Source of the DNA: Octopus sinensis
Taxonomy: Eukaryota
Assembly (NCBI RefSeq): GCF_006345805.1
Contig: NC_043007.1
Span: forward strand, 27,218,001 to 27,282,000
Direction: 5' to 3'
Length of the DNA: 64,000 bases
In this document: positions 1 through 64,000 of the stretch, in pieces
Layout: the number at the start of each line of letters is the position of its first letter
Position numbering within the stretch: position 1 is the first letter of the stretch
Translations under genes and position numbers: made by a program
The notes under the pieces: model-generated
Seen by the model: only the letters and a program-made list of their open reading frames with translations
Told to the model about the DNA's origin: nothing
The model's database searches: none

Positions 1-645
1 GATGGTTTACAGGTGAGATATTCATATTTAAATCATTATTGGTGGATAACAATTGGGCAACAGATAGCCTCTGTCAATAGCAACATTTGTCTGATGACTC
101 TACAGAAATGTCCCACTTGTTATTCATCTTGCATATATTCAGATCATTATACCATCTGCTGATATCAATAATGGCAAACCCGAAGGTGGCCTGCTCGTAC
201 CACCTTAAGCACACCTGGTAAAATGCTTAGCGAAATTTCATCTGCATTTAGACTGTGGGAACCTATTAAGCCGAAGTCGAATTTGTGTTTTATCCTCTCT
301 GGTTCGATAGAATAAGTCCTGGGATGGATGTAATCGACTACGCCCCTCCTTGGAATTTCTGGTTTTGTGGCAAAATTTGAAACCCACAAGGCAGAATTTC
401 TGCCTCTGTATTTCTCCATTTTGTGAATATTCTTATCGGGCATCGTTCTTCACCGCTGAACATTTTCCCACTCTGAGTCGTATTTCCATAAATCTAACTA
501 GATCTACCTTTAAAATATGTTTTAAATATATTAAAATCTGGTGTCAGTTGAATGACTTTATTTTAATTATTAACCTTAGGTGATTTTAATCATTTTAAAA
601 CGCTGCATTGTACTCACACACATGCATACATAAACATGTGTACAT

Positions 646-647
646 GT

Positions 648-701
<54 letters not shown>

Positions 702-789
702 TATATATGTATGTAAATATGTGTATATATATATGTATGTATATACATATATATACACATATGTATATACATACATATATATACATATA

Positions 790-836
<47 letters not shown>

Positions 837-868
837 ACAAATATATGTATATATAGTATGTATATATT

Positions 869-944
<76 letters not shown>

Positions 945-980
945 ATATATATATAAATAGATATATACTAATATATATAC
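646..980. repeat. (TA)n compound microsatellite, representative of dozens (e.g. 14998-15355, 31625-31820, 51303-51530, 52258-52570, 58390-58720, 62355-62545)
   Basis: Directly visible. Confidence 0.97.
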
Positions 981-1635
981 ATGTTTGTGTGTGCCAAATA
1001 ACTAACAATTCTGTTATATTCTTCCCTTGTTTTTCAATTCTCTGCTGACATTCACTCAGCCATTGATCTCCTCTGTTACCCATCCTCACTATCTACAGCA
1101 GATTTCTATTCTTCAACCAAGTGTGCTAACTCCGTCGCTGCTCTCCCCCTCTCTCTCTCTCACTTTCTCTTTACTTTCCTTGCCTTCTCCTATATATCTT
1201 AGTTTGCCACAAACTCAAACTCTTTTTATTGGAAATTCATTTTCATATTATGAATATTAAATTGAATAATCGTCATTTTAATTATTCTTAACAATAATAT
1301 TTCAATTCCTTATCATTTAAATAAATGTAAATTTTTAAAATTCATAATGTATACATCTCTCACACGTTTTTCCAGGGAAATGTTCTGTAAACATCGTTTG
1401 TTTTTTCTTCATAAATAAATGGTCAACTAGTAACATTTATTCTGTCTTAACACCTTTTCTTTCAAACTTTAATCTGTTCTGCTCTTTTGTTCCACTTCTT
1501 TCTCTTCCAGCTTATATATTCGCCCTTCATAATATCTAATTTCCTCAACATTCCCTTCTCAAACATTCTTTTATCCAATTCACACCTCTTTGATTTCAAT
1601 ATCCATTGCTAATTCCTCTCGCCCTCTCTCTCTTT

Positions 1636-2014
1636 GCACTCCGTCGGTTACGACGACGAGAGTTCCGGTTGATCCGAATCAACGGAACAGCCTGCTCGTG
1701 AAATTAACGTGTAAGTGGCTGAGCACTCCACAGACACGTGTACCCTTAACGTAGTTCTCGGGGATATTCAGCATGACAAAGAGAGTGACAAGGCCGGTCC
1801 TTCGAAATACAGGTACAACAGAAACAGGAAGTAAGAGTGAGAGAAAGTTGTGGTGAAAGAGTACAGCAGGGATCACCACCATCCCCTGCCGGAGCCTCGT
1901 CGAGCTTTTAGGTGTTTTCGCTCTATAAACACTCACAACGTTCGGTCTGGGAATCGAAACCGCAATCCTATGACCGCGACTCTGCTGCCCTAACCACTGG
2001 GCCATTGCGCCTCC
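1636..2014 (-). mobile_element. tRNA-derived SINE family A
   Basis: A box TGGCCCAGTGG, B box GGTTTCGATTCC; near-identical to the 9649, 14229 and 24239 copies. Confidence 0.9.
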
Positions 2015-2256
2015 TCTTGCCCTCTACCTCGCGTCTTATCACTAACCATTTCCCCACTTCCTCTGTATTTGTCCAATCACCTACTCTCTAAACATACTTT
2101 CTGAATTTCAATCGTATTTTATTTTCTGCCATTATTTCACTTATTGTATCATTCGTCTTATGTTGTTACTTCACTTTGCCTATCTGCCTGATTTGTAACC
2201 TTTCCGTGCATCTCTTGCACTCATTACTATTCGCTCTCTCAATTATTTTCAGTAGG

Positions 2257-2680
2257 AAGGTGGCGAGCTGGCAGAAACGTTAGCACGCCTGGCGAAATGC
2301 TTAGCGCTATTTCGCCTGTCGTTGCATTCTGAGTTCAAATTCCGCCGAGGTCGGTTTTGCCTTTCAGCCTTTCGGGGTCGATAAATTAAGTACCAGTTAT
2401 GCACTGGGGACGATATAATCGACTTAATCCGTTTGTCCGTTCTTGTTTGTCTCCTCTATGTTGTGGGCAAAAAAGAAATAAGAAACGTTAGTATGCCAGG
2501 CGAAATGCTTAACGTATTTCATCTGTCTTTACATTCTGAGTTCAAATTCCGCCGAGGTCGACTTTGCCTTTCATCATTTCGGGGCCGATAAATTACGTAC
2601 CTGTTACGTACTGGGGTTGACCTAATCGACTGGACCCCTCCCTCCAAAATTTCTGGCCTCGTGACTAGAGTAGAAAAGAA
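2257..2680 (+). mobile_element. SINE family C, two tandem copies
   Basis: GAGCTGGCAGAAACGTTAGC..GAGTTCAAATTCC..GACTTTGCCTTTCATCCTTTCGGGGTCGATAAATTAAGTACCAG pattern, twice. Confidence 0.85.
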
Positions 2681-2750
2681 TTTTTTTCTGTAGGTCTTCT
2701 CTCATTCCCTCCCTCCGTCTCTCTTTCACAGAATCTTTTCCTGATCAATT

Positions 2751-2850
2751 TGCTACTCCATGTACACTGGAAAAACTGGTCGACGTCTGGCTGACCGTTT
2801 CGCCGAAAATGTTAGGGCAACTACACCCCAGTCTCGCGCTATTTCTGACC
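2751..2850 (+). pseudogene. Degenerate Penelope-type GIY-YIG fragment
   Basis: CYSMYTGKTGRRLADRFAENVR...PVSRYF resembles YIGETGRRLADRFAEHLR...PVSRHF. Confidence 0.65.
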
Positions 2851-2889
2851 ACTGCGATATCTGTTTTCAGTTCGGACTGGCTTTATAAC

Positions 2890-3072
2890 AGAGTTGACGA
2901 CATGTTGACCAGCAGAATGAAGGATTCTTCAGCAATGGAATCCAAGGACTGCAATAGCGATTGAAGAATTGTGTAGGCCACAATGAAGGACTATATTGAA
3001 AAACGAATCATTTGGTGACCTTTCATGAAAGTGTTTTGTTCAGCATCCGACCTTTTCAGCCGATACCCCGTA
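2890..3072 (+). mobile_element. mariner/Tc1 transposon 3' relic
   Basis: GFFSNGIQGLQ*RLKNCVGH..DYIEK matches the mariner C-terminus FF..GI..L..RW.KCV...GDYIE; followed by a TIR-like end CTTTTCAGCCGATACCCCG|TA. Confidence 0.65.
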
Positions 3073-4821
3073 CATCTGAAGTACTTTATGACATTAGTGG
3101 CACCTCTCTACTTGCCGCATCCCTAATATACTCCTAATGAAACATTAACGTTGGAATGAATGCCTTTGACATTGGGCATTGTTGGCTTTGATATATATCG
3201 TATGGATTGCCATGCCATTCACATGAGAGAATTATGGTACTTCCAAAATGACCGAACCGCGTTTAGAAAAGCAATATATTTGTTTGGAAATAAGATGTTA
3301 CTCAATGAACGTAGGCCTGGAGATAAACTAAATACCAACAATAACAACAGCTAAAATATGCACTTGTAGACCCTTTTCTCCCTCCTGGCCTTGCTCTCTC
3401 TCTCTCCCTCTCTCTCTCTTTATATGTGAGTGTGAATGTATATTTACATATATATACGCAGACGCCCACAAAACACACGCAAACACATAGACGCAGATAC
3501 ATACATACATGCATACATACATACACATATATACATATATATATATACATATACACACACACACACACTCACACACACACACACGCACACACACACATAT
3601 ATATATATATACATACAATAGCTTAGAGATCTGCATATTTACATAGAAATATATATACGCACAAATATATAGAAATATGTACGTATGCGTATATTTACAT
3701 GCATTCACATATACACTTGTTGTTACAAGGAAAACAATATAGATGTACGCAGTGAGAAAATATAATTAGATAATTGTAAAAAGAAGTAAATAATACAATA
3801 CAGATTTTAAAAAATGTAAATAAATGATTTATATTTCGAACCTGGTTTAAACTTTAGTATGAAGTAGACGAAGGAAAAATAAAAAAAACAAAACATTGTT
3901 ATATATTTACTGCGATGAACCAGAGAGGTAGCAGACATCTACAGCAATAGCAACAATAACAATAACAACATCTACTAGTAACTACTATATCAACATCAGT
4001 CACAACAACAACAACAACAACGAATATATCAAGAACAAATATGTAAAGAATAAGAGATATAAATTAAAAATTTTGTTGGGAATTTATTAAACTATACGAG
4101 TTAATATCTGTCTGCACGATTCAAAGAGATGGCGAGAGAGAAATAGAAAATAAAGAAAAAAAAAAAAAATTAAGGAAAACAATAATAACAAGAATTAAAA
4201 TAGAAATACAACGTAAAAATTAAAGATATATAAAAAAAAAGCTGGAAAGGAAGCAAAAGTAAATTAATTAAAAAGAAAGGTAGAAAGAAAAAAACTAAAT
4301 ATGAAAAAGAAGACAAAGAACGAGAGAGAAAATGAGGGGAAGTCGGGGGTGTGTGAGGATAGAGATTGAGAGGGGTGGCGGAGGTGTTATTTGAACAAAA
4401 TGAAATATAAAAATTTAAAGAAAAATATATAATGAAATAAAAATGAAAATTGGAAATGAAAAAAATAAATAAATATAAATTGATGTTTGAAATATATAAT
4501 TCATTATATAAGGAGAACCAAGAAAACAGATTGTGAAAATTTGTGAGCGAATGGTGGTAAAAAGATGCAGTGACGGGTAAGAATTTCCTCGTATTACAGA
4601 GAAAAACGTGTGAAATTGTGTTGATTTACAGGTGCTAATAACAGATTGAAAAATACCTGGAGAGGAAAAAGGGTGGTTAAACCGTTTCTAAAACATATGA
4701 ATGTGTGCTAGCTTACTGGCAACAGATTTAAAATACTCTGACCACCAAGAGGAAATTGTAGTTTTAACCGTCATGTCTGTCGAGGTGTATCTCGATATGT
4801 TTTTTTTTTAAAGAAGCAGTT

Positions 4822-5155
4822 GAGACCCCCTTCGGTCATAACTGACCATGGGATTGCACCTAGTGTGTTACCCTCCGAGTCACAAGTGCGGGCAAGGTTG
4901 TTTGTGAAAGACCAGCAGTCGCCCAAGCATACTGGCCTCCCCTCTCCAGGGCACCAGTTTTATCCAAGAGAAAGGCAAAGGCCGATACAGCTTGGCACCT
5001 GCGACGTCGCAACTCATTTCTACAGATTAGCGAACTGGAGCAACGTGAAATAAAGTGTCTTGCTCAAGAACACAACATGCAGCCCGGTCCGGGTTTCGAA
5101 CTCACAACCTCGCGATCGTAAAATCGACGCTCTAACCACTGAGTTATGCGCCTTC
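4822..5155 (-). mobile_element. SINE with family B head and body but a different 3' tail
   Basis: 5030-5155 matches the B head/body; 4822-5025 is unrelated to the A/B tail. Confidence 0.7.
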
Positions 5156-5975
5156 ACAAAGAAGCAGTAATATATTGCTAATATCTTGAGACTGTGAAAC
5201 GAAAGAATATAATGACCATAGCTGTCCCTATATTTCACTGAAAACCTGAATATGGTTTCTAGACGCGCCAAATTAACATACGCGCGCAAAAGCAAACGTT
5301 TCCAAAAATGGGTTTTGATGTTCGAAATTAAACCAGTGTATGACTAGTTATTAGCTCAACAAACAGGAATCCTCTTGTGTTTGCGCCGATATGCTGAAGG
5401 ACGTGGAAAACAAAAAGCCATCATCTCATCGAAGCCCATTTTAATGAAGAAAAACTAGAGCCAACTAACGAACCTTTTATTCAACAGTTCATAGATTACA
5501 AGTAGAATCCAAATATTCTAAAATCTCAAACTATCCTCTTAAAATGAGAGATTCTGAACTTGCTTCTCCTAAATCATAATTTTCATCAAGCTGAACTGAA
5601 ATGCCGTTTAAAAAATCTCAAAGGTATGTAAGGTCTATGGCCAAAGCGGCGCCGATACGTGGTGGTTCGATCGTATAGAAAAAAACTTCCCATAAAATAA
5701 TCCTTTACCGCCGTTGATAAATGCACCGGCCAGTTTATAACTAAATGTTCTAGGTACGTACTAAGAAAAAAACAGGATTGGCATGGCTGGAACTTCGTTG
5801 ATTATCGGTTTACTTTCTCCGAGGCGATTTTGGAACAAATGACAACATATAACATAAAGTGACCATAGACAGATTTCATGTGTTAGGATGGTCATAAATG
5901 GAATGCTTTTGATTAAACATGAATTTATTTGATCAGAGAAGACAACTGGTAGTTATTTCAGCGTGGGTGTCTATA

Positions 5976-6040
<65 letters not shown>

Positions 6041-6059
6041 ATACAAACACATGTGTACG

Positions 6060-6110
<51 letters not shown>

Positions 6111-7499
6111 GTATTTGCAGCTGTTGGCTGGTGGTGTTATCCAGGTATTTCCGGCGATTCTCTTTCCATTTTTTTCCTTTATAAAGTAAATTGACACCCA
6201 CACTGTTTTGTTCAATATTTTCAGTTTAAACATTCATTCCTGTTTCCCTCAAATTCTTCCGTTTCCCCTTCCTCCGTCTCTCTTATCCATCTGGATTGCC
6301 CACCCATTCTAGTTGAAGTTTACAATTCCGGCATTATAAAACCACCGACACAGACGAAAACTATATCGTTTTTAAATATTAATTGATATTCAATTACAAA
6401 TAGAAACCAAAAACAAATATATATAAAGCAATGTTATTTGACTGATTTATCCAATAATAATGAAACAATACCTGATCCAAACACATTGATCTGAATTAAA
6501 CCACTCCATTAGCAACTCAGTAATTAAGACGTATACAATACAGATCGTTAAATCCAAATTAGAAGGGAGAAAAGAAATTGGTTTCTATTCATTCAATAGA
6601 ACGCATTCAGATTACGTTTCACATTTTAAAGACTTTTGAAAATATTATTGAATACAAAACTGCATAAATCTAGAATCGAATCAGCAAATTATATATATAT
6701 ATATATATAATATATATTATATATATATATATAGTGTGTGTGTGTGTGTGTACGTGCGTAAGCATGTGATCTGTTGTATTTATGCGCATGTGCATACATA
6801 CGTTTTAATTTCAATTACTTAAAAACGCCAGTATTGCACACCGGGTTATCACAAAGCTGGGTAAAAAATCACGGGTGTCTCAAATGCAATTCATAATGTA
6901 TTTTTTTGTTTTTATATTCCTAACAGAGTATCATTATTTGCTGGTTATGGCGATTTTGTCTTGCAAATGATACAAATTCTGCCATTAAAAATTTAAGAAC
7001 AGAGGTTCAAATATTTAAAATTTAGTAAAAAGCAGGCCGCAAGATGGTTACATAATAAAACAATAATTCAATATTTTCTATTTTAATTTTAATCCCATTC
7101 TGTTTTTTGGCAGCAGCTAGAGCGGATTACCTTTTAAGCGTGATTTCACATACTGGAAAGGGGCCATTTATTATACAGTAATATTTAAGATCATAAGATG
7201 GCGGCGAGATGACAGAATCGTTAACCCGTTGGACAAAAATTCTTAAAATTTTGAAAGTCTTTTCCGTCTGATTTCACATTCGTCCGTGTTCTGTTTTACG
7301 CTTCCCCATTTCGGGGTCGATGAAATAAGGGTTACCTGATTACTGACCCCGTTTTAATGGCCTCACACGTCCTCCCGAAATTGCTGTCCTTTTGCCAAAT
7401 GTACCAACCAATATTTAGCTCCTAAGATCTCGATTGTTAGCGCAAGTAGTTTTTTTTCTTTTTACCAACTTCAAGATTTTGAGTTAGGAATTCAGACTT

Positions 7500-8072
7500 A
7501 ATTCTTTTCTACTTTGGGCGCAAGGCCCGTAATTTTGGTGGGAGGGGATTAAATCGAGCCAGTACACAACTGCTACTTAATTTATCGACTCCGAAAGGAA
7601 GAAAGGCAAAGTTGACTTCGGGGGAATTTGAACTCAGATCATAAAGCATATGCGAAATACTTATTTCTTGACTGCCCACAAGGGGCTAAACACAGAGAGG
7701 ACAAACAAAGACAGACAAATGGATTAGGTCGATTATATCGACCCCAGTGCGTAACTGGTACTTATTTAATCGACACCGAAAAGATGAAAGGCAAAGTTGA
7801 CCTCGGCGCAATTTGAACTCAGAACGTAATTCCAGACGAAATACATATCTCTTTACTACCTACAAGGGGCTAAACACAGAGAAGACAAACAAAGACAGAC
7901 AAATAGATTAGGTCGATTATATCGACCCCAGTGCGTAACTGGTACTTAATTTATTGACCCCGAAAGGATGTAAGGCAAAGTCGACCTCGGCGGAGTTTGA
8001 ACTCAGAACGTAACGGCAGACGAAATACGGCTACGCATTTCGCCCGGCGTGCTAACGATTCTGCCAGCTCGC
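7500..8072 (-). mobile_element. SINE family C, three tandem units
   Basis: Repeated CTGGTACTTAATTTATCGACCCCGAAAGGATGAAAGGCAAAGTCGACC-like core. Confidence 0.85.
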
Positions 8073-8683
8073 TCTCTTAATTCACTCACAAAAACTGAAG
8101 GGCAAAAAATATTTCCCATTCAAAGTTCATGAAGAATATATGAAAAAATTTAGGTGACTCAACTCCCCGGACTTGAATTTTCTTTGAAAATCTTAAATGA
8201 TTTTTAGGTTCGATGTTCGTGGTGAATTTTAATGTTTTCTGAAGGGATTTAGTCTCTTCTAACATTTGTGACATCGTATTTTTGTAAATCAGAATTTTCG
8301 ACGTTGACTAGTATTAAAACAAAACATAAAATTCGGATTAACAACATTGAAATTGCCTTAAGACCAGCATTAAAATTATTAAGAAAGATTTGATTTGTTG
8401 TGCAAAAGTAAAGAAGCACTTGTCTTACACTAATGGTACATTTTAAATGTTATAAATTCATAACGAAAAATTAAGAAAAGTTGGTTTTTATAAATTAAAA
8501 AAAAAATTGAGGGCTTTGACGAATTGCGGTAGTTTTGTGCCTACGGGAGAAAAGAGTTTTTTGAAAATACTTATATATTTTCCTTCGTTTTTGTATCTGC
8601 TTTGCAAGATTATTTATGTAAATTCGTGTGTTGAAGCATATTTTGATGGTTCTAGGAGGGTAGTTCATTCTGTTTTAGGAGCA

Positions 8684-8995
8684 ATCCGTTGGTTATAACG
8701 ACGAGAGACCCAGTCGCTTCTGCTTCGATCAACGAACAGCCTTGTCGTAAAATTAACGTGTAAGTGGTTGAGCACTCCACGGACACGTGTACCCTTAATG
8801 CAGTTCTTAAGGAGATTCAGTGTGAGACAGAATGTGACACGGTTGGTCCTTTGAAATACAGGTACTACTCATTTTTGTTGGTGAGTGCACAGGAGCAACG
8901 TGAAATAAAGTGTCTTGTTCAAGGATACAACGCCTCACAGGGAATTGAACTGACGCCCTTACAATCGTGAGCCGAATATCCCAACCTCGTGCCTC
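8684..8995 (-). mobile_element. SINE family B, diverged
   Basis: Reverse-complement similarity to 24709-25022. Confidence 0.75.
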
Positions 8996-9648
8996 CTGTT
9001 TTAATGCCTTTTTAATTAACACACCGGTTCGATTTCCACTCATTTACAAATATATATATATTTGTAAAAGTTAATGAGTGGAAATTGAACATGTTAATTA
9101 ATAAAGAGGTTTTCCTTATTAATTTGGAGGTTTTCAAACAAAAAATTTATAATATTAATTCTTCGTACTTTGCTCCTAGTTTTACAGATGTAAATTTGCG
9201 AATATGAAAATAATACGTGTATATGATGTGTTGTGAATTTATGGTAAGAAATCCCACAAAACTCTACAATATTATTAAAAATGAAGAAGAGAAGATGTTA
9301 AAATATATGAGAATTTTAATTCATGAAAACGACCGTTTCGTACAGAGATATAAGAATCATGCAAATTCATGGTTTAATTGAATTAATGAAATTAATTAAA
9401 TTAATTATATATATCTGTATAAGAAGTATAAACAAAAGATTTACAAAGAACTTGAGAATGGAAATAGCAGAATTGAATCAAGGAGATAAATATTTATCCT
9501 TATGAGAAAAAGAGATGTGAGACCAGTTAGGTATTAACTATAACTAAAGGCTATAACGGTTATTTGAAGATATAAGGATGAGAGGCTTCAGAGATGTTCC
9601 TGCTAGTCATAATTTCGCATCACCTATTCTCTGTGTGTTTAGATATGT

Positions 9649-10031
9649 GGAGGCGCAATGGTCCAGTGGTTAGGGCAGCGGCCTCGCGGTCATAGGATCG
9701 CGATTTCGATTCCCAGACCGGGCGTTGTGAGTGTTTATTGAGCGAAAACACCTAAAAGCTCCACGAGGCTCCGGCAGGGGATGGTGGTGATCCCTGCTGT
9801 ACTTTTTCACCTCAACTTTCTCTCACTCTTACTTCCTGTTTCTGTTGTACCTGTATTTCAAGGGGCCGGCCTAGTCACTCTCTGTGTCACGCTGAATATC
9901 CCCGAGAACTACGTTAAGGGTGCACGTGTCTGTGGAGTGCTCAGCCACTTGCACGTTAATTTCACGAGCAGGCTGTTCCGTTGATTCGGATCAACCGGAA
10001 CCCTCATCGTCGTAACCGACGGAGTGCTTCC
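9649..10031 (+). mobile_element. SINE family A
   Basis: GGAGGCGCAATGGTCCAGTGG...CCGACGGAGTGCTTCC. Confidence 0.9.
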
Positions 10032-11055
10032 TATCCTATAGATAGAGATGGACGTCAATATACAATTTGTTTTTCTGTGGATTAGTTTGAGCAGGTTAAA
10101 GAGATACGAAAGTCAATCACTAAGTGAGAGTATCTGATTTCGTAAGGAAGGAAAATATTCAAGAATACTGAAAAGTAACAGCATTGATTTTTTAGGATAT
10201 ATGCCCACTTCATTATCTCTTTATCTGTCTGCTTGTCTGTCTACATGTCTGTCAGTGTGTGTACGTATAAATATATGAATGTTTGATTTCCCCCTGATAA
10301 TACGGCAAAATTATCAAATATATTTTCTTGTCTATGTATATCTGAAATTGCATTATTTAAAATTATATCTATCTGATTGTCTGTCTATCTATGGGTCTAT
10401 CAGTTTATCTCTCGGTCTATCTTCTTAAATATATCACTATTTATGTACGTACGTATGTATGTGTGTATGCATGTATGTATGTATGTATGTATGTGTGTGT
10501 GTATGTAGATAGACAGATAGAAAAATAGATAAATAGATAGACAGTTAGATATTAAAATTCATAATGATACAATTTGAGATATACACGTAGAAGAAAATGG
10601 AAAAATATGAAAGTTTTGCCGTATTATCAAGAGGGAAAATCTAACACTTTTTTTTAATAAGAGATGTCTACGATATTTTGTGTACTACAAATATATAAAC
10701 ATACATAGATACATACACTCACATACACATAAATGCTCTTCACCCCACGTATACATATATATACACATATTTGATTTAAATTGTTTTAACACTGTAGCGT
10801 ATAAAGTTAACAGGAATTTATATTGCTATAAAAATGTAAGTTCATTCTGTACCACATTATGTCAAGATTATTGAGTTAATTGAGGTTAGGTACACTTTAG
10901 CTAGAGGCGATGTGTTTAGTACATATACCTTATATATATATATATATATAGTTAGATAGATAGATAGATATATATTCATCTATATATATATATGTATATG
11001 TATATATATAATCATATATATATATATATATTATATATATATATATTATATATAT

Positions 11056-11111
<56 letters not shown>

Positions 11112-13556
11112 CTATTCAGAAAAATATATATATAGACAAACAGATATACATATACATATATATGTCTAGAGATAGATAGATATTTATATATATATGTATA
11201 TATATGTTTTGTATTATGTTTTTATATATATATATATATATATATACTTATATTCTTATACAAACACACGCACACACACACACACATATAAATGTATAAG
11301 TATTCAATACATTCCTATATACGCACAAACCTACGTATAGAAGTGTGTGGGCGTAATATGTTTTCGTGTATGCGCGTATGTTTCACTTCATTCTTACCAA
11401 AATATATAACCAAGAACTAATTTCATAAAAATGGAAGAGTGATGTTTTAGGATTTATCTATTTAATCGACTAGAAGACAGCAACAGAACATTATGTTACC
11501 TATCATAATATATTATTTGACATTGTTCTCACATATTCTTAGACTATTTGTAAATACACATTACTATGAAAACCGACGAATATGAAATACGATTGAATCA
11601 CACGGTTTCTTTGTAAAATTCTTCGATTAAAAAAGAGAACAACCTATCATAAAGTCAATTCCACAATACTTTAGAAAGGCAAAATATTAACTCTATTGTA
11701 CAAGAGAAAATATTTGAAGTCTTTGTTAAAAAAAAAAATCATATGATAATTTAGCAGGGTGGCGATGTGAATAGCGTATGTAGTTCGCTTGTATGCATTA
11801 TAGAACTGAGTCATATCCGGTACTAGCTTTTCCGCATTAAGATGACAGAACAGGACAGGAAAAAATGGTAAAATTGAATAGTCAAATCTACGCAACTAAG
11901 AGGCAACCCGAAAGGAGACCAAGGACTAGATGGTTGGATAATATCCATAGCTCTGTTGGGCATGCTTAGAAATCCAGTCTAAAGTGTACTGAGAGTTGTG
12001 TCTGATACAACCCTATTGAGGGAGTAACTGAGGATTCTATCTCCGCCATCAGCTAGAGATTTAATAGTAGATCAAGGAGGCGATTGTTAGGGAATGTCTC
12101 TAGTCTCACGTCACGCTTGGGGATGCAGCCAGAAAATGAAATGGTTTTTTTGCTTTTGATAAAACCGTATACAAGAGTTTCCGGGGACCATCTCCACCCT
12201 GATTCTCACTGGAATAATCGACGGGTAAAATGGATTCGTTGGTGAGTAAACTAAACAAACACTCATTTTTAAGCACTCAAGTTTAGAAAATCTTCCTGGT
12301 GTTTGTTTCTCTGATAATCTGCAATAAACATATTCTGAAAATTCAAGCATCGATTTGGTCATATCTTTTACCTTCTAGGTTTTACTTCTGTCAATCATCA
12401 GACTGCAGCCATGCTGGAGCACCGCCTTGAGGAATTATAGTTGAATGAATCGAACTCAGCATTCACGTTTTGAAACCCTGTAACGTATTGTATTTGTATG
12501 TAGAATTGTTGAATGAACCATTAATTTCCAGCGACGTAAAGATGTCAACACCTGTTGTCAAGCGGTGATGAGGGACAAAGGTAGACACAACGACACACAC
12601 AAATACACGCACGCAAATACACACACGCATATGCATATATGTATTTATGTATGTATATATGTAAGTATGTATCAATGAGCCAAAACGATGGTGGTGGTTC
12701 TGAATAAAATGCTTGACAGATTATATTTTATATAATCTCAACGGATACAAAGACATTCCTGAAGCGAATCCAGTTGCATATACCGCCATACTGTTGTTGA
12801 CCTCAAATGGCCGAAAACCTCGGACAGAGAAACTGACATTAAGGCAGGACATGCTCCAAAAACTGATTTACAGAGGAGACTTAGATCGTGATATTGGTAC
12901 TTGGGTGTTAAGTATCGTGGAAGTGAGCTTATGAGACATTTGGCTACATACAGAGACGTGTGATTATCGCAATATGCGTCATCATGTTGTTCTACAAAAG
13001 TGCTTTTTAATGTTGTATTGATATATGAAATTAAATAAAATAATAAAAATACTGTTTATCAAACTCTTCAAATATTAATTTGAAGTTGAACGGATAAAGA
13101 GCAAACGTGAATCGTCAGCAGTTTCAAATATGGTCGTCCCTTCAAAAATAGTTTCAAACATGGTCGCAAGTTTAGTATCGGTAAACACCTGGAAAATGTT
13201 TAGTTGGAGTACTTCGATTACAATAAACATATCAACAAGGAAGCGAAACGGAACAAATACACAAAACTCAAGGATTGAACCAAAAACTATGATTTAAAAA
13301 ACTAAAATATATAATGGTTTCAATGTGTGACCAATTAGCACAAAGACACACACAGGAAAAGATGAAAGACAGGTTCAACCTGGGGAGAAATTTCAACTCA
13401 GAACGTTCAGGCGGACCAATGACTCTATGTATTTTGCTTGGCAGACCCACAGTGCTGTCAGCTCGCCGTCCTACAAGTTGAAATATAAATTGTTTTCAAA
13501 TGTTGGAACCAGGCCAATAATTTCTGGGGACTGGGGAAGTCAATTACATTCCGCCC

Positions 13557-13694
13557 AGCTGTGTGGTAAGAAGATTGTCTCCCAACCACGTGTTTTCGGG
13601 TTCAGTCCCACAGCATGGCACCTTGGGCAAGTGTCTTCGAGTCGAGCAAAGCCTTGTGGGTGGATTTGGTAGACAGAAACTGAAAGAAGCCCGT

Positions 13695-13773
<79 letters not shown>

Positions 13774-14030
13774 GGGGGGGGGCTGCGTGTGTGTGTGTTG
13801 TGTGTGTGTATATATTTATGTGTGTGTGCCTTTGTATCTGTGTTTGTCCTTACAACATCGCTTGACCACTGTTGTTGGTGTGCTTATGTCCCCGAAACTT
13901 AGCCGTTCAGCTACAGAGACCGATATAATAAATACTAGGATTACAAAGAATAAGTCCTGAGGTCGATTCGTTCGACTTAAGGCGGTACCCCAACATGGCC
14001 GCAGTCAGATGACTGAAACGTCTAAAAGAC
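13557..14030 (+). mobile_element. SINE family D with internal (TA)n/(TG)n microsatellite
   Basis: GCTGTGTGGTAAG..GGTTCAGTCCC..CACCTTGGGCAAGTGTCTT..AAGAAGCCC, microsatellite, then the tail ending GACTGAAAC. Confidence 0.85.
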
Positions 14031-14228
14031 AATGAAAGAGACCTCGAAATGAGGAATTACAAAGTCGACCCTGGCGGAAAAATGAAATCATTATCTAAAT
14101 ATGAGCGAAATGCCGCTAAACGTCTTGCTCCGCGTCCTCACCATTCTGCCACATGGTTGCCCCTAACTGAATTGCTTATTATAATGAAGTAATACACCCA
14201 CGTTATCCTTGAAACAGAAAGAAGAACT

Positions 14229-14611
14229 TGGAAGCACTCCGTCGGTTACGACGATGAGGGTTCCGGTTGATCCGAATCAACGGAAGAGCCTGCTCGTGAA
14301 ATTAACGTGCAAGTGGCCGAGCACTCCACAGACACGTGTACCATTTACGTAGTTCTCGGGGATATTCAGCGTGACACAGAGAGTGACAAAGCCGGCCCTT
14401 TGAAATACAGGTACAACAGAAACAGGAAGTAAGAGTGAGAGAAAATTGTGGTGAAAGAGTACAGCAGGGATCACCACCATCCCCTGCCGGAGCCTCGTGG
14501 AGCTTTGGGTGTTTTCGCTCAATAAACACTCACAACGCCCGGTCTGGGGATCGAAACCGCGATCTTATGACCGCGAATCCACTGCTCTAACCACTGGGCC
14601 ATTGCGCCTCC
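14229..14611 (-). mobile_element. SINE family A with a 15-bp TSD
   Basis: TSD ACAGAAAGAAGAACT at 14214-14228 and 14612-14626. Confidence 0.93.
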
Positions 14612-15137
14612 ACAGAAAGAAGAACTATGAGATAGCGTAAAGAAATAAGGAGAACATTAGACAGAAACATGACGTATCTCTTAGTAAATCTATTGTCAAT
14701 AAAATGGAGTATTCGTCTTTGGTTTTTTACTTCAGATAAAGTAAAGAACGTCTAGTTAGTTATCATGTAGCGATATGTATTCACTTATTGAATTAACTGA
14801 AGCAATAACTGTTGTGATAATTCCTGCATTTTACATTGTTTTGACATTAAATCATATATAATCGAATGAGTAACGGAATAACTAAAGTTGAAGAATTGTA
14901 ATAAAAAAAAAAAAAGAATATGACGCACAGAGAAAAGCAGGAAGATTTTTCCGGCTGTTAGACCAAATATAGACACATATCAAATGCGTGTGTGAATTAT
15001 ATATATATATAATATAGATATATATATATATATATTATATATATATAATATATATATATTATATATATATATGTATATATATATATCTATATATATATAT
15101 ATATATATGAGTGTATGTATGTATATATGTATGTATA

Positions 15138-15174
<37 letters not shown>

Positions 15175-15254
15175 ATATATGTATATAATATATATATATA
15201 TACATATATACATATATATATATGTATATATACATACATATATATATACATACG

Positions 15255-15358
<104 letters not shown>

Positions 15359-15705
15359 GACACGCACAAACAAAGACGTACCCATGCGCACAAATACACA
15401 CATACTAGTACGATGTCAAGATTAACAGGTGGATACTTACGTAAAACATATAACAATACCTAACATTCAGAAATTAACCTGTACAAGCAAATCAGCACGT
15501 GAATGTTGTGACATAGTGCTAACGGTCAATAAACCTTTGGTGGTTAATTTGTAAGTAAGACATAACACAAACGCCTACTATGTAGATTCATTTCTTGGAG
15601 ATGAGACTGTGAATGTCTAGAAACGTCAAACACATGTTTAGGAACTCTACTGTAAAAAAGCTAATCAGAAAATATAGAATAAAAACGATAAAGCCTAAAC
15701 ATAGA

Positions 15706-16127
15706 CGCAGGAGTAGCTATAGGCGCAGTGGTGGCTCGCCAACCCCATGTTTCCGGGTTCAGTCCCACTTGGGCTAGTGTCTTCTACTATAGCCTCGGGC
15801 CGACCAAAGCCTTGTGAGTAGATATGGTAGACGGAAACTGAAAGAAGCCCATCGTATATATATATATGTATATGTGTATATATATATATGTGTATGTGTG
15901 TATGTGTGTGTGTGTGTCTGTGTTTGTGTGCCTTTGTTCCCAGAATATCGCTTGACAAACGGTGCTGGTGTGTTTACGTCCCCGTAACTTAGCGGTTCGG
16001 CAAAACAGGCCTATAGCATAAGTACTAAGCTTACAAAAATAATTGCTGGGTCGATGTTCTCGACTAAAGGCAGTGCTCCAGCGTGGCTGCTGTCATATGA
16101 CTTAAACAAGTTTAAAGAGTAAAAGAG
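15706..16127 (+). mobile_element. SINE family D
   Basis: Same bipartite structure. Confidence 0.85.
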
Positions 16128-16186
16128 TATAGTTAAAGAAAAATGCATAAAAGAAAAGATATTTCCATATGCATACACACACACAA

Positions 16187-16221
<35 letters not shown>

Positions 16222-16323
16222 TATATATACATATATATGCATATATAATAGACATGTGCGTATGTTTGTGTATGCCTGTATCAAGTCATCCCATAAATAA
16301 CGTGAAATATCGTTATATATATA

Positions 16324-16383
<60 letters not shown>

Positions 16384-17664
16384 GTACATATTCATATGTG
16401 TGTATTATATTAGTGTGTAACTTCCGTGAGTTGCTGGAGTTCTTCTAAAACCAATACAATGGAAATCGGAAATTAAATAGTAAAATCAGAAATAAAGAAT
16501 TATACAAAAGAATTTTAAAGTCTGAATTGTATTTCTTTATTGCTGAGTTAAAGTATCCATATCAACAGAAACTGGAGGACGACAACTGGCAGTTATATAG
16601 TTTTTTTAAGATAATATTTTATGAGGATGTAGTCAGATCAGATGCAGAGTAGTATTGTTAAAGTAACCAATCCACTGCGTTGTTCTCGCATCTATTGTCA
16701 ATAAATGGATTAAGTTTACAAATAAGATTAGTGTCCTTTAGCTGGAAATTATAAATGTTTCTTTCTGATAACTTGATGGAAGCATAATGTTTTTGCATGT
16801 GAAATTTCCTCGAGTATAGCTTGATGTAAATCAGAATATATATGACCGTATGTGAGTTCACATCGTTTGAACTATTCGAGCGCATATTGATAACGGGGCA
16901 AAGAATACATTTAGTACTTAGTGCGTATGATTAAATGTAAACGAACGAAAACAATCTTTCACCTTTGCTATAGAACATAACTGAGTGTCATTAATGAGAA
17001 GGGTCGTGGCTTGAGGATGATAGATTTTCTGTTTTGCTATTGTTTTTTTGTTTGGTGGGGGGCATTGTTGTGGTGATGCGCTGACTCTCGGATATAGTGT
17101 TCCACTTGTTGTACATTGCTGCTGTTTCCATCTATATTGTTCTTCCTCTGGTTGTTGTCGTAGGTGCTGCGGTCATTGCTTTTGCGGTTGCATTCTGTTG
17201 CAGCTGCTATGGTTGTTTGTGTTGTAGTTGCTTTCGTAATTGATACTGAATAGAAAACTGCAATGTTACAGTTATGAAAACACTAATTGCCTCGAGGCTT
17301 TCTCTCACCAACAAAAGCAGAAATGACAGACGAAGGATATTCTCCATTGCTGTTTTTTTTGTGGGGGGGGGGGTTAGAAATCCTTGAGGCAATTTCTATT
17401 TGTACATTTGTAGCATCGCGTTTATCTACCCAACAGTATCAGCTGCTTGTCCCCCGCGACCCATCTCAGTTCGGGGTGTGACATTTTAAGTGTCTCAGGA
17501 TACTTTTGAGTCAGAATCTCGAAACCCATTCCAACCCAGTTATTCCTTTGTGTTCTTTCATTTCGGAAGAAACTCCCTTGATAAGAAATAATCTGCTACT
17601 TCATCTATGTTACGCCAATTTATTCGTTCTCTCAGTGGAAAGTATATTTCTTCTGTTATTCTTT

Positions 17665-18460
17665 AATTCTTTTGTTCCAGTCATTTGACAGCGGTCATGC
17701 TGGGGCATCGCCTTGTAGGGTTCTAGTCAAAGAAATCGACACCAGGACTTATTCTCTGTAAGCTTAGCACTTATTCCATTGGCCTTTTGTGCCGAACCGC
17801 TAGGCTACGGCGACATAAACGAACCAACATTGATTGTCACCAGGACTTATTCTTTGTACGTGGGGGAACAAACACAGACACAAAGAGAGACCCACAGGCT
17901 TCTTTCAGTTTCCCTCAACCAAATCCACTCATAAAGCGTTGGTAGAACCGAGGCCATAGTAGAACATATTTGCGCAAGTTGCCAGGCAGTAGAACTCAAC
18001 CCGAAATCATGTGGTTGGGAAGCAAAGCCAAATCTAGAATTGTTCTAAGAAGAAATAAAATCCATCTCACCCGTTGGCACCGCCAGTCACTATATATATT
18101 TTACTTGTTTCAGCCACTGGACTGCTGCCATGCTGGAGCACTTACTTGAACGGTTTCATCGAACAGATAAATCTAAATACTTATATTTTGATAACTATTC
18201 TATCGGTCTCGCTTCACGGACCGCAATATTATGGACACATAAACCAACTAGCATTGGTTGTGAGACGAGGAAGGTGGACAAACATAATCGCAGACACACA
18301 TTGTCATATAAACAATTTTCTAAATAATTTCCATCTATCGAATTCTTTTCCAAGATATTAGCCGGTCCCGTGGTACAGAAGATGTCAGTTGCCTAAAGTA
18401 CAGTGGGACTAAACCAGAAACCACAGGGTTTTAAAGAAAACTGCTTAATCACACAGACAC
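17665..18460 (-). mobile_element. Two diverged SINE family D copies (about 17665-18026 and 18100-18460)
   Basis: Reverse-complement matches to head and tail. Confidence 0.7.
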
Positions 18461-19866
18461 GTCCGATATAGATACAACGTTGTACGAATATATATTAATA
18501 ATTTCTTATTATATCTGAGAAACATACGCGAACGTGTGAACCTCTGTATAATACCTGTACTTATGAATGACAGCAACATATATTCCATCACATGACATCG
18601 TAACATCATATTTGTTTATGTAATTTTAAGGACCTGATGCAAGCTTTTGCACTACATAGCTGAATTTTCTTTAAATTTTCTCCCTTCTATGCGCAACTGT
18701 CTTACAGATTTTCCAAAATATATTCAATTCTTCAGGCTATCTCATTACATTACTCTCTCTGTTATTACCTGCCGTTCTGTGTTTAAGCATGCGAAAGTAC
18801 CTGTTTCTCTGACGATTTCTCGTAAATCATATCCAGAACCAGAATAACAATCATACTTAACAATAAGATTAGAATGATACCGGTAATCTAATCTAGTCTT
18901 TCTACATTACATTAATATTTTTAATTAGATGTTTGGTGCTCATCATATTAAGTATTTTTTCTAATTTCTCTAGACGGCAACCGATCGATTTTCGGTTATT
19001 CAATTTTTCTTTGGAAAAAACAATTTCTTTTACTTAAAGAATGTCTGGGTAGCGAATTTTTAGTCTGATTACTCTGTGTTCTTAGTACAGGTGTGTGGGT
19101 GAATAACCTCGGTGTTTGATATTTGAAATTAATTAGTCTACGGTATTTTGTTTAATTTTCGTTTTCAAACAGTTTGCCATTTTCATTTTTGACTTTCGTT
19201 TGTGAACAGATTAGTTGTTGAAGAATCTTTTGCATTAAATATGTAGCTCGAATATAGAAAGACTGTATTCGAATGCTACCATTTTAGGTACGATAGTGTT
19301 TATTTCATATCCGCTTTCTTGCATATCCTCGGAGGACCACGGACTTCGACACACACACACACATACATACACACACATACACGCCGTGCACTTGACAAAA
19401 AAGTTCATAAAACTATCAGTGTCAGTTGTGTATTCAACTATACGAGGAGGTGTTCTCTGTGAACCAGGGACTTCTACACACACATGCGCGCGCACACAGA
19501 CATAAATATACACACACACATACAGATACATACGCACAGTGCACTTGACAGAGAAATTCATAACACAACCGATATCAGTTGTGTATTCAACTATACCAGC
19601 AGGTGGTTGGTAATGTCTCCAGGGACGCCAATTCAGATTTGAGAAAATTAAAACTATGTTATTCATATATACAGAAAACCATTTAGTCCTCTATTTGATT
19701 CGACGCAATGGAACTGGAATTTTTAAATCTTCTTTTTCCTTTCTACGCCTTTCTATATTTAAAAACCTCCAAACTAGTTCCACTCTGCAGATTATTCATC
19801 TGCATAACTGTCTTTTCTAGTAGTTATCCTCCCATACACACACACACACACACACATACATGTAGT

Positions 19867-20196
19867 GGAGGCGCAATGGCCCAATAGTTAGAGTAGCAGA
19901 TTCACGGTCTAGGATCGCGGTTTCGATACCCAGACCTGGTGCTGTGAGTTTTATTAAGCGAAAACACTTAAAGCTCCACGAGGCTCCGGCAGAGGGTAGT
20001 AGCGAACCTTGGTGTACTCTTTCGCCACAATTTTCTCTTACACTTTCTGCCTGATTCCGTTTTGTAACTATGTTAACTACGTTAAGGGTACAGGTGTCTG
20101 TGGAGTACTCAGCCACTTGCACGTTAATTTCACGAGCAGGCTGTTCCTTTGATTGGATCAAATGGAACCCTCGTCATCGTAACCGATGGAGTGCCC
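19867..20196 (+). mobile_element. SINE family A, diverged and internally deleted
   Basis: Head and tail match family A. Confidence 0.85.
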
Positions 20197-20240
20197 TAAT
20201 ATATATATATATATTATTATATTATATATTATTATATATA

Positions 20241-20630
20241 TCTCTATATAAACGGCAGTTTGTCTGTGCGTTTTTTTTTTTCTGTGTGTCTTTTTTCCGT
20301 ACCCTCACCCTGACCACGGCTTTCAACCGAATTATGATGACACTTGACACACACATAGCCCAATGTCATAATTCAAAACTAACTCAGCGAAAATTTTGAA
20401 TGTTTCCCCCAGTTCTGAAATAATCGATAAATTCGACATGGGGTCGAGAATAAAAAATAACAAACATAACCACAGAACGTCGGGGACGCAACTCAACCTT
20501 TTATTACTCTCAAAAAAAAAATTTACCATCATTTTTTTCCCCATTTTTTTGCTATTTTTTGGCTATAACTCTCTAAAATGCTTATAGTTTACCCTTACAA
20601 ACCCTGAGCAACGCCGGGCGATACTGCTAG
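20241..20630 (+). mobile_element. Non-autonomous Helitron
   Basis: A|TC start at 20241; subterminal GC hairpin CCCTGAGCAACGCCGGG; CTAG|T end at 20630; no TSD; sits in (TA)n. Confidence 0.75.
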
Positions 20631-21587
20631 TATATATATAATAGATATATATATTATATATATATGTATATGTATATTATATATATATATTATGTGTGTG
20701 TGTGTGTGTGTGTTTATGTATGTATATATGTATGTATATATACAATTCAGAAATCATAGGAAAATTAAAACATTTACCCTAATCATTTTTAATTTTCCCT
20801 ATGATTTCTGAATTACTACTATGTAGCGGTTTGAGTCTAGCTGCTCGTTCTAGTGAGTTGAATGGCCTATTAAGGCCATTCCTTAATTGTTGAATGTATA
20901 TTATATAGTCTTTTGACTATTTTTTCTTTCTCACTGGACCGCCGGTGGCGAAAAAAATTTCTATTGATTTTTTTGCTACCCTTATATTGATTGATTAAAT
21001 GTATGTATATATATATGTATATATATATATACACATACATACATATACACACACAAAGGGTTTCTTCCAGTTTCCGCCTACCAAATCCAGTCACAAAGCT
21101 TTGATTGGCCCGGGGATATAGTAGGACTGAAATGGGAACCATGTGGTTGAGAACCAAGCTACATACGCGACATCCACACCTGCACCTATATATAGAAAAA
21201 AACCCCAAAAAAACTAGGAAATTATAAGCTAGTGTGATGCAAATGCCGTGCGATCAGTGTATCCGGGTAAATAGTGGAACGATAGGAAAGAAAATGGAAA
21301 ACCCAGATATGAAAGCATCGATGCTATATCTTTAAATGAACTCACTCAAAAATTTAGCAACATGCTACATAAATAATTTCAAATAAAAGTATTTGATAAA
21401 ACATGGGAAAAAAACCTATAAAATCAATATTGTGTAAGCATTACACATTTAATGAAACACATGCCATTAAAAACAATTGCAGAATAGGAACTGGCAAGCC
21501 ATATACAAGCTCCATGACTAGAAATATATGAGAGGCTGAGAGAGGCGACCGAGGTATATCAGTTTAACATGTAAAGGAAAAAATATT

Positions 21588-22095
21588 TTTTCTACACAAA
21601 GACCGAAATTTTTGGGGGAAGAGGACAGTCGATTAGATCGACCACAGTACGCAACTGGTAATTAATTTATCGACCCCGAAAGGATAAAAGCCAAAGTTGA
21701 CCTCGGCGAAATTGGAAGTCAGAACGTAGCGGCAGACGAAATACCTATTTCTTTATTGCCCACAAGGGGCTAAATACAGAGAGGACAAACAAGGAGAGAC
21801 AATCGGATTAAATCGATTTTATCGACCCCAGTGCGTAACTGGTACTTATTTAATCGACCCCGAAAGGATAAAAGCCAAAGTCGACCTCGGCGAAATTGGA
21901 AGTCAGAACGTAGCGGCAGACGAAATACCTAGTTCTTTATTGCCCACAAGGGGCTAAATACAGAGAGGACAAACAAGGAGAGACAATCGGATTAAATCGA
22001 TTTTATCGACCCCAGTGCGTAACTGGTACTTATTTAATCGACCCCGAAAGGATGAAAGGCAAAGTCGACCTCGGCGGAATTTGAACCCAGAACGT
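21588..22095 (-). mobile_element. SINE family C, three tandem units of about 180 bp
   Basis: 21670-21850 is nearly identical to 21852-22035. Confidence 0.88.
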
Positions 22096-23140
22096 TGAAA
22101 TCATTTCTTTCAGCTTATTCTGTTTCCAAACCTCTGAAAAAACATGGAATGATCACCTGGATGGTATGGCATCACAACACACCGTAAAATTGCAACTCAC
22201 CTCCTTATCAAATATCACACCATTTCACATTACATACAATATCTCGATATCCAATAAAGCAAGACATCACATTGTATCATGCTTTACAATATATCACATC
22301 CTGCCTAATATACCAAAGCATAGGCCACAAATTACCACCTTATCTATGCCATACGGTATTGCACATTCTTATATACTATCTCATCCAAAGAACGTATCAA
22401 TGCCACAGACTCATAGGTATGGTTTCTCAGATTCTGAGGGGGATAAATTTCTCGCAGAACCGGACGTCGGTCCATCGCAGATTTCCTCAATTAGACTAGG
22501 GCAACGTCAAATGAATTGCCCTACTCCAGAATATAACGCAACCCCGTTCCCAGGGATCGAAACCACAGTCGTACTGTCATGAGAACATCACCGCTAACCA
22601 CTAAGCCACGTATCGCATCATAATATTTCTGTATCACACCATAGCATAGAATATGTAATTTCATATCAAACAATTACTAGCGCACCAAAACCACATCGAT
22701 CCATACCACATTATACAACACAGTTTCGTACATACCATGCCACTCAGTATATATGCCATGAATTTCTTTGTCATATCCCACCCTACCATGCCACGAGAGA
22801 CAAACAAAACTGGAAATAGCGAAAATATTACGCAAATGATATTAACGAAAATAAATGAGAAACAACAGCAAACCCAATCAGTAGAGCTGCATTAATTGTT
22901 CATGTTCCAATTGATAATTTGAGCATCTAATTAGTAAACACTTAAAATGATGTTAAAATCGAAACTGAATCACTAGAGAACGCTTTTCCTTACACGAAAC
23001 GAAGAAAGCAAATGAGAAATATAAAGCAAATTAGAGAAAAATCACAAATGAATTAAAATTAGTCCATACTGGGTGAGGAAACCTAAGTATTCAAACATAC
23101 ATACATACATACATACATACATACATACATACATACATAA

Positions 23141-23198
<58 letters not shown>

Positions 23199-23318
23199 TA
23201 TTTTGAGTACATATGTGTAGAGTGTATCTATATTTTGATATATGTATATCAACATACATGCATATATATATATATATAATATATTATACACACACATATA
23301 TAAGTATGTGTGTGAGAG

Positions 23319-23351
<33 letters not shown>

Positions 23352-23431
23352 ATATATATATATATGTTGATATACATATATAAAAATATAGACATACACA
23401 TACACACACACACAATATATATATATATATA

Positions 23432-23500
<69 letters not shown>

Positions 23501-24155
23501 GTATGCAACCCAATAGATAGACTGATAGAGCGAGAGAGAATGTTATGAAAGGAAAGATAATAAATGGAAATACGATAGAAAGAACGGGAAAATATATTTA
23601 AAAAAAAAAGAGTAATTCTGTAAAACTTCCAAAAGAGAACAAAATATGTGGAGAGTGAAAAAGCTGAAAATAATAATTTTTTTACGCAATAACCGCAGAA
23701 AAAAAAAATAATAACGAACCCATAAAACTAGAAAAACAAATCAACCAAAAATATAACAGATACGAAGGGAAAATTTCATGAAAATATACCAAAAGAAATA
23801 ATTATAGACAGAATGGTTAAGGGAAAATATAAAAGGAAAATTAAAGAAAAATTGGTTAGAATCAGAGATTCGAAGAAGGGAAGACAAATATTTAATATAA
23901 AATGTATATCATATTTATTTATTTAATTTTATTAGAATTAAGGATGCTATTTCGGAGAGGAGGAATTTTGTTGTTTCCACTCTTCCCTTGTATGTGTCTA
24001 CTTTTATGAGAGTATCTCCTGATATATTCGTTATCTTTTGGTACTTATGTATTGTTCTGTTTTATTTCAAGATTTCTTGCCAAGAGAAAAGAGCCGGTTT
24101 CTAACTAGATTCAAGGCTCCTTTATTGAAATTTCAACATCAACACACGGCATTTT

Positions 24156-24187
<32 letters not shown>

Positions 24188-24238
24188 TGTATGTATGTAT
24201 GTATGTATGTATGTATGTATGTATGTATGTATGTATGC

Positions 24239-24620
24239 GGAGGCGCAATGGCCCAGTGGTTAGGGCAGCGGACTCGCGGTCATAGGATCGCGGTTTCGAT
24301 TCCCAGACCGGGCGTTGTGAGTGTTTATTGAGCGAAAACACCTAAAAGCTCCACGAGGCTCCGGCAGGGATGGTGGTGATCCCTGCTGTACTCTTTCACC
24401 ACAACTTTCTTTCACTCTTACTTCCTGTTTCTGTTGTACCTGTATTTCAAAGGGCCGGCCTTGTCACTCTTTGTGTCACGCTGAATATCCCCGAGAATTA
24501 CGTTAAGGGTACACGTGTCTGTGGAGTGTTCAGCCACTTACACGTTAATTTCACGAGCAGGCTGTTCCGTTGATTCGGATCAACCGGAACCCTCGTCGTC
24601 GTAACCGACGGAGTGCTTCC
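24239..24620 (+). mobile_element. SINE family A inserted in (TATG)n
   Basis: Full-length match; TATG repeats on both sides. Confidence 0.9.
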
Positions 24621-24708
24621 ACTATGTATGCACGTATGTATGTATGTATGTATGTATGTATGTATGTATGTATGTATGTATGTATGTATGTATGTATGTT
24701 ATGTGTGA

Positions 24709-25022
24709 GGGCGCGTGGCTTAGTGGTTGGCATTCGGCTCATGATCGTAAGGTTGTGAGTTCGATTCCCGGCGACGCGTTGTGTCCTTGAGCAAGACACT
24801 TTATTTCACGTTGCTCCAGTCCACTCAGCTGGCAAAAATGAGTTGTACTTGTATTTCAAAGGGTCAGCCTTTCACTCTCTGTGTCACGCTGATTATCTCC
24901 GAGAACTACGTTAAGGGTACACGTGTCTGTGGAATGCTCAGCCATTTGCACGTTAATTTCACGAGCAAGCTGTTCCGTTGATCGTATCAGTTGGGACCCT
25001 CGTCGTCGTAACCGGCGGAGTC
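24709..25022 (+). mobile_element. tRNA-derived SINE family B (different head, same tail as family A)
   Basis: TGGCTTAGTGG / GAGTTCGATTCC boxes; GTGTCCTTGAGCAAGACACTT body; family A 3' half. Confidence 0.85.
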
Positions 25023-25104
25023 TTTAATTAAATGTATGTATGTATGCATGTATGTATGTATGTATGTATGCATGTATGTATGTATGTATGTAAGTGTGTA
25101 TATA

Positions 25105-25580
25105 TGTCATTATTCAGTTTATTTCAAGATTTCTCCCCAATGGAGAAAGAACCGGTTTCTAACCACGATTCAAGGGTCTTTCATTGGAATTTCAACAACA
25201 ACAACAGGGTATTTTTCTATGTATGTATATATGTATGTGTGTATGTATGCATGCATGTATATATGTTGTGTTGTTATGTATGTATGTATGTACGTACGTC
25301 CTTGTTTAGTTTATTTCAAGATTTCTCGCCAATAAAGACAGAACCAGTTTCTAACCATGATTCAAAGCTCCTTCATTGGAATTTCACCATCAACAACAGG
25401 GTATTTTTGTATGTATGTAGGTATCTATGTATGTACGTCTGTGTGTGTGTGTATGTATGTATGTCATTATTCAGTTTATTTCAAGATTTTTTGCCAATAG
25501 AGAAAGAACCGGTTTCTAACCTTGAGTCAAGGCTCCTTCATTGGAATTTCAATATCAACAACAGGGTATTTTTGTTTGTG
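25105..25580. repeat. Three copies of a unit of about 105 bp, each followed by (TATG)n; a fourth copy at 24055-24155
   Basis: TTTATTTCAAGATTTCT..CCGGTTTCTAAC..CATTGGAATTTCAAC..CAACAGGGTATTTT repeated. Confidence 0.85.
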
Positions 25581-25721
25581 TGTATGTATGTGCAGATTTG
25601 TATGTTTTATGCATGTATTCTGATGCATATAGTTGCATTTCTAGACATGCGCATATGCATTTAAATAACAAATTTCTGACATACATACATGCATACACAC
25701 ATACATACACACATACATGCA

Positions 25722-25753
<32 letters not shown>

Positions 25754-26146
25754 CACACACATACATACATACACACATACATACATACATACACACACAT
25801 ACATACAACAATACATACATACATACATACATACATACATACATACATACTTATATACATATATGCATACATAGTTTGCATGTATGTATGTTCCCTTCCT
25901 CGTTTTAATATTAGAGTAAATTTTGGACCGGTCACCTAGCAAGGTTGTGAGGGAGACTGTCTCTTACCGTTATATTCTATAACGGTCTTGTAGATTTTTA
26001 TACTCTCAGATATCGCGAGCATTTGTAGAATATGAATTAAGGACTTACGTTCTGTCCCCAAGATTCAATGTTCACCCACGCTTTACTGTAGACAGGTTGC
26101 AATGTAGCCACTTGCTCCAATAATAATAGAAATGAAGCTGAAAGTG

Positions 26147-26180
<34 letters not shown>

Positions 26181-26209
26181 TGTATGTATGTATGTATGTA
26201 TATAGTTTT

Positions 26210-26612
26210 TTATTCTTCTACTTGTTTCAGTCATTGTGATTGTGGCCATGCTGGAGCATCACCCTTTTAGTCGAACAAACCCAGCCCAGGACGTATTCTT
26301 TGTAAACCCAGAACTGATGTTATCGCTCTTTTTTGCCGAACCCCTAAGTTACGGGTACATAAACACATCAAGATCGGTTGTTAAGCGATGGTGGAGGGAT
26401 AGACAGACACAAACACACAACACACACACGCACGCACACACAAACACACACAGATATATATACAGCAGTGTCAGTCTACTAAATCCACTCACAAGGCTTT
26501 GGTCGGCCCGAGGCTATAATAGAAGACCCTTGCCCAAGGTGCCACGTAGTGGGACTGAAACAAGAAACATGTGGTTAGAAAGCAAGCCTCTTATCACACA
26601 GCCACGCTTGCG

Positions 26613-26614
<2 letters not shown>
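26210..26614 (-). mobile_element. SINE family D
   Basis: Reverse-complement match. Confidence 0.85.
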
Positions 26615-26673
<59 letters not shown>

Positions 26674-27982
26674 GTGTGTGTATGTGTGTGTGTATTTGTG
26701 TAAGTTTTGTATATGTATGTGTTTTTAACGTTTTTTCGATGTCCTGTACCCATATATGCATATAATTATATATTATTTATATCATATATAAATATGTGTA
26801 TGTGTACGTGTGCGTGCGTCCGCACGGGGTTCATGTCTGGTTTACATGTGTAGCAGTGCACACCTTTTGTGTTAAGGGGTGCCATATCGAAACCACTGAT
26901 ATCGATCTATATATTGCATAGAAGGCTGATACAGTTACCAGGAACGATATGAACGACTCAATCACTTGAAAGCAGTGCGTCACATACCCACAATTCAATG
27001 GTTGATTACAGTAGAAGGATAAAAGAATATAAAAGAATTTTCAGGAAAGGTGCCCAAACGAAAAGTAATTGAAAAAATAAACTAAAAGTTGCTGAGAAAA
27101 TTAAATAAGAAAATGTTAAGAGAAAAGAAGAGTCGACCAGGATAATAAAATATATATATAATGTGACGGAAGATAAGAAAACATGGAAACCTTAGCAATG
27201 GATGAAATAAGGGAAAGTATTAAAATATAGAAAATGCCTTGAAGAAAAAGAGAAAATTTGATAGAAAACTTGAAAGAAGGAATTGAAAATGGAGAGGGGA
27301 ATATATGAAAGAAGATACCAATGTGTTTAGAAAATACATGAAATAGCTCAGTAGGATTCTGGTACAAGCAAGACCCATAAAAAACACTAAAACCTGCAAA
27401 CGAAAAGAAAAAAAAAATCTTGGTCAGAATTCAAAAGAAGAATTGAAAAGAGAATGAAAGAGACGCATCCACAAAAGGATAATAAATAAATAGAAAAATA
27501 AATAAATAACATTGTTAAAATGCAGAGACGGATTTAGCGAAGAATCGAATGCAGTGAAAGAAATTGCTGAAAAACGGAGTAATACAAGATGCTGTATATA
27601 AAATGCAACAGAAGCAAAAGAGATGAATGGCGGATTTCTTTAGAGTTTTTTATGTTTTGTCGTTCATTGATCTGTGGCCAGACCATCACATCCCTTCCGA
27701 TAAAAACCGAATGTCTCCTAGTGTCAGGTACATATTTGGTTTTTTTTTCTGTTCATACGACAGAGCAATAGCAGAATCGTCTGAGAACCGTAGACAATGC
27801 GTAGCAGTTGTTGAGCTGTCGTGCGGTTTTCAAATCAAACTGATGTCAGTTTGTGTTTGTTTTCATTTTAAGAGACGATGTATTATGTACCATCAAAGAG
27901 TAATTTCCATTCTTGTCTTGTTCGCAATAAAGAATATTGACGAATATTGGCGAAATATATTGCTGCTTTTTAAATATTGCTG

Positions 27983-28348
27983 TGCAGGAGTGGCTATGTT
28001 GTAAGAAGCTTACTTCTCAACTACATGGTTCCAGGTTCAGTTCCACTGCGTGGCATCTTGCACAAGTGCCTTCTGCTATAGCCTCGGGCCGACCAAAGAC
28101 TTGTGAGTGGATTTGGTAGACGAAAACTGAAAGAAACCTGTCGTATATGTATATATTTCTATGTCTGTTTGCCCTCGCCACCATCGCTTGGTAACCGATG
28201 TTGGTGTGTTCACGTAACTTAGCGTTTCGGCAAAACAGGCCGATAGAATAAGTACTAGGCTTACGAAGAATAAATCCTGTCGTCAGTTTATTCGACTAAA
28301 GACGGTGCACTAGCATAGCTGCATGCGAATGACTGAAACAAATAAAAG
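27983..28348 (+). mobile_element. SINE family D
   Basis: GCAGGAGTGGCTATGTTGTAAG...GACTGAAACAAATAAAAG. Confidence 0.85.
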
Positions 28349-28374
28349 TATGTATATATATATATATATATATA

Positions 28375-28583
28375 TATAATCAAAATAAGCAACAAATGTA
28401 TCCGAAGTAGAGTGGTACAATTGTTTCATGCTACATGTAGCAATTGTACCACTCAACTTCTGATATACTTGTTGCTTATTTTGATTATAATCACCCCATT
28501 GATTTATATGGATAATACCATACAAAATTCTGGTGCCTTTGACTTAAGTACCATATTCATCTGAATCTAAATTTTGCTGAACT
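28375..28583. mobile_element. Inverted-duplicated fragment of the 54043 hammerhead family
   Basis: 28375-28423 is an imperfect reverse complement of 28441-28489; the minus arm reads GAAACAATTGTACCA; flanked by (TA)n. Confidence 0.7.
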
Positions 28584-28847
28584 TATATATATATATGTAA
28601 GGGCTACTATTGGTTTCATGTTAAAAACAAAAACTACAGATGAGCGCTGTTATCTATGTGCAGCTAAGAAGCTCGGCTCACCCCCTTCTAATTCACGTCA
28701 CTTAACGCAAGTGGCTTCTTATCTAGACCCGCTTAACCAGTGCCTTGTGAATAAATCTGTTTGAGGGAACCTGCGTAGAATATCATATCATTGTATGAAT
28801 ATGTGTCATCGTATCATACAATTTTCTTCTGAGAGATGGAGAGAGAC

Positions 28848-28878
<31 letters not shown>

Positions 28879-31336
28879 ACACAGAATATCTGGAAATGAG
28901 CTAAGGCACAACTGACTGCGGTGGAATTTGAACCCAGAGATAACAAGCCAGAAAGCACTGCAATGCATTCTTTCCGATGCTCTAACGATTGACTGCTATC
29001 AGCGTCCATTCGTGTCCTGGCCGTCGATTCAGATTTAATAAATCTGAATAAAAAAAGAAGGCATACGGTTGGAAACAATTTGACTATTGGTGCACCATGG
29101 AAGTGACCTCTAGCCAAACAACAATACCAACAGCATTTTACTCTATCGTATAATGAAGAATTTCTCTCCGCAAAATCGTGGTTTCTGTATCAGGCCTACT
29201 AAGCGAGATCTTATGCAAGAATCTTCTGTTATATCCCCGGTCCAGCCTGTGTTTACTGAGTGAATGTTGCTAAGCATCATATACATATGCTTGTGTGTCT
29301 GTGTGAATGTCAGTGTTGCTATTTTTGTGCGTGTCCCCATAAATTTTGACAACAGTGTTGGTTTGTATCCAAATTAGAGGTTCGGAAAAAAAAAACTACA
29401 AAAAAATTCCCCAAAATACCCAGCTGGAATAAGTAGCGGACGACTAGTTACCATTTGTTTGACTAAACTCTTCAAAGACTTACCCCAACATTTTCGCACT
29501 CCAGTGATTGAAACAAACCGAAGAAATCAAAGGATATGTCTCCAATTGGATTTTGTGCTGATGCAGATTTTTGCCTTAGAAATTACACTGTTATCTATAT
29601 TGATCAGAATAATGATTTCTGTCGTCTGCTTCTCACAATAAATGGATGCAACGATCGCCTGTTTATACAAAGCTTCAGTGAGATATGTCGACACTATTAC
29701 CAATTTGTGCTTGCGTGCTAAGGTGATCTTTTTTCTTCGCTGATCATGTTCTTCTCTCCGTAGTATGTATTTACTTGTTTTATTGTATTTTTATAATTCG
29801 CCCACTTATGTGAATCAACAAACCGGAATATGAAGAGAATGCCGATAAAGGATATAATTTCAGATAGCTAGACCTATCGATAGAGTTGAAGATAAATAAA
29901 CAAAATGAAGAGAAATAGTGAGAGATGGAGAGAGGCACAGATGTTGCCAAGTATCTTTGTAGATTTATAAACGCATGCGGCTAAATAAACAGGTACATAC
30001 AAACATACATATATACATATGTATATACAAATAGCACTCGTACACACAGACCCTCTCTCAGTCTCTTACTCACACATATATACGCGATTCTTCGTATTGT
30101 GGTATAGGCATATATCCTGTGGGTTATATCGTTCAGAAAATGGGAATATAGATATCAAAATTACTACTTCAACAAAGTCCTTTATATCAAAGAATAATGA
30201 TGTATGATTGAAGATTGAGCATAGCGTATATGAAAATATTCCCCTTAACTTTTCATATTTGAGGCAGTGTCACACCCGTAGCTCTATATCCCTCACAACC
30301 ACCGACACGAACACACACACATGTTCTGACTCATACACTCCACTACACATATATTTTATCTTTTGCTTGTTCCAGTCATTGGACTGCGACCATGCTGGAC
30401 CACGCCCTGGAAGGGTTTCATCCGATAAATCGAACACAGCACTAAATTTTCACACTGGTTCTTATTATACTGGCATATTTGCAAAAGGTAACAGGACGTC
30501 AACAAACAATCACTGATTGTCAAGCAATGGAGAGCAGAAAAAGAGGAAGCACACGTACACACATGTGCACACACACATGCACACACGTGCACACACATGT
30601 GGACACACACGTGCACACACACACGTGCACACACACACGTGCACACACACATACACACAGAAATATGAAGGTTTGGCGTTGGAAACAAGAAAATAGAGCT
30701 CAAAACACGTGTACATAAATGTGTCTGTGTGTATGTGTTTGCGCGTCTATGTGTGTGTTGTGTGTTTGTGTGTGTATTGTGTCTAATTTGAAAAATATTA
30801 AGCTTATCACCGTTTAGGAATGCCTCCGCTCATGATAGATGTAGATTTTATATATATTTAAAAAAATCTATGATCTTTCAGAATTCGTAAACAGCATCCA
30901 TATATTTACCATTTCCGATTCTAGGTAAAAATGCATATATATTAAAAATTTACAGCATATTTATACAGGTTAAAATTAAAGGAATACATAAATAGAAGAA
31001 AATCAACAGAGAAAAGAAAAAAAAAAAGAAGCACAGAAGAACAATATAGCATGAAATATTTAAAAATTGGTGATAGAAAATTTCTAGAAGGCTCAAAACG
31101 AAATCAATAATTCAAATGGATGTCGAGATTTTGATAAAATTTACTTTCTGAATTTCGTAGAATTTAACGTTGGAATCCTAAACGAGAAATGTGTGATTCA
31201 ATAAATTTGATTGGCATGGGAGAAAAAAGAAAAACATACTGAGAACGTTGAAAATGTGAAGGAATGTATTGGAAGAAATATATATATATATACATGTATA
31301 CAAAACAGATTTACATTCAGAAATATATATACATAT

Positions 31337-31470
<134 letters not shown>

Positions 31471-31621
31471 CAAGCATGGATGTGCAGTTTTTATCCCCAT
31501 GCATTTGCGTTCTGTCTAATTGCGCTGCATATTGGTAAAGTTTTTCTGTACGTTAAACTTTGATCAACCAATGCCTTGTTAAAGAAGAATTTCTTTACCT
31601 GAAACTGTGTGGAGACCAGCC

Positions 31622-31815
<194 letters not shown>

Positions 31816-31873
31816 ATACACGTAAATGTCGAACGATAAAAATGTGTGCTCAATGCAGACTTTGGTGGATATT

Positions 31874-32001
31874 ACATCGAAAAATACCTTATACCTTAGG
31901 AATGAGAAATCATGTTCGAAATTTCTGGAGTGTATATCAGCCGAAACGTTGTGTTAACAACAAACAAGATGGGACAAATATCTGCCAAATATAAATAATG
32001 C
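31874..32001 (+). mobile_element. Second truncated copy of the 60207 family, carrying the 3' half of the hammerhead
   Basis: ACATCGAAAAATACCTT...CTGGAGTGTATATCAGCC-GAAA-CGTT-GTGTTAACAACAAACAAGATG matches 60322-60450. Confidence 0.75.
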
Positions 32002-32043
32002 GTATATATATAAATATATATATATATATATCTGAATGTATGC

Positions 32044-32074
<31 letters not shown>

Positions 32075-32079
32075 TCTGC

Positions 32080-32530
32080 AGAGGCCATTCGGGATCCCGT
32101 ATGCAGGACATAATTGGTCCCTCATGGTGCTTCTCCAACACCTACTCCACCTCTCCACCCCAGTAGAAGACAAGTAATTATTCCTCTTCAAGGGACGAAG
32201 TAGTCACTTCCACCGTCGGTGGCACAATTCTCACCGACGAGGTTCCGAGACATTCCGGTATTGTGTTACCATCTGCCGGTAATGTCCTGTTTCTCTTTTT
32301 CTTCCACTTCTTTCCCTCTTAACTGAGGAAGGGTGGGTTTCTTCCGTGACCGGGAGACCAACTGCTCCAGGACCTTGATGGCAGTTCATTTGTGAATGGT
32401 CAGGTTCCAGACACCGATGACACATGGATGATCGACCCTCAAGAATTACCGGGTACCTGCTCCCAGCCATAGTTAAAATGTCTGGAAAGACTAACACCTT
32501 TACTCGGCCAACAGGGTCAAAATAACTTTT
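32080..32530 (-). mobile_element. L1/Tx1-like ORF1 (gag-like) fragment
   Basis: ORF 32231-32497 has VILEGRSSM followed by CHRCLEPDHSQMNC, an exact CX2CX4HX4C knuckle (32381-32422). Confidence 0.6.
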
Positions 32531-32669
32531 GACATATATATATTATTTGTATTATATCTTTCATTTACTGCCGACTGAAGCTGCGCTTGCGCGATGATTA
32601 TAATAAAATTATAGCATATAATGAAAGACACGTGTTGTTTGTCTCTAATTATATGTTAATTGTTAACGC

Positions 32670-32742
32670 ACGGTTACTGATGAAGATTTGCCTAGCAAAT
32701 TATTTTATTTGCTGAAGAAATCTGAAACCTAGATATAACCGT
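32670..32742 (+). ncRNA. Type I hammerhead ribozyme, solitary, one stem III mismatch
   Basis: ACGGTTA/TAACCGT stem I (7 bp); CTGATGA 32677-83; stem II AGATTT..TAGCAAAT/ATTTGCTG..AAATCT; GAAA 32724-27; CCTAGA (near-palindrome of CCTAGG); TA 32734-35. Confidence 0.8.
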
Positions 32743-34106
32743 AATAAAATAAAAAGGTAAAAGTTTTTATTTTTCATTCCCTTCCAAAATTGCTCTTAAA
32801 TGTGGTTTTGATCGTTTTTACTGCTTCTTCTAGCGTGTAAAAATTAGCTGTTAAGGGTAGTTTTCTCTTGTGTTTAAATGTACAATATTTTATATTGAGA
32901 ATATGTTGTCTATTGACTTTTTATACGTGTTAGACCACTGGTGGGGAAAATGTCTAAAAATATTCGCCATCCTATATATTTTACGAATATGTACGTGTGT
33001 ATGTCGGTACGTTCGGTCCATAGCAATAATAGAAAACAGCCATCTAAGGTACCACGCAGTGAGTCTGAACCCAGAACCATATGGCTGAGAAGCAAGTTTC
33101 TTACCACACGCCCACACCTGCGCCTGTTAGATAACATTCGTGTAACTTCTTTGCTCAAACCCTGCCTACGCAGGATTTTCTCTAGTTCTAGATGCTTCCC
33201 AGAGCGATAAAACAAGTATCAGATAAGTACTGCGCTGGATATAGTCGATATTTCCATTGACAGCAGTGGTCCTGGCGCTATATAGCCATAATCCAGTGAT
33301 TGAAACCAGAGAAGTCTCAAACGTAAAAACAAAAAAAAAATCAGAGAAAAATACCAAAAAATAAAACAGATATGAACAATTGTTGAGAGGACATCACGTA
33401 ACATTGTGTTGATCAGAAATCGAAAATACATCCGGCATACAGTATTGACGAGAAATGTTCTATCGTTAAATCCGAGACGTTTGTATTAAGGGGAGAAGAT
33501 AAGAAACGAGTAAATAAAGTTCTCTCAAACAACGATGGGGTTCAGTTTCGTCTTATTTTACGCCATTTTTTTCTTCATATTTTCGGGAAACTGATATGGT
33601 TTCATGAAAAGAACGATATATTTGTAGGTAGAAATCAATAGAAAGTTTCATCGTATACTACGTATCTTCTGTTTTAAGGTTAGATACGCTGTGTTATGCA
33701 TAAATGCATACATATGTGTACCACACAGGCTTGTGAAAAATGTAAACCTCTCACGCACAAGATCTCAACGGCAGACAAAATCTCAGTGAACGGCCTACGT
33801 TTAATTGTTTCCCTGTACGTACGCATGCTTGTGTGAGGTTCTGAGCGTGTGTGTGTGTGTGTGTGTGGTGTGTGGTGTGTGTGTGTGAATGTGTGTGAGT
33901 GTGTGTTAATATGTGCGTGTTTGTGAGTATTTAAATGTGTGTGAATGTGTGTGAGAGAATGTGTATGAATATGTGTGTGCGTTTGTGTATGTAAATGTTT
34001 ATGTAAGTGTGTGTCTAAATGTGTGTGAATGTGTGTCAGTGTGTGTGAATGTGTGCGTGTGTGTACGTGCGTGTTTGTGCGTGTGTGTGAGTATGTTTGA
34101 ACGTGT

Positions 34107-35030
34107 GTGAATGTGTGTGTATTTATGTGAATGTGTGTGTATTTATTTGAATGTGTGTGTATTTATGTGAATGTGTGTGTATTTATTTGAATGTGTGTGT
34201 ATTTATGTGAATGTGTGTGTATTTATTTGAATGTGTGTGTATTTATGTGAATGTGTGTGTATTTATTTGAATGTGTGTGTATTTATGTGAATGTGTGTGT
34301 ATTTATTTGAATGTGTGTGTATTTATGTGAATGTGTGTGTATTTATGTGAATGTGTGTGTATTTATTTGAATGTGTGTGTGTATTTATTTGAATGTGTGT
34401 GTATTTATTGAATGTGTGTGTATTTATTTAAATGTGTGTGAATGTGTGTGTATTATGTGAATGTGTGTGTATTTATTGAATGTGTGTGTATTTATGTGAA
34501 TGTGTGTGTATTTATTTGAATGTGTGTGTATTTATGTGAATGGTGTGTATTTATGTGAATGTGTGTGTATTTATTTGAATGTGTGTGTATTTATGTGAAT
34601 GTGTGTGTATTATTTGAATGTGTGTGCATTTATGTGAATGTGTGTGTATTATGTGAATGGTGTGTATTTATTTGAATGTGTGTGTATTTATGTGAATGTG
34701 TGTGTATTATTGAATGTGTGTGGTATTTATTTGAATGTGTGTGTATTTATTTGAATGTGTGTGTATTTATTTGAATGTGTGTGTATTTATGTGAATGTGT
34801 GTGTATTTATTTGAATGTGTGTGTATTTATGTGAATGTGTGTGTATTTATTTGAATGTGTGTGTATTTATGTGAATGTGTGTGTATTTATTTGAATGTGT
34901 GTGTATTTATTTGAATGTGTGTGTATTTATTTGAATGTGTGTGTATTTATGTGAATCTGTGTGTATTTATTTGAATGTGTGTGTATTTATTTGAATGTGT
35001 GTGTATTTATGTGGATGTGTGTGTGAATGT
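34107..35030. repeat. 20-bp minisatellite TGAATGTGTGTGTATTTAT(G/T), about 45 copies
   Basis: Directly visible; grades into degenerate (TG)n on both sides. Confidence 0.95.
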
Positions 35031-35324
35031 GTGTATGAACTAGAGTGAGTGTTTGTGAACGTATGTGAGTGTGTGAATATGCGTTTCGCGCTTGTGTGTG
35101 CATTTGTATGTGCGTGTGTGTGCATTTGTATGTGCGTGTGTTTGTCTCACAGAGACACACACACTTGAAGTGGATTGAAAGACAATGGTGATATAATTGG
35201 TGGGTAGAGAGATGGAATTAAGACTGATGACTTTTCATAATATTTAATTAAAACTGGAACGTCATTCTGTATTATATGGAAATCATTTTACAAAATGAAT
35301 AGAGATTATTTCAGTGTTGCTTTA

Positions 35325-35838
<514 letters not shown>

Positions 35839-36329
35839 TGTTTAATTCGCCATCTCATCTGTCAAAAAATTGACTATTTACTGTGGCAATTATACTAATT
35901 AGATAATCACGTGTAAATGCAACTAGCTGAGTAGGTACATAAGAAGATATCGGTAAGATTAACCACTTTATAAAAATAGGATTTCCTAACTAGTTATGTA
36001 ATAAATTATTAGTTATATTCATTAGTTTACTAATTTCAAGTTGTAAATATTTAATGATTTATGATTATGATTGGTATTTATGAGTTGAGAAATAAACCAC
36101 TTATATATTGCAACGCATTTATATACTTAATTATTTTCACTGAATTATTATTCCTAATTAATAAATTATTTGCGTTCTTGAAAATATGTTTAGCTAATTA
36201 TTTCTGATTCGTATATCGGATTATGTTGACTTTATATGGTAACCGAAGTTTGCTGCTTTATGTGAAAGTTAGGTTGGTTTATACATCTGTGTGAACGATT
36301 CAATACTGCTTCTTCGAAAATGGTTTTAA

Positions 36330-37090
36330 GTTTTGGAACTAGGGCAGCAATGTGTTGGTTAGGCACACGCCTATTACATCGTCCCCGGAGATAAACTGGT
36401 ACTTAATTCATCGCCCCTTAACGGATGAAAGTCAAAGTCGACATCGGTGGAATTTGATCTCAGACCACTAACACGGACGAAATGGCGCTAAGTATCTTTC
36501 CCGGCTTGCCAACAATTCTTTTCTAGTCTAGGCACAAGGACTGAAGTTTGTGGGGAGGGCTAAGTCGAATAGATTAACCCCAGTACACAACTGGTACTGT
36601 ATTTACCGACTCCAAAAGGATGAAATGTACAGTCGACCTCGGCGGAATTTGAATTCAGATAGTAGAGATAGACGAAATACCATTAAGCATTACGCCTAGA
36701 GTTCTAAGGATTCTTTTCTCCTATAGGCACAGGGCCTAAAATTTGGAGGGAGGGGGCCAGTCGAATATATTGACCCCAGTACACAAGTGGTACTTAATTT
36801 ATCGATCTCGAAATGATGAAAAGCAAAGTCGAACTCGGCGGAAATTGAACAGAGGAAATAATATTAAGCATTACGCCCGCCGTTCTAACGATTGTTTTCT
36901 ACTCTAGGCACAAGGCCTAAAATTTGGTGGAGACGGGGCCAATCGATTAGATCGACCCCAGTACAACACTGGTACTTAATTCATCGACGCCTAAAGGATT
37001 AAAGACAAAATCAACCTTGGCCAAATTTGACCTCAGACCGTATAGACGGATAAAACGCTGTTAAATATGTAGTCCGGCGTGCTAACGATA
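36330..37090 (-). mobile_element. SINE family C, four diverged tandem units
   Basis: Core CTGGTACTTAATTYATCG repeated at about 36396, 36591, 36788 and 36969. Confidence 0.82.
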
Positions 37091-38269
37091 TGAATGGGAT
37101 TTAACGAATGGAAAGGAGTTTCACTTCGTGACCCATTTTGCCGCAATGCCATATGACCTTCCCTAGTCTCAGAAACGGATATATAATGTTTTTAATCGAG
37201 ATATATATCATTCCCAGTCACATTCGTATTTACCACTCACCGATATTTTGTGCTAGTACGGTGGCAAAAAGCAAAGAATCAGACAGACATTACTATACAG
37301 CTTCTGTTGATGGACTAAGCACTGTCCATCATGAAATCTGGGTATTTTGGATGCCCTCCTCTAAAGCTATATCGTTTTACTAGACATTCAAAATGTGAGT
37401 CAGAGGAGGAATTTCTAATCAACAAAATGGCGTTTCTTGTGACACAGTCGTGAAATTTCGATCCACACACCATTCTACGTTTAGAACTAGAACATCTTTA
37501 TGTGCCATAACATTTGGAAATTTCAGTGAAGAAAAATATTTTCTGCAAATTTCTATGTATACGACCCCCCCCCCCAACCCCATGTGCACATAACTGTTTG
37601 TTATTTTTAATGCTTTTGTTTTTCAAAATGTTGAAAATTTCCTGCGTAATTTGCGTAGAATTTTTTTTCTCCGCTGTCATTAGGGTGCAACTATTTTTGC
37701 TTGCCCTTGAGACATGTCTGGTTGTTATTTTGTTTCTATAATTTCAAAAGTCATCAGAACATCTTAATTAGGTCTATCATTAGGATTTTGAGAAATATAA
37801 CAACGCAGGATGAATAACAAAAGAAACATAACATCAAACCAACGACAAGAGATAGAATTTCCTATTGACTGTGATCCGTGTTGCTCATTCGTTTATTTCA
37901 ACAAGATTTAGTTAGCTGCTAATAGAATCGCCGTAAACAGTTTTACAGAATAGTTAAGATTTATTATTAATTCCTAATGTTGTAACATAATTTGTTACGT
38001 ACGATAAATACGTAACCAGACAACAGTAAAAACATTGTGAAGAACTAATAAATCTCTTCACGAATCAACAATCAATATTCTTTGTGAACTAACCAACCGA
38101 CATCTTCCGACTTCAGCGCGAACACGAACTACGTTCCACTCTGAACCCTGAATCTCACTCGGTTCGTTGATCGTTATACTTTACTCAGACCAGTTTATCT
38201 CTCGCAAGGGGACGTCGTACTCTCATCATACCACCTAAAGTTGGCATAAGGCAAACTCTTTTGCTAGAA

Positions 38270-38480
38270 GTTGCGTAATTCTTTTCTACTCTAGGCACAA
38301 AGCACGGACTTTTGGGGGAAGGGGTCAGTCGATTAGATCAACCCTAGTACGCAACTGGTTTTTAATATATCGACCACGAAAGGATGAAAGACAAAGTCGA
38401 CCTCGGTGGAATTTGAAATTAGAACTTAAGGAGAGGCGAAATACCTAGCGGTGAAATACAGCTAGGCATTTCACCAGGAA
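38270..38480 (-). mobile_element. SINE family C
   Basis: Core match. Confidence 0.8.
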
Positions 38481-39918
38481 GCAATCTAATTCACGTCGTT
38501 GACAATACTCTGCTGGTACATCATTTATTGACGAATACAGAAAAGAAGTTAAATTCGCAAGATTAATTGAAAATATTTCATAAGGTGGTGTAATGCAGTT
38601 GTTTTTGATGCCTATTATCGGAGCTACTGGTATCAAGTGGTTGTATGATCAAAGTGATTTTGAGTTATGAAAATCCTGAGTTTAAAATATTCGTTGTTTG
38701 TCGGACACATCACTTTAGAAACACCGGTTAACTTCTGATCGCCGAGGTCAAGCCACGCTAATCTGAATTATTACGTTAATGGGTTCATCGTGTGAGAAAC
38801 GTAAATTTTCAAGCAAATCTCCATTAACATCAGCAAGCTCGACCCAAGGATAATAGTCATGATTCTAAATGGGAGAACATTACATGCCCTAAAATATAGT
38901 GTGTCTTCAATTTTACGAACAATACACAATGCTTCAAGCGAACTACAATACTCTCCTATTATTTGGCATGTTACTTTTTAAGGTGGTGGAATGAAATTTG
39001 AGGGAGACTTGGCTGCTATTCATGGTAAGTTAAGCGACTACGTAGAGGCGCATTTGTTGAATCATGTTTCTGGGTAGTAATGTAATCTATTATAGTGATA
39101 TAGTAAAGTACATGTGTTATAATGACTAGCAAGAGAAGTGTATGTCTAGAATAGAACAGGAGTTATGAGGTGAGAAGTTAAAATTTGGCGTACGGTGAAA
39201 TTAGGTACATATTAACAATCTGAGCGCAAGCTTTTATTTGGTAATTAAATCATCCCTTAGGACTGTCCCTAGGAACAGAGTGACTATAAATTGTGCTTCT
39301 GCCTGTTTATGATCAGAAAATATAAATAGATGTGTAAGTCAATGTAGTGCGAAATGCTATAACGATTTATGTATAGGATCGGGACCATTCATAGCAGAGA
39401 TCAATCTATCCATTAAGAACATCTACGGCAATTTGTATTCATTTTATCGAAGATGAAAGGAAAGATCTAAAGAATTATCCTCTACTTGGTTGCACAAACT
39501 GCTAGAAATGGGGAGCAAATGTTTCTCAAATCACACCCAAGCGTATTCAGAAAAGAGAGCGGATGTCATATAACAGTGTTCCACATACAATTGACAAGAT
39601 GGATCACGTGGTGTAGAAGAGTCTTTCCTATAAGTTTGCTCGTTTGGATTGATTTGGGGTTAAACGAAAAGTGGGAGCCAGGAGATACATAGATTTAGAA
39701 TTAAACGGCGGTAAATTAGAAATAAACGAGAAAATTGTGCAAGCAGTTTCAGATATGATATAATATAATACCTCTTAACTCTAGTCCAAATGAGTCCACT
39801 ACACACACTGAGCAACATCAATAATTATGCATCTACTCAACCAGCAATCGATCCACATGTGCATGCCACATGTCCCACTTTCCATACATATATATATATA
39901 TATACATGCATACATATA

Positions 39919-40150
39919 AGGCGGTGAGCTGGCAGAAACGTTAGCACGTCGGGTGAAATGCGTAGCCGTATTTCGTCTGCCGTTACGTTCTGAGTTCAAA
40001 TTCCGCCGATGTCGACTTTGCCTTGCATCGTTTCGGAGTCGATAAATAAAGTACCAGTTACGCACTGGGATCGATGTAATCGACTTAATCCCTTTGTCTG
40101 TCCTTGTTTGTCCCCTCTATGTTTAGCCCCTTGTGGGCAGTAACAGAAAT
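39919..40150 (+). mobile_element. SINE family C, full-length
   Basis: GGCGGTGAGCTGGCAGAAACG...GCCCCTTGTGGGCAGTAACAGAAAT. Confidence 0.88.
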
Positions 40151-40563
40151 ATATATATACATGCATACATAGATAGATACATGACTACGTATATTATCAT
40201 TTCTTTGGATCGCTAAAACATCGTTTACGTGTTCATCGATGTGGACCAGGCGAAAAAGCGAAAAGGCTGCGCAACCAGCCGTGCGATGGAATAACCAAGC
40301 TTGTGAATAATAGCAAGGAGTACATCGAAAAGCAGAGAGACTATGGCAAAAAATGATGCCATTTTTCAAACAGTGCTTCTGTTTTAATAGATGAGAGAAT
40401 CAAGAGCGCGAATAAGTTTTGACTTAACTTTGTATGTGTGTATGTATGTATGTATGTATGTATGTATGTATGTATGTATGTATGTATGTATTGTGTATGT
40501 ATGTATGTATGTATTATGTACGTATGTATGTATGTATGTATGTATGTATGTATGTATGTGTGC

Positions 40564-40610
<47 letters not shown>

Positions 40611-40819
40611 GGTTTGGAGATGATGTACAGGTATTTTATAATAGAAGAAATGAGGTACTCAGAAATTCGGATGGTTTTATATTTACAGATATTTATTTGT
40701 ATATTACATGTTTTTATACATCATATATCTTATATCATATATCATATATGAGCGCTTATGTCCATTCTGGTGGAGTTTTCAAATTGAACTAAGTTCAATT
40801 TGAAAACTCCACTAATTTG

Positions 40820-40893
<74 letters not shown>

Positions 40894-41386
40894 CGTATGT
40901 ATGTGTATATGTATACATGTTTTTGTATTTTTTGTATACCTATATCTCAATATATGCGTCATTATATTTGTATACATACATACACACACACACATGTCTG
41001 TTTTCTACCGGTTTTATGGACAGTACCAAGCATATATATTTTATATTTTGGATAATAAAAACATATCATAGCTTTGATCTTCAGAAGCGTTACATATTTT
41101 CAGATGTCTACGAGCTGTTTTACAATCCCCCATGGATAAATATTCCAATTCCTCTATCCACGGTGAAGCCGTAAATCGGATATTTCTTTTATATATATAT
41201 ATATTATATATATATATATATATATAATATATATATATTATATATATATCTGTGACACAATCGTTTCATTCACAAATTTGAATTCGGTGATACTAGTTGA
41301 GGATTCTAGCTCGCTCTGATACTGAGTTGAGTTGGTACCTCCTAGTATCTCAAAATTCAATATATAATCATTTATGATTATAGTAT

Positions 41387-41493
41387 TCCACGCTGAAGAG
41401 AAAAGAAGTTTCGGTAAGATAGAATTATTTAATATTTAATATTTTAATTCTTATGCTTTCCTAAAACTTGATTTCGAAACGTACGTCCGTGGA
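41387..41493 (+). ncRNA. Type I hammerhead ribozyme, array copy 1
   Basis: Stem I TCCACG(41387-92)/CGTGGA(41488-93); core CTGAAGA 41393-99; stem II GAAA..AAGTTT..AGAATTA / TAATTCT..AAACTT..TTTC (41400-41475); GAAA 41476-79; stem III C-GTAC-G (palindromic ACGTACGT); triplet GTC, predicted cut after 41487. Confidence 0.92.
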
Positions 41494-41986
41494 TAACTTT
41501 AAAAATGTTTGATAGATTGCGGTAATTCATTCTCTCTTACCTGTTTGTGTCAGCCTTCCAATTGCTGTTTTTACTGAGATCTCCCTTTTTAGTAGAAGAA
41601 ATAGCTATAACCCTTTGACTGCTATTTCTAAATTCGGTATGTGGTAAGGCAATTCGTTGCTGAACCCTTATTGCTTAGTATTACTTAAATTTTCCTCAAA
41701 TGAGGCTTTTACATGCCGAAGACTACTTGGTGTAATTGATAATTATTCCAAATTAATTAATTTCACCCTTCATTATTACGGATAACCATATTTTATCTCA
41801 GTAGATGACCACAGCATCTTGTTTTGGCTACACGCGGGTGGGAAGGGGCTGTTGACACAATCGTTTCATTCACAAATTTGAATTCGGTGATACTAGTTGA
41901 GGATTCTAGCTCGCTCTGATACTGAGTTGAGTTGGTACCTCCTAGTATCTCAAAATTCAATATATAATCATTTATGATTATAGTAT

Positions 41987-42093
41987 TCCACGCTGAAGAG
42001 AAAAGAAGTTTCGGTAAGATAGAATTATTTAATATTTAATATTTTAATTCTTATGCTTTCCTAAAACTTGATTTCGAAACGTACGTCCGTGGA
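41987..42093 (+). ncRNA. Hammerhead ribozyme, array copy 2
   Basis: Same as copy 1; CTGAAGA at 41993, cut after 42087. Confidence 0.92.
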
Positions 42094-42587
42094 TAACTTT
42101 AAAAATGTTTGATAGATTGCGGTTAATTCATTCTCTCTTACCTGTTTGTGTCAGCCTTCCAATTGCTGTTTTTACTGAGATCTCCCTTTTTAGTAGAAGA
42201 AATAGCTATAACCCTTTGACTGCTATTTCTAAATTCGGTATGTGGTAAGGCAATTCGTTGCTGAACCCTTATTGCTTAGTATTACTTAAATTTTCCTCAA
42301 ATGAGGCTTTTACATGCCGAAGACTACTTGGTGTAATTGATAATTATTCCAAATTAATTAATTTCACCCTTCATTATTACGGATAACCATATTTTATCTC
42401 AGTAGATGACCACAGCATCTTGTTTTGGCTACACGCGGGTGGGAAGGGGCTGTTGACACAATCGTTTCATTCACAAATTTGAATTCGGTGATACTAGTTG
42501 AGGATTCTAGCTCGCTCTGATACTGAGTTGAGTTGGTACCTCCTAGTATCTCAAAATTCAATATATAATCATTTATGATTATAGTAT

Positions 42588-42694
42588 TCCACGCTGAAGA
42601 GAAAAGAAGTTTCGGTAAGATAGAATTATTTAATATTTAATATTTTAATTCTTATGCTTTCCTAAAACTTGATTTCGAAACGTACGTCCGTGGA
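42588..42694 (+). ncRNA. Hammerhead ribozyme, array copy 3
   Basis: Same as copy 1; CTGAAGA at 42594, cut after 42688. Confidence 0.92.
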
Positions 42695-43187
42695 TAACTT
42701 TAAAAATGTTTGATAGATTGCGGTTAATTCATTCTCTCTTACCTGTTTGTGTCAGCCTTCCAATTGCTGTTTTTACTGAGATCTCCTTTTTAGTAGAAGA
42801 AATAGCTATAACCCTTTGACTGCTATTTCTAAATTCGGTATGTGGTAAGGCAATTCGTTGCTGAACCCTTATTGCTTAGTATTACTTAAATTTTCCTCAA
42901 ATGAGGCTTTTACATGCCGAAGACTACTTGGTGTAATTGATAATTATTCCAAATTAATTAATTTCACCCTTCATTATTACGGATAACCATATTTTATCTC
43001 AGTAGATGACCACAGCATCTTGTTTTGGCTACACGCGGGTGGGAAGGGGCTGTTGACACAATCGTTTCATTCACAAATTTGAATTCGGTGATACTAGTTG
43101 AGGATTCTAGCTCGCTCTGATACTGAGTTGAGTTGGTACCTCCTAGTATCTCAAAATTCAATATATAATCATTTATGATTATAGTAT

Positions 43188-43294
43188 TCCACGCTGAAGA
43201 GAAAAGAAGTTTCGGTAAGATAGAATTATTTAATATTTAATATTTTAATTCTTATGCTTTCCTAAAACTTGATTTCGAAACGTACGTCCGTGGA
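43188..43294 (+). ncRNA. Hammerhead ribozyme, array copy 4
   Basis: Same as copy 1; CTGAAGA at 43194, cut after 43288. Confidence 0.92.
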
Positions 43295-43786
43295 TAACTT
43301 TAAAAATGTTTGATAGATTGCGGTAATTCATTCTCTCTTACCTGTTTGTGTCAGCCTTCCAATTGCTGTTTTTACTGAGATCTCCCTTTTTAGTAGAAGA
43401 AATAGCTATAACCTTTGACTGCTATTTCTAAATTCGGTATGTGGTAAGGCAATTCGTTGCTGAACCCTTATTGCTTAGTATTACTTAAATTTTCCTCAAA
43501 TGAGGCTTTTACATGCCGAAGACTACTTGGTGTAATTGATAATTATTCCAAATTAATTAATTTCACCCTTCATTATTACGGATAACCATATTTTATCTCA
43601 GTAGATGACCACAGCATCTTGTTTTGGCTACACGCGGGTGGGAAGGGGCTGTTGACACAATCGTTTCATTCACAAATTTGAATTCGGTGATACTAGTTGA
43701 GGATTCTAGCTCGCTCTGATACTGAGTTGAGTTGGTACCTCCTAGTATCTCAAAATTCAATATATAATCATTTATGATTATAGTAT

Positions 43787-43893
43787 TCCACGCTGAAGAG
43801 AAAAGAAGTTTCGGTAAGATAGAATTATTTAATATTTAATATTTTAATTCTTATGCTTTCCTAAAACTTGATTTCGAAACGTACGTCCGTGGA
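43787..43893 (+). ncRNA. Hammerhead ribozyme, array copy 5
   Basis: Same as copy 1; CTGAAGA at 43793, cut after 43887. Confidence 0.92.
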
Positions 43894-44386
43894 TAACTTT
43901 AAAAATGTTTGATAGATTGCGGTTAATTCATTCTCTCTTACCTGTTTGTGTCAGCCTTCCAATTGCTGTTTTTACTGAGATCTCCCTTTTTAGTAGAAGA
44001 AATAGCTATAACCTTTGACTGCTATTTCTAAATTCGGTATGTGGTAAGGCAATTCGTTGCTGAACCCTTATTGCTTAGTATTACTTAAATTTTCCTCAAA
44101 TGAGGCTTTTACATGCCGAAGACTACTTGGTGTAATTGATAATTATTCCAAATTAATTAATTTCACCCTTCATTATTACGGATAACCATATTTTATCTCA
44201 GTAGATGACCACAGCATCTTGTTTTGGCTACACGCGGGTGGGAAGGGGCTGTTGACACAATCGTTTCATTCACAAATTTGAATTCGGTGATACTAGTTGA
44301 GGATTCTAGCTCGCTCTGATACTGAGTTGAGTTGGTACCTCCTAGTATCTCAAAATTCAATATATAATCATTTATGATTATAGTAT

Positions 44387-44493
44387 TCCACGCTGAAGAG
44401 AAAAGAAGTTTCGGTAAGATAGAATTATTTAATATTTAATATTTTAATTCTTATGCTTTCCTAAAACTTGATTTCGAAACGTACGTCCGTGGA
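44387..44493 (+). ncRNA. Hammerhead ribozyme, array copy 6
   Basis: Same as copy 1; CTGAAGA at 44393, cut after 44487. Confidence 0.92.
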
Positions 44494-44986
44494 TAACTTT
44501 AAAAATGTTTGATAGATTGCGGTTAATTCATTCTCTCTTACCTGTTTGTGTCAGCCTTCCAATTGCTGTTTTACTGAGATCTCCCTTTTTAGTAGAAGAA
44601 ATAGCTATAACCCTTTGACTGCTATTTCTAAATTCGGTATGTGGTAAGGCAATTCGTTGCTGAACCCTTATTGCTTAGTATTACTTAAATTTTCCTCAAA
44701 TGAGGCTTTTACATGCCGAAGACTACTTGGTGTAATTGATAATTATTCCAAATTAATTAATTTCACCCTTCATTATTACGGATAACCATATTTTATCTCA
44801 GTAGATGACCACAGCATCTTGTTTTGGCTACACGCGGGTGGGAAGGGGCTGTTGACACAATCGTTTCATTCACAAATTTGAATTCGGTGATACTAGTTGA
44901 GGATTCTAGCTCGCTCTGATACTGAGTTGAGTTGGTACCTCCTAGTATCTCAAAATTCAATATATAATCATTTATGATTATAGTAT

Positions 44987-45093
44987 TCCACGCTGAAGAG
45001 AAAAGAAGTTTCGGTAAGATAGAATTATTTAATATTTAATATTTTAATTCTTATGCTTTCCTAAAACTTGATTTCGAAACGTACGTCCGTGGA
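44987..45093 (+). ncRNA. Hammerhead ribozyme, array copy 7
   Basis: Same as copy 1; CTGAAGA at 44993, cut after 45087. Confidence 0.92.
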
Positions 45094-45586
45094 TAACTTT
45101 AAAAATGTTTGATAGATTGCGGTTAATTCATTCTCTCTTACCTGTTTGTGTCAGCCTTCCAATTGCTGTTTTTACTGAGATCTCCCTTTTTAGTAGAAGA
45201 AATAGCTATAACCTTTGACTGCTATTTCTAAATTCGGTATGTGGTAAGGCAATTCGTTGCTGAACCCTTATTGCTTAGTATTACTTAAATTTTCCTCAAA
45301 TGAGGCTTTTACATGCCGAAGACTACTTGGTGTAATTGATAATTATTCCAAATTAATTAATTTCACCCTTCATTATTACGGATAACCATATTTTATCTCA
45401 GTAGATGACCACAGCATCTTGTTTTGGCTACACGCGGGTGGGAAGGGGCTGTTGACACAATCGTTTCATTCACAAATTTGAATTCGGTGATACTAGTTGA
45501 GGATTCTAGCTCGCTCTGATACTGAGTTGAGTTGGTACCTCCTAGTATCTCAAAATTCAATATATAATCATTTATGATTATAGTAT

Positions 45587-45693
45587 TCCACGCTGAAGAG
45601 AAAAGAAGTTTCGGTAAGATAGAATTATTTAATATTTAATATTTTAATTCTTATGCTTTCCTAAAACTTGATTTCGAAACGTACGTCCGTGGA
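45587..45693 (+). ncRNA. Hammerhead ribozyme, array copy 8
   Basis: Same as copy 1; CTGAAGA at 45593, cut after 45687. Confidence 0.92.
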
Positions 45694-46186
45694 TAACTTT
45701 AAAAATGTTTGATAGATTGCGGTTAATTCATTCTCTCTTACCTGTTTGTGTCAGCCTTCCAATTGCTGTTTTACTGAGATCTCCCTTTTTAGTAGAAGAA
45801 ATAGCTATAACCCTTTGACTGCTATTTCTAAATTCGGTATGTGGTAAGGCAATTCGTTGCTGAACCCTTATTGCTTAGTATTACTTAAATTTTCCTCAAA
45901 TGAGGCTTTTACATGCCGAAGACTACTTGGTGTAATTGATAATTATTCCAAATTAATTAATTTCACCCTTCATTATTACGGATAACCATATTTTATCTCA
46001 GTAGATGACCACAGCATCTTGTTTTGGCTACACGCGGGTGGGAAGGGGCTGTTGACACAATCGTTTCATTCACAAATTTGAATTCGGTGATACTAGTTGA
46101 GGATTCTAGCTCGCTCTGATACTGAGTTGAGTTGGTACCTCCTAGTATCTCAAAATTCAATATATAATCATTTATGATTATAGTAT

Positions 46187-46293
46187 TCCACGCTGAAGAG
46201 AAAAGAAGTTTCGGTAAGATAGAATTATTTAATATTTAATATTTTAATTCTTATGCTTTCCTAAAACTTGATTTCGAAACGTACGTCCGTGGA
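46187..46293 (+). ncRNA. Hammerhead ribozyme, array copy 9 (in the final partial unit)
   Basis: Same as copy 1; CTGAAGA at 46193, cut after 46287. Confidence 0.92.
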
Positions 46294-46604
46294 TAACTTT
46301 AAAAATGTTGATAGATTGCGGTTAATTCATTCTCTCTTACCTGTTTGTGTCAGCCTTCCAATTGCTGTTTTTACTGAGATCTCCCTTTTTAGTAGAAGAA
46401 ATAGCTATAACCCTTTGACTGCTATTTCTAAATTCGGTATGTGGTAAGGCAATTCGTTGCTGAACCCTTATTGCTTAGTATATATATATATATATATTTT
46501 ACTTACATTTAGCCAATGAGTCCGGCTACAGGCCTCGATAACTACTAAATTTTTTTCTAATTTTTCATGATATTATTTTTGTAAATTTTCAATATTCCAC
46601 ATAC

Positions 46605-46849
46605 TCTTTTACATGTTTGAGTCGTTTGACTGTGGCCATGCTGGAGCACCACATTTAGTCGAGCAAATCGACCCCAGGACTTATTCTTTGTAAGCTTAGT
46701 ACTTATTCTATCGGTCCCTTGTGCCGAACTGCTAAGTTACACACCAGCGTCAGTTGTCAAGCGATGTTGGGGAGACAAACACAGACACACAAATACACAC
46801 ACACACAACACACACACACACACACAAACACACACAAACACACACACAT

Positions 46850-46920
<71 letters not shown>

Positions 46921-46962
46921 CATATATACGACGGGCTTCTTTCACTTTCCGTCTACCAAATC
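46605..46962 (-). mobile_element. SINE family D, 5'-truncated
   Basis: Reverse-complement match. Confidence 0.8.
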
Positions 46963-47919
46963 CATCATATATATATCCATAAATGTATATAATATATGTG
47001 TGTGTATACATGCGTTCACACTCTCACACACTCACACACTGGCGCGCATACACACATACACACATACACACACGTACATATATAATGAGAGAGTGAAAGA
47101 GAGGGAGAGAGACAGATATGAATATATATGAAATACAAAGCCAAAGAGCTAATGAGAGAGAGAGAGAGAGTGAGAGAGAATGAAGGATAGACAGATAAAT
47201 AGTTAGTTAGCGAAGGAGAGATGGAGAGCTAGAAATGGAGATGGAGAAAGACAGACAGAGCAAGAGTGTGTCTGACCCACAGGGAAAAATTGAAGACAGA
47301 AGTGAGTTATACAAGTTAGGTGGGTGTCGTATGCCACGTTATGTTTCATATCACTTTTCTTCAACGTCACTGTGACATGTTCAACCTCAACGTTGACATT
47401 AGAGATAGTAAAATTCTTCAAGCAATGAGAAAAAATCGAATCTGAATGAATGCTAATACGAAAACATGCCATAAAAAAACTAAATTAACATAAATTGTCA
47501 TAGGATTTTACGGAATTTGTTCAATATAAAATTATTTTAACGTGAATATCTTTATTTTTTCTTAATACATTTAATCTCGTTTTTGATCGATCTGAAGTAA
47601 AACTTTTTTATTTTGTTATTCTATTTCTTTTATCTAGTTTACATTTTCCTCTCATGAGAATATATAATAACTATCTTGAAGGCTGGTTGTTAAAAAATAA
47701 GCAGCGTTGATTATATTATTGACATGAATATTAACAGAAATCTAGATAAGCGTCGTTTCGTTTACTGAGCATGTGTCTGTGGGATGATTTGAACTTCTGA
47801 CTTCCGAATAATGAACCATGTAACCAAATAAAAAAATAACAGAAACATGGTGAGGGAACATTGTACTGGTCAACCATAGGACAACCTTTGTAAATATCAG
47901 TTTTAAATATTATTGTCAC

Positions 47920-48235
47920 AGAGCCAACGTTGTTTTTTTATGGGGGGGGGTCTCATTTGTAGAACTTTCGCTTGTAAACCGGGGGAGTTGAAAAGGAAAG
48001 AGGCATCTACTGAGGTGCATCGAGTGGTCGGTATAATCTGGATGTTTGGGGTTCTCCGGTTGTTCTTGTGAGGATCCCCCCCCACATTTGCGGGAATTTT
48101 GATTGTGAAATTATTTTGTTAATTGATTTTGTTACTTAATGTATACATGACATAGTTCAACACTCCATTTGTTACTTGAACTATATTTCCCTTATTTGTT
48201 TTCTGTTCGACCCTTGTGGCCAATAGCGAAATTAT
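47920..48235 (+). mobile_element. Probable LINE 3' UTR ending in the (ATT)n shared with the opposing RLE LINE
   Basis: Ends GACCCTTGTGGCCAATAGCGAAATT(ATT)n. Confidence 0.35.
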
Positions 48236-48746
48236 CATTATTATTACTATTATTGCCTTTGCATAGATTCTAATGCTCGAGATGTACTGCGGTGTCAGCT
48301 GTTCATTACCATTGAACTAATGTAACACCTCTTATTTTTCGGGTACCTTTCGGAGGATTCGAGCGGTTCCGAGCAGTGTTGTTTTCTGAAAGTGCTCCAC
48401 CCTTATAGCAGCCCCTATTTGTTCCACGTACTTCTCTAGATTTTCGCTCACTGTTCCTAGGGCTCCGACAATTATCGGTACTACTGCTTACTTTTTTTCA
48501 TCGACCACAACTACTTAACTTCCCAAGCTAACCTGTCATATCTCTCGATCTTTCTTCCTTCCTTATCGCATAACTTGTTGTCAGCTGGGCATGATATATC
48601 TATGATCCAGCATTGTTTGCTTTCATTCTCAATTAAGACTATGTCTGGCTTCCCATTTTCTCTCTCATGGTGGCACTGAATCAGAGATTCCCACAGGATA
48701 ATTGCATTTCCATTTTCGACCATAACTTCAGATTTCTGTTCGTACA
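48231..48746 (-). mobile_element. RLE-type non-LTR retrotransposon (R4/Dong-like) 3' fragment with (TAA)n tail
   Basis: ILWE..KPDIVL..CWIIDISCPAD..KE..KIERY..L..W..VVPIIVGALG..QKTTLLGTARILRKV*; stop at 48332-34; TAA repeats at 48231-48254. Confidence 0.88.
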
Positions 48747-49635
48747 AAATATCTGTTTGAAACGATATTTCCTCAGCAGCCTATTGTAGCCTTTAGACGG
48801 AATAAGATTACAAAAGAATTATTGAGCTCTATATCTGACTACAAGAAAACGAACACTGGAGTCTATATGCTGTACCATAAAGAACAGACGCAAGCGAGGT
48901 AAGCGCTGTTCATTGTGCAACAACATGTGTGAAGTAATTCCATCAGAAATCATAACAGAAATGTGGAACATGTAAAGATTCCACAGAAGGTGGAACATGT
49001 AAAGATTCCCATTTGGTGTATGCTGCAGATTGCACGAAAGACAATTTATGTTGGTTGTACAACAGAACAATTAAACAAAAGTTTTGATGGGCAAAGATTC
49101 GACGTCAGGCACAGTAACAGTAGTTCGACAGAACTTGCTGAACATTTCGTTTCAAGCGGCTGCAATTCTGAAGAAGATTTGAAAGTGCATATTCTTAGGA
49201 AATATTCTGAATCTGCTTCAATTTCTCTTCTTCTCAGAATGTATGAAGAGAAATATGTTTGCGGATTATTAACATCACGCCCTCGAGGAATGAATAAGAG
49301 GACAGGAGAATATCATCAAATTTATACAAAACTGTTTGATTAAATATTCTTCCTTCTCTCTTTTTCTTTCCATTTTTTGTCGTTTTCTTTTTTCTGTGTT
49401 TTTCCTTCTCTCCTGTTATAAAATTGTAACTTAAAAACTGATGATGTAATTCCATCAACGTGTAGACGATGCTTGCTCACGTTCATACTTTACGTTTAAA
49501 TTTCTGTAATTTTGAATTTTTATCACTTCTTATTTTGAACTTGACAGACAGACGTACTGTTGAAATATCGTTTAACTATTAAAATATATAACAATCGAAT
49601 CGCCATCTTCGTCTTGACTGTTTACCTTTGTGAAA
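48747..49635 (+). mobile_element. Penelope-like element 3' fragment: linker, Cys motif, GIY-YIG endonuclease and 3' region (frameshifted)
   Basis: Translates IFPQQPIVAFRRNKITKELL, then C..RCSLC, then ORF 48963-49343 IYVGCTTEQL..LAEHF..DLKVHIL..EEKYV..LTSRPRGMN, typical of PLE GIY-YIG C-termini. Confidence 0.85.
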
Positions 49636-50290
49636 GGTTACCGTGTTGAAAGAGTTTTGAGTAGGATGTGTTCAGTGCCAAGTAGAGCAATTTTTGTGTA
49701 TGTTGTATTTATGTGAAAGTCCTGGTATATTTGTTATGTATTTGTCTGAATATCTTTTTATCATACCTAATATGCCAACTATGAGAGGAATTGTTTCTGT
49801 ATTTAGATTCCACATTCGAGCTACCTCTATTTCGAAGTCTTTGTATTTTGAAAGTTTCTCCATTTCTTTTAGAGAAACGTTGTCATATGCTGGTACTGAT
49901 ACATCAATTAGAAAGCAATTTTTCTTCATGATCTCTGACAACTATTACCAGGCCTGTTGGCCTTAATTTCTCTATCTGTGTGTACTAGCATATCCCAGAG
50001 TATGGTTGCTTTCTCGTTTTCTGTGACCTTTTCTGGTGTGTGCCTATACCATCTTTTTTTCTGTTGTTATTCCATAAAGTTGGAATAGCTTCCAGTGTAT
50101 GTAGGTCCCAACTCTGTCATGTCTGCGAATATATTCCTTCTTAGCCAGGACTGGGTAGCCAGAGACAATATGACTTATTGTTTCTTGTCCATCTCCACAT
50201 ATTCTGCAGTTGCTTGTTATGTTTCTTTACATTAAATGTTTTCGGTAATTTCTGGTGGGGAGGCTTTGGTCTTGTGCGGCAACTAAAAAA
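49636..50290 (-). mobile_element. Second RLE-type LINE fragment (CCHC knuckle plus restriction-like endonuclease), disrupted
   Basis: AAQDQSLPTRNY..CRICGDGQETISHIVSG..EYIRRHDRV..ILWD..ANRP..LIDVSVP..KEMEKLSKYKD..MW..IPLIVGILG; contains stops and frameshifts. Confidence 0.9.
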
Positions 50291-50705
50291 TTGTGGAGAG
50301 CGAAGTGCTGGCCTCGAGTGAATTTAGCGGAAAGTGAGTGGAAGTTGCGAAATGGCAAGAACGGATGGTACCTATCTAAGTGTAGACCTATGAGTGTTCC
50401 TGGGAATTCCTGGATATCTCGGACAGTTGGGTTCCTCGATTATCCCTAGAGACGTTCCTGTATCACGAGGGCCTCGCCTCTATCATCCTTCTACCCCACC
50501 ACTTTATTTGTGTTTTCATTCTGTATACTATGCATATGTCCTTTCTTTCCCACTATATACTTTTTTAAATCATTTCATTATTATATATAAAAAAAACCAC
50601 ACTTAATATATGTCTCTACATTGCCCCCCTTATCTTTCACCCACGTAGGAAATAAAATAAATCATTATTATTATTATTGTTATTATAATAATAATTATTA
50701 TTATT
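50291..50705 (+). mobile_element. Probable LINE 3' end/UTR with AATAAA and (ATT)n tail
   Basis: GC-richer segment, then pyrimidine-rich tract, then AATAAAATAAATC and (ATT)n. Confidence 0.35.
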
Positions 50706-50923
50706 AGTGGTGGTGCCCCAGCATGGCCGCGGCCTTCGGGCTAAAGCATTTTTAAGGATTTAAGGATTTATGTTTGACTTTTGCTTTACATTTGTACAAG
50801 TTGGCTCCAAGTCTCACCCAGAGTCCTCAAGAGAGAACAGGTTGGAAGCTCACGTTGTTGTAATGCCTAGAGTGCCATATATTTGGGTTTTTTTTTGTGT
50901 TGTACTAGTGAATGTCTAAAGTA

Positions 50924-51001
50924 TCATTATTAATATTATTATTATTATTAATATTATTATTATTATCATTGTTATTGTTATTATTATCAATATAATTATT
51001 A

Positions 51002-51064
<63 letters not shown>

Positions 51065-51087
51065 ATTATCATCATCATCATCATCAT
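50924..51087. repeat. (ATT)n/(ATC)n microsatellite; a similar (AAT)n tract lies at 61590-61700
   Basis: Directly visible. Confidence 0.95.
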
Positions 51088-51298
51088 TGTAATTGTAATT
51101 GTTAATCTTGGAATTTCGTCATCATTCTAAAGATCATTACCACCACCATCGTCGTCGTCGCCATCGCCATTTTTCATCATCAAAGTATTATATCCAATAT
51201 AAAGCAGTCTTAGAAGTGTATTTACATTTCAGCCGCCTTTAGCGTTTCCCAGATTTCGAAAATCTTAGCTCGAGTAAAAATTACCATTAAACAAAACA

Positions 51299-51361
<63 letters not shown>

Positions 51362-51374
51362 TATATATACACAC

Positions 51375-51444
<70 letters not shown>

Positions 51445-52139
51445 TATGTATTATATATATAATATATATATACATATATATATATATATGTATATACATG
51501 TATTATAATATATATATAATATATATATTTGTAGATAGATAGATAGAAAGATAGATAGTAGATAGATAGATAGATAGATAGAAGATAGATAGATAGATAG
51601 ATAGATATAAATTACTTAAATAAATATAATAAAATGAATAATCTAAAAAACACAAAGCCAAGCGAGAGAAAAACCAAGTAGATATATTAGTACGTATATT
51701 TCATTTCAAACTTATCTTACCTGAGTCAAAAACAACTACAAAAAAAAACAAAAAAAAAACAGCAGGAGCAACAAAAAACAAAAAAAACCAAACGCTGCGC
51801 ACAATATTTTACTAATGAGTTCAGCTCTGAAATTTTCAACCAAACTCTGTACATTTAGGGTTTCGCTGGCTTCATTTGTGAAGTTAGTGTTTCATATTAC
51901 ATCGGAAATAAGAAGTGGTTAGTTAAACGTGCATTAACATCCTGACGGAATGGTTACTGGTGTGTTCGGTAGTACAAGAACACGTCTAATCAAGGTATAT
52001 TGTGAAGACTTCACGTAGTTACTGCAATTCATCAAAATATTATGCTTACAACCATATTGGAGCAGCGTTGGAATTCATGTTGAAATGTAAATGATCGTAA
52101 AGGCTTCTGTCTGTCTGTCTGTCTGTCTCTCTGTATGTA

Positions 52140-52193
<54 letters not shown>

Positions 52194-52266
52194 ACTATCA
52201 GTCTATCTATCCATCTAACTATTTAACTATCTAACTATCTATCACTATATGCTCTTATATATATGT

Positions 52267-52320
<54 letters not shown>

Positions 52321-53064
52321 GTATGTGTATATATATGTATATCTATATTATATATCTATATATATATATATTATACATATTCATAAATGCATACATTCCT
52401 ACATGCACATATACATACATACATGCATACATATATATATACACATGTATATATACTATGTATATATATATATATATATTATATATATATATATACAAAT
52501 ATATATATATATATATAAATATATATATGTATATATATAAATATATATACCTAAAGGCATTTATATATATATGCACACACTATGCACACACACACTTATA
52601 TACATACATACTGCACACACACAATCATATACATCCATACATAAATATGTGTGTGTGTGGTTGTGTGCGTGTGTATCTATATATTCCTATAAACCTATAT
52701 GCAACTATAGCTACGAATGCGTCAAAATGTCGCTCATATCATTAAACACCTGGATTTCGCTTTTATTTACATTCTTCACATTCATACTCTATTCTTCTTC
52801 CATCATTTTCCGGTCGTTCTTTCCCATTTTCTGGTATAAGAAATAAGCTGGAATCGTTCCTAACAATTCTATTCCACAATGCAACATTATAATCAAGTTT
52901 CGATCTGATACAGCTCTCTTGATTTAGTCATTATGTATCTATCTATCTGCCAATTTAACATCATGTATATACCACTCTCTCCCTCTCATGCTTTCTTTCA
53001 CTATAAGTATACGCATATATATATATGCATATGTGTGTATGTATAGTTGAATGTGTCTATCTAA

Positions 53065-53065
<1 letters not shown>

Positions 53066-53154
<89 letters not shown>
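53066..53154. repeat. (TATC)n; (GATA)n tracts also at 11057-11111 and 51533-51606
   Basis: Directly visible. Confidence 0.95.
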
Positions 53155-53155
<1 letters not shown>

Positions 53156-53426
53156 ATGTCTATCTGTTTATCTCTACACACACATATATTTAAACGTACA
53201 TGGACATATATGTGTAAACTAACATACATACAGATATATACACATACATATACATGCATATATACATATACATTTATGTATACATATATATATAGATAGA
53301 TAGATAGATATAGATAGATAGATACACATACCTAAGAACATATATATATATATATACATATATATGTGTATATATATAGAGAGTATATGCATCTTTCTAT
53401 CCCTCTCTCTCTCTCTCTCTCTCTCT

Positions 53427-53475
<49 letters not shown>

Positions 53476-53918
53476 GAGTTAATCGAGCGTGAATCTTCAA
53501 AGACGTTCATAGGACCTTTCATGTTATTGATCTTTAGACAATTGTTGAAAATTAGAAGAACAGAATATACACTAATATAGAAGTTTCAAGAAAAGACTAA
53601 TTTCCATTGTTTTATGGTAACAGCACAATAGATTTCAAGTTTGGTACCCGTTTCCAGAATATAAGAATGACCGGAGCCAAGAAAATGTATTAATAATATA
53701 TATTTATTCTTTTAGTCATGTACTCTTTTAGTAATGCTGGAGCACCACATTTAGTCGAAGAAATTGACCCAAGGACTTCTTCTCTGTTAGACCTAATTTA
53801 TTATTCTATCGTTCTTCTTTGTCGTACAGTTAACCATACGGGGACGTAAAAACACCAACGTCGGTTGTCAAGCGATGGAGGAGCGACAAACACAGACACA
53901 CCAAATATATACATACAT

Positions 53919-53973
<55 letters not shown>

Positions 53974-54010
53974 TGTATATATATATATATATTTATATAC
54001 ATATATATAT

Positions 54011-54042
<32 letters not shown>

Positions 54043-54043
<1 letters not shown>

Positions 54044-54410
54044 GATACACATAACCAGAGTTTTGGTCAGTTAGCAACTGAACTTCACAACCTCATATGT
54101 TCCTAAAATTTATATCTACATCCTTATTTACCTCCCTAAAATGTTACTACTTGATTTGAAAACTTTTATATTATTGGAAAACCTATATAAATTGGCTGAA
54201 GAGTACTGAGCATCTTAAATCTGCTGTAATACTTACAGCTTTTAATAAAATGTTGTAGTACGAAACAATTGTACCATTTCACCGGAGTCATTCTTGTTGT
54301 TTATTTTTTATTATAATCACCCCGCAAATTTTAATGGGTAACACCATACAAAATTCTGGTGCATCTAAATTAAGTACCATATTCATTTGAATCTAAATTA
54401 TTGCTGATCT
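54043..54410 (+). mobile_element. About 370-bp hammerhead-bearing element inserted into the internal (TA)n of a family-D SINE
   Basis: Flanked by (TA)n on both sides; its 3' part (54266-54410) is homologous to 28441-28583. Confidence 0.65.
54189..54279 (+). ncRNA. Type I hammerhead ribozyme, solitary, consensus core
   Basis: AAATTGG/CCATTT stem I with one bulge; CTGAAGA 54196-202; stem II GTACT..GCTGTAA/TTACAGC..AGTAC; GAAA 54262-65; palindromic CAATTG; triplet GTA, cut after 54273. Confidence 0.82.
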
Positions 54411-54442
<32 letters not shown>

Positions 54443-55008
54443 GGCAGGCCTCTTTCATTTCTGTCAACCAAATCCACTCAGAAGGAGTTGTTCGGCCCGA
54501 GGCTATAGCGGAGAGAAGAAATGAAGCAACAAGTAACAATTACAAGTTGATCATCAGTATTGAAAGATGATAGCTTACAGCTGTTTCAATAAAGACTAAT
54601 AAGAAATCGTTCTTCTTTTATCTAATCGATTATTATCTCAACTAACACTGCGAAATTGCTGTACTAAATCCAACGGAAATATAACCCAATTGCAGATGAC
54701 ACCAGGTAACCCAAACCGTGGTAGATCTTTACTCAACGCCTCAGCACAGTAATTGATATATATCCACTATTTCCCCAAATTACATGTATGCATATATATA
54801 TACGTAATTAAGAGAAATGACCTCTATTAAGTAATTCAATTGATAGTGAAAAATATCTATATTAAATCATATAGAAAATATATTAAATATATTATAAATA
54901 TTATTCTAAAAACCACTAAATTAAATAAACATTAAATTGACTATGCACGTTTCGTGACTAGGTCTTTAAATCGATAACAATGAAATCGATACTATTAAAA
55001 TTAATTCA

Positions 55009-55108
55009 NNNNNNNNNNNNNNNNNNNNNNNNNNNNNNNNNNNNNNNNNNNNNNNNNNNNNNNNNNNNNNNNNNNNNNNNNNNNNNNNNNNNNNNNNNNN
55101 NNNNNNNN
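55009..55108. other. Assembly gap (100 N)
   Basis: Run of N. Confidence 1.
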
Positions 55109-55423
55109 ATTTTAAATGTAATTACAAATGATATTTTCTGAAATTCAGTCGTTTTTTATTTAAATTTAATCATGTTTTATGCATTCCATTGATATTGTCT
55201 ATTTATAAAATATGTTTATATTTTGGAATTTTATGTCCGTTTTATAGAGAATATATATATTTATTTAAGTTCTGAATGCGTATTTCTGTTATGTTCGTTT
55301 AGACTCCGGCTGTGGTGCCTCCATAATAATATTTCGAATATGGCTCACAACCAGCACTACGTTTTCCTTCTGTATTTAATGTGAGTTATTGCTAATAACA
55401 GGCTCTAATTAAACTATATATTA

Positions 55424-55818
55424 CTAGCAGTATCGCCCGGTGTTGCTCGGGTGTGTAAGGGAAATAACTATATAAGCATTTTTAGAGAGTTATAGCCAAA
55501 AAATAGCAAACAAATGCATTAAAAATGGAGAAAAAAATAGGGTGATTTTTTTTTAAATCGTTGACTCATCGTAGACATTTTTAGAGAGATACTTCCCTTA
55601 TATAATAGCGAAAAAATGCATTAAAATGGAAATAAATGATAGTAAATGTCTTTTAAAATCGTAGACTCATCGTAGACGCGCGCTAATACCCAGAAGGGCT
55701 CGATATGAATCAAGACTATAAGATACCCGGTTTTGGTTAAACTGCACCGCAAAATGTGGGAGTAGTTAGGAATCTAAATCGTAGAAGACAGACACACAAC
55801 CTTACTTTTATATATAAA

Positions 55819-55820
<2 letters not shown>
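55424..55820 (-). mobile_element. Non-autonomous Helitron with the same 3' end as 20241-20630
   Basis: Plus strand CTAGCAGTATCGCCCGGTGTTGCTCGGG is the reverse complement of hairpin plus CTAG; TC 5' end at 55820; internal tandem duplication of about 100 bp. Confidence 0.72.
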
Positions 55821-55890
<70 letters not shown>

Positions 55891-57499
55891 TGTATGTGTG
55901 TGTGTATGTGTGTGTGTGTGGTCAGTTGTTCGTATTTTAGAAAAAGAACCTCACTTGAAAAACATTAGAGCGGTACTGTATTTGGTAGGTTGTTTGTTTG
56001 TTGTGGTCAGTCAGCTTGCGATCATTGGTTCCGCGCATTTAAAGCTTTGGGGTCTTTCAACCATAGACAGATGACTCGAAGTAAACATTTCTGTTGTTTA
56101 CGCTTCTGATTTTATCGTTGTTGTTGCTGTTTAATGTTACATAAGCTCCATCGAACCGATAATGAAAAGTAGCTCCGCCATGACAGTCCAGTTTTTTTCG
56201 ATTTTTGTTCCTTTGTATATACATTGTTAATATATAGAAGAGGGGAATTATTACATAATGGATTCAAATTAGTTTTTCGCTGAAACAGCTTTTACTATTT
56301 TAATTTACATTATTCTAGTTCAGTATTCTTTCATTTAATAATTGTTTTGTCTCGAATTAATTACCCTGGTCTAATTAAACAAAAACTGAACATTAAATTT
56401 TCACTTCTTTCGCTGAAAGGTATAAAAAAATAAAGAACTCTATTTTGTAGTATGTTTTGTCGTTTTAAAACAGCTACAGGGAGTTTAATTCTAAATTTAT
56501 ATTTGACACAAAAGGATTACACGACACTTAGGCTTTTAAATAAAGCAATTTTCTTTTTAGCATTTTCGACACAAATTGAAACTCGGTTGCTATCACAGCG
56601 CCTCTGTGTAGCCGTTAATAGCAGCCAAATGTCGCTCAGGGAATTTTATGTATGTTATACCTCTGCCTCACTTCTTAGTGTTTTGTTTATAAATTTATAA
56701 CGATATAATGAAAAAAATACATCGTGAACTTTAATGTGGGGTTTTCAATAATTTATCGTTATATAACGTACACCAGAATTTCTTGATGGGTAGATAGATG
56801 CACAATCATCGGAGAAAGAGAGATGGTGGGATAAACTTAGACATCGATCAGCAAAATGTGGCTCAGGCCTTACAAGAGCATCGTCTGGTAAAATCTGTTA
56901 AGTCATTTAGAGTTAGTAGTATCAGGGCCCCTTTAGATATGGGGATGTTGTTGACAGAGATGTACCGAGGCACTGGTCGACACGAGATTATTTTAGAAGA
57001 CCAAGGTGCCACACAGTGGGACTGAACCGGAAGCGTGTGGTTGGTAGGCAAGCTACTTACACACACAGCCACTACCACTAAGCTTCTATTTACCAAATAG
57101 CCTATATATCGATGTGTCTAGATGTCTTTTGAAGGAGATGGTATCTTTTTCTTTTTTGATTTGATTTGGGACAATGTGAACTAGAGCTGGATCTGTTAAA
57201 AAAAGTGGACTTATTGCAAATATCGTTATGTCTCTTAACCCCGAATAGTATCCTAAATTTAATGCTAAGGTCGTTTGGATAGTGCTGGTGTTATATTCTC
57301 CATATGGTGCAAATGATGTATTCTCGCAGTGGAGGTAGAGAGAATGAAGTTTTAATGTTTTAAGGCGAGCTTAATGGTCAAGATCAGTCATGCCTCTTTG
57401 GTGTGTAATATTGGCGGACAAACTGGGGTCGCAGTATAATAACCGTAGCCGAACAAACGAGGAGTAAAAGGGAATGATATAATCTGGCTCTCTATACCG

Positions 57500-57846
57500 G
57501 TAGGGGTTAAGTCGATTACAACGACCCCAGTGTGTAACTGGTACTTATTTAATCGACCCCGAAAGAATGAAAGGCAAAGTCGACATCGGCGGAATTTAAA
57601 CTCAGAACGTAACGCAGAGACGAAATACCTATTTCTTTACTACCCACAAGGGGCTAAACACAGAGGGGACAAACACAGACAGACAAACAGATTAAGTCGA
57701 TTACATCGATACCAGTGCGTAACTGGTACTTATTTAATCGACCCCGAATGGATTAGGCAAAGTCGACCTCAGCGGAATTTGAACACAGAGGAAATACCGC
57801 TAAGCTTTTCGCCCGGCGTGTAAACGATTCTACCGGCTAGCCACCT
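57500..57846 (-). mobile_element. SINE family C, two tandem units
   Basis: Core repeated at about 57538 and 57723. Confidence 0.85.
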
Positions 57847-58391
57847 CCGCAGATATTATATTACTCGTGGCCTTGTGCCAATGCTTATATAGTGAAAGGA
57901 GTGAACAATTTTCGAAACGATCGTAATAATAAAAGCCAGATTGAAACCAGTTTGTGTTATTAGACACAGGTCGTGAAATTTAAAACAATGCAGAATTTGG
58001 AAAGAACAAACTACCAATATAAATAAGAAAGTAACATATGCAATCCATAAACATTGAACATAAATTCAAACTGCGATATTAGCTTATTCCCTGTTGTACA
58101 GCTTTACATACAATAACTATTTAAAACTAAGTTAGACGAATCAAATTTCCATAAAATATACGTAATGAGAGATGCATGTTATGCAGATTTTGAACTCTTG
58201 TGGTAAAGACGTTCGTGTTTCTTTTTATTGAAGCTTATCAGTCGAACAGAGAATTTAGCGGTAGGTTTCGTAATCTGGTTATATACAATCGGACACGCGA
58301 ATAAAAGAATACGTAGATGTAGTGACATAAACGGACACGTTGATACCCGCCTATACCGCACCAATATATCTACGAGCACTTGTATGTAATA

Positions 58392-58449
<58 letters not shown>

Positions 58450-58464
58450 GTATATATATGTATA

Positions 58465-58495
<31 letters not shown>

Positions 58496-59909
58496 GATAG
58501 ATGAGATATATAGATAGATAGATAGATAGATAGGATAGATAGATATAGATATATGCATGTGTATATATATGTGATGTTTATATATATGTATATGTATATA
58601 CATATATGTATATATCTATATATATATACATACATATATATATATACATACATATATGTATATATATATATATATATACACATACGTACATATATATATA
58701 TATCTATATATACATATATGTGAAAGTATATGTATAGATGGAGTGACAGACATAGATAAACCTTAAAATATATTCACATACATATTCGAATGTATACACA
58801 TATATGCGCGTATTTGTCTATGGGTGTTTGTGTGGGCGTGCGGTCGAGCGCTAACATTCTCTCAGTTTCATACACATATAATGTTTATACGAAATAAAAT
58901 TACCAAAGGATTAATATTCAGAGAATTCGAAATAATGTGATCCATAAAATATAGCCTACCAACGTATACATATGTGTGTGTGTGCTTGAATGTATATATA
59001 CAAATATATACATACGCAAACACTTACATAAACGTAGACATATATGTAGTTATATACAGACATATAATTTCAATGTGGTTTACACACTCACACATACACA
59101 TAGAGAGACATACAAACAGATATACAGTGCCAGACAAATATGTATGTATGTATGTATGCAGGTGTGCATGCTTCTGTGTATGTGTATATATATACATATG
59201 TCTGTGTATGTATGTATGTACGTACGTACGTACGTATGTATGTATGTATGTATGTATGTATGTATGTATGTATGTATGTATGTACGAATGTATATATGTA
59301 CGTACGCTCGAATAATATTTCATAAAACGCATCACAAACCACAGACTTCGACAGTTCACTTTATCTTCTGTTTTGAGGTTGTTTATTGATGCGAAAGCAT
59401 TTTACCGTCCTCTTATCTTATCAAAGCCTATTAAATAATTTAGACATTTTACAATGGATCAATATTTCCAAGGAGCTGCATACACAACCAATAAAAACTC
59501 CTCCAGGGATTTGGCATTCGTTTCTCCCTTGTTATTCTTGCAAAAAAATACGAAATTATTGCAAATAAAGTTTGTCTCGCCGTGACAAGTATTCGGTTTC
59601 ATATCAATACAAGTTATTTTGATTATATTAGATGTTTTTTTTTTTTGTCAGATATGGTCTAATATCGTTCTTGTTTTAATAGCTGTTCATACATTCTTCT
59701 CTAAATATGTGTATATATGTATTCGGATATACAACGCTTTAAATCACACCGTTGTGCTGGCGGAGTCACATGTACGTCTACAAAACACACATACTTCTGT
59801 AAAGACAATTGGTATAAGTACGCGTATACATCGTTCTATGTTGATAAGTTGACAGACTCATAAAACAGGTAATGACATATTATGTGTGTGTGGATGGGAA
59901 TGTGTGTTT

Positions 59910-59971
<62 letters not shown>

Positions 59972-60206
59972 TTTATGCGCAATCACAGAAAATATAGAAT
60001 GCTGAGAGGTAGGGATTTACGTTTAAACGTTCACAGAATCTTGTGTAGAGTATGTGAGCATACTGGATAAATGCATATAAAGAAGACTGTGTATGTTTGT
60101 GTATGTGTGTGTGCGCGTGTGTGTGTATGCGTCTGTATGAGTGTATAATTGTGTGTGTGGATGTGTGTGTGCGTGTGAGTACTTCTCTTTGATATATAAA
60201 TCCCAC

Positions 60207-60465
60207 GGGCATATGGCGTAGTGGTTAAGAGCGCGGGCCTGTAACCACAAGATTATGAGTTCGATTCCAGGCAGTGACCATAATAATAATAATAATAATA
60301 ATAACAACAACAACAACACCAACATCGAAAAATACCTTAGGAATGGGAACCCATGTTCGAAATTTCCCCAAGACACCTGATGAAGGCTGGAGGGTAAACG
60401 TTGTGTTAACAACAAACAAGATGAGGACAAATATCCTTCAAATGTAAATAATCTAAATAATGTAT
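60207..60465 (+). mobile_element. tRNA-head element with (AAT)n spacer and partially deleted hammerhead
   Basis: A box TGGCGTAGTGG 60214-24; B box GAGTTCGATTCC 60257-68; GACAC-CTGATGA(60377-83)-AGGCTG...AAACGTT-GTGTT; the 3' part is homologous to 31874-32000. Confidence 0.7.
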
Positions 60466-60879
60466 GATTCATTTAATTTGTAGTCTTATTTGAATTAAAA
60501 CGAAAAATATTTTTGCCGTAGTATTCAGGGGATTTTTTTCCTTCTTTTCGTTTCTCTTTTTACTCAACAAATTTCTTTTATCGTTTTTGAATTTTATGAA
60601 TAAATTTTAGCCACTCTGAGGCAAGTAGGAAGATAACGAGCATTTCCAAAACCTGCTTCTCTTCGTTTGCAATGAAGTTTCTAAAACAGCCACGGACGCT
60701 CGAAGGGGAATTGTTTTGCAATATTTCAAATGTTGGCCGACGCAAGTCTATAGAACGACCTACTTGTCGAAGGAGCCAAGCAGTGGGATTGAACCCGGCA
60801 CCATATGGTTGGGAAGAAAGCTTCTTGCAACACAGCTACTCATGCGGCTATATTTTTTATGATATAATTACAGGTACAA

Positions 60880-61075
60880 AGCGGCGAACTTGATGGGCGA
60901 AATTCTTAGCGGTATTTCATCTGTCTTTACGTTCTGAGTTCAAATTCCGCCGAAGTTGACTTTGCCTTTCATCCTTTCGAGGGTCGAGAAATTAAGTACC
61001 AGTGGCGGATCGAGGCCTTTCAAATCGTCTGGCCCCCTTCCCCAAAATTTCGGGCCTTGCACATAGAGTAGAATA
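60880..61075 (+). mobile_element. SINE family C
   Basis: Core match. Confidence 0.8.
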
Positions 61076-61406
61076 GAATAGAATAGGATATCATTACAGG
61101 TACAATCCTGACTTTTAAGATGCCGATGGTCCGGATCATCTTATAATCCGCGCTAAATAGAGCAGGAATTACAAATCCTTGTGCCCACCGGAGTAGTTTA
61201 GAGGGCCCTTGGATAGATTAATAACTTTATAGCATAGAATTACTAAACTTGTAGCATATTGGTGTACAGGTAGCTGCCGTTCATTTTATTATTTAAAGAA
61301 GTCAAATATTTGAATCAGACTTAATATGTTACAATTAGTTATTAGTATTGATATGTTATAATTAGTTATAATTGTTTTGTTACTGTTATAAATCATGGGT
61401 ATTATT

Positions 61407-61437
<31 letters not shown>

Positions 61438-61602
61438 ACAACAACAGTAATAAAAATAAAACATCATAATCCATCAGAACTTAAATATTAGTAACATTCG
61501 CCTCAACAACAACAACACAACAACAACAGTAATAATAAATGGCAAAGGAAAGAAAAACAAAGAGTTATAATAATAGTAACAACAACGACAATTATAATAA
61601 TA

Positions 61603-61634
<32 letters not shown>

Positions 61635-61964
61635 TAATAATAATAATATAATAATAATAATATTAATAATAATAATAATGATAATAATAATAATAGTAAT
61701 TTGAAGAAAGGAGGAAAAGAAATAATTGTCTAAGACAATGAGGAATAATAAAGAAAAAGTGAAGGTTGCCAGAAATCAATTGATGATAACGATGCCGGTG
61801 AAAGTTTCGGCGCAAGCCGGGGGGAAAAAATTGATTGAAATTTTCTCTAATTTAATTAAATAATCGAACTAGAATATTGAGGTATTTTTAAACAATAATG
61901 CTATTAAAACACCATGTTGTTATTGTAGTATTTCAGACTTCATATCCTTCAGACGTTAAATACA

Positions 61965-62007
<43 letters not shown>

Positions 62008-62101
62008 ACACACACACACAGACACAGACGCACACACACAGATATGCATATATGTATATATATATATATATGTGTGTGTGTGTATGTACATGTGCATGCA
62101 T

Positions 62102-62133
<32 letters not shown>

Positions 62134-62164
62134 ATGCATGCACATGTACATACACGCATGTATA

Positions 62165-62198
<34 letters not shown>

Positions 62199-62356
62199 AA
62201 TATATATATATATATGTGTGTGTGTGTGGATGCACATGTACATAACACACACACACACAACACACACGCACATATATATATATATATTATATATATATAT
62301 ATATATATGCATGCACATGTACATACACGCATGTATATATCTATATCTATATCCAT

Positions 62357-62442
<86 letters not shown>

Positions 62443-62484
62443 GTATATATGTATATATATATATTTATATATATGATATATATA

Positions 62485-62520
<36 letters not shown>

Positions 62521-62915
62521 TATATATTTACATATATATATATACTATATACACTATCTGATTCGGTTATTGTCTCATTTTAGTTGGAGTGTTCAGGAAG
62601 CTTTTGGTAAGGAGATTGCCTGGAAACTCTGCTTGTCAAAAGTTTCGACCTTGTCAAACTTGTCATCTCCATCATATGAGACAAAAATGTGTGCTTTCAG
62701 GAAGTTTTCTAGGAAGGTAATGGAGATATGTATGTGACGATGCATTGATACACAACTCTTTATATATGCATGGGCATGTATATATACATTAATATACATA
62801 CATACATAAATGTATTCGTATAAACATACAGGCATACATACATATATATTCATAACACACACTAACCACACCCACACACACACACACACACACATATATA
62901 TCTATATCTATATAT

Positions 62916-62968
<53 letters not shown>

Positions 62969-63394
62969 TGTGTGTGTGTGTGTGTGCATACAATTTGGTT
63001 TTTATGTTCGGTTATAAGAAAATCAATTTTAATTTAATGTGATGGGTTACTGTATACTTTTATAGTCATAACAAGATCATTATTGACAGTAACATCGAAG
63101 TTTCGACAAGCTAACCCATCGTCGGTTATATATATACATATAGGAGAGATACAGACAGACAGACAGAGAGTTAGAGAAAGAGAGAGAGAAGATAATATAT
63201 ATAAATATATATCTATATATATATATATATATATATAAAACTGACCCTGTTATCTCCCTAGTATCCTTCTAGCGTCTAACGTCTGGCCTCTGACCTCTGA
63301 CTTCTGCCTGAAGTCAGAACGCCATGATAGACCGTTAGCTCCTACACGCATTTTTTTCTCTCCTTGTTTCTCTCTTTTTTTCGTTTTCTGTGTA

Positions 63395-63432
63395 TCTTTC
63401 TGTCGAAGAGCGTAGGCTCGAAACGTAAAAGA
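63395..63432 (+). ncRNA. Minimal variant hammerhead (Penelope-type) in an element of about 290 bp flanked by TA (63240-63530)
   Basis: TCTTT-CTGTCGA-A-GAGC GTAG GCTC-GAAA-CG-TA-AAAGA; core differs from CTGANGA (A6 to T, extra A). Confidence 0.55.
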
Positions 63433-63530
63433 CTTGTTCTCTTTCTATTCCTGATCACCATACTAATACATTTGTTTGTTTGTACTCTACCTGCCTTCGT
63501 CTTTTGTGCATTTTCGTAAACCTTTCGTTA

Positions 63531-63588
<58 letters not shown>

Positions 63589-63847
63589 AAATTATTCTGT
63601 AGATCTTATGATATAATGCTCTATACTCATATTTTTCAATATGCCCGTGTGCATACATATATCAATGTGCTCGTGCATAAAACTGCGTGTACAAAAGTCA
63701 CATAAGCACAGCCACCAACAATACCTGCATATGCTACCTCTCTCTCTCTCTCTCTCTCTCTCACTTCTATCTATCTATCTATCTGCCTATCTCTCTCTCT
63801 TTGTATCCTTTTCTCTCTTTCTCTCTCGCTCTCTTTGTTGCTGTCTC

Positions 63848-63888
<41 letters not shown>

Positions 63889-64000
63889 GACATGGGAGAC
63901 CAAGCTGTACTTCAGTGAGATCTGTTTGCTACTGGACAGAGAAAAAACAATATGCTTCTAAATGAATATATGTTTGATTTGATACATTTTGGTAAAGAGG

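Follow-up and report, generated by a model that had tools for sequence, protein, structure and literature searches.

The window analysed here (a 64,000-nt stretch of Octopus sinensis DNA) contains a real array of 8.71 head-to-tail units of 599–601 nt, with nine type I hammerhead ribozymes, embedded in (TA)n. Judged by its sequence, the array is one insertion of a young, dispersed family of non-LTR retrozymes. What is most telling is where the arrays end from locus to locus: these ends bear the "tail" and inversion signature of Penelope-like elements (PLEs). We think it probable that the family is a non-autonomous retrozyme which is mobilised in trans by a TA-targeting, endonuclease-bearing PLE rolling round the retrozyme circle.

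The array and its hammerhead ribozymes

A sequence-only reading of this DNA had proposed about 8.7 non-coding head-to-tail units with nine full hammerheads, cuts after positions 41487, 42087, 42688 and so on to 46287, and eight monomers of about 600 nt. The units are as described and all nine cores are complete, and we recover the same cuts and monomers as sequence predictions (Table 1). In order, the monomers are 600, 601, 600, 599, 600, 600, 600 and 600 nt long, and the differences among the eight are confined to four homopolymer-length columns. Tandem Repeats Finder missed the array because its period limit is 500. No protein-coding frame was found in the unit (the longest stop-to-stop frame is 80 aa), no reverse transcriptase plus GIY-YIG frame in the array or in the whole window, and no LTR arrangement was seen in the array; target-site duplications are unreadable within the (TA)n flanks. 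The earlier assignment stands as to a non-LTR-type tandem array with type I hammerheads on the plus strand, but it missed the pattern of array ends. Its remark that 600 nt is long for an animal retrozyme was overstated; Li et al. 2026 (bioRxiv 10.64898/2026.07.22.740005) give consensus units of 51–972 bp, with a mean of 650 bp in ray-finned fish. The unit lies inside this published range, and the element class is therefore already known.

Table 1. Features of the array in window coordinates (unit positions are counted from 42088)
Feature	Position	Strand	Remarks
(TA)n run, target microsatellite at 5' junction	41190..41249	.	
Whole insertion	41250/41253-46479/46481	+	5' end variable, at unit position ~363-367; 3' end fixed, at site A
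Hammerhead copy 1	41387..41493	+	predicted cut after GUC at 41487
Hammerhead copy 2	41987..42093	+	predicted cut after 42087; Rfam Hammerhead_1 21.6 bits, under gathering score
Hammerhead copy 3	42588..42694	+	predicted cut after 42688
Hammerhead copy 4	43188..43294	+	predicted cut after 43288
Hammerhead copy 5	43787..43893	+	predicted cut after 43887
Hammerhead copy 6	44387..44493	+	predicted cut after 44487
Hammerhead copy 7	44987..45093	+	predicted cut after 45087
Hammerhead copy 8	45587..45693	+	predicted cut after 45687
Hammerhead copy 9	46187..46293	+	predicted cut after 46287
Reference monomer, cut site to cut site	42088..42688	+	601 nt, 34% GC; a branched RNA with extensive self-pairing is predicted
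Site A in unit 2, recurring in every unit	42236..42286	+	hairpin, then commonest end ~192 (window 42279)
Site B in unit 2, recurring in every unit	42330..42387	+	GGUG/CACC-closed hairpin, CUU, second end ~287-300
(TA)n run at 3' junction	46480..46497	.	array stops here, site A of unit 9

The first hammerhead has a 6-bp stem I, a CUGAAGA core, a 76-nt stem II, GAAA, and a 2-bp stem III closed by a palindromic GUAC loop. The Rfam search that the sequence-only reading had suggested gives a Hammerhead_1 match in a scan of 161 nt (21.6 bits, E=0.0034), which is below the gathering score of 34; this alignment spans model positions 1–45 and treats the long stem II as a skipped insert. A scan of 10 kb returned no hammerhead, only low-complexity microRNA-like and other chance matches. 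Taken alone, the 131 nt of the ribozyme region have only modest stability (z=-1.7) and are predicted to fold without stem III, and the 76-nt stem II has no obvious canonical loop 1–loop 2 contact, which counts against our reading. (Three of four generic hammerhead matches elsewhere in the window were not hammerhead-like on inspection.) The monomer, on the other hand, folds far better than its shuffles (z=-8.1, with 0/20 shuffles equally good; the minus strand has z=-4.3), and the genome has 1,257 occurrences of the 18-nt ribozyme 3' motif versus 0 of its reversed control, so the array is not a product of chance.

Pairing in stem I is kept across subfamilies, with C-G in 179, U-G in 66, U-A in 29 and C-A in 0 of 289, and recurrent alleles break a predicted pair in 10 of 56 cases where 18.0 are expected (P=0.002). 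Together these patterns suggest selection on the RNA, and the covariation in stem I suggests from sequence that the ribozyme matters to the lineage. No recurrent allele falls in the core or stem III, which is partly due to 37 of the 66 loci having been selected on the 3' motif. RNAalifold, run on 19 units, found two-sided change at one of 184 pairs and covariation of about zero; the copies resemble each other too closely for this test.

Insertion ends, inversions and haplotypes

The sequence-only reading had listed an absence of other genomic copies as one part of what would refute it; the genome holds 2,077 exact copies of the ribozyme motif in two subfamilies (1,257 + 820), dispersed as monomers, dimers and multimers (there were 249 matches at the 29 loci scored of 1,458 candidates). 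The 3' ends of 86 arms at 57 loci lie at unit positions 190–206 (55 arms), 284–316 (28) or elsewhere (3), so that two clusters, about 192 and 295 nt downstream of the cut site, hold 83 of the 86, and (TA)n directly adjoins 85 of the 86. The 5' ends, in contrast, are uniform round the unit (p=0.53). The family thus has the fixed 3' ends and variable 5' truncation by which PLE-type insertions are recognised. The longest TA-like run in the unit (474–480) is unused as an end, and microhomology alone is therefore insufficient to explain the sites. Site A would be one start of reverse transcription and site B a second, and the roughly 100 nt between them would correspond to the Penelope "tail", although this length is outside the 30–40 bp expected of PLE-mobilised insertions. 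Public contigs from four runs, whose status as RNA is a guess, cover the unit and run off into TA at 42282, 42385 and 42392; they also bridge the unit junction, as tandem DNA would too.

In 27 of 27 inverted insertions one end is at or before position 206 and the other at or after 244 (20 are in the strict A and B bins). Six of eight further inversions in a third subfamily follow the same rule of one earlier and one later end, giving 33 of 35 altogether; the two that break it are L196, which uses site A twice, and L198, which has an end near position 70. A second hammerhead array family, with a 534-nt unit and a tail of about 125 nt, follows the end rule in 10/10 inverted loci, nine of them independent.

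At the variant sites that both arms of an inverted locus cover, the arms match completely in 25 of 27 loci, where 3.8 would be expected from foreign arms, and none of the 27 shows more than one difference. A common arm haplotype also fits two sibling RNAs of one source locus, or conversion between arms. Divergence is 0.19% within arrays versus 1.37% between them, and there are 17 haplotypes in 28 arrays. Locus-specific changes span whole arrays (for example A344G in 13/13 units, T85C in 11/11, and G355A in 9/9 over both arms). Polishing of the assembly may have smoothed the arrays. Against our reading, mosaic arrays exist (T421C in 6/10 and A496G in 6/11 at L052, T167C in 12/15 at L036_37), and 7 of 100 minority variants recur in at least two arrays. 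A count of 11 private variants is not relied on, since one of them, A14T, is a gap-masking artefact (2/15) and A579G and A496G occur in another locus as well. Among 56 unpolarised alleles, in which A-to-I editing was looked for, 14 are A>G, 12 C>T, 6 T>C and 5 G>A.

Proposed mechanism of mobilisation and its alternatives

The favoured mechanism runs as follows. The plus strand of an array would be transcribed, and its hammerheads, given their complete core and conserved stem I, would cut after GUC and release monomers of about 600 nt, probably acting as dimers through the palindromic stem III; a host ligase would then circularise the monomers, as in published retrozymes. A putative PLE protein would nick the (TA)n target and begin reverse transcription inside the RNA at site A (~192) or B (~295), a step whose footprint is seen in the genome. 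The lengths and homogeneity of the arrays point to 0.1–14.6 laps round the circle with a random stop. In inversions, whose footprint is likewise seen, one target strand would start at one site and the other strand at the other, both on one template haplotype, and their cDNAs would be joined head to head; the window array would be a one-armed product begun at site A. More tentatively, and with somewhat less than even confidence, we suggest that a single RNA circle is held by one dimer of Penelope protein at two starts about 100 nt apart, each made up of a hairpin plus CUU, that each subunit primes from one nicked (TA)n strand, and that both roll by strand displacement. Frangieh et al. 2024 (PMC11167929) showed nicking and extension of both strands of AT-rich DNA by a PLE protein, which begins at two sites within the RNA that define the tail. 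Against the favoured mechanism, only one of nine Xenopus retrozyme dimers cleaved in Li et al. 2026.

Scoring 150 of 5,029 GIY-YIG candidates yielded two young PLE families in this genome with long intact reverse transcriptase plus GIY-YIG frames. Both terminate at (TA)n and have two alternative ends, separated by about 32 nt; 5/5 inverted loci of the second family use one end each. Their end motifs weakly resemble those of the retrozyme, whose hairpin is not clearly present in local folds of the PLE ends. The unit has no homology to either of the two (no PLE-body match; best E 0.17), and its tail is about 100 rather than 32 nt, so both are candidate partners, and another PLE beyond the 150 scored may be the partner instead. 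Matches between the second array family and the PLE ends proved to be AT-rich low complexity.

An alternative which we consider unlikely, though it is the strongest of those weighed, keeps the same PLE machinery and starts but has as template a linear multimer, transcribed from a long source array and left uncleaved, any circles being by-products. Fixed ends, inversions and the concordance of arms are accounted for just as well, and the mosaic arrays and the seven shared minority variants speak for it. Uncleaved RNA was the main PLE substrate in vitro and ribozyme cleavage was dispensable (PMC11167929), and in the second PLE family the youngest copies, which have a CCGAAGA core, are still near-identical across loci. 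But internal starts and 5' truncation could only shorten such arrays with each generation, and arms reach 13–14.6 units; nor could a change in one unit reach all units without a monomer bottleneck, and whole-array variants are common. The stem I covariation, in suggesting that the ribozyme is relevant to the lineage, also weighs against this template.

Homogeneous, locus-specific arrays would equally be produced if a PLE inserted a short piece of just over one unit, which then expanded locally by unequal crossover or slippage, the minisatellite route that Li et al. 2026 discuss and take as their model. This is rather improbable, as arrays 97–100% identical to those at other loci already contain up to 14 units, arm lengths grade continuously between 0.1 and 14.6 units, and an initial insertion of more than one unit must already cross a cut site. 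Where both arms of an inversion are multi-unit, as is often the case (10.4+8.9, 6.5+3.3 and 3.6+4.8 units), two separate expansions would be needed.

We give very little credence to the idea that the arrays are artefacts of assembly, made by fold-back reads or by inflation of tandem copies, or that they are a passive satellite whose motif resembles a ribozyme by chance: the unit differences are mainly homopolymer indels, typical of noisy long reads, and the Rfam score is under threshold, but inverted arms that differ in ends, lengths and flanks still obey the two-site rule, identical ends occur in separate public contigs, the 2,077 exact motif copies face zero in controls, and stem I covaries. 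Equally remote is an integrated RNA of viroid-like or satellite type, replicating from RNA to RNA and leaving incidental genomic captures, which the highly paired, non-coding predicted 600-nt circle with its hammerhead might recall, since the minus strand of the array has no type I hammerhead or Rfam ribozyme, the predicted fold is branched and not rod-like, and there are thousands of genomic copies with PLE-type ends.

Significance and comparison with known systems

Reverse transcription of circles by PLEs is a long-proposed route for the spread of animal retrozymes. The proposal drew on the ribozymes that the two have in common, on their co-occurrence and on homology of terminal repeats; according to a 2020 review (PMC7761336), the repeats show no conserved motif indicating a helper element. 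A literature search that covered the main text of openly available papers returned no paper on cephalopod retrozymes or retrozyme insertion junctions. What is new here is the insertion ends and not the element class. The family supplies an insertion-level PLE footprint together with its target sequence and exact predicted starts, and the same genome encodes two candidate enzymes that are intact, so the hypothesis is directly testable in vitro. The rule of one site per strand in inversions bears on the unexplained tandem and inverted structure of PLEs. If the dimer-on-one-circle reading were true, the arrays would record in the genome a target-primed reverse transcription of rolling-circle type, would account for PLE inverted repeats and the one-sided tail generally, and would offer a portable RNA signal for trans-mobilising circular RNA. 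No host function is suggested.

In L1 twin priming, as proposed for this family, both target strands prime cDNA and an inversion results. The arms of L1 come from separate stretches of one linear RNA and do not overlap, whereas the arms here have starts no more than about 100 nt apart and share many units.

The metazoan non-LTR retrozymes (Cervera and de la Pena 2020, PMC7229834; Li et al. 2026) are like this family in being non-coding tandems that carry a single type I hammerhead in each unit. Both have GC below 50%, a predicted circle with much self-pairing, a stem III of 2 bp with a tetraloop, dispersed multimers and co-occurrence with PLEs. The unit here exceeds the 170–400 nt invertebrate examples given there, and its 76-nt stem II contrasts with a canonical 4 bp and with 7–8 bp in PLE minimal motifs (PMC4209133). 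The family also differs in targeting (TA)n strictly, in having two fixed ends within the unit and in forming inverted arrays, features not found in the accessible text of those papers. Expression as circles is shown there, whereas here it is a prediction.

Neptune/Nematis-type PLEs (Craig et al. 2021, PMC8557442, with the mechanism in PMC11167929) share with it 5' truncation, head-to-tail tandems, an inverted copy at the 5' end, the one-ended tail, two internal starts downstream of a type I hammerhead, and an AT-rich or microsatellite target. Unlike these elements, this family has no open frame and a tail of about 100 rather than 30–40 nt; comparison with the terminal repeats of the two PLE families examined in its own genome detected no homology. 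The non-autonomous Chlamys PLEs such as MRC1 are likewise non-coding, multicopy and head-to-tail, and are attributed to PLE machinery (PMC8557442). Those elements generally resemble their autonomous partners at the 3' end, where the similarity here is a short motif, and most Chlamys elements in that account are without hammerheads, whereas this family has one in every unit.

The array and its ribozymes

The sequence-only reading of this DNA had claimed a tandem array with nine full type I hammerheads and monomers of about 600 nt. Both claims are borne out; the eight predicted cut-to-cut monomers measure 599–601 nt and differ only in homopolymer length. The array is bordered on each side by (TA)n. 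The monomer contains no frame of more than 80 aa, and it folds far better than its shuffles (z = -8.1). Stem I of every ribozyme is 6 bp long and stem II 76 nt; the core reads CUGAAGA, GAAA follows stem II, and a 2-bp stem III with a GUAC cap and a GUC cut site complete the motif. Palindromic over 8 nt, the stem III segment could pair with a second copy (computed at -9.8 kcal/mol), and such a palindromic stem III is the layout given for dimeric cleavage by Cervera and de la Pena 2014. Rfam, proposed as a check, does find the hammerhead motif in a narrow scan only, but with a score under threshold.

Repeat features of the window
Feature	Window position	Strand	Remarks
Tandem retrozyme array	41250/41253 to 46479/46481	+	8.71 units, nine complete type I hammerheads
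Solo type I hammerhead	32671-32742	+	Other, older repeat family
Two short tandems of SINE-like repeat	7547-8028 and 21629-22095		184-nt repeat
Repeat interspersed with TATG runs	25032-25664		~165-192 nt
GT-rich minisatellite	33850-35024		20/40/60-nt

The 184-nt repeat presumably resembles octopus SINEs. The solo hammerhead has a 7-bp stem I, a long stem II, a palindromic CUAG loop and one stem III mismatch; all 40 scored candidates match its repeat, the others at 87–91% identity, and some of these relatives are tandem with a spacing of ~460-580 nt.

Among 289 copies of the array ribozyme the stem I pair is C-G in 179, U-G in 66, U-A in 29 and C-A in 0, the remaining 15 being rare single variants, mostly indel-shifted. 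This series is one evolutionary path counted repeatedly, yet in the aligned copies the pair is kept at every step. With 18.0 expected, predicted pairs are broken by 10 of 56 recurrent alleles, or by 8 once compensation is allowed for (P = 0.002), and none of the 56 falls in the core or stem III, 37 of the 66 loci having been chosen on the 3' motif. RNAalifold finds a two-sided change in only 1 of 184 pairs. We read this pattern as a probable mark of selection acting on the RNA.

Dispersed copies and their ends

Copies dispersed through the genome, which would be expected of such an element, are numerous: an exact 18-nt motif occurs 1,257 times and its stem I variant 820 times, with 0 in the reversed control of each. 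When one monomer was used to search the 2.72-Gb genome, 1,458 candidates came up, of which 29 were scored; these held 249 matches, and identity among the 150 matches listed is 97–100%. The 66 loci examined are the 29 best-matching (window included), 28 that complete the 30 motif loci listed for one contig (C1), and 9 hand-picked from the stem I variant list with preference for inverted or multi-unit ones; all were picked by similarity or motif, a choice that over-represents long arrays and under-represents short fragments lacking the ribozyme.

Numbered from the predicted cut site, the 86 3' ends that can be seen in the first 57 loci fall at 190–206 (site A, 55 ends) and 284–316 (site B, 28 ends), with three elsewhere, at 156, 244 and 274. 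(TA)n adjoins 85 of the 86, and the 5' ends of the arms (runs of units in one direction) are spread uniformly (p = 0.53). The best TA-like run within the unit, at 474–480, is unused as an insertion end. One-armed insertions with a visible end stop at site A in 28 of 32 cases, as does the window array. The arms of all 27 inverted insertions in these loci point outward, and every one has one end at or before 206 and its partner at or after 244; 20 of the 27 fall in strict A/B bins, with no A/A and no B/B. Eight further inversions keep the rule in six cases; of the two exceptions one is A/A and the other has an arm ending near 70. The overall count is 33 of 35.

Sites A and B each lie ~10–15 nt beyond the base of a predicted hairpin, and two other array families have a comparable predicted hairpin ahead of their ends. 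In local folds an unpaired CUU would follow the hairpin at the B sites and at site A of family 2, and the equivalent stretch at site A of families 1 (the present unit) and 3 would be paired. The unit is also covered by public contigs that carry three organism labels, and two of the runs list loose contig ends that go into TA at the same places; that these contigs represent RNA is a guess.

A second hammerhead array family (L096:6397-7513, L162-L172) is young; its unit is 534 nt long, exact copies of its motif number 1,715 (1 in the control), and it joins TA at two ends, one near 160 and one near 287. Among its 13 loci all 10 inverted ones have one site per arm, two of them being one duplicated insertion. 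A long array of this family stands ~4 kb from a 19-unit inverted array of family 1 at C1:95520800-95548700. A third, older tandem family (L113-L132, e.g. L119:1250-2800) of ~580 nt is 62–70% like the unit over positions 25–300, and its hammerhead-like motif apparently has a U3-A8 core variant, as in the first Penelope-like element (PLE) family discussed below. Further distinct fragments resembling hammerheads or retrozymes, in which stem II is long or the end motifs are similar, are present at L096:845-930, L100 near 6916, L112 near 9411 and L085:2600-2875. There seem to be many such families in this genome.

The template and its copying

Arms range from 0.1 to 14.6 units. From a start at A or B, a cleaved linear monomer would be exhausted after about 195 or 295 nt; anything longer must have been copied from a circle or from an uncleaved multimer. 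Divergence is 0.19% within arrays versus 1.37% between them (17 haplotypes in 28 arrays), and locus-specific changes are present in every unit of an array, both arms included; such homogeneity calls for a bottleneck of one monomer and then amplification, both of which a rolling circle supplies in one step. An uncleaved linear multimer we consider unlikely as the template. Contrary to the bottleneck are two mosaic arrays (L052 and L036_37) and minority variants recurring between arrays (7 of 100), which could be explained by assembly error and polishing, although these could also hide more. A short insertion followed by local expansion is quite improbable. An artefact or passive satellite, or a viroid-like replicon, is scarcely credible.

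Thirty-four inverted loci were tested, and 27 have at least 8 variant sites common to both arms; in these the arms are identical in 25 and differ at one site in 2, versus 3.8 expected. Both arms were therefore copied from one haplotype, that is, from the same circle or from sibling RNAs; a single circle copied from two primers is a plausible guess, though we would not bet on it.

The most likely reading, and one we favor with some confidence, is that a circle made by the hammerhead and ligation is copied by a PLE protein in rolling-circle fashion from A or B. Transcription, cleavage and ligation would give a 600-nt circle. The PLE protein would nick (TA)n and start internally, as the footprint at A and B indicates, and would then roll a random number of laps. 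Where both strands are extended, different start sites would be used and the cDNAs joined head to head, a footprint visible in the inversions. The window family is an unusually clean record of its own movement.

Penelope-like elements and known retrozymes

Craig et al. 2021 (PMC8557442) list 5' truncation, partial tandems, a 5'-end inverted copy and a one-ended 30–40 bp tail as PLE hallmarks, and leave their origin unexplained. Frangieh et al. 2024 (PMC11167929) report that a PLE protein nicks AT-rich DNA on both strands and extends them, that its starts are two internal RNA sites delimiting the tail, and that ribozyme cleavage is dispensable in vitro; the protein is a predicted dimer. Two PLE families in the octopus genome are young and keep intact frames (781 codons in the first, 775–777 in the second). 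Each family terminates at (TA)n, at either of two points ~32 nt apart, and in the second the arms use one end each in 5 of 5 inverted loci (among 20 loci). No homology was found between the unit and the terminal repeat of either family, so the helper is not pinned to either.

In the second PLE family (L173-L192) the youngest copies, nearly identical across many loci, have a CCGAAGA core and older ones CUGAAGA; the youngest may have spread with a weakened ribozyme. In the first, a ~479-codon upstream frame overlaps the reverse transcriptase frame in a two-frame layout (L093:1174-2613; L097; L100), and something similar may lie upstream in the second. A ~5.9 kb PLE tandem unit (L093:1-1130 and 5936-7070) takes in ~1.1 kb of unrelated DNA from its flank, where there is an additional hammerhead-like motif; this suggests that neighbouring sequence was co-mobilised.

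A link between retrozymes and PLEs has been proposed before, and terminal-repeat homology is known in Xenopus. Our literature searches listed no cephalopod retrozyme family and no analysis of retrozyme insertion junctions; the words ribozyme and retrozyme are absent from the main text of a 2026 octopus repeat annotation. As the sequence-only reading had suggested, the window element would be a non-LTR retrozyme by the sequence criteria of Cervera and de la Pena 2020 (PMC7229834) and of Li et al. 2026 (bioRxiv 10.64898/2026.07.22.740005). Its unit, which that reading had thought long for an animal retrozyme, lies within the range published in the latter.

Follow-up and report, generated by a model that had tools for sequence, protein, structure and literature searches.

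A tandem array between two TA tracts

The window, a stretch of 64,000 nucleotides from Octopus sinensis contig NC_043007.1, contains a tandem array of 8.7 copies of a non-coding 600-bp unit on the forward strand (positions 41250-46478), which lies between an imperfect (TA)n tract of ~60 nt on the left (41190-41249) and one of ~19 nt on the right (46479-46497), neither tract being assigned to a strand. The units are spaced 599-601 bp apart at nine anchors starting from 41254, and nine cleavage sites are predicted, the first after 41487 and the others every ~600 bp to 46287. With phases counted from the cut, the array begins at phase ~362, ~237 nt upstream of the first cut, at a random truncation point, and ends 191-194 nt downstream of the last, at phase 191-194, which is the first of two start sites treated below. 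At the right junction (46465-46481, forward strand) …GCTTAG passes into the TA repeat, and the TAT directly after 46478 is common to the array and the right-hand tract. When the eight full units and the partial ninth are aligned, there are no substitutions and five variable columns, all of them one-base homopolymer indels (GGTAATT/GGTTAATT and CCC/CC are among them). An earlier note had described a non-integer copy number, ends ~235 nt before the first and ~195 nt after the last cleavage site, units that differ by homopolymer indels only, and (TA)n adjoining both ends, all of which agree with our measurements; the array to which it referred is real, but the limits that it gave, 41221 and 46498, fall inside or at the edge of the TA tracts. 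The left flank is covered by run X9 and the right by run X1, and the contigs of both end at the TA tracts.

No open reading frame of at least 120 aa lies within the array, and the longest stop-to-stop frame in the concatenated unit has 48 aa on the forward and 80 aa on the reverse strand. A frame for a reverse transcriptase (RT) with a GIY-YIG endonuclease is absent, and the array is therefore not an autonomous PLE. It does carry nine complete type I hammerhead motifs, where two consecutive units with such a motif are the minimum for a retrozyme. The first motif occupies 41388-41492 on the forward strand, with the cut at GTC after 41487, and consists of stem I (CCACG/CGTGG), the core CTGAAGA, a long stem II, GAAA and a palindromic stem III, ACGTACGT. 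On inspection the core bases and G10.1-C11.1 are intact; in the predicted fold of the monomer stems I and II form and stem III, which is either 2 bp only or the palindrome, does not (z -1.39). The Rfam hammerhead families gave no match at the gathering score anywhere in the window, probably because of an insertion of ~75 nt in stem II, so the assignment to type I rests on the consensus motif. The core is also found in the sister families B and D. Judged from its sequence, the array is a non-LTR retrozyme, an element type already known, and our literature searches found no retrozyme from a cephalopod.

A dispersed family with two 3' end sites

The array in the window belongs to a young repeat family with a unit of 600 letters that encodes no protein, and of which a few hundred copies exist. 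The 23-mer at the cut site has 1,206 exact copies in assembly G000 and its reversed control none, and a search with the array gave 254 matches in the 34 scored of 1,366 candidates, the matches listed having 98-100% identity. The family is dispersed over many loci, has a GC content under 50% and no LTR pair. Distances within arrays are 0.16-0.42%, about a third of the distance between arrays, and together with the dozens of dispersed loci this speaks against an old, locally expanded satellite, which would occupy few loci with diverged units and nested homogenisation. Since dozens of loci differ in length and have private variants and lawful ends, and since runs X2 and X8, made from other samples, contain the same 3' junctions as loose ends (the site-1 junction of the window in X8), it is hardly credible that copy number or homogeneity is an artefact of assembly, as the homopolymer indels and imperfect TA tracts resembling long-read error, and a 19-kb region found twice in G000, might suggest. 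Polishing with multi-mapping reads would also probably remove private variants rather than produce them. The repeated region comprises L051 and L058, which we rejected as independent copies with an identical inversion junction because ~19 kb including the flanks is duplicated at ~98%; they are counted once, and they show that unit-level variants can be scrambled by the assembly.

We located the ends of 92 array arms, 48 in a first set and 44 in a second scored with the same site windows. The 3' ends of 89/92 arms (47/48 and 42/44 by set) lie at two internal sites ~190 and ~300 nt past the cut. Site 1 covers phases ~190-200 and site 2 phases ~285-305, with a separation of ~100-110 nt, and phase 194 at site 1 is the commonest 3' end of the family (40/92 arms). 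The 5' ends are uniformly distributed (KS P = 0.79), and 0/92 lie within 10 nt of the cut, where 3.1 are expected, which is only a weak deficit. The check proposed earlier, whether start and end phases are permuted across genomic copies, thus has a one-sided outcome, with only the 5' ends random, and free circular permutation of both ends is rejected because the 3' ends are fixed. What stands of the initial reading is a recent RT insertion into (TA)n in place of an old local satellite, given the dispersed family, the fixed 3' ends and 5' ends that are random or inverted. After 87/92 of the 3' ends at least 8 of 10 bases are in TA register, as against 7.8% of window positions, and the adjacency to TA is therefore not due to chance. 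The best TA match of the unit, ATATATA at phase 473, is absent from the 92 3' ends, which is the reason for rejecting TA microhomology as the sole determinant of priming.

Among 30 head-to-head arrays, 27 have one end per site (15/16 and 12/14 by set), three have one end elsewhere and none has both ends at the same site; the window array consists of a site-1 arm only. A young autonomous Hydra-type Penelope element with 960-aa frames follows the one-end-per-site rule in all 6 copies of which both ends can be seen, 4 of them clean and 2 fragmented. The family shows the marks of mobilisation by a PLE, namely two fixed internal 3' sites downstream of the hammerhead, 5' truncation, an inverted 5' arm and a microsatellite target, and its end geometry agrees with target-primed reverse transcription by an enzyme of the Penelope type.

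The template of the arrays

To compare substitutions we used 61 loci, a minority of the family for which long parents of the same haplotype may be unsampled; 44 of these loci have a depth of at least 3. Twelve substitutions, in 11/44 loci, are private to one locus and fixed or nearly fixed across its units, and 6 of the 12 are present in both arms, including those of an array of 10.4 + 8.9 units. These array-wide private substitutions favour a monomer template that is read repeatedly, and the repeated RT passes proposed in the earlier note gain support in this form, as a monomer bottleneck followed by repeated copying. Uncut linear multimers and template jumping are possible modes as well. The window array has a substitution haplotype in common with several other loci, so that by itself it cannot separate a circle from a linear multimer, and the evidence is family-wide.

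The template could also be a linear transcript that reads through a tandem array, already homogeneous, and stays uncut. Inserted by the same Penelope-type target priming and copied until the RT drops off, the distance copied setting the length, it would explain all of the end geometry equally well, and we regard it as an unlikely but serious candidate. In the anole PLE uncleaved RNA is the dominant substrate and the hammerhead is protein-assisted (PMC11167929), the Hydra-type element forms partial tandems over 7 kb that resemble the longest retrozyme arms (8.8 kb), and the occurrence of the window haplotype at other loci also speaks for a linear template. However, copying from such a template only shortens arrays and lets a new mutation reach a single unit, whereas the locus-private variants of long arrays are present in 9/9, 13/13, 9/9 and 15/16 units. 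Each private haplotype would still require a step from monomer to multimer somewhere, and the lack of 5' ends at the cut is a further point against this template.

Repeated jumps of a Penelope-type RT on a short linear RNA, within the same molecule or between sister monomers, could mimic a rolling circle. One insertion, L256, joins family D to family A, which indicates that the RT can switch templates, and L039 contains a step back of 72 nt. The junctions at the cut site are nevertheless seamless, 174/183 being exact and the remainder off by one base. Jumping would also mix haplotypes within arrays, and this is rare, with eight minority-shared cases, mostly ambiguous sites or the majority allele; two variants are mixed in the array L043. 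We therefore consider such jumping improbable.

It is still less probable that a retro-insertion of one or two units expanded afterwards in the DNA itself, through unequal crossover or slippage. This process would homogenise the units and preserve both ends, it is raised for retrozyme tandems in the discussion of bioRxiv 10.64898/2026.07.22.740005, and half of the less-biased C1 arms are shorter than one unit (median 0.97). Neighbouring units, though, show almost no nested partial sharing, and in head-to-head arrays both arms are often multi-unit and have private variants in common. The duplicated L051/L058 locus has 13.4 units in both assembled versions, and the youngest arrays, with a difference of 0.4% between loci, nonetheless reach 14.6 units. 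The copying of A-to-G edits back into DNA is neither supported nor excluded by the variants: those present in at least three units of set 1 include seven A>G and three T>C, but in set 2 no class stands out (A>G 8, C>T 7, G>A 6, T>C 6).

Start-site domain, proposed mechanism and related elements

Alignment with the sister families B, C and D reveals a conserved three-helix domain at phases 146-280 (example copy at 44633-44767, forward strand), in which six pairs have changed on both sides. Its two hairpins, both of which close with GGY...RCC-CT, are followed after ~5-30 nt by the two 3'-end sites. We think it probable that the window array is one young non-LTR retrozyme insertion, written into a cut (TA)n tract probably by a borrowed Penelope-type enzyme that would have read a 600-nt RNA circle 8.7 times. 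The hammerhead would self-cleave tandem transcripts, and the monomers would be ligated to circles. A Penelope-type RT/GIY-YIG protein, perhaps as a dimer, would then bind the two-hairpin domain 146-280 nt past the cut and cut (TA)n. One DNA end would prime at site 1 and the other could prime at site 2, which would give an inverted second arm, and the RT would circle with strand displacement until it drops off at a random phase. An inverted 5' arm with a second DNA end as primer is also the outcome of L1 twin priming, where microhomology guides the second primer to internal positions that vary; in the retrozyme, unlike in L1, this second position is constant and adjoins a conserved hairpin.

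The circle is weakened as an explanation by the only Penelope-type enzyme that was purified and examined in vitro, anole Poseidon PAc, which uses mainly uncleaved RNA and for which the hammerhead is dispensable for insertion (PMC11167929), and by Xenopus retrozyme dimers, 8/9 of which showed no cleavage (Li, Clavereau and Pollet, bioRxiv 10.64898/2026.07.22.740005); that stem III does not form in the predicted monomer fold also counts against it. In mussel and coral, circular forms of retrozymes accumulate, and since 2020 the hypothesis for the spread of animal retrozymes has been that RT acts on a primed circle (Cervera and de la Pena 2020, PMC7229834); the Xenopus preprint leaves the mechanism open and mentions DNA-level expansion. 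Like the metazoan non-LTR retrozymes of these two sources, the family consists of dispersed non-coding tandems that lack LTRs, have a GC content below 50%, carry a single type I hammerhead in each unit and co-occur with PLEs, and its 600-bp unit falls inside the 51-972 bp range of the preprint. The octopus element is known from DNA alone, whereas those of mussel and coral were seen as RNA circles (PMC7229834), and in contrast to the portions available of both accounts, insertion ends, start sites and array clonality are mapped here.

Purified Poseidon PAc cleaves AT-rich DNA on both strands and elongates both, and its reverse transcription begins at two positions within the RNA that lie downstream of the hammerhead (PMC11167929). 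Two such starts, AT-rich or (TA)n targets, 5' truncation, an inverted 5' arm and a tail at one end only are features that the retrozyme has in common with PLEs as known from Poseidon PAc in vitro and from the structure of Neptune, Naiad and Hydra insertions (PMC11167929, PMC8557442). Unlike PLEs, the retrozyme encodes no protein and its arrays reach 14 units; its start sites are ~100-110 nt apart versus 30-40 in the PLE, and one-end-per-site pairing is counted here (27/30), whereas the start sites in vitro were without strand difference (PMC11167929).

A bolder model, which we put forward tentatively and hold to be rather doubtful, is that a dimer of Penelope-type RT grips the two conserved hairpins of one RNA circle, one broken DNA end is primed per hairpin, and the two enzymes follow one another around the circle by strand displacement, each for as many as ten turns or more. 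The start domain, kept with covariation in at least five protein-free families, would then be a free-standing signal for recruitment of Penelope RT, and the presence of the two-site rule in an autonomous Hydra-type element would make this mechanism the general origin of the inverted arms and one-sided tails of PLEs, features whose formation is left open in PMC8557442. If this is true, each array is a single-molecule record of Penelope RT action. The family is young, numerous and countable, it offers exact RT start sites with a covarying candidate RNA binding domain, and a strict one-end-per-site rule is common to it and to the autonomous element; with the candidate enzymes, these allow a direct test in vitro of whether the template is a circle or linear, and whether one RNA or two take part.

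The same genome contains candidate enzymes whose frames are open over a long distance, among them intact frames of the Hydra type (L326, P0001) and Neptune-like ones (L142, L283). In the Neptune-like, Hydra-like, Naiad and AAT-tailed loci sampled, a small share of the thousands of candidates being scored, we found no autonomous PLE whose pLTR or tail has sequence in common with the retrozyme, and thus no pLTR-sharing parent, whereas 24/57 Xenopus families have a Repbase homologue (bioRxiv 10.64898/2026.07.22.740005). Against the covariance model the tail of the Hydra-type element reaches only 8 bits, and the two Naiad loci yielded neither a usable open frame nor a convincing match. Matches near PLE frames (L126, L133, L141, L243, L293, L372 and L373) were rejected as partners, being separate retrozyme insertions. 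A covariance-model match beside the Neptune-like copy L141 (E 0.19) belongs to another short hammerhead family, E, which has a hammerhead-like motif.

The retrozyme array and its family

The tandem retrozyme array lies at 41250-46478 (+) and consists of 8.7 units of ~600 bp, with a unit period of 599-601 bp across nine anchors, inter-unit differences confined to indels in homopolymers (five alignment columns), and (TA)n adjoining it at both ends; the array matches the earlier note's description, with a non-integer copy number, homopolymer-only indels and TA flanks. A type I hammerhead motif recurs in every unit, in + orientation, and consists of stem I CCACG/CGTGG, CTGAAGA, a long G-C-closed stem II, GAAA and a palindromic ACGTACGT stem III; the GTC cut falls after 41487 and again at ~600-bp intervals. 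This hammerhead is not called by Rfam at the gathering score, and in the predicted fold stems I and II form and stem III does not (z -1.39). From its reading frames, the 600-bp unit is without coding capacity. As read from sequence, motif and repeat structure match a metazoan non-LTR retrozyme in every defining feature that sequence can show. Other repeats in the window are a 184-bp interspersed repeat in two short tandem runs (7547-8028 and 21629-22095) and, at 33850-35034, a TG-rich minisatellite of 1.2 kb whose period is 20/40/60 bp.

With the unit as query, the 2.72-Gb assembly yielded at least 254 matches when 34 of 1,366 candidates were scored; exact copies of the cut-site 23-mer number 1,206. 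Set 1 comprises the window and 31 loci drawn from 150 listed matches (32 arrays, 48 arms, an arm being one continuous run of units); it is biased toward long, near-identical arrays, and locus L058 was left out as a duplicate of L051. Set 2 comprises 27 more loci on contig C1, from the first 100 listed 23-mer matches (30 arrays, 44 arms), mostly of an older subfamily at roughly 90-98% identity, with two short arms lower; the counts exclude the L256 pieces of family D and one internal split in L255. The set 2 arms have a median length of ~1 unit and a maximum of 10.4, so that the window array lies in the long tail. A stretch of about 19 kb that contains a 13.4-unit array occurs in two places at ~98% identity (L051, L058, L062-L065; C5 ~93.17-93.19 Mb and C16 ~42.43-42.45 Mb), either as an assembly duplicate or as a recent segmental duplication.

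The kind of element is already known; the array family gives unusually clear genomic evidence on how it may spread. The rolling-circle idea has been published as a hypothesis (PMC7229834, Discussion), as has the link of retrozymes to Penelope-like elements (PLEs; bioRxiv 10.64898/2026.07.22.740005, main text, on which novelty was judged and whose supplementary invertebrate tables could bear on it). The literature searched, most subscription papers lying outside its coverage, yielded no map of where retrozyme insertions end, no account of array clonality and no retrozyme from an octopus.

Insertion ends and TA targets

Phase 1 is taken here as the base right after the hammerhead cut. Read in hammerhead sense, 47/48 arms of set 1 and 42/44 of set 2 have their 3' end at site 1 (phase 184-203) or site 2 (phase 272-309), the windows having been defined on set 1 and reused for set 2. 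TA repeat follows the 3' end directly in 87/92 arms, against a background of 7.8%. The 5' ends are uniform over phase (KS P = 0.79, 92 arms), and none of the 92 lies within 10 nt of the cut, where 3.1 were expected. The suggestion that both ends permute is therefore wrong, since only the 5' ends are uniform. Among head-to-head arrays (two inverted arms; n = 30), the outer ends occupy different sites in 27 and the same site in none, and the remaining three each have an end at neither site (phases 122, 153 and 247); this pairing was counted on set 1 and then tested on set 2. Single-arm arrays end at site 1 in 28 of 32 cases, the window array among them. Junctions at phases 194 and 304 are also seen in contigs from other samples, as loose ends in TA (X8, and X2 + X8, respectively). 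A perfect ATATATA at phase 473 is the 3' end of no arm, and microhomology alone thus does not choose the end sites.

Irregularities were noted at L039 (7708 and 9200-9520), L033 (6560-6800) and L278 (5' flank): L039 has an internal 72-nt step-back, and some arrays scored as single-arm carry short or noisy inverted stubs, which look like abortive site-2 arms.

PLE insertions are described in PMC8557442 as showing 5' truncation, partial tandems, an inverted 5' copy and (TA)n preference, with a 30-40 bp tail often at only one end. A purified PLE protein cuts and extends both strands of AT-rich DNA and starts at two internal RNA sites (PMC11167929). The end geometry of the arrays is the PLE signature, and we regard PLE-type target-primed insertion as very probable. 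This geometry and the TA beyond the 3' ends bear out the reverse transcription into (TA)n that the earlier note had proposed.

Circular and linear templates

An arm that runs past phase 1 crosses the cut site, which requires a template continuous there; a circle would provide this, as would an uncut multimer or a seamless jump. The cut-site junctions are seamless, with 174/183 exact and the remaining ones differing by one-base changes. The arrays are clonal [substitution distance within and between arrays: set 1, 0.16% vs 0.39%; set 2, 0.42% vs 1.29%]. Of the variants confined to a single one of 61 loci, twelve are fixed or nearly so across the units of that locus; six of these are present in both arms, and one occupies 15/16 scored units of a 10.4 + 8.9-unit array. 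By linear copying alone, an array could neither grow longer nor have a new mutation pass to all of its units, implying that a monomer-to-multimer step recurs in the family, of which rolling-circle reverse transcription is the simplest form. An RNA circle as template, as previously suggested, is moderately probable, now with clonal arrays, array-wide private variants and seamless junctions in its favour.

Counting against a circle, parent arrays possibly lie outside the sampled loci, the L043 array is mixed, and assembly can scramble variants (A343G is in 13/13 units of L051 and 3/12 of its duplicate L058). The anole enzyme used mainly uncleaved RNA (PMC11167929), and 8/9 Xenopus retrozyme dimers gave no cleavage (bioRxiv 10.64898/2026.07.22.740005, main text). 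A further point against it is L256 (328-6378; C1 near 18.22 Mb), where a single insertion flanked by TA tracts joins a family D-like inverted arm and sense piece directly to a 9-unit array of family A, the family of the window array. This template switch from one retrozyme family (A) to another (D) within the same insertion implies a shared enzyme. The window array has the commonest young haplotype, and alone it cannot decide the question of the circle.

Candidate enzymes and the start domain

Young Neptune-like PLE families in the assembly have long open frames of 781 aa (RT and GIY-YIG by Pfam) and 811 aa (RT), and end in (TA)n. Their copies at L141-L156 and L283-L290 have intact 775-813 aa frames and fixed end positions in (TA)n, some with a ~40-60 nt tail; a local 5.9-kb direct duplication in L141 (1-653 and 5936-6591) encloses a short interspersed repeat together with one Neptune-like and one family E copy. 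Another young PLE family, P0001, has a 960-aa open frame that gave no Pfam match and was placed by eye, tentatively, in the Hydra clade against an excerpt of the PMC8557442 supplement. This Hydra-type family (5.6-kb tandem unit, 960-aa frames; L325-L339, e.g. L326 1474-7460) carries a CTGAAGAG hammerhead whose stem II is long and whose stem III is palindromic, and ends ~200 and ~380 nt past its cut, in (TA)n; across 15 loci, six copies show both ends, and all six have one end per site. Its junction sequences and those of the retrozymes are alike by eye, not significantly. By behaviour, the Hydra-type family is the best candidate source of the enzyme; no partner PLE sharing retrozyme sequence was found among the sampled Neptune-like, Hydra-like, Naiad and AAT-tailed loci. 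The window itself holds a Penelope-like GIY-YIG endonuclease frame fragment with a 3' UTR and a degenerate hammerhead-like motif (48933-49640, +), which shares no sequence with the array. The family of this fragment is older and abundant (1,644 candidates), most of its copies ending in (AAT)n and not in (TA)n.

Phases ~100-290 are common to family A and its sister hammerhead families B, C and D in the same assembly (B at ~75% identity). RNAalifold on eight aligned sequences predicts a long stem around hairpin 1 and an unpaired stretch containing site 1, followed by hairpin 2 just upstream of site 2. Both sides changed in 6/31 predicted pairs, and covariation is 0.23 against at most 0.09 in slid controls, from only eight related sequences whose relatedness inflates such scores. 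GGY...RCC closes both hairpins, with CT next, and family D ends 6-22 nt past the same motifs in 23/30 loci. The covariance model also picks out, weakly (E = 0.19), a fifth family, E, with a hammerhead-like motif and, at equivalent places, two end sites. We infer that this two-hairpin start domain would bind the reverse transcriptase. The domain and TA targeting are found in all four sister families, B, C, D (558-nt unit) and E (~420-nt unit) (L066-L110, L182-L241, L340-L369). Family D is very young and has long arrays, with at least 15 units in L242.

Follow-up and report, generated by a model that had tools for sequence, protein, structure and literature searches.

A predicted full-length type I hammerhead with an extended stem II arm in tandem retrozyme units of Octopus sinensis

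Metazoan non-LTR retrozymes have been described in coral, Mytilus, and axolotl (PMC7229834) and in vertebrates (10.64898/2026.07.22.740005). They consist of tandem non-coding units with one type I hammerhead each, are low in GC, and carry a 2-bp stem III with a tetraloop; in most animal retrozyme circles, the self-paired predicted fold leaves the ribozyme free to fold (PMC7229834). Unit lengths are 170 to 400 nt in PMC7229834 and 51 to 972 bp in 10.64898/2026.07.22.740005. Metazoan type I hammerheads generally are held to combine a short palindromic helix III with dimer activity and a protected monomer circle (PMC4209133), a view echoed in PMC3088659, PMC6765202, and PMC13725137 and, for cave crickets, in PMC2837043. 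The axolotl HHR_Amex2 (2 bp plus a tetraloop) cleaves to 22% as a monomer and much better as a dimer, whereas single units of the coral (~0.8/min) and mussel (~0.1/min) retrozymes cleave and circles still accumulate (PMC7229834). PMC7229834 leaves open how these circles avoid self-cleavage despite a freely folding ribozyme. Eight of the nine Xenopus dimers assayed showed no cleavage (10.64898/2026.07.22.740005).

The minimal hammerheads of Penelope-like elements (PLEs), the subject of work by Lunse et al. that is cited in PMC6765202, are likewise of type I, with palindromic positions around loop III and expected dimer activity (PMC4209133). PLE insertions have been described with inverted arms, with microsatellites as targets, and with a tail at just one end (10.1101/2021.04.23.441226). 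Among viroids, the CChMVd(-) ribozyme has a long domain II that contains an internal loop 2 and keeps similar rates when shortened (PMC2632901).

The locus analyzed here lies in a 64,000-nt window of the O. sinensis genome, and coordinates refer to that window unless stated otherwise. A retrozyme array of 8.7 tandem units of 599 to 601 nt occupies 41253-46481 on the plus strand. Its 5' end is truncated and flanked by a (TA)n microsatellite (41190-41249), and its 3' end, at monomer position 194, is joined to a second (TA)n run that follows 46481. Each 600-nt unit contains one hammerhead. The first is found at 41393-41487, and eight further identical ones, spanning 41993-46287 on the same strand, start at 41993, 42594, 43194, 43793, 44393, 44993, 45593, and 46193; none of 100 shuffled windows contained such a motif, compared with these 9 copies. 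A search with the unit returned 251 matches with 34 of the 1,286 candidates scored, and the 150 matches listed are 97 to 100% identical and distributed over many contigs. By this definition from sequence, the element would be a young multi-copy non-LTR retrozyme, with a unit of 600 nt as against the 170 to 400 nt of PMC7229834. TATCCACGG occurs in the upstream flank (41132-41178) and represents the cut-site strand of the element in reverse complement, probably by chance.

The circular unit, low in GC like those of other animal retrozymes, contains no ATG-started open reading frame of over 30 amino acids. Its fold has a predicted energy of -158 kcal/mol versus -117 kcal/mol for 40 shuffles (z = -7.2) and keeps stems I and II formed with a probability of 0.89 to 1.0, so that no blocking fold would shield the circle. 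The minus strand folds locally slightly better than the plus strand; a minus-strand ribozyme was rejected because the CTGANGA core is absent from the minus strand of the circular unit. Parts of the unit are present in 20 of 22 sequencing-run rows from four organisms, with no RNA run listed as a holder. The four runs that were compared consist of assembled contigs, hence are blind to RNA ends and strand, and reveal only part of the motif variants in other organisms. A single contig (depth 3.8) of one run carries five A>G changes, located in stem I, at N7, and in stem II within 41390-41404, which may reflect either A-to-I editing or a genomic subfamily.

The motif is a type I hammerhead on the plus strand, with the core elements CUGANGA, GAAA, and NUH arranged in a three-way junction that is open at stem I. 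The catalytic core C3-A9 (CTGAAGA, 41393-41399), in which N7 can be A, T, G, or C among relatives, is followed by the 76-nt stem II (41400-41475) and by the segment 41476-41487, which comprises G12-A13-A14 (GAA, 41476-41478), the palindromic stem III ACGTACGT (41479-41486), and C17 (41487), after which cleavage is predicted. This arrangement is exactly the one proposed in the initial annotation, and the stem II helices that it listed (GAAA/TTTC, AAGTTT/AAACTT, and AGAATTA/TAATTCT, with an AT-rich apex) are all recovered in the predicted fold; folded alone, stem II scores z = -2.1. Outside the interval annotated at that time, a 6-bp stem I formed by TCCACG (41387-41392) and CGTGGA (41488-41493) closes the type I junction. 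The 5' strand of this region (41382-41392) also includes a distal AGT and internal loop 1 (41385-41386), and the 3' strand (41488-41498) an unpaired U1.7 (41494) and a distal ACT.

The 76-nt arm had been regarded as an unusual stem II. It resolves instead into a canonical 4-bp stem II and a purine-rich 2x2 internal loop followed by an extension. The 5' strand of the proximal stem (GAAA) and the 5' side of internal loop 2 (AG) lie at 41400-41405, and the 3' side of the loop (GA) and the 3' strand of the stem (TTTC) at 41470-41475. Between them, an interrupted hairpin of 64 nt (41406-41469) extends from loop 2; its length depends on the subfamily and is ~13 nt in a sister family. The same constant design, in which four proximal stem positions are followed by a purine-rich 2x2 internal loop and a hairpin of free length, is seen in 143 distinct motifs from the loci compared, selected only by core, palindrome, and a stem I with 5 or more of its 6 pairs. 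These motifs form three related families rather than 143 independent events, and 103 of them belong to the young long family. In the amplified lineages, stem II measures 24 to 26, 45 to 55, 57 to 63, or 65 to 84 nt. The older subfamilies, with arms of 57 to 63 nt, account for 437 pattern matches and are ~70 to 90% alike, and the young variants among the matches listed have arms of 69, 76, and 83 nt, which differ in steps of 7 nt that fall in the AT-rich apex.

An alignment of 29 related long and mid-length motifs supports this structure, as 96.6% of its cells pair, compared with 18 to 44% for slid structures. Two-sided changes occur at 6 of the 19 named pairs, a number reached by none of 500 shuffles, which do not control for kinship. 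Stem I contributes two of these pairs and the proximal four pairs of stem II another two; in this proximal stem, positions 10.2 and 10.3 show compensatory changes from A-U to G-C; the invariance of stem III in this set is built in by the construction of the search. In the distal extension, only one pair shows a two-sided change and the hairpin is retained, so that part of the arm might be under some selection too.

The bases of the loop-loop contact are conserved in the same set. U1.7 is kept in all 143 motifs, 139 of which leave it without a Watson-Crick partner, and an A immediately 5' of the 4-nt proximal 3' strand is likewise found in 139 of the 143, preceded by either G or A. In solved hammerheads, U1.7 and the 3' A of loop 2 form a reverse Hoogsteen pair between loops 1 and 2 (PMC11875169, PMC2632901). 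With a 6-bp stem I and a 4-bp stem II, the two bases of the octopus motif are at the canonical distance, but loop 2 is not apical, being an internal 2x2 loop with an extension. By analogy, we infer that A41471 pairs with U1.7, with the internal loop replacing the usual apical one, and that the 76-nt arm consists of a canonical stem II and an extension that is tolerated and likely dispensable. CChMVd(-) provides a viroid precedent for such a variant, sharing with the octopus motif the internal loop 2, the elongated domain II, the 5' purine, and the 3' A (PMC2632901). However, it is a type III ribozyme with an apical loop 1, whereas both loops are internal in octopus, a combination that does not occur in the literature passages compared. 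In the published metazoan retrozymes, loop 2 is apical and carries no 64-nt extension. We found no paper on animal hammerheads with such long arms or on octopus hammerheads, although the supplements of PMC7229834 and PMC4209133 may show motifs with a long helix II; ribozymes go unmentioned in the passages compared from a paper on O. vulgaris repeats (PMC13282606).

These features also bear on the earlier comparison with PLE minimal hammerheads, which they do not support. The PLE consensus CUGANGAH-G includes an extra nucleotide before stem II (PMC4209133), whereas in octopus A9 directly precedes G10.1. PLE minimal hammerheads have a stem I of 4 to 5 bp, an ill-defined loop 1, and little or no stem III, as opposed to 6 bp, a conserved internal loop 1, and 2 bp in octopus, where the tertiary-contact bases are kept. 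Finally, they are located within the pseudo-LTR of elements that encode an RT, and the octopus unit has neither an open reading frame nor a flanking RT frame. Judged from these sequence features, the motif is a full-length hammerhead and not a Penelope minimal one.

The Rfam Hammerhead_1 model (RF00163) matches 41387-41493 with 21.6 bits (E = 0.0043 when a 201-nt stretch is searched), compared with a gathering score of 34. The alignment covers all 45 model positions; the core and stem I agree with the model, as does the palindromic stem III, but 72 nt of stem II are treated as an insertion. The consensus stem III of RF00163 consists, as in the octopus motif, of two pairs around a palindromic four-base loop. 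Thus, the 2-bp stem III is indeed self-complementary, as first noted, but its description as unusual was mistaken: in sequence terms, it follows the ordinary animal design and is nothing new by itself. At the gathering score, Rfam reports no hammerhead in the window or in four related loci. In E-value mode, it did not find this hammerhead in a 1,301-nt stretch, nor did it find the motif of the short-stem sister family in a 301-nt stretch. The long stem II had been suspected of hiding the motif from standard searches. The score does fall below the threshold, but arm length is not the sole cause, because the sister family with a 25-nt stem is missed as well. A genome-wide search of the 2.72-Gb assembly for the core with a gap of 55 to 85 nt returned 1,826 matches versus 0 for the reversed control pattern. 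In this one genome, thousands of hammerheads score below Rfam's gathering threshold.

Several related families are present in the same genome. A sister retrozyme has units of 555 to 560 nt and a stem II of 24 to 26 nt (3,612 pattern matches versus 2 for the control). It shares monomer positions 132-290 at 67% identity and the same two insertion end sites, but its first stem II pair is U-U or A-A and its stem I includes a C-A mismatch; going by its sequence, it would cut, if at all, after GUU. A pattern search for a short-stem form with G10.1-C11.1 and the same palindrome gave 0 matches. A third, older family combines an ACGCGT stem III (2-nt loop) with a stem II of 45 to 55 nt and the shared priming region. 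The fourth family, with a period of ~353 nt, has a textbook hammerhead with a 4-bp stem II, a hexaloop ending in A, and a ACTCGAGT palindrome. It is found at positions 148255725-148257169 of contig C1 and at many other places.

The insertion ends of the arrays were mapped in the best BLAST hits and in the first arrays listed on contig C1, with ends cut by the edge of a locus excluded. Nearly all array 3' ends (99 of 104) fall at monomer positions 184 to 203 or 272 to 309, and none lies within 10 nt of the cut site. The first site (A, mostly position 194; 41671-41690, plus strand) corresponds to a predicted unpaired loop of the circle and the second (B; 41759-41796, plus strand) to a weak AU-rich hairpin. 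In nearly all cases printed, the 3' ends are joined to TA repeats. By contrast, 103 array 5' ends are uniformly distributed around the unit (KS p = 0.47). Among 36 two-armed (inverted) insertions, 30 have one A and one B end and 1 has both at A, whereas permutation gives a mean of 15.4 insertions with the same site used twice and none of 100,000 permutations was as low as the observed 1. Array flanks consist of (TA)n, so any target-site duplication is unreadable. The 5' truncation, the inverted 5' arm, the microsatellite target, and the extension of one end are all present, as in PLE-mobilized insertions, but the extension measures ~100 bp in the octopus retrozyme as opposed to 30 to 40 bp in PLEs (10.1101/2021.04.23.441226). 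L1-type twin priming, in which one arm ends where the other was primed, accounts for few of the inversions read. The units of one array differ by 1.7 substitutions and those of different arrays by 9.1. Together with the insertion ends, this similarity is an indirect sign of copying around a circle, which would need cleavage. In four arrays, substitutions are common to only part of the units, which a single template does not explain.

Folding predictions address the use of the palindrome. A two-unit transcript has a double hammerhead as its free minimum-energy fold (-197.0 kcal/mol versus -184.0 kcal/mol for two single ones), with inter-unit palindrome pairing at a probability of 0.83 to 0.99. 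The cis stem III costs +1 kcal/mol, compared with -9.8 kcal/mol for the palindrome duplex, and has a probability of about 0.04 in the circular unit; this weakness carries little weight, because folding energies ignore the tertiary contacts of the core. In all seven two-unit transcripts folded, the double form lies 12 to 15 kcal/mol below two single ones, but it is the free minimum in only three, as a lower free fold exists in all three short-family transcripts and in one of two mid-length ones. When a growing transcript is folded, the cis stem I is formed with a probability of ~1 over ~500 nt and is swapped when the 5' strand of the next unit appears.

In a search of the sister family that did not constrain the loop, all 100 motifs listed have GTAC as loop III, and the long family shows only 16 scattered first-base variants, mostly G to A. 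In other families of the genome, it is a different palindrome: GC, TCGA, ATAT, ACGT, or AGCT. Of 100 listed motifs with a non-G loop, a single TCGA family makes up 74; among the remaining 26, 10 are palindromic, compared with ~1.6 expected (counted by eye). The model folds and these loops in several unrelated families bear out the early proposal that the palindrome can pair two adjacent units, a pairing that is available and probably selected. The wider proposal that multimers are cut while the monomer circle is protected has already been published for metazoan hammerheads (PMC4209133).

The best reading of these models is dimer-enhanced cleavage, and we consider it likely that each 600-nt unit of the multi-copy retrozyme carries a full-length type I hammerhead with a 4-bp stem II, an internal loop 2, and a probably dispensable extension, which would cut best in multimers as a double hammerhead and would have some activity as a monomer. 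Stem I would form first in cis. If no cut occurs before the 5' strand of the next unit is made, strand exchange would follow, with the two palindromes joining in an 8-bp helix; the double hammerhead would then cut both ends, leaving the monomer ends paired for ligation. A host ligase presumably closes the circle, and a Penelope-type enzyme might prime at TA repeats and copy around it.

Strict dimer dependence, as first proposed, in which a single unit is silent and the circle is thereby protected, is possible, if on balance rather unlikely. It agrees with the energies of the cis stem III and the palindrome duplex, with the persistence of palindromic loops across families (GTAC, GC, TCGA, and the 10 of 26 other listed motifs), with the lack of any blocking fold that would protect the circle (stems I and II formed at P > 0.89), and with the much better cleavage of dimeric HHR_Amex2. 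However, the 22% cleavage of monomeric Amex2 and the single-unit cleavage and circle accumulation of the coral and mussel retrozymes (PMC7229834) speak against it, as do the tertiary-contact bases kept in the octopus motifs. An unlikely elaboration would make the long arm a switch: docking of internal loop 1 with internal loop 2 would weaken or delay the single fold, only the double hammerhead of the nascent multimer would cut, and the circle would stay silent with its ribozyme exposed. If so, the natural series of arms of 25, 50, 60, and 76 to 83 nt on one scaffold would test how circles escape their own ribozyme. Irrespective of the switch, such a length series on a constant core allows direct tests of whether cleavage depends on dimers and of what the arm does.

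A fully monomer-active ribozyme with an inherited, unused palindrome is quite improbable: the cis stem I is predicted at P ~1 over some 500 nt before the next unit appears, and invertebrate retrozymes cleave efficiently alone (PMC7229834), but the palindromes, differing from family to family (GTAC, TCGA, GC, ATAT, ACGT, and AGCT), point to selection for self-pairing. Least probable is an inactive motif, with the arrays being DNA satellites or derived from uncut read-through RNA, as the sequence and folding evidence from octopus, the uncut Xenopus dimers (10.64898/2026.07.22.740005), and the variants partly shared among units in some arrays would allow. Compensatory changes with an invariant core across subfamilies 70 to 90% alike, a spread across many contigs in which the 3' ends are fixed at (TA)n, and the lower divergence within arrays than between them all argue against it.

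No autonomous partner element was found, and none of the 20 PLE loci compared resembles the unit at the DNA level. Two candidates were rejected: the third family that shares the priming region, being another retrozyme, and the PLE fragment in the window at 48933-49343 (plus strand) and 49439-49570, an old family that ends in (TAA)n and has no DNA similarity to either unit. This fragment has 150 scored copies in the genome, mostly with (TAA)n ends. We take the frame at 48933-49343 to be a 3' fragment of a GIY-YIG-like PLE endonuclease; a Pfam search of this frame gave no GIY-YIG-like match, and longer copies have a CxxC linker upstream. The 3' region of the fragment contains a hammerhead-like motif, CTGATGA...GAAATATC, with ~115 nt in between and a doubtful stem I. 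Elsewhere in the window, 184-bp tandem repeats at 7547-8028 and 21629-22095 derive from a dispersed repeat that is presumably SINE-like.
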